From NCBI GenBank assembly GCA_030038015.1, contig JASHPR010000593.1, forward strand, positions 1-45,440: a stretch of 45,440 bases of DNA. Direction: 5' to 3'. Position 1 is the first letter of the stretch; every line of letters starts with the position of its first letter. A program made the position numbers and the translations under genes. The notes under the pieces were generated by a model. It saw nothing but the letters and a program-made list of their open reading frames with translations. It searched no databases and was not told the DNA's origin. The DNA comes from Streptosporangiaceae bacterium (GTDB lineage Bacteria > Actinomycetota > Actinomycetes > Streptosporangiales > Streptosporangiaceae). Positions 1-45,440 of this stretch are shown one piece after another.

Positions 1-181
1 GGCCGGCGGGTGCCGATCCCCTCGCCCTGGCGCCGTGCCCGCGCGAGGCATGGGCGGCTCCGGCCGCCGCGGCGCCGCCCGCCCCGCTTGCCCCCAGAGC
101 CCCGGAAAACGCCCAGACGATCAGGGAGAGAACGCCCAGGCCCACGGTGAGCGCCAGGAACCGGCGCCTCCAGTAAGTCAT
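1..181 (-). CDS. hypothetical membrane-anchored protein, N-terminal part only (gene runs off the left edge)
   Basis: ATG at 181-179. It is absent from the ORF track because there is no stop in the window. Translation MTYWRRRFLALTVGLGVLSLIVWAFSGALGASGAGG... gives a basic N-terminus plus one hydrophobic helix. Third codon positions are almost all G/C, as in the real genes here. Divergent from mutY across an AT-richer patch at 190-240. Confidence 0.4.
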   Translation of the reverse strand, partial: MTYWRRRFLALTVGLGVLSLIVWAFSGALGASGAGGAAAAGAAHASRGHGARARGSAPAG

Positions 182-311
182 CGCGGGCAGCTCGCGCCCG
201 CCCGGTTGATTACGAAGAGTACTCATTCCCATAACGCTGAGTATGCAAGAGTGCGGGCCGGCCGCGGCGCCGACCCGCCGGGCGGCCCGGCGTGCAAGGA
301 TCGGATCCACC

Positions 312-1238
312 ATGACGAACGGGTACGCGGCGCCGCTGCTGGGCTGGTACGCCCGGCACGCCCGCGACCTGCCGTGGCGCCGCCCTGGCGCGTCGGCCTG
401 GTCGGTGCTGGTGAGCGAGATCATGCTGCAGCAGACGCCGGTGTCGCGCGTGCTGCCCGCGCACGAGCGGTGGCTGGCTCGCTGGCCGGGCCCGCCCTCG
501 CTCGCCGCCGCGTCCCCCGGCGACGCCGTGAGGCAATGGGGGCGGCTTGGCTACCCGCGCCGGGCCCTCTGGCTGCACGCCACCGCCCGGATCCTGACCG
601 AACGCCACGGCGGCGAGGTCCCCGACTCCGTTCAGGTGCTGCGCGGCCTCCCCGGGGTGGGCAGCTACACCGCCGCCGCGGTGGCGAGCTTCGCCTTCGG
701 GCAGCGGCACGCGGTCCTGGACACGAACGTGCGCCGGGTCCTCGCCCGGCTGGTGCGGGGGACCGAGCTGCCGCCCCGCAGCACGACGGCGGCCGAGATC
801 GAGCTGGCCGAGTCGCTGCTTCCCGCGTCGCCAGCGCGGGCGGCGCGCTGGTCGGTGGCCGTGATGGAGCTGGGGGCGCTCGTCTGCACAGCCGCCAGGC
901 CGGACTGCGCGGGCTGCCCGGTCGCGAGCCGGTGTGCATGGCGGCGCGCCGGGAGCCCCGCGGCACCGGCGCGCCCGGCCTCCCAGCGCTACCTGGGCAC
1001 TGACCGCGAGTGCCGCGGGCGGCTGCTCGGCGTTCTGCGGCAGTCGGCCGGCCCGGTCCCGGCGGCCAGCCTGGATGCCGTCTGGCCCGATGCGGCGCAG
1101 CGGGCGCGGGCGCTGCGCGCGCTGGTCGCCGACGGCCTGGCCACCGCCCTGGGGCAGCAGATGTACGCGCTGCCGGGCCACCCGGGGCCGGCGCATCCGC
1201 CCCCGGACACGCCCGCGCCCGGTCACCGTGTCGGGTGA
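312..1238 (+). CDS. mutY: A/G-specific adenine DNA glycosylase (MutY)
   Basis: ORF 243..1238. I place the start at ATG 312 (MTNGYAAPLLGWY), with AAGGA 11 nt upstream. HhH-GPD signature present (SEIMLQQT, LPGVGSYTAAAV, LDTNVRRV). 4Fe-4S loop C-x6-C-x2-C-x5-C present (CTAARPDCAGCPVASRC). Confidence 0.85.
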   Translation: MTNGYAAPLLGWYARHARDLPWRRPGASAWSVLVSEIMLQQTPVSRVLPAHERWLARWPGPPSLAAASPGDAVRQWGRLGYPRRALWLHATARILTERHGGEVPDSVQVLRGLPGVGSYTAAAVASFAFGQRHAVLDTNVRRVLARLVRGTELPPRSTTAAEIELAESLLPASPARAARWSVAVMELGALVCTAARPDCAGCPVASRCAWRRAGSPAAPARPASQRYLGTDRECRGRLLGVLRQSAGPVPAASLDAVWPDAAQRARALRALVADGLATALGQQMYALPGHPGPAHPPPDTPAPGHRVG

Positions 1239-1273
1239 CCGGGCGCGGGATCGCCGATCTGGCGGCCTGCCGG

Positions 1274-3838
<2,565 letters not shown>

Positions 3839-4017
3839 CTCGTCGCTCCCTCACAGGGCGGTAGGGGGAGGCGCACAAAATGCTGCCCCTTCCTCCGCAT
3901 CGTAGCCGGTGCGCCGGGCGACGCCTTGCGTGCGATGTGTCACAGGTGTAAAACGTTCCCCGGCGGCAGGCGGTTCATCCCATAAAACCCAGGCCAGGGG
4001 GGCAGTGTTCCCCGCTA

Positions 4018-4031
4018 CGCCGCGAGCGAAC
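4018..4031 (-). promoter_or_regulatory. ClgR-operator-like motif upstream of clpC1
   Basis: On the clpC1 strand the sequence reads GTTCGC-TCGCG-GCG. This matches the GTTCGC-N5-GCG consensus I recall for Streptomyces ClgR sites at clp/lon promoters. It lies about 180 nt upstream of the clpC1 ATG. A single site, with about 0.02 chance hits expected in this intergenic region. Confidence 0.3.
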
Positions 4032-4111
4032 GCGGCGCCGCCAGCCGCCTGGAGCGGCTCCTGCGGGCGGCGCCAGCTTCAGGCCCTGGCCGCACATGGC
4101 GCGGTGCCGGG

Positions 4112-4214
4112 CGGGCCAGACCAGCCCTGATGCCGTCCCGGCGGGCCGGGCAGACCAGCCCTGATGCCGTCCCGGCGGGGGCCGGTCAGATCACCCTCGA
4201 TACCGTCCGGCGGC
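4112..4214. repeat. 34-bp tandem direct repeat (2 near-identical copies plus 1 degenerate copy) in the lsr2-clpC1 spacer
   Basis: The core AGACCAGCCCTGATGCCGTCCCGGCGGG occurs identically at 4118-4145 and 4152-4179. A third diverged copy, CAGATCACCCTCGATACCGTCCGGCGG, follows at about 4187-4213. Confidence 0.9.
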
Positions 4215-4424
4215 GGCGGCTGGGCGCCGGCCCGCCCACCGCCAGAACCGCCGTGACATGTCCCATGCGAACGACTACTGCGCTTACCCGATTCCGGGTT
4301 TGCCCCGCAGATCACCGGCCGATCCCGGTGGGCTAAACCGCGGCTGGCTGACGCGCCGGTTGACGGCGGACGCCGAGGGAGGTGACGCCGTAAGCGACAT
4401 ATGTTCGCCGAGCAGTCCCCCTTC

Positions 4425-4748
4425 CTAATGTGATGCCTCGTACTCGGAGATGATCGTTGCCGGAATGCGGCCACGCTCACTCACCTTGTGCCCACGTTGC
4501 CTGGCCCAGGCCCTGATCTCAGCGCTGCGCTCACGGCCAGGGCCAGTTCTGGCACGGCGGCGCCTGCCACCTCCGCCGCCCTTGCGTGCGTGGTCGATGT
4601 ACGCCTGAAAATCCTTGCGGAGCTTGCTCGCGTTATCCGAACTCAGGTCGATCTCGTAGGCGGTGCCGTCGAGGCTGAACGACACCGTCTCGGTCGCCTC
4701 CCCCCCATCCAGATCGTCGACGAGCAGTACTTGAACCTTCTGCGCCAT
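4425..4748 (-). CDS. lsr2: Lsr2 nucleoid-associated protein / xenogeneic silencer
   Basis: 107 aa. N-terminal dimerisation domain [36 protein letters not shown]. Gly/Arg linker. C-terminal DNA-binding domain with IRAWAR and the RGRIP AT-hook-like motif. Confidence 0.95.
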
Positions 4749-4928
4749 GGGGAGCCAGCCTTTCTGCTGAGCAAGCTATTAGGGAGTCGCTAAAACATAT
4801 ACCAGAACTCTTGCTTCTGCCAATTCGGGCTACAAGGATTCGTGCCATGAGTTGCCGCATCGCGAGTGCATGGCGGCAATCTGGAAGATGGTCGTAACTC
4901 TCCGTAATCAGCCTGGGCGCGCACGCAG

Positions 4929-5144
4929 TCAATCGGCGCGAGATGTGCCGGCATCATCAGAGTGCGCAGTCGCTTGGCTGCGCGCGCTATCCGGAATCCC
5001 GCTGTCACGGGAAATATCGCCAGACTCATCGCGATCGCGACGCCTACGGGGCCCCATCTCATGACGCAGGAAGGCGGCAACGGCGATGAGGAATGCGGCG
5101 CACATGAGAAGGGGCGGCGTAAGCACGGTCAGGTCGCTCAGCAT
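4929..5144 (-). CDS. small hypothetical membrane protein (71 aa), possibly frameshifted
   Basis: ATG 5144 is preceded by a strong SD (GGGAGGTGA, 8-nt spacer). The first 30 codons (MLSDLTVLTPPLLMCAAFLIAVAAFLRHEM) have about 80% GC3 and form one TM helix. After codon 30 the GC3 drops. A second TM-like segment (WGPVGVAIAMSLAIFPVTAGF) appears in the adjacent frame (ORF 4790..5080). Confidence 0.3.
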   Translation of the reverse strand: MLSDLTVLTPPLLMCAAFLIAVAAFLRHEMGPRRRRDRDESGDISRDSGIPDSARSQATAHSDDAGTSRAD

Positions 5145-5342
5145 CAGGCTCACCTCCCTACCTGTTACGCCCAGGGCTAGCCACGCTCCGGGCGAGCTGG
5201 CGGCGCCTGCCCATGACGCGGGCCGACGCACAGCTCCCTCATTGCATTCTGGCCGACCGCGCGGGGGAACTGGCCGCCGACCCCGGGCCCCGGCTCGGGT
5301 AAATCGCGAAAACTGCGGCGGCCCCGCCGCAACCGCCCCGTC

Positions 5343-5365
5343 CTGTCGGCACGCAGTGGCAGTAT
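5343..5365 (+). promoter_or_regulatory. RecA-NDp (PafBC-type DNA-damage) promoter-like motif upstream of the PHP-helicase gene
   Basis: cTGTCGGca-8 nt-CAGTAT, compared with the actinobacterial RecA-NDp consensus tTGTCRgtg-8nt-TAnnnT (from memory). The core TGTCGG and the 8-nt spacer match. The -10 element has A2 and T6 but C at position 1. It lies 51 nt upstream of ATG 5416. Confidence 0.25.
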
Positions 5366-5415
5366 CGGAACGGCCACGCGGGCAGGCAATAACGGGAGAA
5401 GCGGACGACAACGGT

Positions 5416-8400
5416 ATGTTCCACGCTGACCTGCACATTCACTCCAGGTTCTCCCGCGCTTGCAGCAGGGACTGTGATCTGGAGCATCTGGCCTGGTGGG
5501 CGCGGCGTAAGGGGATCACCGTCGTGGGAACGGGCGACTTCACGCACCCAGGATGGGCCGAGGAACTGAGGGAATCGCTGGTCCCGGCCGAGCCGGGCCT
5601 GTTCAGGCTCAGCCAGGAGGCCGAGGGCCGGCTGCGGAGGGCCTCGTCTCCCAGCTGCGCCGGCGACGTGCGGTTCATGCTTTCCGCAGAGATATCGACG
5701 ATCTACCGGGGCGGAGACCGGACGAGGAAAGTCCACCATCTGCTCTACGCCCCGACATTCGAGGCGGCAGACCGCATCACCCGGGCTCTATCGAAGATCG
5801 GCAACCTGGCGTCGGACGGGCGGCCGATCCTCGGCCTGGACTCGCGCCATCTTCTCGAGATCGCGCTCGACGGCGGGCCGGGCTGCTACCTGGTTCCTGC
5901 GCACGCGTGGACGCCCTGGTTTGCGGTGCTGGGATCTAAATCAGGCTTCGATCTCGTGGCGGAGTGCTACGGGGATCTGGCAGGCGAAGTATTCGCGATC
6001 GAGACCGGTTTGTCGTCAGATCCGCCCATGAACTGGAGGTGCTCGTCGCTCGATGGCTATCGGCTGGTGAGCAACTCGGACGCGCATTCACCGCCTATGC
6101 TGGGGCGCGAGGCCACTACCTTCAGCACCGCGCTGGATTACTTCGCGATGGCCGGCGCCCTGCGCACCGGCGACGGCCTGGCGGGCACGATCGAGTTCTA
6201 TCCAGAAGAAGGCAAGTACCACCTCGACGGTCACCGGAAATGCGGCGTGCGCTTTGAGCCCGCGCAGAGCAGCGAGCACGAAGGAGCCTGCCCGGAGTGC
6301 GGCAAGCCGCTCACCATCGGAGTGCTGCATCGGGTCACTGAGCTCGCCGACAGGCCCGCCGGCTATCGGCCGCCCGGCGCGCCCGGATTCCGGAACTTGG
6401 TTCAACTGCCGCAGATAATCGGGGAAATAATGGCCACCGGGCCGAAGAGCAAGAAAGTCAGTCACGAAGTCAGCAGGCTCGTGGCTGAGCTCGGCCCCGA
6501 GATCGGCATCCTCACCGAGGCGGGCGCGGACGACCTGCGCCGGGCGGGCGGCAGCCTCCTGGCGGAGGCCGTGGCCCGGCTGCGCCGTGGCGAGGTACGG
6601 CGCGAGGCCGGGTACGACGGTGAGTACGGGATCATCTCGTTGTTCGGCCCGGGGGAGCTGGATGGCGCCGACGCGCTCTTCGACCTGGCCGGCCCGGCCA
6701 CAGCGCAGGGAAGGCGGCCGGGAAAGCACGCAGAGCTTCCCGCTGCGCCGCCGCATGCGGCATCTTCCGCCGAGAGGCCCCCGCATGCCGCATCTTCCGG
6801 CGAGAGGCCGCCGCATGCCGGATCTTCCGGCGAGTGGCCCCCGCATGCCGCATCTTCCGGCGTGCGGAAGCGGAGAGGGGCCGGGCAGCCGCGGCGCCTC
6901 TCGGATGACCGCCCAGGCCGTGACCCCGACCCGGATCAGCTGGCGGCGGCCAGGGCTGGCAGCCCGCTGATGATCATCGCCGGACCGGGAACCGGCAAGA
7001 CGCGCACGCTGGCCGACCGGATCGCGCGCCAGATCGCTGGCTCGCCGGGCGCGCCGCGGTCCCATCTGGCGATCACATTCACCCGGCGTGCCGCCGCGGA
7101 GATGCGCACCAGGCTGGCCGCCGTGCTCCCGGCCGCGGTGCACCTGAGCGCCGGGGAACCCGCCGCGGCCGGCCCGGCCGGGCGGCCGGCCGTCACGGTC
7201 ACCACTTTCCACGGGCTCGGCCTGATGATCCTCCGGGAGCACCACGAGGCGGCGGGCCTGTCCGCCGGCTTCCGCATCGCCGACGACGCGGAACGGCTCG
7301 AGGTCGCCGCCGAACTCGCGGGCTCGGCCAGGGAAGGCAGGCGGCTGCTCGCCGAGGCAGCCGGCGACCCGGTCACCAGGGAGAAGCTGGTCAAGGCGCT
7401 CGCGTCCCGTGACCTGGTCGACTTCGACGGCCTCATCGAGCTGCCGGTGGCGCTGCTGACCGCGGAGCCTGCGCTCGCCGGGTCGCTGCGCGAACGCTGG
7501 CCGCTGATCAGTGTCGATGAGTACCAGGACATCGATGCCGCCCAGCACCGCCTGCTGCGGCTGCTGGCCGGCGACGGGCGCGGGCTGACCGTGATCGGTG
7601 ATCCAGACCAGGCGATCTACGGCTTCCGGGGCGCCGACGTGGGCCTGTTCCTCCGTTTCGGCAGCGATTACCCGGGCGCGGTTACCCGGCAGCTGACCCG
7701 GAACTACCGATCGAGCCCTGCCATCGTCGGCGGCGGCCTCCAGGTCATAGCGCCCGCCTCGCTGGTGCCCGGGCGGGCTCTGCGGCCCGCCGCGCGGCGG
7801 GCACCGGCTGCAGCGGCGTTAATCGGCTTTCACGAAGCGGCCGACGAGCGCGGCGAGGCCGGCTGGATCGCCCGCGAAGCCGAGCGGCTGCTCGGCGGGG
7901 CGTCCTTCCACGCACTGGACACCGGCCGCGCCGGGGAGCCCGGCCACGAGGGTCTCGGCCTGTCCGACATCGCCGTCCTCTACCGGGCCGACGCCCAGGC
8001 GGAGCCGATCGGCCAGGCCCTGACGCGCGCTGGCCTGCCGTTCCAGAAGAGCTCGCACGACCTGCTCGAACGGCGGACCGGCGTGCCCGGCATCGTCAGG
8101 GAGATGCGGCTGGCGAGCGGGGGCGCCGGTGCCGCCGCGGACAGGGCCACCGCCGCGGGCAGCGCCGCGGTCGCGGACAGGCTGCGCCGCGCGGTGCGCA
8201 CGCTTGCGGAGCGGGCTGCGGACCCCGCGGGAGCGGTTGACGTGCGCGCGGCGGGCGAGGTCCTCGCCCCGCTCGCCCGCCAGTGCGGCAGCGACCTGGA
8301 GCGTTTCCTCACCGAGATCTCGCTGGGCGCCGAGGCCGACGCGCTCGACCCCAGGGCGGACGCGGTCACGCTGCTGACCCTGCACGCCGCCAAGGGCCTG

Positions 8401-8709
8401 GAGTTCGAAGTTGTGTTCCTGGCCGGCTGTGAGAAAGGCCTCCTGCCGCTGCGCCTGCCGGGGAGCGGTGCGATGACCGACGCGGACGCGGCCGAAGAGC
8501 GCAGGCTGCTATTCGTCGGGATGACCAGGGCGCGGTCACGGCTGTACCTGACCTGCGCGAGCCGGCGGAGATGGCGCGGCAGCACCCGCGAGGCCGGCCC
8601 GTCGCCGTTCCTGGCCGCGATCGATCCGGCCCTGCTCGACCGGTCAGAGCCTGCGCGGCGGCGGAACGCGCCTGCCCGCGATGGCGCCCGGCAGCTCAGG
8701 CTGCTCTGA
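5416..8709 (+). CDS. fusion protein: EndoQ-like (TIGR00375-type) PHP-domain nuclease + UvrD/PcrA-type SF1 DNA helicase
   Basis: ORF 5086..8709. Start placed at ATG 5416 (MFHADLHIHS). N-terminal half has PHP metal-ligand motifs: HADLHIHS, GTGDFTHP, PAHAWTPWFAVLGSKSGFD, ETGLSSDP, SNSDAHS. These are followed by YPEEGKYHLDGHRKC...CPECGKPLTIGVLHR (Zn-ribbon). C-terminal half has SF1 motifs: I AGPGTGKT, Ia ITFTRRAAAEM, II VDEYQD, III VIGDPDQAIYGFRGA, IV RNYRS, V LHAAKGLEFEVVFL, VI FVGMTRARSRL. One continuous high-GC3 frame. Confidence 0.85.
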   Translation: MFHADLHIHSRFSRACSRDCDLEHLAWWARRKGITVVGTGDFTHPGWAEELRESLVPAEPGLFRLSQEAEGRLRRASSPSCAGDVRFMLSAEISTIYRGGDRTRKVHHLLYAPTFEAADRITRALSKIGNLASDGRPILGLDSRHLLEIALDGGPGCYLVPAHAWTPWFAVLGSKSGFDLVAECYGDLAGEVFAIETGLSSDPPMNWRCSSLDGYRLVSNSDAHSPPMLGREATTFSTALDYFAMAGALRTGDGLAGTIEFYPEEGKYHLDGHRKCGVRFEPAQSSEHEGACPECGKPLTIGVLHRVTELADRPAGYRPPGAPGFRNLVQLPQIIGEIMATGPKSKKVSHEVSRLVAELGPEIGILTEAGADDLRRAGGSLLAEAVARLRRGEVRREAGYDGEYGIISLFGPGELDGADALFDLAGPATAQGRRPGKHAELPAAPPHAASSAERPPHAASSGERPPHAGSSGEWPPHAASSGVRKRRGAGQPRRLSDDRPGRDPDPDQLAAARAGSPLMIIAGPGTGKTRTLADRIARQIAGSPGAPRSHLAITFTRRAAAEMRTRLAAVLPAAVHLSAGEPAAAGPAGRPAVTVTTFHGLGLMILREHHEAAGLSAGFRIADDAERLEVAAELAGSAREGRRLLAEAAGDPVTREKLVKALASRDLVDFDGLIELPVALLTAEPALAGSLRERWPLISVDEYQDIDAAQHRLLRLLAGDGRGLTVIGDPDQAIYGFRGADVGLFLRFGSDYPGAVTRQLTRNYRSSPAIVGGGLQVIAPASLVPGRALRPAARRAPAAAALIGFHEAADERGEAGWIAREAERLLGGASFHALDTGRAGEPGHEGLGLSDIAVLYRADAQAEPIGQALTRAGLPFQKSSHDLLERRTGVPGIVREMRLASGGAGAAADRATAAGSAAVADRLRRAVRTLAERAADPAGAVDVRAAGEVLAPLARQCGSDLERFLTEISLGAEADALDPRADAVTLLTLHAAKGLEFEVVFLAGCEKGLLPLRLPGSGAMTDADAAEERRLLFVGMTRARSRLYLTCASRRRWRGSTREAGPSPFLAAIDPALLDRSEPARRRNAPARDGARQLRLL
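6751..6863 (+). repeat. in-frame 30-bp tandem repeat (about 3.8 copies) in the linker of the PHP-helicase ORF
   Basis: Units start at 6751, 6781, 6811 and 6841 (CCGCATGCSGSATCTTCCGSCGAGWGGCCS). They encode the decapeptide PHAASSxERP repeated: PPHAASSAERPPHAASSGERPPHAGSSGEWPPHAASSG. Confidence 0.95.
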
Positions 8710-8721
8710 GCGCGGCGGCCG

Positions 8722-9225
8722 TCAGAACCTGAGCAGCATCCGGGTGTTGCCCAGGGTGTTCGGCTTCACCCGGTCGAGGTCGAGGAATTCGGCGACGCCC
8801 TCGTCGTAAGAGCGGAGGAGCTCGGCATAGACCTCGGGGGCGGCGGCCTCGCCGCTGATCTCCTCGAAGCCGAGCCGGCCGAAGAACTTCACGGCGAAGG
8901 TCAGCACGAAGACGCGGCCGACGGCAAGCTCACGTGCCCGGGCGAGGAGCGCCTCGACGATCACGTTCCCGATCCCCTCGCCCTGGCAGGTCTCGTCCAC
9001 GGCGAGCGTGCGGATCTCCGCCAGGTCCTCCCACATGACGTGCAGCGCGCCGCAGCCGATCACCTGGCCGTCGCCGACCCGGTCGGCGACGACGAACTCC
9101 TGGATGTCCTCGTACAGCGTGACGGTCGCCTTGTCCAGCAGCCGCCCGGACGCCACATTGGCGTCCACCAGCCGGCGGATCGCACGAACATCGCCGGTAC
9201 GAGCCTGCCTGACCTTGTAATCCAT
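8722..9225 (-). CDS. argA: GNAT amino-acid N-acetyltransferase (short ArgA-like, Rv2747-type)
   Basis: 167 aa. VRQARTGDVRAIRRLVD..., acetyl-CoA loop QGEGIGNVIVEALL, and C-terminal tail VAEFLDLDRVKPNTLGNTRMLLRF, typical of the short mycobacterial N-acetylglutamate synthase family (from memory). Converges on the helicase gene with only a 12-nt gap. Confidence 0.75.
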   Translation of the reverse strand: MDYKVRQARTGDVRAIRRLVDANVASGRLLDKATVTLYEDIQEFVVADRVGDGQVIGCGALHVMWEDLAEIRTLAVDETCQGEGIGNVIVEALLARARELAVGRVFVLTFAVKFFGRLGFEEISGEAAAPEVYAELLRSYDEGVAEFLDLDRVKPNTLGNTRMLLRF

Positions 9226-9505
9226 CCCCGCGCCTTCGGTTGCCTGCCGTCATCGGTGAGCCATGCAGCATCGTAAACGTGACCACGCCACGCCAATTCG
9301 CCTGGCCACGTAATGTTATCGGACAAGTACGCATTGTGCTGGCGTCCAGGACATGCGCATTGTTCGTGCCAATCACGGCTTGATCACAGGTGCCTGCATA
9401 GCGTACCGTGCACCGGCTTCCGCATGCCTGAGCGACGGCGTGGCAGGGGCGGATCTCCCTTGGGGGGGTGCATTGCCGCGTGTTTGGCGCGTAAGAATTT
9501 GGTCG

Positions 9506-9535
9506 TTTCACGTGTGCGCCACGCCCACCTAGATT
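9506..9535 (+). promoter_or_regulatory. candidate housekeeping-sigma promoter for the riboswitch / NlpC-P60 transcript
   Basis: TTTCAC (9506-9511), 18-nt spacer, TAGATT (9530-9535). It sits in the AT-richest part of the 9226-9761 spacer, about 55 nt upstream of the riboswitch P1. Confidence 0.3.
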
Positions 9536-9589
9536 AACCTGCATCGCTGTCACCGAGTTGCGGCACAGCCTGCCTGGATGCGCCGCACG

Positions 9590-9743
9590 ACCCGCCGAGT
9601 TCCTGGCGCGCGGAAACGTGTTCCGGGGAGCCGGGGACCCATCCTCCCCGGGGTGAATCGGCCGGCCGCGGTTTGCTCTGGCAGATCGCGTCGGCCGTAG
9701 GGCTGCTCCGGCCCGAACCCGTCAGCTAACCCGGTAGGCGGCC
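9590..9743 (+). promoter_or_regulatory. cyclic-di-AMP riboswitch (ydaO/yuaA class)
   Basis: Conserved blocks in the canonical order: CGCCGAGUUC, GGGGAGCCGGGGACCCA, CCGGGGUGAAUC, and CCCGAACCCGUCAGCUAACCCGGUAGGCGG. The last is nearly identical to the B. subtilis ydaO 3' block ACCCGAACCCGUCAGCUAACCUCGUAAGCG. P1 is possible between CCGCC 9592-9596 and GGCGG 9737-9741. The SD AGGAGAGGAG starts 4 nt after P1. Confidence 0.85.
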
Positions 9744-9761
9744 TAGGAGAGGAGACTCCAC

Positions 9762-10811
9762 GTGGAGTTCTTGCCATATCGCAGATCCGGCAAGACGAAT
9801 TCACGGGGTGTTCGTGCCCGCGCGAGCGCACGGCGGGTGTGGGCTAGGGTCGGCGTTCTCGCCAGCGCGGCCACGCTGGTCAGCTTCGCGCTCCCCAGCG
9901 GGATCGGCAGTGCCGACCAGGTAAGCACGCCCAAGAGCCTGAACCAGCTCGTGGCCGAGGCGAACGCGCTCTCCAACCAGATCGACGTGCTGAGCCAGCA
10001 GTACGACGCGCTCAAGATCCAGCTGACCGAGGCACGCGCCGAGGCCGCGATCGCGAGGCAGACGGCACAGCGTGACGAGCAGGCGCTCGGCGCCGGGCAG
10101 ACGCAGGTGGGCCAGATCGCCGCCGAGGGCTACATGATGGGCGCCCTGAACCCGACCATCGAGCTGCTGCAGACCCCGAACCCGCAGCTGTTCCTGAACC
10201 GAGCGTCGATCATGCTGCAGCTGCAGCACCAGCAGGGCGGCACGATGAGCCTGCTGCAGTCTGCCGAGGACGCCGCCAACCGGGCCAAGCAGACCGCGAC
10301 CCAGGAGGCAAGCCAGGCAGCCGAGCTGGCCGCGGCGATGAACGCGAAGGTAAGCCAGATCCAGGCCAAGGAGAACGTGCTGAACAGCGCGGCGTTCAGC
10401 CAGGCCCTGGCGATCTTCCAGCAGACCGGGAGCTACCCCAATATCCAGGTCTCCGGTGACACGCTCGGCGAGCAGGCCCTCAGGTTCGCGCTGACCAGGA
10501 TCGGCGACCCTTACGTCTGGGGCGGTGCCGGGCCCGACGACTTCGACTGCTCCGGCCTGGTGATGTGGGCCTACGCCCAGGTCGGGATCAGCCTCGAGCA
10601 CTTCACCGGCGACCAGTGGAACGAGGGCGAGCACATCTCCCGCAGCCAGCTCGAGCCCGGTGACCTGGTGTTCTTCTTCGCCGACATCAGCCACGTCGGC
10701 CTGTACGTCGGCAACGGCATGATGGTGGACGCGCCCACCTTCGGCCAGGATGTGCAGATCCAGCCGGTGATGTGGGACGTGTACGTGGGAGCCGTCCGGA
10801 TCGTCGCCTGA
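9762..10811 (+). CDS. secreted NlpC/P60 (C40) peptidoglycan endopeptidase with RipA-like coiled-coil N-domain
   Basis: GTG start 7 nt after the SD. Signal peptide VLASAATLVSFALPSGIGSADQ. Long Q/A-rich coiled-coil region. C-terminal catalytic domain GDPYVWGGAGPDDFDCSGLVMWAY...ISHVGLYVGNGMMVDAP (Cys/His). Confidence 0.9.
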   Translation: MEFLPYRRSGKTNSRGVRARASARRVWARVGVLASAATLVSFALPSGIGSADQVSTPKSLNQLVAEANALSNQIDVLSQQYDALKIQLTEARAEAAIARQTAQRDEQALGAGQTQVGQIAAEGYMMGALNPTIELLQTPNPQLFLNRASIMLQLQHQQGGTMSLLQSAEDAANRAKQTATQEASQAAELAAAMNAKVSQIQAKENVLNSAAFSQALAIFQQTGSYPNIQVSGDTLGEQALRFALTRIGDPYVWGGAGPDDFDCSGLVMWAYAQVGISLEHFTGDQWNEGEHISRSQLEPGDLVFFFADISHVGLYVGNGMMVDAPTFGQDVQIQPVMWDVYVGAVRIVA

Positions 10812-10852
10812 CGCCCACGCTAGAGCGCGCCGCCCGCCAGGACGGCACACCG

Positions 10853-10900
10853 ATGAATGAACCATAGGTGGGGTTATAACCCTATTGGCGGTACATTCAT
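10853..10900 (+). terminator. long imperfect hairpin 42 nt after the NlpC/P60 stop (possible terminator or RNA stability element)
   Basis: 48-nt dyad centred on GGGTTA|TAACCC (10871-10882). 17/24 Watson-Crick pairs, plus 4 G.U pairs that exist only in the plus-strand RNA (21/24). No U-tract follows. Confidence 0.3.
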
Positions 10901-10942
10901 GGCGCGCGAGCGTGCGGGGCACAGCCACAACGCGGGACAGGT

Positions 10943-11200
10943 GTGACTATACGGGTCGATGTGGCCAATGCGGCTGGCGGAGTGCTCGGCGGCGGCCCCG
11001 GCCTGAGCGACCCCTGCGCCACGGCCGGCCCGGACGCCACCCGCGTGGACCTCACGCACCGGCACCTCGAGCGCTGCGGCCCGGAGGCCGGGCGGATGCG
11101 CAGGATCCTCGACGGCAAGGGCGGCGAGCCGCTGCAAGCCCTCGCCCGGCACATCGCCGCCGGGCGCCAGCCGGATAGCCAGCAAGCCCCAGCCAGGTAA
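10943..11200 (+). CDS. hypothetical protein (85 aa), no recognisable family
   Basis: GTG start. About 85% GC3, which is the coding signature in this genome. The TAA stop lies 10 nt before the VOC gene ATG and overlaps its SD (TAAGGGAG), suggesting co-transcription. No motif recognised. Confidence 0.35.
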   Translation: MTIRVDVANAAGGVLGGGPGLSDPCATAGPDATRVDLTHRHLERCGPEAGRMRRILDGKGGEPLQALARHIAAGRQPDSQQAPAR

Positions 11201-11210
11201 GGGAGCAACG

Positions 11211-11600
11211 ATGCCGTTCATGTCCGTGATGCCCAACCTGTACGCGGCCGACGTCGAGCGCGCGGCCGCCTTCTACCGCGACCTGCTCGGCGGCACGCAG
11301 ACCTTCCGGACCCCAGCGGACGGGCCGGCCGAGCACGTGGAGCTGCGCATCGGCGACGTCGTCATCGCGCTCAGCAGCTGCGACGCCGTGCAGCGGCAAG
11401 GGCTGCCGGCACCGGAGCACGGTCATCCGATGGAGCTCGTGGTGGAGTGCGACTCGGCCGACCGCGCGGTGGCCGCCCTGCGTGCCGCCGGGACGCCGGT
11501 CCTGGCCGAGGCGTACAGTCATCCCGCCGGGCATCGCCGGGCCTACGTCGCCGACCCCGACGGCAACTGGGTCGCGCTGGTGAGCAAGGAGGGCGCGTAG
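11211..11600 (+). CDS. VOC family protein (glyoxalase/bleomycin-resistance fold)
   Basis: 129 aa. MPNLYAADVERAAAFYRDLLGG...HVELRIGDVVIAL...RRAYVADPDGNWVALV is the typical paired beta-alpha-beta-beta-beta module pattern. Confidence 0.75.
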   Translation: MPFMSVMPNLYAADVERAAAFYRDLLGGTQTFRTPADGPAEHVELRIGDVVIALSSCDAVQRQGLPAPEHGHPMELVVECDSADRAVAALRAAGTPVLAEAYSHPAGHRRAYVADPDGNWVALVSKEGA

Positions 11601-11636
11601 GCAGGCAGGGCGTGGCGCGAGCGCCAGGCCCGCCCG

Positions 11637-13127
11637 TCATTCCGGCCGGACGGTCGGGAACAGGATCGTCTCCCTGATGCTCGCCCCGGTGAGCATGATC
11701 AGCAGCCGGTCGATGCCCATCCCCATGCCGCCGCTCGGCGGCATGCCGTACTCCAGCGCCCGCAGGAAGTCCTCGTCGAGCTGCATCGCCTCCGGGTCCC
11801 CGCCCGCGGCCAGCAGCGACTGCGCGGTCAGCCGCTGCCGTTCCTGGACGGGGTCCACCAGCTCGCTGTAGCCGGTGCCGATCTCCGCGCCGAACGCGAC
11901 CAGGTCCCACCGCTCGGCCAGCCTCGGGTCGGACCGGTGCTCCCTCGTCAGCGGGGACACCTCGACCGGGAAGTCGCGGTAGAAGACCGGCTCCACGGTG
12001 CGCGCCTCGACCAGGCGCTCATACAGCTCGAACAGCACCTGGCCGCGGTTCCACTTCGGGTCCTGGTGGATGCCGGCCCCGGCGGACAGCCGGCGCAGCG
12101 TCTCCTCGGGGGTATCGGGGGTGATCTCCTCGCCGAGCGCCAGGGACACCGCCTCGTGCACGCCCACCCAGGGCCATTCGCCGCCGATGTCGTACTCGGA
12201 GCCGTCCGGCCGGCGCACGACGGTGCTGCCCAGCGCGGCGACGGCGGCCGACTGGATCAGCTCCCTGGTCAGGGTGCCGATCGTGTGGTAATCGCCGTAG
12301 GCCTCGTAGGCCTCGAGCATGGTGAACTCGGGGTTGTGCGTCGCGTCGGCGCCCTCGTTGCGGAAGATCCGGCCGATCTCGTAGACCTTCTCGATACCCC
12401 CGACCACCAGCCGCTTCAGGTAGAGCTCGAGCGCGATCCGCAGGTACAGCTGGATGTCGTAGGCGTTGCTGCGGGTGGTGAACGGCCTGGCGTTCGCTCC
12501 GCCGTGCAGGACCTGCAGCACCGGCGTCTCCGCCTCGAGGAAGCCGCGGGCGTGCAGTTCCTCGCGCAGCGACCTGGTGACGGCCGCGCGCCGCTCCGCC
12601 ATCTGGCGGGCGGCCGGGTTGATGATCAGGTCAACGTAGCGCTGCCGCACCCGCGCCTCTGGGTCGCTCAGCCCGGCCCGCTTGTCCGGCAGCGGCCGCA
12701 GGGCCTTGGAGATGATCGCGAACGAATCGGCGAGCACCGAGAGCTCCCCGGATCGCGACGAGATCACCTCGCCCTCGACCCCGATGTGGTCGCCCAGGTC
12801 CACGTCGCTCTTCCAGGCGGCGAGCGCCTGCTCACCGACCCGGTCGAGCGAGATCATGGCCTGGATGTCGCCGGTGCCGTCCCTGATCGTCGCGAAGCAC
12901 AGCTTCCCGCCGTTGCGGTTGAGCATCACCCGGCCGGTGACACCGACGCGCTGGCCGGTCGCGGCGCCTGGCTCCAGGTCCGGATACTTAGCCCGGATTT
13001 CGCCGATCGTGGCCGTGCGCGGGTAGCTGACCGGGTACGGGTCGGTGCCGGCTGCGCGCAGCCGGTCGAGCTTGGCCCGGCGCACCTGCATCTGCTCGGG
13101 CAGCTTCTCCTGATCGTCGTCCGCCAC
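11637..13127 (-). CDS. lysS: lysine--tRNA ligase (class II)
   Basis: 496 aa. OB-fold anticodon-binding region (GRVMLNRNGGKLCFATIRDGTGDIQ). Class II motifs FLEAETPVL, IGRIFRNEG and the motif 3 region GMGIDRLLMLLTG. Confidence 0.95.
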   Translation of the reverse strand: MADDDQEKLPEQMQVRRAKLDRLRAAGTDPYPVSYPRTATIGEIRAKYPDLEPGAATGQRVGVTGRVMLNRNGGKLCFATIRDGTGDIQAMISLDRVGEQALAAWKSDVDLGDHIGVEGEVISSRSGELSVLADSFAIISKALRPLPDKRAGLSDPEARVRQRYVDLIINPAARQMAERRAAVTRSLREELHARGFLEAETPVLQVLHGGANARPFTTRSNAYDIQLYLRIALELYLKRLVVGGIEKVYEIGRIFRNEGADATHNPEFTMLEAYEAYGDYHTIGTLTRELIQSAAVAALGSTVVRRPDGSEYDIGGEWPWVGVHEAVSLALGEEITPDTPEETLRRLSAGAGIHQDPKWNRGQVLFELYERLVEARTVEPVFYRDFPVEVSPLTREHRSDPRLAERWDLVAFGAEIGTGYSELVDPVQERQRLTAQSLLAAGGDPEAMQLDEDFLRALEYGMPPSGGMGMGIDRLLIMLTGASIRETILFPTVRPE

Positions 13128-13189
13128 CTGCCAGAGATTACCGGCCCCGGCCGAGCGCGAGCACCGGGGTTTGCGCTCAGCCCGCCGGC

Positions 13190-13232
13190 GGCGGGCGGGC
13201 GGCGGCGGGCGGGCGGGCGGCGGGATGCGGGC
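13190..13232 (+). repeat. G-tract array (seven GGG runs, (GGGC)n-like), potential G-quadruplex
   Basis: GGG runs at 13193, 13197, 13207, 13211, 13215, 13222 and 13229, with 1-7 nt loops. It lies between the CoA-transferase stop (13236) and the lysS start (13127). An adjacent hairpin GCCCGCC-GGC-GGCGGGC sits at 13180-13196. Confidence 0.6.
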
Positions 13233-13235
13233 CGG

Positions 13236-14426
13236 CTAGTCCGCCAGCAAGATACCCGCTCTTGTCAGCGCGGCAATTGCAGGCTGGTCAAGCCCGAGCC
13301 AGTCGACAAGCGCCTCGGTGTTGTGCTGGCCTCGCCGCGGCGCCGGACGGCGAACCGACGGCTGAGCGCCGGAGAAGCTGTAGGGCAGGCCGGCCACCCG
13401 GCGCTCGCTGCCTGGAACCGGGACCGAATGCGCTCCGCCAGCGAATACGTCCTCGCTGCGGCGAACCTCGCCCCACGCGATTCCGGCCGACTCGAGCTCG
13501 GCCAGCAGGCAGTCTCTGTCGGTAAAGCCGTTCATCCAGTCCTGGATCGCCTGCTGGCGAAGCCGCACCTTGGTAGGCAGATCGCTGCCGGGCGGCGCCG
13601 GGTCCGCTACGAGGCCGCGGCGGGACAGCATTGCCCAGGCATGCTTGGGCGGGGCGGCTATCAGCAGCGGACCGCCGGGCGCCTGCCACATCGTTCCGCG
13701 CGAGCTGTATTCCTCACCGGTTGCGTCCAGGAGCGCGTGCGCATGGTCGTCGCTGACGGCCACTGCCGCCAGCATGCTCAGGTCGATGTGCTGGCCGATG
13801 CCGGTTACTGCCCGCTGGTGCAGCGCGGCCAGCAAGGCCACCACGGCGTGCAGAGCGCTCAGCGTGTCGGCGAGTGCGAGCGGAAGGTCGGAAGGTTGCC
13901 TGCCGTCGAGCTCGGCATGCCGGGCGAGGAGCCCGGACTCGGCGTGGATCACGGGCGCCAGGGCACGTCGCTGGGCGTCGGCGCCGTCGGGTCCGAAACC
14001 GGACACCGACAGCATGATGAGGGCCGGGTTGACTGCCGACAGCTGCTGATAGCCGAGGCCGAGCCGGTCCATGACGCCAGGGCGGAAGTTCTCGATCAGC
14101 ACGTCGGCGCGACAGGCGAGGTCAGCGACGAGCTTCGCCGCACCCGGCACGGACAGGTCTACCGCGACGCTTCGCTTGCCCGCGTTCATCTGAGCGAACA
14201 TCCCTGATCTGCCGTCCCTGACGACACCGAAGTGCTCGGTCACGTCGGTACGCGGACCCTCGATCCGCACTACATCCGCGCCGAGATCAGCAAGGATGCG
14301 CGCGGCGTAAGGCCCAGAGATCGCCTGTGACATGTCGAGCACGAGCCAGGCCGGCAGCGGCGGGCTGCCAGCCAGGTTAGCTGCGTCGTCTTGGGTCACT
14401 GTGGCGAGTCCATACCGGCTGCGCAT
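13236..14426 (-). CDS. CaiB/BaiF family (class III) CoA-transferase
   Basis: ORF 13236..14651. Start moved to ATG 14426 (MRSRYGLATV; GTG 14399 is also possible). The family N-terminus is VLDMSQAISGPYAARILADLGADVVRIEGP. Later motifs: ENFRPGVMDRLGLGY and SVSGFGPDG. Confidence 0.8.
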   Translation of the reverse strand: MRSRYGLATVTQDDAANLAGSPPLPAWLVLDMSQAISGPYAARILADLGADVVRIEGPRTDVTEHFGVVRDGRSGMFAQMNAGKRSVAVDLSVPGAAKLVADLACRADVLIENFRPGVMDRLGLGYQQLSAVNPALIMLSVSGFGPDGADAQRRALAPVIHAESGLLARHAELDGRQPSDLPLALADTLSALHAVVALLAALHQRAVTGIGQHIDLSMLAAVAVSDDHAHALLDATGEEYSSRGTMWQAPGGPLLIAAPPKHAWAMLSRRGLVADPAPPGSDLPTKVRLRQQAIQDWMNGFTDRDCLLAELESAGIAWGEVRRSEDVFAGGAHSVPVPGSERRVAGLPYSFSGAQPSVRRPAPRRGQHNTEALVDWLGLDQPAIAALTRAGILLAD

Positions 14427-14953
14427 CCAATCTGGCGAAGAGCACTTGCGGCGAACTCGTCGTACGCCGCCCGCACCGCGGCGAGCCGTTCCGCCGGTAG
14501 TCCCCGGGTCTCGATCTGGAAACCGCTGGCGCGCATCGCAGCGCGCAGGTCCCGGCAGGCCCGCGGTCGCCAGCAGATCGAGCAGGCGGTACTCGTGAGT
14601 CGCAATGTGCGGATCGGCTTGCAGGCTGGCCGCGCCGTACTGGTGCAGCACCCGAGTCCGACGGCGGCCTGATGGCTCCTCGGCCTCGATGGCGCTGACC
14701 CGGGCGGCCGTCGACCCCGGCAGCTTCCAGGCCCGGATGAGCCGCCAGTCAGGCCGGCCGCGTGCAGCAGCTGCCCGAGCTGCTCTTGGCTTGCGGCCGT
14801 CAGCATGGTCACGGGCCGATCATGCCAGACCGTGCGATATCGGCACGCGCCCTGCACTGCCGTTGCGGACCCCGGCGGGCAAGCCGCCTTCGAACTCGGT
14901 ACAGGCCCTCGAACTCGGTACAGACGGTCCTGCAGCCATCCTGGCCGGAGCAA
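14427..14953 (-). pseudogene. frameshifted gene debris, including a methyltransferase-like C-terminal fragment
   Basis: High-GC3 coding signal switches frame at least twice. Pieces: ...TMLTAASQEQLGQLLHAAGLT | WRLIRAWKLPGSTAARVSAIEAEEP (resembles the ...RT..E...LL..AGF......VS.IEA end of SAM-methyltransferases), then ...THEYRLLDLLATAGLP | RDLRAAMRASGFQIETRG.... No intact ORF with a credible start. Confidence 0.3.
14887..14923. repeat. 19-bp tandem duplication
   Basis: CCTTCGAACTCGGTACAG / (G)CCCTCGAACTCGGTACAG. The 14-nt core CGAACTCGGTACAG is identical at 14891-14904 and 14910-14923. Confidence 0.9.
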
Positions 14954-15638
14954 AGAACTTGGCGCTGCCGTGTTGTCATCAGGCCCGGCCGCATAAGTCC
15001 AGTGTTCCGGCGCAAGCTAGCCACAAACCACAGGGGGAAGCCCCCGATTCAACCCCGGCAACACCGCACCCCGCGGCAAGGGCGCCGGCAGGGCGCAAGT
15101 GGCCAAGCGAGTGACCGCATGACCATGCGCGCATTCGACGCGCGCTACTCGGCAGACCCGGACGACATCAACTCGCAAATCAACCTGATCGGTGTGCCCT
15201 GGCTGATGACCGGCGAGGAGCCGTCAGCGATACCGAACGGCGGATACTTGCTCGCTGGCCTCGGACCAGCCCCAGTGACTGAGCGTGATCCGGCCCCGGA
15301 CGTAACGTGCGAGCGGATCGCCGATTCCGCGTGGCCTGCTCTTCGGTCGGCTGCACTCGCGTCCGAACACAGACGGTCCAGCTCTGTACGCATTGGATTC
15401 CGCCCGTCTCACGGCCTCGGCGTACGCAGTGCTCGATGCGTTCCAGCGGGCCGCCGGCGGCATCGTCTACTGGACCGGGATGGTCCCGGCCTGGCCAGGG
15501 GCCCGTGATCACCCAGCGGGCCTGGACGTACCGGCGTCCCGGCCACGGGCGAGCGGGTCCCGCCCCGACGGCATGGACCGCTCTAGGTCGCGAGTCGGTG
15601 CTTAGGCGCCTTAGCCGAGGTCAGGACGTTCAGGACGG

Positions 15639-17696
15639 TTAGCGCGCGTCGAAGAGACGGCTGCCGTATGCCCTGGCGGCGGCTTCGCCGCGGCTCCCGA
15701 CGCCGAGCTTTGCGAGGATGTTGGATACGTGCACGCTGGCCGTCTTCGCGGAAATGAACAGCTCGGCCGCGATCTCGCGGTTGCTCCGTCCGGCGGCGAC
15801 CAGGCGGAGCACCTCGAACTCGCGATCCGTCAGCCCCAGCCGGCCGGGGTCGGGTTCGGCGGTCCCGTCCGTGAGCGAGATCCGTGCGCGCCGGGCGAGC
15901 GAGACGATCTCGTCGCCCAGCGGCCTGGCACCCAGCCGGTCGCCCAGCGGCGCGGCGCGGCGCAACCGCTCCCCGGCGTCCTCCCGGTTCCCGTCCGCCA
16001 GTGCCGCCTCCGCCGCCCGCAGCAGCGCGATGGCCGTCGAATAGGGCTGGCCGAGGCCCTCCCAGGCAGCAGCCGTCTCATCCCACGCGGCGCGAGCGGC
16101 CGTGGGACTGGCCGGATCCCATCCGGCGCGAGCGGCCGTAGGGCTGGTCGGCGGAGCGGAAGAGGACACATCCGGTCCGGTTCGCGCGCGAAGCAGCGAT
16201 GCCGTCTGGCTTTGCGCCGTGAAGGTCAGCTGGTATGCCCGCTGCATCGGCCCGAACGCGGCCAGTTTCTCCGCGGTGATCCGCAGCCGCTCCAGCAGAG
16301 CGACGGCGCGATCGCGCAGCGCCTCCTCCTGGCCCCCTTTGGCACCGCGCAGCGCGGCCAGGCCCGCGTGGGCCAGCGTGACAAGCAGTGGCCACGCGTA
16401 GAGCGGGGCGGCGCGCGACAGGTCGTTATGGTCAACCACCCCTGCCGCCTCGGCTAGGGCGGCGGCCGGCGCGTCCGCGGCCAGCCGCGTTGCGGTCTGC
16501 AGTTCGGCGAGCGGCAGGTGGCACTGGTCCTCGTGCTGCGCGTCCGAGAGCGCGCGACCGGCGTCCGCCAGTGCCTCGGCGGCGGCCTCAATGTTCCCCC
16601 TGGCGACAGCGATTGAAACTTGCCTCATCCGCAGCGCGCTCCGGTTCAGCGGAGACGGAGAAAGCTCAAGAGCGCGCTCGACCATCTCCAGTGCCTCATC
16701 CCAGCGGCCGAGCGCGATCAATGGTTCGGCCAGGTTGCCCGCGAGGAACGTGCCGCTCCCGCGGGCCAGGCCGTTTGCTTCCGCATCGCGCATGCCCTGG
16801 CGCGCCACCTCGGCGGCGCGCTCATGCTCGCCCGCGCCTTCCAGCAGATGCGACTCGAGGATCGCTGCCCGCATCAGCGCCTCCCAGTCGCCAGCTCGTA
16901 CAGCAAGCGCACGTGCCTCGGCGATGAGCCCCAGCTCCGCGCTGCCCGAAGCCGCCTGGTAGCCCGGGGCGGCGGTGCCGATCGCCAGGGTCAGCAGCAC
17001 GTTCACCTCGGTGACGGTGTCACCGGCCTGCCTGGCGAGTTCGAGTGCCTCCTCGCCGAACGCTCGCTGCTTGGCGGTATAGCCGAATCGTGCGAGGAGT
17101 AGCAAGACTTGCGCCCGCACGGATGCCGAGACTCCGGCGGGCACCAGCGTCAGGGCCTCGCAGAGATCCTCGGTGTCCCCAGAGCGGCCAAGGAACCGCT
17201 TGAACCGGCTGCGCTTGGTGAGCATCAGCGCGACCCTGGCAGGCTCGGCTTCCGCGTCAATTTCCTTGAGCACCGCATTAACGAACGCGAGTCCGCGCTG
17301 ATTATCACCGGCGAGGCCGGCCGTGCTGATCGCTTCTTCCAGAACGCCTGGGTGGTCGGCGCCGATGCGCTGCGCCGCGTCCGGCACCTGGTCCCACAGC
17401 TGGAGTATCCGCCCGAGCAGCGCCAGCCGTTCCGCGTGCGCCGCCGACTGCCTCGTCTGCGCGGCTGCAAGCCACGCACTGGTCAGCGCGCGGGCCGCGT
17501 CACGCGCCCCGTACCAGTGGTGAGCTGCCTCGATCGCCTCCCGGCCGGGCTCGGCAAGCGACGGGTCCGCCTCCAGGGCCGCTGCGAAGCGAGCATGCAG
17601 CCGCTCGCCCTCACCGGGCAGCTGGTCGCCGTAGACCGCCTCGACACGCCCTACGGGACACGCCCTAGCCGTCGGTGACGTTGCGCTCGTAGGCAA
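15639..17696 (-). CDS. LuxR-family HTH regulator, LAL-type but missing the N-terminal NTPase domain (possible pseudogene)
   Basis: C-terminal LTDREFEVLRLVAAGRSNREIAAELFISAKTASVHVSNILAKLGV (LuxR HTH), preceded by a long TPR-like helical region. The ORF opens at ...VEAVYGDQLPGEGERLHARFAAALE, which in full-length LAL regulators follows the about 280-aa AAA/NTPase domain. The only in-frame start is a TTG lying inside the coaX 3' end. Confidence 0.6.
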   Translation of the reverse strand: MPTSATSPTARACPVGRVEAVYGDQLPGEGERLHARFAAALEADPSLAEPGREAIEAAHHWYGARDAARALTSAWLAAAQTRQSAAHAERLALLGRILQLWDQVPDAAQRIGADHPGVLEEAISTAGLAGDNQRGLAFVNAVLKEIDAEAEPARVALMLTKRSRFKRFLGRSGDTEDLCEALTLVPAGVSASVRAQVLLLLARFGYTAKQRAFGEEALELARQAGDTVTEVNVLLTLAIGTAAPGYQAASGSAELGLIAEARALAVRAGDWEALMRAAILESHLLEGAGEHERAAEVARQGMRDAEANGLARGSGTFLAGNLAEPLIALGRWDEALEMVERALELSPSPLNRSALRMRQVSIAVARGNIEAAAEALADAGRALSDAQHEDQCHLPLAELQTATRLAADAPAAALAEAAGVVDHNDLSRAAPLYAWPLLVTLAHAGLAALRGAKGGQEEALRDRAVALLERLRITAEKLAAFGPMQRAYQLTFTAQSQTASLLRARTGPDVSSSAPPTSPTAARAGWDPASPTAARAAWDETAAAWEGLGQPYSTAIALLRAAEAALADGNREDAGERLRRAAPLGDRLGARPLGDEIVSLARRARISLTDGTAEPDPGRLGLTDREFEVLRLVAAGRSNREIAAELFISAKTASVHVSNILAKLGVGSRGEAAARAYGSRLFDAR

Positions 17697-18456
17697 GCCG
17701 CAGGCCGGTCAGGGTCAGCCACGGCTCGTAAGCGTCGATCACGGCCACCTCATCGAGGACCAGCGGCGCGAGCCCGCCGGTGGCGATGATCGTCACCGAG
17801 TCGGGGTCGCCGGGCGCAAGCTCCTCCGCCATCCGCCGGGCGATGCCCTCGACCTGCCCGGCAAACCCGAAGATGATCCCGGACTGGAGCGACTCGACGG
17901 TGTTCTTGCCAACCACCCGGCTCGGGCGGGTCAGCTCCACCTTGAGCAGCTGGGCGGCCCGCCGCGACAGCGCGTCCACGGAGATCTCGATGCCCGGCGC
18001 GAACGCGCCGCCGATGAACTCGCCGTTCTTGCTGACCGCGTCGAAGTTGGTGGCGGTCCCGAAGTCGACCACAATCGCGGGGCCGCCGTAGAGGTGCACC
18101 GCGGCCAGCGCGTTCATGATCCGGTCGCTGCCGACCTCCTTGGGGTTGTCGGTCCGCACCGGGACGCCCGTCCGGACCCCGGGCTCCACGATGACCGCCG
18201 GGGTGTCCCGGTAATAGCGCCGGAACATCTCCCGCATCTCGTGCAGCACCGAAGGGACCGTCGAGCACAGCGCCAGGCCGCTGATGTCCCCGTCCTTGAC
18301 CTGGGTGCTCTGGGCCAGCAGGCCCCGCAGGGTCACCGCGAGCTCGTCGGCGGTGCGGACGGGGTCGGTGGCTATCCGCCAGTGCTCGATGACCTCCTCG
18401 CCGCAGAACACGCCGAGCACCGTGTTGGTGTTCCCCACGTCGATCGTCAGCAGCAT
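17665..18456 (-). CDS. coaX: type III pantothenate kinase
   Basis: 263 aa. MLLTIDVGNTNTVLGVF (phosphate-1 motif), VDFGTATNFD, ATGGLA. Confidence 0.95.
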   Translation of the reverse strand: MLLTIDVGNTNTVLGVFCGEEVIEHWRIATDPVRTADELAVTLRGLLAQSTQVKDGDISGLALCSTVPSVLHEMREMFRRYYRDTPAVIVEPGVRTGVPVRTDNPKEVGSDRIMNALAAVHLYGGPAIVVDFGTATNFDAVSKNGEFIGGAFAPGIEISVDALSRRAAQLLKVELTRPSRVVGKNTVESLQSGIIFGFAGQVEGIARRMAEELAPGDPDSVTIIATGGLAPLVLDEVAVIDAYEPWLTLTGLRLAYERNVTDG

Positions 18457-18474
18457 GGCACTCCTTCGCGCCGA

Positions 18475-19374
18475 TCAGGACTTGCCGTCGAGGGCGACCG
18501 GCGCGTTGTCGATGAGCCGCGTCGTGCCGCACCACGCCGCGACCAGGAGCAGCGCCTGGCCCTGGTAGCCGTCGCCGGCCCCGGTGAAGGTGACCGGGTC
18601 CGCCAGCTCCAGGTAGTCGAGCACCATGGGCGGCTCGGTGCCCGCGGCGCTGTCGAGCACGGCCCGCGCCGCGCCGAGCACGGCGGCCGGGCCCGCGGAT
18701 GCGGCCGCCGTCCCTGCCTCCAGCGCCCGCGACAGCGCCAGCGCCGTCACCCGCTCGCCGGGCGAGAGGTAGGCGTTCCGGCTGGAAATGGCCAGGCCGT
18801 CGGGATCCCGCACGACCGGGACCGCGGCGATCTCCACGCCGAGGTCGAGGTCGGCGGTCATCCGCCGGACCAGCGCGAGCTGCTGCGCGTCCTTCTGGCC
18901 GAACACCGCCACGTCCGGCCTGGTGAGCTGGAAGAGCTTCAGCACCACCGTGAGCACGCCGGCGAAGAAGCCGGGCCGGGAGCCGCCCTCGAGAACCTCA
19001 CCCACCGGCCCCGGGTCGACCCGGACCAGCGGCGGCGACGGGAACATCTCGTCCGGGGACGGAACGAACACCACGGCGGCCCCCTCCTCGGCGCAGACCG
19101 CCAGGTCCTGTTCCAGGGTCCGCGGGTAGCTGCCGAAGTCCTCGCCGGCCCCGAACTGGAGCGGGTTGACGAATACCGAGACGACGACGGTTCCCTCGGC
19201 GCCGGCGGTCTCCCTGGCCAGCCGGAGCAGGGCCCGGTGCCCCTGGTGCAGCGCACCCATCGTGGGGACCAGCACGACAGGCCCGTGCAGGCCGGCCCGG
19301 GTGGCGGCGAGGCCGGCCTTTGTCCTGACAAGAACGGGCCGCCCCGTGGCGGGCCTGGCCGCGCCGGCGCTCAT
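18475..19374 (-). CDS. panC: pantoate--beta-alanine ligase
   Basis: 299 aa. [15 protein letters not shown] (HIGH-like motif), [20 protein letters not shown]. Confidence 0.95.
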
Positions 19375-19426
19375 CTGACGGCCTCCCTCGCGGCGCGTCG
19401 CGCCGGAAGGGCTGCCAAAGGGTGTC

Positions 19427-20326
19427 TCATCTCGGCGCTCCGCCGAGCACGCCGAGCAGGCGCTGCGCGTCCGGTGCGGAGAGGGTTCCCGCGGCGACCG
19501 CCCGGTCCGCGGTCAGCCTGGCCAGCGCGAGGTAGGCGGGCAGGATCTCCGGGGCGTCGGCCCGCAGCGCCCGGATGTGGCTGGCGACCGTCTCGGCGTC
19601 GCCGCGCGCGACCGGGCCGGTGAGCGCGGCGTCACCGAGGCGCAGGGCGTTGTCGAGCGCGGCGGACAGCAGCGGGCCGAGCATCCGTGCGGGCTGCGCC
19701 ACGCCCGCGTCCCGCAGCAGGTCGGCGGCCTGCACCACCAGCGTCACCAGGTAGTTGGCGCCGATGGCGAGCGCCGCGTGGTAGAGATCGCGCTCCTCAT
19801 CGGCGATGAAGACGGGCTCGCCGCCGATCTCGACCACCAGCGCCTCGGCCACCGGGCGCAGCGAGCCGGGCGCGGTGACCCCGAAGCTGATCCCGGCCAG
19901 CTTGTCGATGTCGTCGGGCCGCCCGGTGAACGTCATCACCGGGTGCAGCGCAAGCGGCAGCGCTCCCGCACGGACGGCAGGGTCGAGCACGGCGAGGCCG
20001 TGCCGGCCGCTGACGTGCGCCACCAGGCGCCCCTCAAAGGCGGCCCCGGTCGCGGCCAGGCCGGCGACCAGCCCGGGCAGCACGTCGTCGGGGACGGCGA
20101 GCAGGACGAGGTCGGCCGCCGCGACCACGTCCGGCGGCTGCATGATCGCGGCACCGGGCAGGTTCCGCGTCACCCGGCGGACGGACGCGTCGGACACCGC
20201 GGAGGCCGCGACGACCTGGTGGCCCGCACGGCCGAGCGCGACCGCGAGGGCCGTTCCCACCCGGCCCGCGCCCACAACGCCCACCCGGAGCCTGGCCGGG
20301 TGCTCGCCTGGGTTCTCAGGGTTCAT
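19427..20326 (-). CDS. Rossmann-fold / DUF2520 domain protein (Rv3603c-like putative oxidoreductase)
   Basis: ORF 19427..20491. Start moved to ATG 20326 ([28 protein letters not shown], a GxGxxG dinucleotide fold). Conserved position between DUF3180 and panC. Confidence 0.75.
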
Positions 20327-20372
20327 GTCGCTGGAGTCCTTACCGGGTACCGGACAGCGGTGATCAGCATAT

Positions 20373-20825
20373 TCACTGGCCATCGTCCTCGCGCCGGGAC
20401 GGGGCCCGGCAGCACCGCTCGAGATACAGGGCGGCGGCAACCAGGACGCCCGCCGACGCGGCCGTGATCCCGGCGTTGATCGCGTCGCCACGCGGGACGG
20501 TCATGTTGAGGAGCCCCGCCGTATAGACGAAGAACCCGGCGGCTATCCCGCCGAACGCGGCGGCGCCCATGGAGCTGGCCTTCGCCAGGGCGGCCATCCG
20601 GGCGACGGCGATCGGCGCGAGCGGCTTGCCGCCGTGGCGGCCCTGGATCCTGGCCCGCAGGTTCCGGCCGCTCAGCGCCTCGGCGGCGGCGAGCACGAGC
20701 AGCGCGGGCGCCCCGCTCCACGGCAGCGTGGGCAGGTCGGCAAAGGAGGACCTGGCCACCAGCCACGCCGCGAGCGCGCATACGGCGGCGACGGCCAGCA
20801 GCGCCCACGGCCGGGTCGGGCTCAT
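20373..20825 (-). CDS. DUF3180 family membrane protein (Rv3605c-like)
   Basis: Start moved to ATG 20825 (MSPTRPWALLAVAAVCALAAWLV), 16 nt after the folK stop. Four predicted TM segments. Conserved position downstream of folK. Confidence 0.7.
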   Translation of the reverse strand: MSPTRPWALLAVAAVCALAAWLVARSSFADLPTLPWSGAPALLVLAAAEALSGRNLRARIQGRHGGKPLAPIAVARMAALAKASSMGAAAFGGIAAGFFVYTAGLLNMTVPRGDAINAGITAASAGVLVAAALYLERCCRAPSRREDDGQ

Positions 20826-20841
20826 GCCGCGGCTCCCGTGG

Positions 20842-21363
20842 TCATGACGGAAGCCGCAGCCGGGCGTCGGGGCGCAGCCGGACACCCCCGGTGCCGACGG
20901 CTGCGAGCAGGTCGGCCACCCGGCCGTGCCCGGGGATCACGGCGTCCGGGTCCACGTCGTGCCAGGGAGCGAGCACGAAGGCGCGCCGGTGTGCGCGCGG
21001 ATGCGGCAGTGTGAGGTCGGGGTCGTCGCTGACCTCGTCCCCGCAGACGATGACGTCGACGTCGAGGGTGCGGGGTCCCCAGCGCTGCGCGCGCACCCGG
21101 TGCAAGGCTGCCTCTGCCGCGCGGCCGCGGTCAAGGACCGTGCGCGCGGGCAGCGCCGTCGCCGCGACGAGCACGGCGTTCAGGTAGTCCGGCTGGTCCG
21201 GCCCGCCGGCCGGCGCGGTCTCGTAGACCGGCGAGACCGCGGCGGCGCCGAAGCCAGGCCCGGCGCACAGGGCATCGACGCCGCCCTGCAGGTTGGCCAG
21301 CCGGTCGCCCAGGTTGCTGCCGAGTGCCAGCACCACCCTTCGCCGCCGCCCCGGGGCCGTCAC
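20842..21363 (-). CDS. folK: 2-amino-4-hydroxy-6-hydroxymethyldihydropteridine diphosphokinase
   Basis: 173 aa. VVLALGSNLGDR, PDQPDYLNAVL, RWGPRTLDVDVI. The GTG start overlaps the folB stop (GTGA). Confidence 0.93.
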   Translation of the reverse strand: MTAPGRRRRVVLALGSNLGDRLANLQGGVDALCAGPGFGAAAVSPVYETAPAGGPDQPDYLNAVLVAATALPARTVLDRGRAAEAALHRVRAQRWGPRTLDVDVIVCGDEVSDDPDLTLPHPRAHRRAFVLAPWHDVDPDAVIPGHGRVADLLAAVGTGGVRLRPDARLRLPS

Positions 21364-21728
21364 CCACGGCTCCGGCGGATGGTGACGGTCACGTCCCCGA
21401 AGGACTGGATCAGCGGCGCATGCGGCTTGTGCACGGTTATCTCAACCTCGCGTACCGCGGGATGGGCCGGCAGGCACGCGGCGGCAAGGCGCTCCGCCAG
21501 CGTCTCGATCAGGGCGACGGGCTCCCCGGAGACGATGCCCGCCAGCGTGCCGGCGACCGCGGCGTAGTCGACGGTCAGCGACAGGTCGTCGGCGGCCGCG
21601 GCCGGCCGGGTGTCCAGCCAGAGCACGGCGTCGACCACGAACTCCTGGCCGTCGCGCCGCTCGTGATCTCCGACCCCGTGCCGCCCGAACGCGCGCAGGC
21701 CGAGCAGGCTGATCCGGTCGGCGGTCAC
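21360..21728 (-). CDS. folB: dihydroneopterin aldolase
   Basis: This is the last 122 codons of track ORF 21360..22553. VTADRISLLGLRAFGRHGVGDHERRDGQEFVVDAVLWLD...TVDYAAV...IETLAERLA. The GTG start overlaps the folP stop (GTGA at 21725-21728). Confidence 0.9.
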   Translation of the reverse strand: MTADRISLLGLRAFGRHGVGDHERRDGQEFVVDAVLWLDTRPAAAADDLSLTVDYAAVAGTLAGIVSGEPVALIETLAERLAAACLPAHPAVREVEITVHKPHAPLIQSFGDVTVTIRRSRG

Positions 21729-22633
21729 CCCCCGCTCCCCGCGGAAGCCCAGCGGGCCGCCACGCGCACGGCGTCGGCGTTCGCCGCGACGGCGTGCACC
21801 CGGACGCACCACGCGCCAGCGGCCGCCGCCAGCGCGGACACCGCGACCGTGGCGCCCTCGCGCTCGCCGACCGGGCGGGGCTCGCCGCCCGCGCCGCGGA
21901 GCAGCGTGCCCAGGAAGCTCTTCCGCGACGCTCCGACCAGCACCGGGAACGGGCGCGCGCCGCCCAGCCTGGAGATCTCGCCAAGCCTGGCCAGCAGTGC
22001 CCAGTTGTGCTGCGGCAGCTTGGCGAAGCCGATCCCGGGGTCCACGATGATCGCGGACTCGTCGACCCCGGCCGCGGTGACCGCGTCGACCTGCCGCCGG
22101 AGCTCGTCGCCGACCTCGCGGACCACGTCCCCGTAGACCGCCCGGTCCTGCATGTCGCGGCTGTACCCGCGCCAGTGCATGACCACGTAGGGCACCCCTG
22201 CGCCGGCCACCACCCTGGCCATGCGCGGGTCCGCCAGGCCGCCGCTGACGTCGTTGACCATCCGCGCGCCCGCGCCGAGCGCGCGCTCGGCGACGCCGGC
22301 CCGCGTGGTGTCCACGCTGACGAGCACGCCGGCGGCGGCGAGCCCGGAGATGACCGGGAGCACCCTGCGGAGCTCCTCGTCCCGGTCCACCCGCCCCGCC
22401 CCGGGCCGGGTGGACTCGCCTCCGACGTCGACGATGTCCGCTCCCTCCGCGGCAAGCCTGAGGCCATGGCACATGGCCACGTCCGGGTCCAGCCAGGCAC
22501 CTCCGTCGGAGAAGGAGTCGGGCGTCACGTTGACGACGCCCATGACCAGGCACCGCCCGGGCTCTGGGAGGCCGGCCGGGCGCGCCCGCTCCGCTCGCTC
22601 TGGCGCGGTCATCGCGGCAGCCTCACTGGTCAT
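21725..22633 (-). CDS. folP: dihydropteroate synthase
   Basis: ORF 21725..22834. Start moved to ATG 22633 (or 22612). VMGVVNVTPDSFSDGG, DIVDVGGESTRPGA, VNDVSGG, DPGIGFAK. Confidence 0.93.
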   Translation of the reverse strand: MTSEAAAMTAPERAERARPAGLPEPGRCLVMGVVNVTPDSFSDGGAWLDPDVAMCHGLRLAAEGADIVDVGGESTRPGAGRVDRDEELRRVLPVISGLAAAGVLVSVDTTRAGVAERALGAGARMVNDVSGGLADPRMARVVAGAGVPYVVMHWRGYSRDMQDRAVYGDVVREVGDELRRQVDAVTAAGVDESAIIVDPGIGFAKLPQHNWALLARLGEISRLGGARPFPVLVGASRKSFLGTLLRGAGGEPRPVGEREGATVAVSALAAAAGAWCVRVHAVAANADAVRVAARWASAGSGG

Positions 22634-22703
22634 AGGCGTCAATCTACGGGGCGCGGCGCGCCCCCGGGACCGCCGGGCGGCCGGAGCGCACGGCCGGGCG
22701 CGG

Positions 22704-24692
22704 CTAGCGCTGGGCGGCGGCGCGGAGCCTGCTGCGGAGCTTGCCGAAGCCGAGCCCGCGTGCCACCCTCCGCGTGATCCTGCGCACCTCGACCGTGGGC
22801 CAGACCAGGAAGGCCTCCGCCTGCAGCGCGGCAAGGCCGATCCTCGGGATGTCCCTGGTGCCGGTGTAGACGAAGAACCTCGGCACCCACTCAGGGCAGA
22901 ACTTCGCGTTGAACTTGTAGAGCGACTCGATCTGGAACCAGCGCGACATGAAGAGCAGCAGGCCCCGCCAGGCCCGCAGCACCGGCCCCGCCCCGATCCG
23001 CTCGCCCCGCTCGAGAGCCGCGCGGAACATGGCGAAGTTGAGCGAGATCCGCTTCACGCCGAGTTCGTGCGCGCGCTTGATGGTCTCGACGATGAGGAAG
23101 TCGTTCAGCCCGGGCTGGGCCGTGCGGTCGCGGCGCATCAGGTCGAGCGACAGGCCGTCCGATCCCCACGGAACGAAGTGCAGGATCGCGCGGAGCACGC
23201 CGTCCTTCGTGGCCGTCGCGATCACGCAGTTCTCGTCGCCCGGGCTGCCGACGCGGCCGAGCGCCATGGAGAAGCCCCGCTCGGTCGGGCTGCCGCGCCA
23301 GGAATCGGCCTGCCGGTTCATCCGGTCGATCTCGGCACGGGAGATGTCGCCGACCCGGCGGACCTCGGCGGCGTAGCCGTTCTTGGCGACCCGGCCCACC
23401 ATCTGCCGGACGTTCCGCATGGACCTGCCCTGCAGCGAGAAGTCGGCGACGTTGACGATGGCCTCGTCGCCGAGTTCCAGCGCGGTCAGCCCGCCGTCCT
23501 CGCGGCACCAGGTCTCCGCGCCGAGCTCGCTGCACCCCAGCACCGCAGGGACCCAGGCGTGCCGGGCCGCCTCATCCAGGAACGCCTGTATCGCCCCCGG
23601 CCAGGCCTCGGGATCGCCGATCGGGTCGCCGCTGGCCAGCATGACGCCGGAGAGGACCCGGTAGCCGATGCAGGCCTTGCCCGTGGGCGACCAGATGATG
23701 CTCTTGTCCGTGCGGAGTGTGAAATAGCCGAGCGAGTCCCGCTCCCCGTGCCGGGAGAGCAGGTCCCGGATCCGGATCGCGTCCCGGGCGCCGAGCCTGC
23801 CCTCTTGCCCGGCCGGGCGGAGGAACAGGTAACCGACGACGATCACGGTGAACAGGCCGAGACCGCCCATCACGAAGCCGAAGACGTCGCCGCGCGTCTC
23901 AGTGGTGAAGTGGACCGGCCCGTTGAAGCCGAGAACGTTGTAGATCGCCGACTGCAGCCGCTGCACGGGTGTGTAGTCGGCTTGCAGGCCGGTGGTGAAC
24001 AAGAGATAGCCAAACCCAATGATGATGTCCGCCGCGGCCAGGCCGCCGGACACCCATACCGCGCGCCAGCGGGTCCTCGGGTCCCCCGTCGCGTAGAACT
24101 CCCGCCGGTAGAGCCACAGCATGACCAGGAGGACCGCTGCGCCGATGACCCCGGCGATGTGGTGCCGGTCGCGCAGCAGAGCGTGGGTGACGACGCTGAA
24201 GGCCAGCAGCAGCATCACGCCCTGCCATGCGCGCTTCTTCCGCTTGCGCAGCCCGTGCGAGAGCATGAGCAGCAACATGCCGACGATGACGTCGGCGATG
24301 CGCGGGAAGATGGTCAGCACGCCCGGCGCGATGTTGTTCAGATTGTGCAGGGAGTGCTTGAGGTGGCTGTATAGCGGCCGGGTCCGCAGGCCCTCGATGA
24401 TGTAGGTCAGGCCGATCAGCAGCGACAGCAGCGCAGCGGTGACCGGCACCCAGCGCCGCTGGTGCTGCCGGTCGGGCGGGCGCGCAGCCGGGTGGTCCCC
24501 GGCGCCGGCGTGCGACTGGGCCGCCGGCTGCTCGGCGGCGGCCCGCCCGGCCGGAACGGTCATGGCGGCACCACGTGACCTGGCGCCGGCACCCGTCTGC
24601 ATCATTTGCTGCGCCTCGCCGGTTTGGGGCTCTCCCGGGTCAAGCCCGCTGCGTTCAGTCATGTCGGACATAGTGGCCGCGCCCCGCGTCAC
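22704..24692 (-). CDS. MprF-like aminoacyl-phosphatidylglycerol synthase (DUF2156 / LPG-synthase C domain) without a fused LysRS
   Basis: 662 aa (start uncertain: GTG 24692, ATG 24671 or 24662). Disordered N-terminus, about 6 TM helices, then a cytoplasmic domain: FVPWGSDGLSLDLMRRD...NDFLIVETI...ISLNFAMFRAALERG...FQIESLYKFNAKFCPEWVPRFFVY. Confidence 0.8.
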   Translation of the reverse strand: MTRGAATMSDMTERSGLDPGEPQTGEAQQMMQTGAGARSRGAAMTVPAGRAAAEQPAAQSHAGAGDHPAARPPDRQHQRRWVPVTAALLSLLIGLTYIIEGLRTRPLYSHLKHSLHNLNNIAPGVLTIFPRIADVIVGMLLLMLSHGLRKRKKRAWQGVMLLLAFSVVTHALLRDRHHIAGVIGAAVLLVMLWLYRREFYATGDPRTRWRAVWVSGGLAAADIIIGFGYLLFTTGLQADYTPVQRLQSAIYNVLGFNGPVHFTTETRGDVFGFVMGGLGLFTVIVVGYLFLRPAGQEGRLGARDAIRIRDLLSRHGERDSLGYFTLRTDKSIIWSPTGKACIGYRVLSGVMLASGDPIGDPEAWPGAIQAFLDEAARHAWVPAVLGCSELGAETWCREDGGLTALELGDEAIVNVADFSLQGRSMRNVRQMVGRVAKNGYAAEVRRVGDISRAEIDRMNRQADSWRGSPTERGFSMALGRVGSPGDENCVIATATKDGVLRAILHFVPWGSDGLSLDLMRRDRTAQPGLNDFLIVETIKRAHELGVKRISLNFAMFRAALERGERIGAGPVLRAWRGLLLFMSRWFQIESLYKFNAKFCPEWVPRFFVYTGTRDIPRIGLAALQAEAFLVWPTVEVRRITRRVARGLGFGKLRSRLRAAAQR

Positions 24693-24873
24693 GGAGCACC
24701 AGAGTAGTCATGGACGGCAGACGATGCGGGCAAACCCTGAACACGGCGGACCTCCCCGAGCGAACCGCTTCCCCGCCGGGAAGGCGATAAGGCAGTCGCG
24801 TCCATCGGTCTTGGATCCCTTCAGCCATCTTTGAGACGCTCCCGGCGCCCCTCTGGTTCCGCTCAGTTGAAAC

Positions 24874-25464
24874 TCAGCGGCGACCCAGCACCAGGCTCAT
24901 GGCCTCGGCCCTGGTCCGGTCGGAGTCCAGGAATATCCCGCGAACCGCGGATGTCACGGTCTTGGCTCCTGGCTTTCGCACGCCGCGCATGGACATGCAA
25001 AGGTGCTCCGCTTCTATCACTACGATAACGCCGCGCGGCTCCAGCACGTTCATGAGCGCATCGGCGATCTGGCTCGTCATCCGCTCCTGCAGCTGCGGCC
25101 GCCGGGCGTACAGGTCAACGAGCCTGGCCAGCTTGGATAGCCCAGTGATCTGCCCCTTTTCGTTCGGTATGTAGCCGACGTGGGCGAGCCCGAAGAACGG
25201 CGTCAGGTGGTGCTCGCAGGTGCTGTACAGCTCGATGTCCCTGACCAGCACCATCTCTTCATGGTCGGCGTCGAAAACGGTGGTGAGCACGTCCTCGGGC
25301 CGCTTTCGCAGCCCGGCGAACTGCTCCGCGTAGGCCCGGGCGACGCGCGCAGGAGTCTCGCGCAGGCCCTCCCGGTCCGGATCCTCGCCGATCGCGACCA
25401 GGATCTCGCGTACCGCACGCTCGATCCTGGTCAGGTCGACCGGCGAGTGGTCAAGCTCGGTCAA
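24874..25464 (-). CDS. folE: GTP cyclohydrolase I
   Basis: 196 aa. [46 protein letters not shown]. The start codon (TTG as listed) overlaps the ftsH stop by 4 nt. Confidence 0.93.
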
Positions 25465-27551
25465 CGGCTGCCGCCCGCCGGGCCCCCTGGGGAGCCGCCC
25501 GGCGCGCCGTCATCGGGGTTGTGCTGCGGGGATCCGTAGCTGCCCGGGGCGATCGCCGGGGCGGCGGACCCTTCGGCGCTGCCCGCGCCCAGGGCCTGCC
25601 CGTTGCCGCTCCCTGGCTGCTCCCCGTCCGACGCGGCGATCAGGGCCATCTCCTTGGGCGTGAGCACCGGCGGCCGGTCGGAGGGGAGCCGCTTGCCGTA
25701 ACCGGTGTAGGAGCCGCGGGTCGGGCGCTGCCGGATCGGACTGAAGATCTCCAGCACCTGCTCCCTGGACAGCGTCTCGTGCTCCATCAGCTTCAGCACC
25801 AGGTTGTCCAGCACGTCGCGGTACTGGACCAGGATCTCCCAGGCCTCGTCGTGCGCGGACTCGATCAGCCTGCGCACCTCCTCGTCGATCGCGGAGGCGA
25901 TCTCCTCGGAGTAGTCCCGGCTGTGCGACATCTCCCGGCCGAGGAACGGCTCGCCGTCGCCGCTGCCGAACTTGCGCGCGCCGAGCCGCTCACTCATCCC
26001 GTACTCGGTGATCATGCCGCGGGCGATCTGGCTCGCCTTCTCGATGTCGTTGGCGGCGCCGGTGGTCGGCTCGTGGAACACCAGCTCCTCGGCCGTCCGC
26101 CCGCCGAGCAGCATGGCCAGCTGGTCCATCATCTCGGCACGGCTGACCAGGAACTTGTCCTCGGCTGGGGCCGACGCGGTGTAGCCCAGGGCCCGGCCGC
26201 GGGGGATGATGGTGATCTTGTGCACCGGGTCAGCGTGCGGCAGCGCGTGCCCGACCAGCGCGTGCCCGCCCTCGTGGTAGGCGATGATCTTGCGCTCCTT
26301 CTCGGAGAGCAGCACGCTCTTGCGCTTGGGCCCGGCCGTGACCCGGTCGATCGCCTCCTCGAGCGAGATCATCGAGATCTGGGTGGTGTTGGCCCGCGCG
26401 GTCAGCAGCGCACCCTCGTTGATCACGTTGGCCAGGTCGGCGCCGGTGAACCCGGGGGTCCGGCGGGCGATGATGTCGAGGTCGACGTCCGGCGCGAACG
26501 GCTTGCCGCGCGCGTGCACCCGCAGGATGCCCTTGCGGCCGGCCAGGTCAGGCTGGGCGACCACGATCTGGCGGTCGAACCGGCCCGGGCGCAGCAGCGC
26601 CGGGTCCAGGATGTCCGGCCGGTTCGTGGCCGCGATCACGATGACGCCGCCCTTGGTGTCGAAGCCGTCGAGCTCAACCAGCAGCTGGTTCAGCGTCTGC
26701 TCCCGCTCGTCATGGCCACCGCCGAAGCCGGCCCCGCGGTGCCTGCCGACGGCGTCGATCTCGTCGACGAAGACGATGGCGGGGGCATTGGCCTTGGCCT
26801 GCTCGAACAGGTCGCGCACCCGGGAAGCGCCAACGCCGACGAACATCTCGACGAAATCCGAGCCGGAGATGGAGTAGAACGGCACGCCTGCCTCGCCCGC
26901 CACGGCACGGGCCAGCAGGGTCTTGCCGGTCCCTGGCGGCCCGTAAAGCAGCACGCCCTTGGGGATCTTCGCGCCGATCGACTGGAACTTGCCCGGGCTC
27001 TGCAGGAACTCCTTGATCTCCTGCAGCTCCTCGATCGCCTCGTCAGCGCCGGCGACGTCGGCGAACGTGGTCTTCGGGGTGTCCTTGGTGATCAGCTTCG
27101 CCTTGGACTTCCCGAAGTTCATCACCCGGGAGCCGCCACCCTGCATCTGATTCATGATGAACAGGAAGAACAGGATGATAATGATGAACGGCAGCCAGTC
27201 AAAGATGACGTCGAAGATCGAGCTGCCCTTGGGCGGCTGGACGTTGTAGCCCTGGGGCAGGTTGCCCTTGGCGTACTGCTGCTGCAGCAGGGTGGCCAGC
27301 GTCTGGCCCTGGTTGCCGACCCACGACGCCTGCAGCGGCTGGCCGCTCTTGGGCGTGATCTCGATGGTCTGCGTCGAGTCGATCAGCAGGGCGGACTTGA
27401 CCTGCCCCTGCTCGATCATGCTGACGACTTGCGAGGTGTCGGCGGGCTTGTACGAGGTGCCCGAGCTCGCGTAGCGGTACAGGAAGAAAAACAGCAGCAG
27501 GACAACGAGGATGGCGACGAACGGCCCGCGGAAATAACGCTTCAGATCCAT
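25461..27551 (-). CDS. ftsH: ATP-dependent zinc metalloprotease FtsH
   Basis: 696 aa. Two N-terminal TM helices, Walker [32 protein letters not shown], Zn site HEGGHAL. Gly/Ser/Pro-rich C-terminal tail. Confidence 0.97.
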
Positions 27552-27835
27552 CGACGAACGGCCGCGCCGCTAGCGGGCCGACCCCTCCTGACGAGCCTCA
27601 GGTCCCGCCGGCCTCCGGCGGGACTGCCTTGCGAACCAGCGCCCACGCGCAGTTTTCCTTTCTGCCCGCCTGGTAAACGGCAATAATCGACGGTACACCG
27701 CGCCGGCCCATGCTGACACGCAGGAGGCGCCTCCGGCCGCCACAGCCTCCGCCCGGTCCCTACCCCGGTGAACGTATTTCATCTCCGTATGTGTTCCCCG
27801 GCGGTGCGGCCGCCTTCCCCGGCCGGCCCGGGCCC

Positions 27836-28411
27836 TCAGGCGGGTAACTCGGCAGCGGCGGCGCTGCGCTCCTGCCCCCCGTAGACGTGCGGGGCCAGGG
27901 TGCCGATGAACGTCAGGTTCCGGTAGCGCTCGGCATAGTCGAGCCCGTAGCCGATGACGAAGGCGTCCGGTATGTCGAAGCCGGTGTAGGCGACGTCGAC
28001 GTCCACCCGCGCGGCGCCGGGCTTGCGCAGCAGCGCACACACCCGCAGCGAGGCGGGGCCGCGCGACTGCAGGTTCCTGACCAGCCAGGACAGGGTCAGG
28101 CCCGAGTCGATGATGTCCTCGACGACCAGCACGTGGCGGCCGGTGATGTCGGTGTCCAGGTCCTTGAGGATGCGCACCACGCCCGAGGATCTGGTGCCGG
28201 ATCCGTAGGACGAGACCGCCATCCAGTCCATCTGGACCGGCAGCCGCATGGCCCGGGCGAGATCGGCCATGACCATGACCGCGCCCTTCAGCACTCCGAC
28301 CAGGAGCAGTTCGCGATCGGCGTAATCCGCGTCGATCCGCGCGGCAAGCTCCGCGATGCGCTGCTGCAGGCGTTCCGCGCTGATCAGCACCTGCTCGAGA
28401 TCGGCGCCCAT
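27836..28411 (-). CDS. hpt: hypoxanthine phosphoribosyltransferase
   Basis: ORF 27836..28468. Start moved to ATG 28411 ([11 protein letters not shown]), 1 nt after the tilS stop. PRPP loop [14 protein letters not shown], then KPGAARVDV...[16 protein letters not shown]. Confidence 0.92.
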
Positions 28412-28412
28412 G

Positions 28413-29468
28413 TCAGCCGCGTCCACCAGCGCCCTCCCCATCGCCCGAGCTGAACTGCAGCTTGCCACACCGGCGCTGGCCGCGGATACCGCCCGGCAGG
28501 TTCGTCCAGCGCTGCCCGCGCCAGCCGGTCACCAGGGCCTCGAGCCCGGCGACATGGCCGGCGGTGAGCGCGCCCGGCGGGCAGCCGGCCGCGATGGCCG
28601 CGTTCCGCAGCACCCGCGACCTGACCGCCGGCGGCAGCGCCGCCAGGGCCCCGATCGGCAGCCCGGCGCCGGCCGGGTCTATCCGTTCTGCCTCTGTCCT
28701 TGCCAGCGCGTCGAGGAAGTCCGCATCGCTGCGCAGCAGGCGGGCGCTGCGCGCGAGCGCCTCGGTCACGCCGGGCCCCAGCTCCGCCTCGAGCACCGGG
28801 AGCACCGTGTGGCGGACCCGCGCGCGGGCGTAGCCGGGGTCGGCGTTCTGCGGGTCTTCCCACGGCTCGAGGCCCAGCGCCGCGCAGGCGGCCCTGGTCG
28901 TGGCCCGGCTGACCCCGAGCAGGGGGCGCAGGCGGCAGCCGTTGCGCTCGGGCATCCCGGCCAGGGAGCGCGCCCCCGAGCCGCGCGCCAGGCCAAGCAG
29001 CACGGTCTCCGCCTGGTCGTCCATGGTGTGGCCGAGCAGGATCGCCGCCGCGCCGGACGTGCCGGCGGCCCGGTCGAGCGCCAGGTACCTGGCCTCCCTG
29101 GCGGCCGCCTCGGGGCCCGGCCAGCCCTGGCCGGAGCCCGCATCCCCGGCATTCCGGGCGCTCCGGGCGCCCGGGCGGGCGACGGCGATGCCAACGCTCA
29201 GCACCGGATCGAGGCCCAAGGCGGCCAGCTCCTTGGCCACCCGCAAGGCCCGCTCCGCCGACCCTTCCTGCAGGCCGTGGTCCACGGTGACGCCGCCGCC
29301 GCGCAGCCCCATCCTGGGCGCCTCGAATGCCAGCGCCGCGGCCAGGGCCAGCGAGTCCGCGCCGCCCGAGCAGGCCGCCAGCACCAGGTCGCCCGGGGCC
29401 AGGCCGGCTCCGGACAGGCAGCGGCGCACCGCCAGGCGGACCCCGGCGACGGCGGGGTGGGGGCCCAT
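28413..29468 (-). CDS. tilS: tRNA(Ile)-lysidine synthetase
   Basis: ORF 28413..29636. Start moved to ATG 29468 ([16 protein letters not shown]). PP-loop [12 protein letters not shown], and [17 protein letters not shown]. Confidence 0.9.
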
Positions 29469-29547
29469 CGCCGGGTCACCTGCCCCGCGGGGCGTGCCCC
29501 GCGGCCGAGGGCTGACCGGGGGCCGTCCCCCCTGGGGCGGGCATGGC

Positions 29548-30681
29548 TCAGCCCGCGGCAGCGCCGCTGCCGTCCATCCCGTGGCTGCCGCTGCCGCCCA
29601 CCCGTTCCAGCCAGGCCGGCGGGTTGGTGATCTCATCCCTGGTCGGGAGCGTCTCCGGGGAGGTCCAGACCTTGTTGAACACTCCCATCCCCGCCTCTTC
29701 CACGACGTTCCTGACGAAGTGCGACCCCTGCTCGTACTGCTTCATCTTCAGGTCGATGCCAAGGATCCTGCGGATCGCCTGCTCGATGCGGCCGCCGCTG
29801 ATCCGCCGGGCGGAGAACTTGGCCCTGATCTCGGCCACCGACGGCACCACCCTCGGGCCCACCGCGTCCATCACATAGTCGCCGTGGCCTTCCACCAGCG
29901 TCATCACGGCGGTCAGCCGGTCCAGGATCTCGCGCTGGCGCGGCGTCTGGATCGCCTCGATCAGGCTCTCGCCGCTGCCGCGAACCGCGCCGGCCACCGC
30001 GTCAGCCGCCGACCGCAGCCGGTCCAGGATCGAGGCCGGGTCCAGGTCCGAGGCCAGCAGGAATTCCGTCATCTGCTGCTGCACGTAGGGGCGGAGCCAG
30101 GGCACCGAGGTGAACTGGGTCCGGTGCGTCTCCTCGTGCAGGCACACCCAGCGCCTGAAATCGTGCGGGTCGACGCCGAGCTCGCGCTCCACCATCACGA
30201 TGTTCGGCGCGACCAGGGTCAGCCTGCCCGCCGGGGCATCGGCGGCGCCACGCTCCGGGGCGTCCGGGTCCGGCGGCAGGAACAGCTCGTACTGGCCGAG
30301 CACCCGGCCGGCCAGGTAGGCGAGGATCAGGCCCGCCTGCATGCCGGTGACCCGGGATCCCACGGCCGTGATCACCGAGCCGGGGGGCGGCGCCTGGCCC
30401 CGCTGCTGCATGTGCTCGACCAGCGGGTCGAGCACCACCCGGAAGCCGTCGACGTTCGCCCGGATCCACCCGGGCCGGTCGACGACCGCCACCTTGCCGC
30501 CGTCGGGCGAGCCGGGCAGCCCGGTGACCTCGTGCACGGGCTCCTGGACGGCGGCCGCGAGGCTGCGCAGCTCGGCGACCACCTTCCTGGCCTCGGCCAT
30601 GCTCACAGCGGGCCCGGGCCGTGCCCACCTGACTCCGGTTGACGTGGCGACGTTCCAGTCGATCATCTGAGAGCTGCTCAC
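29548..30681 (-). CDS. zinc-dependent metalloprotease (DUF2342 / Rv3626c-like)
   Basis: 377 aa. HExxH site in [18 protein letters not shown]. Conserved position between dacB and tilS. Confidence 0.8.
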
Positions 30682-30730
30682 CCTTCCACCGTACGTTGGC
30701 CGCGAGGGTGGCTCACGCCCGGGCGAGCGC

Positions 30731-32191
30731 TCAGCTGCATCCGCAGCCGGCCAGGGCGGTCGCCAGCATGATCAGGCCGGAGGCCCCGGCGACCAGGCCG
30801 CCGCTCGGCAGCTGGTCGGCCATGAAGGCGAACGCGAACAGCTGGCCGTCCCTGGCCGCCGCGAGCCCGGCCAGGGACACCACGGTGGACAGGTTGCCAG
30901 TCTTCGCCCGCACCACGCCGAGCCCGGCCTGCCCCACCTCAGGGAAGACGCTGCCGCCGGGGGCCAGCGTGCCGGAGAACCCGGCCACCGGCAGGCTGGT
31001 GATGACGGCCCTCAGCCCGGGCCGGGCGGGCGAGGCGGCCAGGCGGATCAGCTGCACCAGCACGTCGGGCGTGATCTGGTCCAGCGGCGACAGGCCGCTC
31101 CCGTCGACCAGGTGGATCCCGCCGCTGATGCCCAGCGTGCGGAGCACCGCGATCTCGGCCGCGGCCGCGCCGCTGAACGAGGCGGGCCGCCCGGTGGCGA
31201 TCGCGACCTGCCTGGCCAGGTTCTCCGCGATCACGTTGTTGCTCTCGGTGAGCATCCAGTCGACGATCTCGGCCAGCGGCGGCGACGACACCGCGGCGAT
31301 GGTGGCGGCGCCGCGGGGCGCCGCCACCTGGCCCACCGCCCCGCGGACCCGGATGCCGTCGCCGGACAGGAAGGAGGCGAAGGCCTGCGCGGCATCGGCC
31401 GCCGGGGTGAACGTGCGGGCCCGGTAGTTGTTGGGGACGTCCGCGTCCTGCGGCGCGCCGCTGGCGGTCAGCCTGCCCTGGTCCACCTCGAGCGACTCGA
31501 TCGGGGTGACGTTGCCCGTGGTCACGTAGCTGTCCGGCCAGCCGGGCGCCATGAGCGGGCCGGTGAACAGGGACGTGTCGTAGCCGAGCCGCACCGAGCG
31601 GGTCCCCCTGGCCCGCAGTGCCCGTGCCGTCTGCGCGGCGAGCGACGCCAGCGTGGCCGGCTGGGGATAGTCGGAGGCCGGCGGGTGCCCGGCGGCCAGC
31701 GTGGGATCGCCGCCGCCGACGAGGACGATCGACGAAGGCGCCTGGCCGGCCACCACCCTGGTGGTGAACGTGGCCGCGGGGCCGAGCACGTTCAGTGCGG
31801 CGACCGCGACCGCGAGCTTGGCGGTGGAGGCGGGGGCAAAGCCCGAGCTGGCGTCCTGGGAGAGCAGCACCTGGCCGGAGGACAGATCGTCGACCACGGC
31901 GCCGACATGCGAGCCGAGCGCGGCCGAGGCGAGAAGCGGGGAGAGCGCGGCGGCCACGCCCGCGGCGGTGGCCGGGCCTTCGGCCAGCGGCACGGGAGCG
32001 AGCACCGGGCCGGCCGTGGCGAGGCTGCGGCTGCCAACCGTGGGCAGGCGCCACAGCGCCAGCCGCGGCGGCAGCATCCGCGCCACGGCCACCCCGGCGC
32101 TGATCGTGAACACGCTGAGCAGGGCCAGCAGCACCGTCGCTGCGCGACGGAACCGGCGCACCGGCTTACCTCCCATCCCGGAATGCTGCAT
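30731..32191 (-). CDS. dacB: D-alanyl-D-alanine carboxypeptidase/endopeptidase (PBP4, S13 family)
   Basis: 486 aa. Signal/TM segment [23 protein letters not shown]. SxxK (STAKL), SxN (ESNNV), KTG (AKTGNL). Confidence 0.9.
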
Positions 32192-32271
32192 TCCGCCCTA
32201 CGTTGGAGGAAACGAACCGGGTAGACATCGTGGTGACGGAGTCAATCATTACGTGGCCGAGAGGCGGAGTC

Positions 32272-32769
32272 GTGAACTTCGATGTGACCATCGAAATACC
32301 TAAGGGCCAGCGGAACAAGTACGAAATGGACCATAAAACCGGGAGGATCCGACTAGACAGGATGCTGTTCACCTCCACCCGGTACCCGGCCGACTACGGG
32401 TACATTGAGGGCACGCTGGCCGAGGACGGCGACCCGCTCGACGCGCTCGTGCTGCTGGAGGAGCCTACTTTCCCCGGGTGCCTGATCCGGTGCCGGGCGA
32501 TCGGCATGTTCCGGATGCGCGACGAGAACGGCCGCGACGACAAGGTCCTCACGGTCCCGGCGACCGACCCGCGGATGGCGCACCTCACCGACATCCAGGA
32601 CGTCTCCGAGTTCGACCTCCTGGAGATTCAGCATTTCTTCGAGGTCTACAAGGAGCTTGAGCCCGGCAAGCAGGTCGAGGCGGCCCGGTGGGTGGGCGCG
32701 GCCGAGGCCGTCGCCGAGATCGAGGCCTGCCGGCTGCGCCTGGCCGAATCCGGCGGGGAACTCCCCTGA
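32272..32769 (+). CDS. ppa: inorganic diphosphatase
   Basis: ORF 32203..32769. Start moved to GTG 32272 (GGCGGAG SD). The product then begins [30 protein letters not shown], matching the [12 protein letters not shown] start of mycobacterial Ppa. [10 protein letters not shown] motif present. Confidence 0.93.
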
Positions 32770-32853
32770 GCGTGAGCTGAAGGGACGCAAGTCGCGCCCT
32801 GGTGATGAATGGGCGACACTGAGTAGTAATGCCTGGAGGCGCGAGGAGGTGCC

Positions 32854-33537
32854 GTGGAACACGCCGAAGAGATGCTGAGGCGGGCGCCGTTGTTCGAGGC
32901 CCTGGACGAGGAAGGGACCAGGGCGCTGCGCGCCGGGGTGACCGACGTCGCGCTGGTCAGGGGCGAGCGGCTCTTCGACGAGGGCGACGATGGCGACAGG
33001 CTCTACGTGGTGCTCGATGGCAAGATCAAGCTCACCAGGGCGTCGGCGGACGGCAGGGAGAACCTGATCAGCCTGGTCGGCCCGGGCGAGATGTTCGGCG
33101 AGCTCTCGCTGTTCGACCCGCGGCCGCGCACGATGAGCGCGTCGGCCGTCACCGACGTCCGCCTCGCCGCCCTGGCCCACGAGGACCTGCGGAGGTGGCT
33201 CACCGGGCGGCCGGACGTCGCCATGCACCTGCTCGCCGCGCTGGCGCGCAGGCTCCGGCGCACCAACGAGGTCATGTCCGACCTGGTCTTCACCGACGTG
33301 CCGGGCCGGGTCGCGAAGGCGCTGCTCGACCTGGCGGCGCGGTTCGGCACCCAGCAGGACGACGGCCTGCAGGTCAACCATGACCTCACCCAGGAGGAGC
33401 TGGCCCAGCTCGTCGGCGCGTCCAGGGAGACGGTCAACAAGGCGCTCGCCGACTTCGTCGCCCGCGGCTGGATACAGCTGCACCCCAAGTCAGTCCTGCT
33501 GCTGGACGCCGAGCGGCTGCGCAGGCGGGCCAGGTAA
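32854..33537 (+). CDS. crp: cAMP receptor protein, Crp/Fnr family transcriptional regulator
   Basis: 227 aa, GTG start after a GAGGAGG SD. cNMP domain GDRLYVVLDGKIKLTRASADGRENLISLVGPGEMFGELSLFDP. HTH ASRETVNKALADFVARGWI. Near-colinear with M. tuberculosis Rv3676 as I recall it. Confidence 0.93.
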   Translation: MEHAEEMLRRAPLFEALDEEGTRALRAGVTDVALVRGERLFDEGDDGDRLYVVLDGKIKLTRASADGRENLISLVGPGEMFGELSLFDPRPRTMSASAVTDVRLAALAHEDLRRWLTGRPDVAMHLLAALARRLRRTNEVMSDLVFTDVPGRVAKALLDLAARFGTQQDDGLQVNHDLTQEELAQLVGASRETVNKALADFVARGWIQLHPKSVLLLDAERLRRRAR

Positions 33538-34362
33538 CGCGCCCGGCAGCTCCAGGCCGGGCGGGAGTGCGCCGCGCTCGGCCAGGTACGCGAGCTGGGC
33601 CCGCACCGACCACTCGGCGAACGGCCACAGCGCGCGGTCCACGTCCGTGTAGACGTGCGCCACGATGCCGGCCAGCGTCCGGTTCCCCGCGGCGAGCGCG
33701 GCTTCCACCTGGGCGAGGCGTTCTGCCCGGTGCGCGATGTAGTAATCAAGCGCCTGCGCGGGCTCGGTGAGCAGCGGCCCGTGCCCGGGCAGCAGCGCGC
33801 GCAGGCCCAGCTCGTCCGCGAGAGCCCGCAGCCGGTCCAGGGACCGCAGGTAGTCGCCCAGGTTCCCGTCGCTCGCGATCACGGTCGTCCCGCGGCCGAG
33901 CACGGTGTCCCCGGTCAGCACGGCGCCGTCGGCCTCGATCAGCAGGGACACCGAGTCCGCGGTGTGCCCGGGCGTCCCGATCACGCGCACCTCGCAGCCG
34001 CCGGCGCGCACCGCATCCCCCGGCCCGAGCGCGGCCGCCGCCCCCAGCCGGTGCGCCGGGTCGACCGCGAGGACCGGGGCGCCGGTCAGCGCGGCCAGCC
34101 GCCGGGCGCCCCCCGAATGGTCCTCGTGGCCGTGGGTGAGCACGATCTTCTCGATGCGCCGGCCCGCGCCGGCCGCTGCCGCGCGCACGCGCCGCAGGTG
34201 CCCCTCGTCGTCCGGGCCCGGGTCCACGACAATCGCGGGCTCCGAGCCCGGCTCGCCGATCAGCCAGGTGTTGGTGCCGTCCAGGGTCATCAGCGACGGG
34301 TTCGGCGCGAGCACGCATCGCGCCCTGGCGGTGCCGGACCCGTCGATGCCTGCCCCGGTCAT
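33490..34362 (-). CDS. MBL-fold metallo-hydrolase (Rv3677c-like)
   Basis: 290 aa. THGHEDHSGGA motif, GTPGHTADS. SD GAGGGAGG upstream. The 3' end overlaps the crp 3' end by 48 nt (convergent). Confidence 0.85.
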   Translation of the reverse strand: MTGAGIDGSGTARARCVLAPNPSLMTLDGTNTWLIGEPGSEPAIVVDPGPDDEGHLRRVRAAAAGAGRRIEKIVLTHGHEDHSGGARRLAALTGAPVLAVDPAHRLGAAAALGPGDAVRAGGCEVRVIGTPGHTADSVSLLIEADGAVLTGDTVLGRGTTVIASDGNLGDYLRSLDRLRALADELGLRALLPGHGPLLTEPAQALDYYIAHRAERLAQVEAALAAGNRTLAGIVAHVYTDVDRALWPFAEWSVRAQLAYLAERGALPPGLELPGALPGPPAQPLGVQQQD

Positions 34363-34539
34363 TCATGGCCTCCCTCGCGGGCGCTTCGCTGGTCGTGCCG
34401 GAGGCGCGCCAGGGAGGCGCGGTGGGAGGCGGTCCTCGCCGCCGGGGCCCCACCCGCCTCCCCATCCCCCCTCACTGCGGCGCTGGGCCCGGCGGCTGCG
34501 GCGCCACCGGAGAGCGCGGCGAGGTTGACAAACGGTGTC

Positions 34540-35376
34540 TCACAACGGGTACTCCAGCTCGGCGGGGAGGGTCAGCCACACCGCGCCCTCGGCCACGCTC
34601 GCCTCCGGCAGCACCGGCCTGACCGTGCGCGGCGCCAGCGCCGCCGTGACGTCGGGGCACGCCGCGAGCTCGGCAAGGGTCACGGCGGTCGGCGGCCAGA
34701 GCACGATCTGCCTCGCCCGCCCCTGGGCGATCGCATCGGCCGGGCGCACCCAGGCCACCTCGGCCGCCTCGCCGCCGACGTCCCTGGTGCGCTGCTCGGG
34801 CGGCAGCGCGGCGGCGAAGAACCTGGCGTCGAAGCGGCGCTCCTCGATGACCGGGGTGATCCACCGCGACCAGGGCCTGAGCAGGTCGGAGCGGAGCACG
34901 AGGCTGCGCCGCGCGAGCATCTCGGCCAGCGAGAGCGAGCGGTCGAGCAGCGCCTGCCGGTCTGCCTCCCAGCCCGGCCCGGTGGTGTCCGCGACGACGG
35001 CATCGGCGGACGGCCCCGCCAGCAGCACACCGGACTCCTCGAACGTCTCCCGCACCGCGGCGCAGACGAGCGCGCGCGCGAGCTGTGGCGGGGCGTCGAA
35101 CACCTGGCCCCATTCGGCGGGATCCGGCCCCGCCCACGCCACCTGCTCGTCGGCGTCCCTGGCGTCGACCGACCCGCCGGGGAACACGAAGGCGCCGGGC
35201 GCGAACGCCATCGAGGACTTGCGGCGCAGCATGTAAACCTCGAGGCCGCCCGCGGCCGGGCGCAGCAGCATGACGGTCGCCGCGTCACGGGGCCAGGCGG
35301 GAGCCTGCTTGCCGGCGAGGACCTCGCGGGCCCGCTCGCCAAGCCGGCCGCCGATCCTGATCGCGCCTCCGCCCAC
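34540..35376 (-). CDS. NUDIX hydrolase
   Basis: 278 aa. Split NUDIX box FPGGSVD...AAVRETFEESGVLLA. Start uncertain. Confidence 0.8.
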   Translation of the reverse strand: MGGGAIRIGGRLGERAREVLAGKQAPAWPRDAATVMLLRPAAGGLEVYMLRRKSSMAFAPGAFVFPGGSVDARDADEQVAWAGPDPAEWGQVFDAPPQLARALVCAAVRETFEESGVLLAGPSADAVVADTTGPGWEADRQALLDRSLSLAEMLARRSLVLRSDLLRPWSRWITPVIEERRFDARFFAAALPPEQRTRDVGGEAAEVAWVRPADAIAQGRARQIVLWPPTAVTLAELAACPDVTAALAPRTVRPVLPEASVAEGAVWLTLPAELEYPL

Positions 35377-35408
35377 TCAGGTCCCCGCTCTCAAAATCCC
35401 CGCTCGCC

Positions 35409-35894
35409 TCACGTGTCCCGGACCTCGGCGATCAGCTCCACCTCGACCGGGGCGTTCAGCGGCAGCACCGCCATGCCGACCGCGCTCCTTGCGTGCCTGC
35501 CCGCCTCGCCGAACACCTCGATCAGCAGCTCGCTCGCGCCGTTGACCACCTGAGCCTGCTGGGTGAAGGTGGGCGCGCTCGCCACGAAGCCGGTCACCTT
35601 GACGATGCGCCGGATGCCGTCGAGCCCGCCGGCGACCGACGCCGCGGCGGCCAGCGCGTTGAGCGCGCAGGTCCTGGCGAGGGCGGCGGCCTCGGCCACG
35701 CCGACGTCGGCGCCGACCTTGCCGGTGGCCAGCAGCTCCCCGTCGACGACCGGCAGCTGCCCGGCGGTGTACACGTAGCCGCCGGTGCGCACCGCCGGCA
35801 GGTACGCGGCGACGGGGGGCGTCACCTCCGGCAGGGTGAGGCCGATCGCGGCGAGCCTGGCCCCGGGTGAGCCCCCGGGCTCCTCCGGGTTCAC
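35409..35894 (-). CDS. RidA family protein (Rv3678c-like)
   Basis: ORF 35409..36038. Start moved to GTG 35894, which overlaps the DUF4177 stop (GTGA). YVYTAGQLPVVDGELLATGKVG...RSAVGMAVLPLNAPVEVE. Confidence 0.85.
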   Translation of the reverse strand: MNPEEPGGSPGARLAAIGLTLPEVTPPVAAYLPAVRTGGYVYTAGQLPVVDGELLATGKVGADVGVAEAAALARTCALNALAAAASVAGGLDGIRRIVKVTGFVASAPTFTQQAQVVNGASELLIEVFGEAGRHARSAVGMAVLPLNAPVEVELIAEVRDT

Positions 35895-36046
35895 GACCGC
35901 TCCCGCTTCATGTACGCGACAAGCTGCTCGGGATTCGGCCCGGGAACGACCGCCACCAGCTCCCAGCCATCCTCGCCCCAGTTGTCCAGGATCTGCTTGG
36001 TGGCATGCACAAGCAGCGGAACCGTTGCATACTCCCACTTCGCCAT
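35891..36046 (-). CDS. DUF4177 domain small protein (51 aa)
   Basis: Below the ORF-track length cut-off, so translated by hand: MAKWEYATVPLLVHATKQILDNWGEDGWELVAVVPGPNPEQLVAYMKRERS*. About 82% GC3. Matches the MxKWEYxTVPL...DGWELV pattern of DUF4177 and the Rv3678A position. Confidence 0.75.
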   Translation of the reverse strand: MAKWEYATVPLLVHATKQILDNWGEDGWELVAVVPGPNPEQLVAYMKRERS

Positions 36047-36127
36047 AGCGGAACCATAGCGGGGACGCGCCAGCGGGCGGGCATCTCCCTGCGTATGGCC
36101 CGCGGACCCGGGCAGGCCTGGCCGGGG

Positions 36128-37183
36128 TTATGCCCCCGGACCGTCGGCCTGACCCGCAGGCGCGTCGCGCCGCTCCGCGGCCTTCCCGTCCGCCGCGCCG
36201 CCGGCCGCCGGGGCGGCGTCGGCCTGCTCCGCCGCGGTGCTCCCCTGCCCGGGCAGCTTGTCCAGGCTCGCGTCCTGCCCGGGAAGCTCGGGAACCGCCG
36301 GCGTTTCCGGGATCTCCAGCGGAGCCCCGCTGTGGATCGCCGCCTCTTCCTTCTCCACGTCCTCGCCGGCGAAGTCGGCCAGCGAGCTCTCATCGGGAAT
36401 GGGCCTGGCGGCCGCCTCGGGCGAGAACTTATCGAAGAACCTCAGCAGCTCGACCGGAACCGGCATAACCAGCGTGCTGTTGCGCTCCGCCGCCACCTCG
36501 ACCACGGTCTGCAGCAACCGCAGCTGCAGCGCGGCGGGGTCGCGGGCCATGACGTTGGCCGCCGCGGCCAGGCGCTTGGACGCCTGGTACTCACCGTCGG
36601 CGGTGATGATCCGCGCACGGCGTTCCCGCTCCGCCTCCGCCTGGCGCGACATGGACCGCTTCATGCCCTCCGGGAGCGAGACGTCCTTTATTTCGACCCG
36701 CTCTACCCGGATGCCCCATGGGCCTTCGGTCGGCTCGTCGATGATCCGGCGCAGCTCCCGGTTCACGCTCTCCCGCTCGGACAGCAGCTGGTCCATCTCA
36801 GACTGGCCGATGATCGAGCGCAGCGACGTCTGCGCCTGCTGGGAGATGGCAAACATGTAATTCTGGACGTTAATGGTCGCCTTGATCGGGTCAACCACCC
36901 GGAAGTAGACCACCGCGTCCACCCGGACGCTGACGTTGTCCCTGGTAATGCCCTCCTGCGCCGGGACCGCCATCGCGACGATCTGCATGTTGACCTTCTG
37001 CATCCGGTCGGTGATCGGATTGATGATGGTCAGTCCTGGCCCGCGCGTGCCTGGCAGCACCCTCCCCCACCTGAAAATGATGCCCTGCTCGTACTGCTGC
37101 ACTATCTTCAGGCCCCGGGCAGCGCCGATGGCGGCAATGACCAGCAATACGACCACGATGGCCACTATGGCTGCAACCATCAC
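36128..37183 (-). CDS. SPFH/Band 7 (stomatin-like) membrane protein
   Basis: 351 aa. N-terminal TM helix MMVAAIVAIVVVLLVIAAIGAA. SPFH core IVQQYEQGIIFRWGRV...TRDNVSVRVDAVVYFRV. Ala/Pro/Gly-rich disordered C-terminal tail. Confidence 0.88.
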   Translation of the reverse strand: MMVAAIVAIVVVLLVIAAIGAARGLKIVQQYEQGIIFRWGRVLPGTRGPGLTIINPITDRMQKVNMQIVAMAVPAQEGITRDNVSVRVDAVVYFRVVDPIKATINVQNYMFAISQQAQTSLRSIIGQSEMDQLLSERESVNRELRRIIDEPTEGPWGIRVERVEIKDVSLPEGMKRSMSRQAEAERERRARIITADGEYQASKRLAAAANVMARDPAALQLRLLQTVVEVAAERNSTLVMPVPVELLRFFDKFSPEAAARPIPDESSLADFAGEDVEKEEAAIHSGAPLEIPETPAVPELPGQDASLDKLPGQGSTAAEQADAAPAAGGAADGKAAERRDAPAGQADGPGA

Positions 37184-37379
37184 CTACACCTCTTCTCCGG
37201 TCACGGTCACGCCCCGTGCTTTCGCCCTAGCCTAGTGGTATTTCGGCGAGGCGCCAGAGATGACACCGCGGGCACCGGCGGGGGCGCCAGAGTGCGGCCA
37301 GGGGCCAGCGGGACGCAAGGGACGCGACACGCGGGCTCCGGGGGATCCGGGGTGCGCCGGCCCGGATAGCCTCCAAGGG

Positions 37380-38393
37380 GTGAGCACACGGGACACGGAC
37401 TGGGAAGGCGTGCGGCTGCACGTCGTCACCGGGAAGGGCGGGACCGGCAAGACCACGGTCGCCAGCGCCCTCGCCCTCGCGCTCGCGTCCGGCGGCAAGC
37501 GGGTGCTGCTGATGGAGGTGGAAGGCCGCCAGGGGATCGCCCAGGTCTTCGACTCCCCGCCGCTCCCCTACGAGGAGCGCAAGATCGCAGTGGGTCCGGC
37601 CGACAACGCGGAGCCAAGCGGTGATGTATACGCCCTTGTCGCTGACCCCGAGTCGGCGCTGCTGGAGTACCTCGAGATGTTCTACAACCTCCGGCACGCG
37701 GGCAGGGCGCTGACCAGGTTCGGCGTGATGGACTTCGCGACCACGATCGCTCCCGGCCTGCGCGACGTGCTGCTGACCGGGAAGGCAACCGAGGCTGTGC
37801 GCAGGAAGAAGGGCGGCAAGCTGGTCTACGACGCGGTCGTGATGGATGCCCCGCCCACCGGGCGGATCGGCAGGTTCCTCAACGTCACCTCGGAGGTGTC
37901 CGGGCTTGCCAGGGTCGGGCCGATCCGCAACCACGCCGACACCGTGCAGAAGGTCATCCATTCCCCGGAGACCGCCGTGCACTTCGTCACCACGCTGGAG
38001 GAGATGCCCGTCCAGGAGGCGCTGGACGGCATCGCCGAACTGCGCGACATGCCGGGCGGCGGGATCCAGGTCGGTGGCATCATGATCAACATGGTCCGCC
38101 CGCTGGAGCTGCCCCGCAGCCAGCTCAGGGACGTGGCCGCCGGGTCGGTCGACGAGCACGAGCTGGCGATCGGCCTGAAGGCCGCCGGCCTCGGCGACAG
38201 CGTGCGGCTGGCCGCGGACCTGGCGGCCGAGCTCACGGACGAGGCGGTGGCCGCCATCGGCCAGGAGGAAGAGCGGCGCAGGCTCGCCGAGGCAGCCCAG
38301 CCGCGCTACGACCTGCCGATGATCACCGATGGCATCGACCTGGCGGGCCTGTACCGGCTCGCGGCCGCGCTCCGCGATCAGGGAGCAGCGTGA
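37380..38393 (+). CDS. ArsA/Get3-like ATPase (Rv3679-type)
   Basis: ORF 37260..38393. Start moved to GTG 37380, giving 337 aa. P-loop VVTGKGGTGKTTVASALA. Followed by translational coupling to the next ATPase gene. Confidence 0.85.
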   Translation: MSTRDTDWEGVRLHVVTGKGGTGKTTVASALALALASGGKRVLLMEVEGRQGIAQVFDSPPLPYEERKIAVGPADNAEPSGDVYALVADPESALLEYLEMFYNLRHAGRALTRFGVMDFATTIAPGLRDVLLTGKATEAVRRKKGGKLVYDAVVMDAPPTGRIGRFLNVTSEVSGLARVGPIRNHADTVQKVIHSPETAVHFVTTLEEMPVQEALDGIAELRDMPGGGIQVGGIMINMVRPLELPRSQLRDVAAGSVDEHELAIGLKAAGLGDSVRLAADLAAELTDEAVAAIGQEEERRRLAEAAQPRYDLPMITDGIDLAGLYRLAAALRDQGAA

Positions 38394-39586
38394 TGGCCAG
38401 GTCCGGCCCGCCGCCGGTGCTGAGCGTCGACCGGCTCATTGATGACCGGCGCATCCGGGTGATCGTCTGCTGCGGCTCTGGCGGGGTGGGCAAGACCACG
38501 ATCGCCGCCGCCATCGGCCTGCGCGCAGCGCAGCGGGGCAGGAACGTGGTCGTGCTCACCGTCGACCCGGCCCGCAGGCTGGCCCAGTCGATGGGGCTGT
38601 CCCGGCTGGACAACACCCCGCGGCCGGTCCCGTTCCCGGAGCGGGTCCCCGGCGGCACCAACGGCACCGGCCTGAACGGGACGCCAGGCGGCAGCCTGCA
38701 CGCGATGATGCTGGACATGAAGCGGACCTTCGACGAGATCGTCGAGGCCCATGCCGACCCGGATCGCGCGGCCCAGATACTGGCGAACCCGTTCTACCAG
38801 TCGCTGTCGTCCGGGTTCTCCGGCACGCAGGAGTACATGGCCATGGAGAAGCTGGGCCAGCTTCGCCGGGCCGAGGAATGGGACCTGATCGTCGTGGACA
38901 CCCCGCCGAGCCGGTCCGCGCTCGACTTCCTCGACGCGCCGCAGCGGCTGGGCAGGTTCCTCGACGGCCGGCTGATCCGGCTGCTCGTCGCCCCGGCCAA
39001 GGCGGGCGGGCGGGCGTACCTGCGGGTGCTGAACGCCAGCTTCAGCATGGTGACCGGCGTCCTGACCAAGGTGCTCGGCGCTCAGGTGCTCAAGGACGTG
39101 CAGACCTTCGTGTCGGCCCTGGACACCATGTTCGGCGGGTTCCGTGAGCGGGCGGACTACACCTACCGGCTGCTGCGCGCCCCGGGCACGGCGTTCCTGG
39201 TGGTCGCCGCGCCGGAGCCGGACGCGCTGCGCGAGGCCTCATATTTTGTGGAGCGCCTGGACGAGGAGGGCATGCCCCTGGCCGGCCTGGTCCTCAACCG
39301 GGTGCACCGCTCGCCGGCCGCCCGCCTGTCGGCCGCCCGCAGCCTGGCCGCGGCGGAAACCCTGCAGGCAGCGAACGGCCAGGACGGCGCCTCCCATGCG
39401 CTGGCGATCGCCGCGCTGCGGCTGCACGCCGAACGGATGCAGCAGTCCGCGGCCGAACAGCGCGTGGCAGAGCACTTCACCGGGGCCCACCCGCACGTGC
39501 CGGTCGTCGAAGTACCCGCCCAGCCAGAGGACATCCACGACCTCGCCGGGCTCGCGGCTGTGGGGGACAGTTTCCACACCGAATGA
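38390..39586 (+). CDS. ArsA/Get3-like ATPase (Rv3680-type)
   Basis: 398 aa. GTG 38390 or ATG 38393 overlaps the upstream TGA. P-loop CCGSGGVGKTTIAAAIG, then VLTVDPARRLAQSMGL and DLIVVDTPPS. Confidence 0.88.
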   Translation: MMARSGPPPVLSVDRLIDDRRIRVIVCCGSGGVGKTTIAAAIGLRAAQRGRNVVVLTVDPARRLAQSMGLSRLDNTPRPVPFPERVPGGTNGTGLNGTPGGSLHAMMLDMKRTFDEIVEAHADPDRAAQILANPFYQSLSSGFSGTQEYMAMEKLGQLRRAEEWDLIVVDTPPSRSALDFLDAPQRLGRFLDGRLIRLLVAPAKAGGRAYLRVLNASFSMVTGVLTKVLGAQVLKDVQTFVSALDTMFGGFRERADYTYRLLRAPGTAFLVVAAPEPDALREASYFVERLDEEGMPLAGLVLNRVHRSPAARLSAARSLAAAETLQAANGQDGASHALAIAALRLHAERMQQSAAEQRVAEHFTGAHPHVPVVEVPAQPEDIHDLAGLAAVGDSFHTE

Positions 39587-39645
39587 CAGCCCGCCGCGGT
39601 CGGCAGACGACAGGCGCGGCGGGCCAGGGAATCAAGCCGTAGTGG

Positions 39646-39945
39646 TCAGCTGGCGACGAGCTCGTCGCCAGCCCTCTCGTACTGGTTGCGCGCGCTCTCC
39701 AGCAGGTCGCGCCATGAGGTCACGTCCGGGCGGCGGCGGAGCAGCGCACGCCGCTCACGCTCGGTCATGCCGCCCCATACCCCGAACTCGATCCGGTTGT
39801 CGAGTGCGTCGGCGAGGCACTCGGTCCGCACTGGGCAGCCCCGGCAGATCAGCTTGGCCCGGTTCTGCGCCGCGCCCTGGACGAAAAGCTCGTCAGGATC
39901 TGTTCCCTTGCAGGCGGCACGGGCGGTCCAGTCCGTGATCCACAT
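39646..39945 (-). CDS. wblA: WhiB-family Fe-S transcription factor, WblA/WhiB4 orthologue
   Basis: ORF 39646..39954. ATG 39945 is preferred (AGGAGG SD with a 10-nt spacer; GTG 39954 abuts the SD). MWITDWTARAACKGTDPDELFVQGAAQNRAKLICRGCPVRTECLADALDNRIEFGVWGGMTERERRAL contains four Cys plus the GVWGG turn. Sits between the ArsA pair and the PBP, as whiB4 does in M. tuberculosis. Confidence 0.9.
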   Translation of the reverse strand: MWITDWTARAACKGTDPDELFVQGAAQNRAKLICRGCPVRTECLADALDNRIEFGVWGGMTERERRALLRRRPDVTSWRDLLESARNQYERAGDELVAS

Positions 39946-40295
39946 GTGGCCCACTCCTCCTGATCGTCACGCCCACGCAGGGGTCGTCACGCCGGATGGC
40001 GTCTCGTAGCGGTCCAGGCACACGGCGGTACGCCGGGCCTCCGTAGCGGTAGTCGCGGAAGAGTAACTTACGGAAATCGGCCGCGCCGCGCTAGACCCCG
40101 CCAGGCCCATTTCTCAAATAGCCCTCCTGAGCTATCCGCACAGAAGTGACTAGTCACCCGGCCATCTTCACCCCCTGGTGGCCAGCCGATAGGCCGAGTT
40201 GAAGGGCCGGGCGCGGCACCGGTGCCCCGGGCAACGCCGCCCAGGGCACGGGATCCAGTTTCCCGGCGCCCGCATTACGGTGGCCAGCGTAGCCT

Positions 40296-42590
40296 GTGTG
40301 GGTGCTGAACTCAGAGCGCCGCGCCGGCGCAAGTGTCAGCGCAGTCGGCCGGCTCCTGGCCGTGTCCGTCGGCGCCGGGCTGCTCGTGGCTGCCGTGGCC
40401 GTACCGTTCATCGGGGCGGCCGGCGTAGCGACCCGCAACCTGGCGAACGCGTTCAACACGCTGAAGGTCCCGTCGCTGGGGACGCTGCCGTCGCGCTCAG
40501 AGCTCCTGACCGCCGACGGCAAGCTGATCGCGTACTACTACCCCAACAACATCTACCGCATCCCGGTTGCCTACAATCAGATCGCTCCTGTGATGGATGA
40601 TGCCATCGTGGCGATCGAGGACAACACGTACTTCCAGACCGGCGCGTTCGACCTGCGCGGCACGCTGCGTGCCCTGGCCAACGACCTCAGCGGCCAGTCC
40701 ACCCAGGGCGGCTCCACGATCGCCCAGGAGTACGTCAAGAACGCGCTCATCCTGACGGCAACGAACAAGCAGGAGCAGGAAGCCGCGACCGAGCAGACGG
40801 TCGCGAGGAAGATCCGCGAGCTGCGGATGGCCGCCGAGGTCGAGCAGGAGATGACCAAGGACCAGCTGCTCGCCGCGTACCTGAACGCCGCCTACTTCGA
40901 GAACAGCGCGGTCGGCATCCAGGTGGCCGCCGAGCGCTATTTCAGCACCAGCGCGGCCGACCTGACGCTGCCGGAAGCGGCCCTGCTGGCCGGGCTTGTG
41001 CGAAATCCCAGCCTTTATGATCCGTTTACTGACCCGTCTCAAGCCATTGCCCGGCGCAATGTCGTGCTCGCCCGCATGGAGCAGGTCGGCTATATAACGC
41101 AGAAACAGGCCACGGCCACCGAAAAGCTGCCGCTGGGCCTCAATCCGTCGAGCGCACCGCTGCAGCAGGGCTGTGTCAGCCCATCCGCGGCGAGCGATGC
41201 GTTCTTCTGCGACTACGTGATGGCCGAGATACGCAGCAACCCCGCCTACGCGAAGGCGAACGCGGCGCTCAACTCCACCGGCGGCCTAAAAATCTACACG
41301 ACCCTGATCCCGCAGGACCAGAACGCCGCGGATGAGGCGGTCAACTGGGTGCTGCCGGCGGAGAACGGCTACTACAACCCGAACAACGACGTCGACACCG
41401 AGGCCATGATCCAGCCGGGCACCGGCAAGATCCGGGCGATCGCAGTCGACCGGCCGTACGGCAGCGGGCCCGGCGAGACCACGGTCGACTACGCGGTGCC
41501 CACCCAGTACGACGGCGGCACCGGCGTGCAGACCGGCTCGTCGAGCAAGATCTTCACCCTGCTCACCGCGCTCAAGCAGGGCATTCCGTTCGGGTTCAGC
41601 CAGGCGGTGGTGTCCCCGTCCACGCTAGGGCCGTATTTCAGCTGCGATGGCCAGGTCAGCTACTACCCGAACCTGAGCAACGCCGAGGGTCCCGGCAAGG
41701 GAACGTTCACGCTGTACAACGGGACCACGCAGTCGATCAACGTGTTCTACGCCCACCTGGAGCAGAAAGTCGGGCTGTGCAACGTGGTCAAGACCGCGGT
41801 CAGCCTGGGGCTGACCTGGGCCAACGGCGTCTCGCTGCTCCGCCCGGACCCGGCGCTCGACCAGCCGTACCCCGCCGACGACATCCCGGCGTTCACGCTG
41901 GGCTTCGCGCCGGTCTCGCCGCTCAGCATGGCCGCGGCCTACGCGACGGTGGCGTCCGGCGGGATCTACTGCACCCCGATCGCGATCAGCCAGATCCTCA
42001 CCGCCAGCGGTGCCAGCCTCCCAGTGGAGTCGGCGAACTGCCACCGGGTGCTTTCGCCCGACGTGGCCGCCGCCGCGAACTACATCCTGCAGGGAGTCCT
42101 GGTCTCTCCGGGCACGGCGGCAGGCCGGGGGATCAACGTCCCGGCCGCGGCCAAGACCGGCACCGCGAACAGCGGCTACTACGCCGCCTTCGCGGGCTAC
42201 ACGCCGCACCTGGTCGGGTACGTGTCGGTGTTCAACCCGATCGACCCCACCAGCGGCGGCGCGATGCTGGGCAGCAACTCCTGCTACCGCGAGAACCCGG
42301 TCTTCGGCGGGGGCCTGGATTGCCCGGGCCAGATGTTTGGTGACAACGCGCCGGCCGCGACCTGGCAGATGAGCTTCCTGCGCGCCGACCTCGGCAGCCC
42401 GGCGGCCTTCCCCGGGGTGCCAACGGACTCCCCGTTCCTTTCCGAGGGCACCGGCATCAACTCGCCCAAGCCCGCCGGCGGCGGCCACGGAGGCGGTGGC
42501 GGCCACGGCGGGTTCGGCGGCGGTAACCCGCCGATAGGCCCGCTGGCCGAGGATCCGCTGGGAGAACTGTCCGCAGCGCTCGGGGGCTGA
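40296..42590 (+). CDS. class A penicillin-binding protein (transglycosylase + transpeptidase), PonA2-like
   Basis: 764 aa, GTG start. TM anchor LLAVSVGAGLLVAAVAVPFIG. GT51 motifs AIVAIEDNTYFQTGAFD and GGSTIAQEYVKN. Transpeptidase SxxK (SSSKIF) and KTG (AKTGTA). Gly-rich tail GGGHGGGGGHGGFGGG. Confidence 0.92.
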   Translation: MWVLNSERRAGASVSAVGRLLAVSVGAGLLVAAVAVPFIGAAGVATRNLANAFNTLKVPSLGTLPSRSELLTADGKLIAYYYPNNIYRIPVAYNQIAPVMDDAIVAIEDNTYFQTGAFDLRGTLRALANDLSGQSTQGGSTIAQEYVKNALILTATNKQEQEAATEQTVARKIRELRMAAEVEQEMTKDQLLAAYLNAAYFENSAVGIQVAAERYFSTSAADLTLPEAALLAGLVRNPSLYDPFTDPSQAIARRNVVLARMEQVGYITQKQATATEKLPLGLNPSSAPLQQGCVSPSAASDAFFCDYVMAEIRSNPAYAKANAALNSTGGLKIYTTLIPQDQNAADEAVNWVLPAENGYYNPNNDVDTEAMIQPGTGKIRAIAVDRPYGSGPGETTVDYAVPTQYDGGTGVQTGSSSKIFTLLTALKQGIPFGFSQAVVSPSTLGPYFSCDGQVSYYPNLSNAEGPGKGTFTLYNGTTQSINVFYAHLEQKVGLCNVVKTAVSLGLTWANGVSLLRPDPALDQPYPADDIPAFTLGFAPVSPLSMAAAYATVASGGIYCTPIAISQILTASGASLPVESANCHRVLSPDVAAAANYILQGVLVSPGTAAGRGINVPAAAKTGTANSGYYAAFAGYTPHLVGYVSVFNPIDPTSGGAMLGSNSCYRENPVFGGGLDCPGQMFGDNAPAATWQMSFLRADLGSPAAFPGVPTDSPFLSEGTGINSPKPAGGGHGGGGGHGGFGGGNPPIGPLAEDPLGELSAALGG

Positions 42591-42591
42591 C

Positions 42592-42619
42592 CGGCCGGCG
42601 GCCACCAGCCCGCCGGCCG
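42592..42619. terminator. GC-rich hairpin between convergent PBP and yqeY-like genes
   Basis: CGGCCGGCGG (42592-42601), loop CCACCAGC, CCGCCGGCCG (42610-42619). A perfect 10-bp stem starting 2 nt after the PBP stop. No U-tract, which is common in actinobacteria. Confidence 0.4.
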
Positions 42620-42671
42620 CGTCACCAGCCTCCCCTGGGCAGAACGGCTGGCCCGGCGAGCGGCAGAGCAG

Positions 42672-43127
42672 CTAGCCCGCGAGCGCGCGGCGGACCTCCG
42701 CGGCGACCCGGCTGCCCTCGGCGCGGCCCGCTACCCGCGGCGTGACCGCCTTCATCACCTGGCCCATCGCGCCCATGCCCGACGCGCCGGTCTGGCTGAT
42801 CGCATCGGCGACGATCGCCGCGAGTTCGTCGTCACTGAGCTGAGCCGGGAGGTACCCGGCAAGGACCTGCTCCTCGGCCCGCTCGCCGGCCGCCTGGTCG
42901 GAGCGCCCGGCCGAGTCGAACGCCTCGGCCGCCTCACGCCGCCGCCTGGCCTCCCTGGTGAGCACCCGGAGCACATCGTCGTCGCTCAGCTCATGGGCCG
43001 CGCTCCCGGACACCTCCTCGTTGGTGACCGAGGTGAGGACCATGCGCAGCGTTCTGGTCCGCACGTCGTCGCGTGCCTTCATCGCAGCGGTAAGGTCCGC
43101 GCGGAGACGATCCTTCAGTGCAGCCAT
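42672..43127 (-). CDS. GatB/YqeY domain-containing protein
   Basis: This is the last 151 codons of track ORF 42672..43484. MAALKDRLRADLTAAMKARDDVRTRTLRMVLTSVTNEEV...GMGAMGQVMKAV. Confidence 0.85.
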   Translation of the reverse strand: MAALKDRLRADLTAAMKARDDVRTRTLRMVLTSVTNEEVSGSAAHELSDDDVLRVLTREARRRREAAEAFDSAGRSDQAAGERAEEQVLAGYLPAQLSDDELAAIVADAISQTGASGMGAMGQVMKAVTPRVAGRAEGSRVAAEVRRALAG

Positions 43128-43226
43128 GAGGACATCCTGCCCTGTCCGGGCCCTGCCCGCCCGCCGCCCCGGCCCGGCGCGACGGCCAGGGGAGACCGCG
43201 GGCGCGCGGCATGACACCATGTGTAG

Positions 43227-44135
43227 ATGCGACGACAAGCCCTCATCGCAACGGCAGCCGCCGGAGCCGGCGTCTTCGGGTACGCGTCCGTCATCGAGCG
43301 CAACTGGTTCGCGCTGCGCCGCTATGACATCCCGGTGCTCCCGGCCGGCGCCAGGCCACTGCGCGTCCTGCATATCTCGGACGCGCACCTGAGCCCGGGG
43401 CGGCACCGGCTGCTTTCCTGGATCAGGTCCCTCGACGCCCTGCAGCCCGACATGGTGGTCAACACCGGCGACTCGATAGCCCACTCCGACGCCGTCCAGC
43501 CCTTCCTCGAGGCGCTCGGGCCGCTGCTCGACCGCCCCGGCGTTTTCGTCTACGGCTCCAATGACCTGTACTCGCCGAAGCCCAGGAACCCGGCGCGGTA
43601 CCTGTGGCGCGACAGCTCACTGAAGGGACGCGACGAGCCCGACCTGCCCTGGCCGGAGCTCGGCGCGGGCATGGAGGCGGCGGGCTGGCTGGACGCCAGC
43701 AACAGGCGCGGCCGGATCAAGGCCGGCGACCTGGACATCGCGGTCGGCGGGGTGCATGACTCACACATCGGCTATGACCGGTACGACGAGATCGCGGGTC
43801 CCGCCGACCCAGCCGCCGACCTCCGGCTCGGCGTGATGCACTCGCCCGAGCCCGCGGTCATGGACAGGTTCGCCGAGGACGGCTACGACCTGCTGCTGGC
43901 CGGCCACACCCACGGCGGCCAGGTGTGCCTGCCCTGGTACGGCACGCTGGTGACCAACTGCGGCATCGACCGGGTCCGGGCGCGCGGGCTGCACAGGCAC
44001 CCGGCAGACGCCGCCGACCCCAGGCAGCCGTGGCTGCACGTGTCCGCGGGCCTGGGCACCTCGCCGTGGGCCCCGTTCCGGCTGTGCTGCCGCCCGGAGG
44101 CCTCGCTGCTGACCCTCGTTCCGCGGATCAGCTGA
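43227..44135 (+). CDS. metallophosphoesterase (Rv3683-like)
   Basis: 302 aa. N-terminal TM helix. Calcineurin-like motifs LHISDAHL, NTGDS, GSND, GHTHGGQV. Confidence 0.88.
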   Translation: MRRQALIATAAAGAGVFGYASVIERNWFALRRYDIPVLPAGARPLRVLHISDAHLSPGRHRLLSWIRSLDALQPDMVVNTGDSIAHSDAVQPFLEALGPLLDRPGVFVYGSNDLYSPKPRNPARYLWRDSSLKGRDEPDLPWPELGAGMEAAGWLDASNRRGRIKAGDLDIAVGGVHDSHIGYDRYDEIAGPADPAADLRLGVMHSPEPAVMDRFAEDGYDLLLAGHTHGGQVCLPWYGTLVTNCGIDRVRARGLHRHPADAADPRQPWLHVSAGLGTSPWAPFRLCCRPEASLLTLVPRIS

Positions 44136-44178
44136 GCGCGGCGGTGCCCAGCGTCCGCTAGACTTTCGGAGCGGTCGC

Positions 44179-44252
44179 CGGGGTGTAGCGCAGCTTGGCA
44201 GCGCGCTTCGTTCGGGACGAAGAGGCCGCCGGTTCAAATCCGGCCACCCCGA
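44179..44252 (+). tRNA. tRNA-Pro (anticodon CGG)
   Basis: 74-nt cloverleaf folded by hand. Acceptor CGGGGTG/CACCCCG. D arm GCGC-AGCTTGGCA-GCGC. Anticodon arm CTTCG-TTCGGGA-CGAAG. Variable loop AGGCC. T arm GCCGG-TTCAAAT-CCGGC. Discriminator A. No encoded CCA. Confidence 0.93.
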
Positions 44253-44276
44253 CCCAGGTCAGAGGACTGTTTCTCA

Positions 44277-44573
44277 TCATGAGGAGCGGCCCTCCTTCCG
44301 TTCGTGCGTCACTGATGCGTCACGGCGCCTAGCCCACGATTCAAGCACCTTGCCGTGCGCACCGGGAGCCAGGTGGGCATGCCGCTGCGTCGTGGCGTAA
44401 TCCCCGTCGCCGAGAAGGGCCTGGACGTCGAGCAGGGGAACCCCGTCCTGCACCAGCCACGATGCCGCGGTGTGACGCATGATCCTCGGCGGGAACGGCC
44501 GGATTCCGGCAGCTCGGCCACGGCGACGGCGAGTCTGGCCGACGCGCGACAAGCACTGCCGGTCGCGTGGCAT
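44277..44573 (-). pseudogene. tyrosine recombinase (phage-type integrase) C-terminal remnant
   Basis: Only about 95 codons remain. AAGIRPFPPRIMRHTAASWLVQDGVPLLDVQALLGDGDYATTQRHAHL aligns to the integrase catalytic end ...HDLRHTAASWLV..GV....VQ.LLGH....TT.RYAHL. The second His is replaced by Asp (LGD) and the nucleophile Tyr by His (RHAHL). The whole N-terminal and core-binding part is absent. The stop lies 24 nt from the tRNA-Pro 3' end. Confidence 0.7.
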
Positions 44574-44585
44574 GCCTGCGGTGGC

Positions 44586-45440
44586 TCAGCCCGGCCACCA
44601 TGCGAACTGGCTGAGCCATTTGACCTGGCCGTAGTAGGCCGGCCAGTTGTCAGGCGGGAACAGTGGCCCGGCGATCTGGACCGGCTGCCCGGAAAGGCTG
44701 GGCAGCAGCCACAGCCCGTCGGCCGCGACATACAGCAGGCTCTACGTTCTGCGGGAAGCTCACCGAGGCGAGGTACGGGGCGCGCACCAGGGCCAGCGTC
44801 CCGCCGGCCGGCGACCAGGCGGGATCGAGCGTCACGGTCGACGCTGGCGCCGGGACACTGGTGCAGGCAGCAGCCAGGCGGCAGATCTGCACAGTCCGGT
44901 CCTGCCAGATCACCCGGCCCCCCATACTGTTGACCGGCCCGGGAATCTCGGCGACGATCGCCAGCTGCCCATCCGGAGCCGCGGCTACCTGGTCCAGGCC
45001 GCTGCCCGAGAGGGTGGAGCCAAGCCGCCGCGGATGCGCGCCCGGTGACGGGATCACATAAAACGGATCACCGTCGGCGTTGCACGAGTCACAGTCGCCG
45101 ACCGCCCAGTAGCCGATGCCCTGATGCGGCCACCAGCCCGCCGGGTCGATGAGGTAGTAGCCGTTGTTCTCTTGGGCGGTCAGCCGCAGCCATGTCGTTG
45201 GGCGTCCTCCCGCGACCGGGTAGCTGGTCAGCGAGCCCGATGAGACGCAGCCCTGGCTCACCGCGAGGCTGCGGCCATCGGGCGACCAGACCGCCGACCC
45301 GACGCCCGGCCAGACTCCCGACCCGACACCGGTTGCGCGTACCAGTGTCCGGGCCGAACCGGACGGCCCGACCAGCCGGATCGTGTCCGCCGTGGTGACC
45401 GCCAGCACGTCGGCGGCCGGGCTCCAGCCGATCAGCCCCC
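44586..45440 (-). pseudogene. PD40/WD40-like beta-propeller protein, 5'-partial (runs off the right edge), with an apparent frameshift near 44742
   Basis: Repeated ...WSPDG/WSPAG... blades (GWSPAADVLAV, AVWSPDGRSLAV, DPAWSPAGGTLALV). After ...SFPQN the listed frame falls to about 45% GC3. The adjacent frame (44741-44586, opening just after a TAG) has about 90% GC3 and reads SLLYVAADGLWLLPSLSGQPVQIAGPLFPPDNWPAYYGQVKWLSQFAWWPG*. Confidence 0.55.

Follow-up and report, generated by a model that had tools for sequence, protein, structure and literature searches.

An endonuclease Q-type nuclease fused to a UvrD/PcrA-like helicase in a Streptosporangiaceae bacterium: a member of a catalogued yet uncharacterised bacterial family

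The fusion gene and its EndoQ module

The window analysed here, a 45,440-nucleotide stretch of DNA from a Streptosporangiaceae bacterium (contig JASHPR010000593.1), carries an intact single gene at 5416-8709 (+) that encodes a protein of 1,097 aa plus stop, in which an endonuclease Q (EndoQ)-like PHP nuclease is joined to a UvrD/PcrA-type SF1 helicase. The earlier note on this DNA had described just such a fusion in one uninterrupted 1,097-codon frame, and that description holds at the sequence, structural and comparative levels. In the ORF listing the enclosing stop-to-stop frame is 5086-8709 (+), and the full-length alignment of homologues, from residue 1 (MFHADLHIHS) to residue 1097 with 100% coverage, supports the ATG at 5416 as the start. 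All the motifs quoted in that note were found in their places when we checked their coordinates by translation, namely DLHIHS (aa 5-10), PAHAWTPWF (aa 161-169), ETGLSSDP (aa 196-203), SNSDAHS (aa 219-225) and YHLDGHRKC...CPECGK (aa 268-297) in the nuclease half, and GPGTGKT (aa 523-529), DEYQD (aa 701-705), GDPDQAIYGFRG (aa 728-739), NYRS (aa 763-766), TLHAAKGLEF (aa 988-997) and FVGMTRAR (aa 1033-1040) in the helicase half. The sequence matches that identify the domains of the two halves span E values of 1e-31 to 1e-65, far beyond chance expectation. The whole-protein AF2 model has a pLDDT of 86.2, with no confidence in its inter-domain geometry (pTM 0.58), and Foldseek matches its halves separately to EndoQ and to UvrD.

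Residues 1-422 form a complete EndoQ module. Sequence searching matched residues 4-408 to P. furiosus EndoQ (PfuEndoQ; PDB 5zb8) at E 3.7e-40, and in Foldseek this half aligned to 5zb8 and 7k30 with TMt values of 0.88-0.90 (rmsd 2.4 Å against 5zb8). Of the profile models that had been proposed for checking the two halves, PF00580, PF13361 and TIGR00375 all score, the last at E 2.3e-39 with 135.8 bits, which is below its curated cut-off of 326.6, but the generic PHP model PF02811 gives no match even at E<=10; the N-terminal half is thus recognised by EndoQ-specific models only.

The PHP catalytic domain (aa 1-262; 5416-6201, +) is modelled with pLDDT >90. A residue-by-residue alignment with PfuEndoQ assigns its metal ligands (H7, H9, E92, H107, H163 and D222, plus R136 and H224), the wedge residue W168 and a lesion pocket of T166, E196, G198, L199, S200 and N220 (PMC5961232, PMC8307549). 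Every PfuEndoQ residue found to be essential by mutagenesis (H8, H10, E76, H84, R114, H139, D193 and H195; PMC5961232) has a counterpart in the window protein, as do the pocket and steric-gate residues H139, G169 and S171 (PMC8307549). Metal ligands, wedge and pocket are all invariant within a close clade of 75 sequences; across 118 diverse homologues (39-69% identity) the metal ligands and most pocket residues are likewise invariant and W168 is nearly so, N220 being listed as invariant only in the close clade.

The Zn-binding domain (aa 263-329; 6202-6402, +) aligns to PfuEndoQ residues 239-303. Here the earlier note needs correction, since in the sequence alignment the site is His-Cys3 (H273, C276, C292 and C295, the His replacing Pfu C249) and not the Cys4 of archaeal and Bacillales EndoQ. 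The corresponding YHxDGHRxC form occurs at 62 of 64 fusion loci. By alignment and Foldseek the module ends in the C-terminal helical domain (aa 330-422; 6403-6681, +), which is alignable to PfuEndoQ as far as residue 381 and contains a GYDGEYG anchor at aa 399-405.

The helicase, the C-terminal tail and the linker

The UvrD/PcrA-like SF1A helicase (aa 501-1079; 6916-8652, +) is complete and compact, as had been claimed, with motifs Q, I, II, III, IV, V and VI located individually and intact. It matches PF00580 (3e-54), PF13361 (4e-31) and PF13245 as well as PDB entries for UvrD, PcrA and Rep, with D. radiodurans UvrD at 4e-65; Foldseek returned the UvrD, PcrA and Rep folds at E values of about 1e-39 and its list also includes AdnAB, AddAB and RecBCD. 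Walker A residues K528 and T529, together with R765, are invariant in the 118 homologues, and the DExQD box and motif VI R1038 nearly so. Like TIGR00375, the PcrA/UvrD/Rep models score well under their curated equivalog cut-offs (295 versus 911 bits for PcrA), and substrate specificity and polarity are therefore not simply transferable. The 2B region is short, at about aa 880-973 (a gap in the alignment of query 385-478 with DrUvrD 385-554), and the helicase half has no C-terminal Tudor-like domain.

Beyond the helicase lies a basic tail (aa 1080-1097; 8653-8706, +), modelled as disordered (pLDDT <50) and ending in QLRLL (8692-8706). We regard this terminus as a putative β-sliding-clamp-binding-type motif, a reading taken from the five residues by themselves. 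Within the close clade Q1093, L1094, R1095 and L1096 do not vary. Among 124 full-length representatives, 79 have a Q[LM]xL[FL] motif in their final 12 aa, compared with 0.1% of background windows (an enrichment of about 600-fold), and a tail of this type is kept at 59 of the 64 complete named-genome loci from at least eight phyla, its carriers including Actinomycetota, Planctomycetota, Verrucomicrobiota, Proteobacteria, Myxococcota, Elusimicrobiota, Melainabacteria, Bacteroidota and others. The earlier note had overlooked this conserved terminus.

A second motif, DALFDL (aa 419-424; 6670-6687, +), straddles the end of the EndoQ module and is a degenerate version of the (G)QxxLF clamp-type motif that stands at a fixed offset past the module in about half of the family: 73 of the 145 representatives carry QxxL[FL], and in 65 of these it sits at +22 relative to the anchor (background windows, 1.7%). 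No member of the close clade departs from L421 or F422, and short bacterial EndoQ homologues terminate in QxxLF near residue 405-464.

The linker (aa 423-500; 6682-6915, +) is disordered (pLDDT <50) and variable in length, the region measuring 75-172 aa among close homologues. The repeat that had been noticed in it is real: TRF places at 6747-6862 (+) an in-frame tandem repeat of period 30 bp in 3.9 copies, (PPHAASSGER)n, with a score of 190 and 90% matches. A 90%-identical homologue (P0002) has one copy only, and the repeat is a genome-specific, in-frame expansion within the disordered linker.

Distribution and genomic context

How widespread is this architecture? In a census of 81 loci, comprising the window and 80 independent assemblies from many phyla, both halves lie in a single ORF at 76. 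There are more than 120 full-length protein clusters, and when the EndoQ half alone was used as the query, 124 of the nearest 150 cluster representatives (at 50% identity) were 950 aa or longer; these counts indicate a genuine fusion maintained by selection. The family occurs widely among bacteria, with a patchy distribution and between-phylum identity of about 50%, a pattern that suggests horizontal transfer and is unusual in core repair.

Contrary to the suggestion that the gene occupies a variable slot beside lsr2, the order clpC-lsr2-[gene]-GNAT-NlpC/P60-lysS is kept in about 18-20 related actinomycete genomes, and the divergence of the gene between the window and L008 (79-91%) falls within the range of its neighbours (78-98%). 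There is no defence-island or mobile-element signature at the locus, and among the loci compared we found neither a conserved partner gene nor a conserved repair-gene neighbour (polA, ligA, dnaN, recJ or ung). A search upstream for an SOS box or a RecA-NDp (PafBC) promoter motif found none, and the context ties the fusion gene to no repair regulon. None of 50,697 phage records carries a copy, and the one match among plasmid records is a chromosome-like Bacillales locus. In PADLOC the EndoQ half has no specific match to any defence family and the helicase half gives generic UvrD-type matches to GajB models.

Discussion

Long bacterial EndoQ homologues with terminal clamp motifs have been tabulated before, the discoverers of EndoQ having noted the terminal motif independently (Shiraishi et al. 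2016, Sci Rep 6:25532, Suppl. Fig. S1; PMC4858679); among these homologues are proteins of Rhodococcus rhodnii (WP_037252411, 1,021 aa), Saccharopolyspora spinosa (WP_029535017, 1,037 aa), Geobacter metallireducens, Desulfovibrio vulgaris and Zymomonas mobilis. They share with the window protein a size class (945-1,244 aa), EndoQ homology and a QLxLF-type motif at the extreme C-terminus, and the list includes actinobacteria; judged by length, motif and taxonomy and not by alignment, they almost certainly constitute one family with it. That paper treats the long homologues in a motif table only; its text does not use the word "helicase", no long member was expressed or assayed in it, and the literature we searched contained no characterisation, helicase description or biochemical or genetic data for any long-form member. 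Because of that listing, and of the lack of a helicase description or protein test in the literature searched, we class the window protein as a member of a family that was catalogued in 2016 yet is uncharacterised. A 2017 paper reportedly sorts EndoQ into three families "by domain organization".

Archaeal EndoQ (P. furiosus and T. kodakarensis; PDB 5ZB8, 7K30-7K33) has the same PHP, Zn-binding and helical fold as the window protein at about 29% identity, shares all its catalytic, wedge and lesion-pocket residues and likewise bears a clamp-docking-type peptide on a disordered C-terminal extension. It is, however, a 424-aa standalone enzyme whose Zn site is Cys4 and whose PIP box serves PCNA, whereas the window protein combines a His-Cys3 site with a fused helicase and a motif of the bacterial β-clamp type. 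Among bacterial EndoQ homologues, that of B. pumilus nicks dU, dI and AP DNA, as the archaeal enzyme does. The Bacillales form (B. pumilus/B. subtilis), represented in our comparison by Brevibacillus laterosporus WP_031414379 (PGAP "endonuclease Q family protein"), is only about 28% identical to the module and differs in its size (393 aa), its Cys4 site, its lack of a helicase and of a terminal clamp motif, and its neighbourhood (NUDIX hydrolase-endoQ-spoIIM-fur-xerD).

UvrD, PcrA and Rep have the same SF1A motifs and four-subdomain fold as the window helicase, which differs in its 2B region (about 94 aa versus about 170 aa in D. radiodurans UvrD) and in having, past motif VI, some 27 disordered residues in place of a Tudor-like partner-binding domain. 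These helicases act after a nickase, in the pairs MutH/MutL-UvrD, UvrC-UvrD and RepD-PcrA, and displace the nicked strand; their nickase is recruited, whereas that of the window protein is covalently attached. PfuEndoQ remains on its nicked product and shows single-turnover behaviour (PMC5961232), and this, together with the strand displacement by known nickase-helicase pairs, offers a rationale for a fused motor.

We propose, with a probability of roughly 60%, that the protein acts on dU, dI and AP lesions as a clamp-tethered "nick-and-unwind" repair enzyme, for which we infer substrate range, nick position, helicase polarity, loading strand and clamp binding as follows. A single polypeptide would combine an EndoQ-type nuclease (PHP fold, Zn knuckle and helical DNA-binding domain), a UvrD/PcrA-like motor some 80 flexible residues downstream, predicted to be ATP-driven with 3'->5' polarity, and a clamp-type tail. 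The tail, with its QLxL[LF] peptide, would tether the enzyme to β clamps on chromosomal DNA, much as the C-terminal PIP box of archaeal EndoQ binds PCNA, which stimulates that enzyme (PMC4858679). The EndoQ module would flip out a deaminated or missing base (dU, dI/hypoxanthine or AP site) and cut the phosphodiester bond directly on its 5' side, so that one end is a 3'-OH and the other a 5'-phosphate carrying the lesion. The attached helicase may then load at the nick on the undamaged strand and, moving 3'->5', peel off the lesion-bearing strand as a 5' flap or ssDNA, which would also free EndoQ from its product, to which the isolated archaeal enzyme clings tightly. A polymerase would extend the 3'-OH, and a flap or 5'-3' nuclease and ligase would complete repair. 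A partial parallel is NucS/EndoMS of Actinomycetota (see the references in PMC8438529), an archaeal-type, clamp-dependent repair endonuclease recruited by a C-terminal β-clamp-binding peptide, but it has a PD-(D/E)xK fold, makes double-strand cuts at mismatches and lacks a helicase.

Might the two halves be coupled in another way? Instead of serving as an excision motor, the helicase could be a lesion-scanning translocase, or one that strips proteins or EndoQ itself from DNA, or it could unwind upstream along the nicked strand, and the resulting gap at replication forks would be processed by long-patch or recombinational routes. UvrD-family enzymes are also protein-displacing translocases, product release is limiting in PfuEndoQ, the long flexible linker would permit loading on either strand and a 2B domain this short suggests that regulation is altered. 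The sequence gives no indication of which strand the helicase loads on. Displacing the undamaged upstream strand would leave the lesion in place and ssDNA cutting at forks would risk double-strand breaks, and we consider these couplings unlikely.

It is less probable still that the protein is an anti-phage or foreign-DNA nuclease-helicase, in which the EndoQ module would recognise uracil-containing or other non-canonical invader DNA and the helicase would power its processive unwinding or breakdown, as in Gabija and other defence proteins that pair a helicase with a nuclease. A review mentions an antiviral role proposed for Bacillus EndoQ (PMC8307549), and the patchy distribution, the adjoining xenogeneic silencer lsr2 and the GajB matches could be taken in the same sense. 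Such matches are, however, expected of any UvrD-like helicase, no conserved partner, GajA-like or otherwise, and no defence-island neighbours accompany the gene, the position among housekeeping genes is stable and the β-clamp-type tail points to the host replication and repair machinery. The foreign-DNA alternative raised in the earlier note is unsupported, having neither a specific PADLOC match for the EndoQ half nor a conserved partner nor a copy in the phage records searched.

We give very little weight to the idea of an end-processing helicase-nuclease like AddA, RecB or AdnB, in which the PHP module would work as a general phosphoesterase or 3'-5' exonuclease and not as a lesion-specific nickase. 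PolX- and DnaE-type PHP domains are indeed exonucleases or phosphoesterases, and AddAB, AdnAB and RecBCD, like Gabija GajB, couple a UvrD-like motor to nuclease activity and match the helicase half by sequence and fold. Those systems target DNA ends or foreign DNA, with nuclease activity supplied by a C-terminal PD-(D/E)xK domain (in AddA, RecB and AdnB) or, for Gabija, by the separate TOPRIM protein GajA, and such a domain or partner is absent here; moreover, the match covers the whole three-domain EndoQ, including the Zn and helical DNA-binding domains, and not a bare PHP barrel, PF02811 does not score, and the wedge and lesion-pocket residues are conserved.

Finally, that two genes were merged by misassembly or a frameshift at the repeat, or that the gene is a decaying pseudogene, can be dismissed despite the repeat near the junction and the broken ORFs in a few related MAG loci: the comparative data (the single ORF across the census and the many full-length clusters) refute a joining at the repeat, whose unit is 10 codons, in frame, and which is an expansion in a length-variable linker, the broken copies elsewhere break at scattered sites away from the junction, and the catalytic residues of both halves are intact.

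The earlier suggestion that the fusion is a self-contained repair module is plausible, and both the β-clamp-type tail and the conservation of the lesion pocket add to its strength. A nuclease, a motor and a putative clamp-binding peptide carried on one polypeptide may serve to nick and unwind DNA at deaminated or missing bases.

The EndoQ module

The gene at 5416-8709 (+) encodes one protein in which an endonuclease Q (EndoQ) module (residues 1-422) is joined through a linker (423-500) to a UvrD/PcrA-like helicase (501-1079) with a short C-terminal tail (1080-1097). Its stop-to-stop frame spans 5086..8709 (+), and the ATG at 5416, which gives the 1,097 codons of the ORF listing, is the supported start because the alignments of more than 100 homologues begin at residue 1 of the fusion protein (consensus MxFxADLHIHS, 100% coverage). 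All the motifs quoted in an earlier note on this DNA were found at the positions it assigned to them, and its structural interpretation, that of an EndoQ-UvrD-like fusion, was right, as sequence, fold and comparative evidence agree.

The same note had placed the N-terminal half in the PHP/TIGR00375 family, which held for TIGR00375 (E 2.3e-39, 135.8 bits) and not for the generic PHP Pfam model PF02811, which gave no match to the fusion protein even at E<=10; the only Pfam matches on this half were weak ones to PHP_C and a Zn-ribbon. Since PF02811 is silent and the identification is carried by TIGR00375, the EndoQ sequences in the PDB and the fold, the N-terminal half is specifically EndoQ and not simply "some PHP domain." The TIGR00375 match is significant yet lies below the curated NCBIfam equivalog cut-off of 326.6 bits, and by this score the window protein is best placed in a divergent subfamily rather than counted as an equivalog. 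[quoted passage not shown]

The functional residues of PfuEndoQ have been defined by crystallography and mutagenesis (PMC5961232; PMC8307549). Its metal ligands H8, H10, E76, H84, H139 and D193 correspond to H7, H9, E92, H107, H163 and D222 of the window protein, its essential residues R114 and H195 to R136 and H224, and its wedge W144 to W168. The pocket and steric gate residues T142, E167, G169, L170, S171 and N191 are matched by T166, E196, G198, L199, S200 and N220, and H139, which is also a pocket residue, is kept as H163. The sole pocket change is from L168 to T197, at a residue that gives main-chain contacts. Across 118 representatives of 39-69% identity the metal ligands, R136, H224 and most pocket residues are invariant and W168 is nearly so, while for N220 invariance is recorded only within the close clade of 75 sequences. 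The first Zn ligand is a histidine (H273) throughout the clade, in the form YHxDGHRxC in 62 of 64 loci, whereas archaeal EndoQ and the standalone Brevibacillus EndoQ have a Cys4 site; the His-containing site may plausibly bind Zn. By analogy with PfuEndoQ, we infer that the fusion protein would nick immediately 5' of dU, dI and AP sites.

The helicase half and the overall model

Pfam models PF00580 (3e-54) and PF13361 (4e-31) match the helicase half above their cut-offs, PF13245 matches as well, and the nearest solved relatives are the UvrD proteins of Deinococcus radiodurans and Escherichia coli, PcrA, Mycobacterium tuberculosis UvrD1 and Rep (E 4e-65 to 2e-47). Motifs Q, I, II (DExQD), III, IV, V and VI were located, with their key residues invariant or nearly so; motif Ia, which had been counted earlier in a complete SF1 set, was not separately located. 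Foldseek recovers the 1A/1B/2A/2B fold against UvrD, PcrA and Rep (E about 1e-39, TMt 0.62-0.72). From family membership, the protein would be expected to carry out 3'-to-5' ATP-dependent translocation/unwinding.

There are two departures from the family. The 2B region has ~94 residues as against ~170 in D. radiodurans UvrD, making it ~75 residues shorter, and the C-terminal partner-binding domain of UvrD/PcrA is absent, because nothing is folded beyond residue ~1079 in the AlphaFold2 (AF2) model. In Rep and UvrD, 2B acts as an autoinhibitory domain, and one may speculate that its shortening leaves the motor active without an external activator. Scores of 295, 237 and 231 bits fall short of the PcrA, UvrD and Rep equivalog cut-offs (911, 1144 and 951); since the protein fails these as well as the TIGR00375 cut-off, it belongs to a distinct long-EndoQ family and is not an orthologue of either characterised enzyme. 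The AF2 model used was built from 66 diverse sequences (pLDDT 86.2), an earlier one from a shallow alignment (75 sequences, 71-93% identical; pLDDT 58.6) having been discarded, and it consists of two well-folded bodies with disorder at 423-500 and 1080-1097. Foldseek matched the two halves separately, and found no PDB chain that covers both.

Clamp-type motifs

The fusion protein ends in QLRLL-COOH, within a tail of pLDDT below 50. This tail, which the first reading of the sequence overlooked, is of the QL[SD]LF-type β-sliding-clamp-binding consensus and is a putative DnaN-binding peptide. Within the close clade there is no variation at Q1093, L1094, R1095 or L1096, and Q[LM]xL[FL] occurs within the last 12 residues of 79 of 124 full-length representatives at 50% identity, in 56 of them at the very end, compared with 0.1% of windows of equal length taken from the rest of these proteins, a terminal enrichment of ~600-fold. 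Among complete loci from named genomes, 59 of 64 have a clamp-type tail, and the taxa that bear it include Actinomycetota, Planctomycetota, Verrucomicrobiota, Alpha- and Deltaproteobacteria, Myxococcota, Elusimicrobiota, Melainabacteria, Bacteroidota and others.

There is also an internal motif, (G)QxxLF, at offset +22 after the GYDGEYG that ends the EndoQ module (73 of 145 representatives versus 1.7% of background windows). The window's own clade retains only a degenerate form of it, DALFDL, in which L421 and F422 do not vary. Short bacterial EndoQ homologues with a terminal QxxLF stop where the fusions bear this internal motif, a pattern consistent with descent of the fusion from a short EndoQ that bound the clamp. 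Archaeal EndoQ is bound and stimulated by PCNA through a C-terminal PIP box, and β-clamp motifs in the bacterial homologues were remarked on in the same work (Shiraishi et al., 2016; PMC4858679).

Proposed mechanism

The window encodes a catalytically intact EndoQ module and a catalytically intact SF1A motor on a flexible tether, with a conserved clamp-type tail, in a chromosomal housekeeping context. How might these parts work together? The reading that we favor, with a probability of roughly 60%, is a clamp-docked repair enzyme that nicks and then unwinds. The tail would dock the protein on β clamps, EndoQ would flip out a dU, dI or AP site and nick 5' of the lesion, and the tethered 3'-to-5' motor would load on the intact strand at the nick and peel off the lesion-bearing 5'-P strand. 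Archaeal EndoQ grips its product tightly and shows single-turnover behavior (PMC5961232); unwinding would also free EndoQ from its product. Repair would then be finished by a polymerase, a flap or 5' nuclease and ligase. MutH/MutL-UvrD, UvrC-UvrD and RepD-PcrA are pairs of a nickase and a helicase with a topology parallel to the one proposed, whereas in the fusion protein the nickase is covalently attached. The suggestion in the earlier note of a repair module is plausible and now better motivated.

The alternative that survives best keeps the same two activities and couples them differently; we consider it unlikely while giving it more weight than any other competing explanation.

Distribution and genomic context

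Could the fusion protein instead act against foreign DNA, as had been offered as an alternative when the sequence was first read? PADLOC returned only generic UvrD/GajB matches for the fusion protein and none for the EndoQ half; a member of Gabija (GajA/GajB) or of another helicase-nuclease defence system would be expected to show a specific partner gene or a defence island, and a family-specific profile match that goes beyond the UvrD core, neither of which accompanies this gene. Phage records held no match to the fusion protein, and the only "plasmid" match was a chromosome-like Brevibacillus locus. No defence partner or island was found, and when the flanking ORFs of 81 loci (window counted) were clustered all against all, no partner gene was common to different phyla; the neighbors are clpC, lsr2, GNAT, NlpC/P60, glyoxalase and lysS, their identities confirmed by Pfam. 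The PADLOC, phage and plasmid searches gave the idea no specific support, and we regard a defence role as improbable.

The Brevibacillus locus is that of Brevibacillus laterosporus NZ_CP011075.1, where a 393-aa "endonuclease Q family protein" is encoded at 2989-4170 (+) of the extracted locus (L081) in the order NUDIX hydrolase-endoQ-spoIIM-fur-xerD, on a 733-kb record that is labelled a plasmid and whose gene content looks chromosomal. It is a standalone EndoQ that, unlike the fusion protein, has a Cys4 Zn site and has neither helicase nor clamp motif.

The slot beside lsr2, thought earlier to be variable, is not so in this clade, because the order clpC-lsr2-[fusion gene]-GNAT-NlpC/P60-lysS is conserved in ~18-20 Streptosporangiales-like genomes, including Salinactinospora qingdaonensis. 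In the closest genome, L008 (a MAG of uncultured Actinomycetota), identity is 98% for ClpC, 79% for the fusion protein over the best full-length segment, and 91% for the EndoQ module. GC3 is 0.86 for the fusion gene (5416-8706; 0.83 for the EndoQ part and 0.90 for the helicase part), 0.92-0.96 for clpC, GNAT, NlpC/P60 and lysS, and 0.75 for lsr2; the difference is mild and codon usage was set aside as too weak a signal of horizontal transfer to interpret. Neither a LexA box (GAAC-N4-GTTC) nor a RecA-NDp/PafBC-type motif was found in 4749-5415 upstream of the gene, and damage-regulon motif counts across the window are at chance level.

Several other features of the window were observed. A small ORF of ~71 aa at ~4929-5144 (-), between lsr2 and the fusion gene and divergent from the latter, begins MLSDLTVLTPPLLMCAAFLIAVAAFLRHEMG..., has one hydrophobic helix followed by an acidic tail, and is conserved in 18 syntenic loci (window counted). 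Immediately 5' of the gene for the NlpC/P60 cell-wall hydrolase (9762-10811) is a c-di-AMP (ydaO-type) riboswitch, RF00379, at 9599-9756 (+), whose 66.7 bits exceed the gathering score of 38, and the only tRNA is tRNA-Pro (anticodon CGG) at 44179-44254 (+). On the strand opposite to clpC, the fusion gene and lysS lie very long ORFs (486-991 aa), at 1010-3985 (+), 6088-7548 (-) and 11937-14207 (+), respectively; they are without family support, overlap well-supported genes and are spurious frames of the kind typical of a genome of ~70% GC.

Beyond this clade, a search with the EndoQ module alone gave 3,786 clusters at 50% identity at E<=1e-3 and 1,101 at E<=1e-30, and the best 150 of the 3,786 were almost all helicase fusions of ~1,000-1,200 aa, or fragments already bearing helicase motifs. 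Named carriers fall in at least eight phyla. Cultured ones include S. qingdaonensis JCM 17137, Phytoactinopolyspora halophila YIM 96934 and Streptomyces sp. 6N223, together with Zymomonas mobilis, Geobacter metallireducens and Desulfovibrio vulgaris, which were already among the long forms of the 2016 list (PMC4858679). Identity between phyla is ~50%, which suggests that the family has spread horizontally over long timescales.

A further possibility is that the protein is a generic helicase-nuclease for the processing of ends. It shares a UvrD-like motor with AddA/RecB/AdnB, but in those the nuclease is a C-terminal PD-(D/E)xK domain, whereas here it is an N-terminal EndoQ/PHP nuclease, and profile searches found no PD-(D/E)xK domain in the fusion protein. 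We think such a role very improbable.

Integrity of the fusion gene

That the fusion is the product of an assembly or frameshift error has a negligible probability in our judgment. When the entire protein was used as query, at least 120 clusters (90% identity level) of 1,035-1,197 aa were recovered, with 65-90% identity and full coverage. In a scan of species-representative genomes 80 loci were kept, all of which, like the window, encode the EndoQ module, and of the resulting 81 both halves lie within one stop-to-stop ORF in 76. The other five, together with a further three that are broken internally, are disrupted by scattered frameshifts or stop codons, none at the junction, and are mostly from long-read MAGs; they look like sequencing errors or occasional pseudogenisation rather than natural two-gene forms. 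The scattered breaks away from the junction and the single ORF in 76 of 81 loci rule out the split-gene hypothesis. Interrupted homologues were seen in L018, L049, L055, L061, L062, L070 and L078, in the region ~9,800-13,400 of each locus, mostly in "MFD" MAG assemblies.

The tandem repeat in the linker (6747-6862 (+), period 30, 3.9 copies) is an in-frame expansion within a flexible linker, since its unit is exactly ten codons (PPHAASSGER), its copy number and length vary, and residues 423-500 are predicted by AF2 to be disordered. There are ~4 copies in the window versus one in P0002, a relative of 90% identity, and the region around the repeat is from 75 to 172 residues long among close homologues.

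Prior descriptions and implications

Supplementary Fig. S1 of Shiraishi et al. (2016; PMC4858679) tabulated 44 bacterial EndoQ homologues, ten of them short (405-464 aa) with a terminal QxxLF and thirty-four long (945-1,244 aa) with a terminal QLxLF, the long ones also including Rhodococcus rhodnii and Saccharopolyspora spinosa. The word "helicase" is absent from that paper and from the 2018 structure paper (PMC5961232). JGI calls some of the homologues "DNA helicase II/PcrA" and others "uncharacterized protein (TIGR00375 family)," and reviews to 2024 still describe EndoQ as archaeal plus a few bacteria. We found no EndoQ-helicase fusion described or assayed in the full-text literature that was searched; a 2017 paper by Shiraishi, which reportedly sorts EndoQ into three families by domain organization, may describe the architecture. 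The long-EndoQ family has been catalogued since 2016, so that what the window contributes is one more member of a kind of system already on record, together with a reasoned mechanism.

Does the mechanism extend to the family? We suggest tentatively, and at somewhat under even odds, that the long EndoQ-helicase proteins constitute a distinct pathway of "nick-and-unwind" excision, coupled to the β clamp and contained in one polypeptide, that acts on deaminated or abasic bases in many phyla, from soil actinomycetes, planctomycetes and myxobacteria to gut Melainabacteria and termite Endomicrobia, and that many members have two clamp-docking peptides, an internal one from the short clamp-binding ancestor and a new terminal one, able to engage both protomers of the β dimer. 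If this is true, EndoQ would no longer be an "archaeal curiosity" but a mainstream bacterial enzyme of alternative excision repair, with recognition, incision and strand removal hard-wired. In mismatch repair, nucleotide excision repair and rolling-circle replication, UvrD or PcrA has to be recruited separately for these steps. If the mechanism holds, a single protein coupled to the replication clamp would recognise the lesion, make the incision and take away the damaged strand, which gives a directly testable model for how EndoQ-initiated repair is completed in bacteria and a natural system for studies of nickase-helicase coupling. Such a hard-wired nickase-helicase-clamp enzyme would be both widespread and directly open to test.
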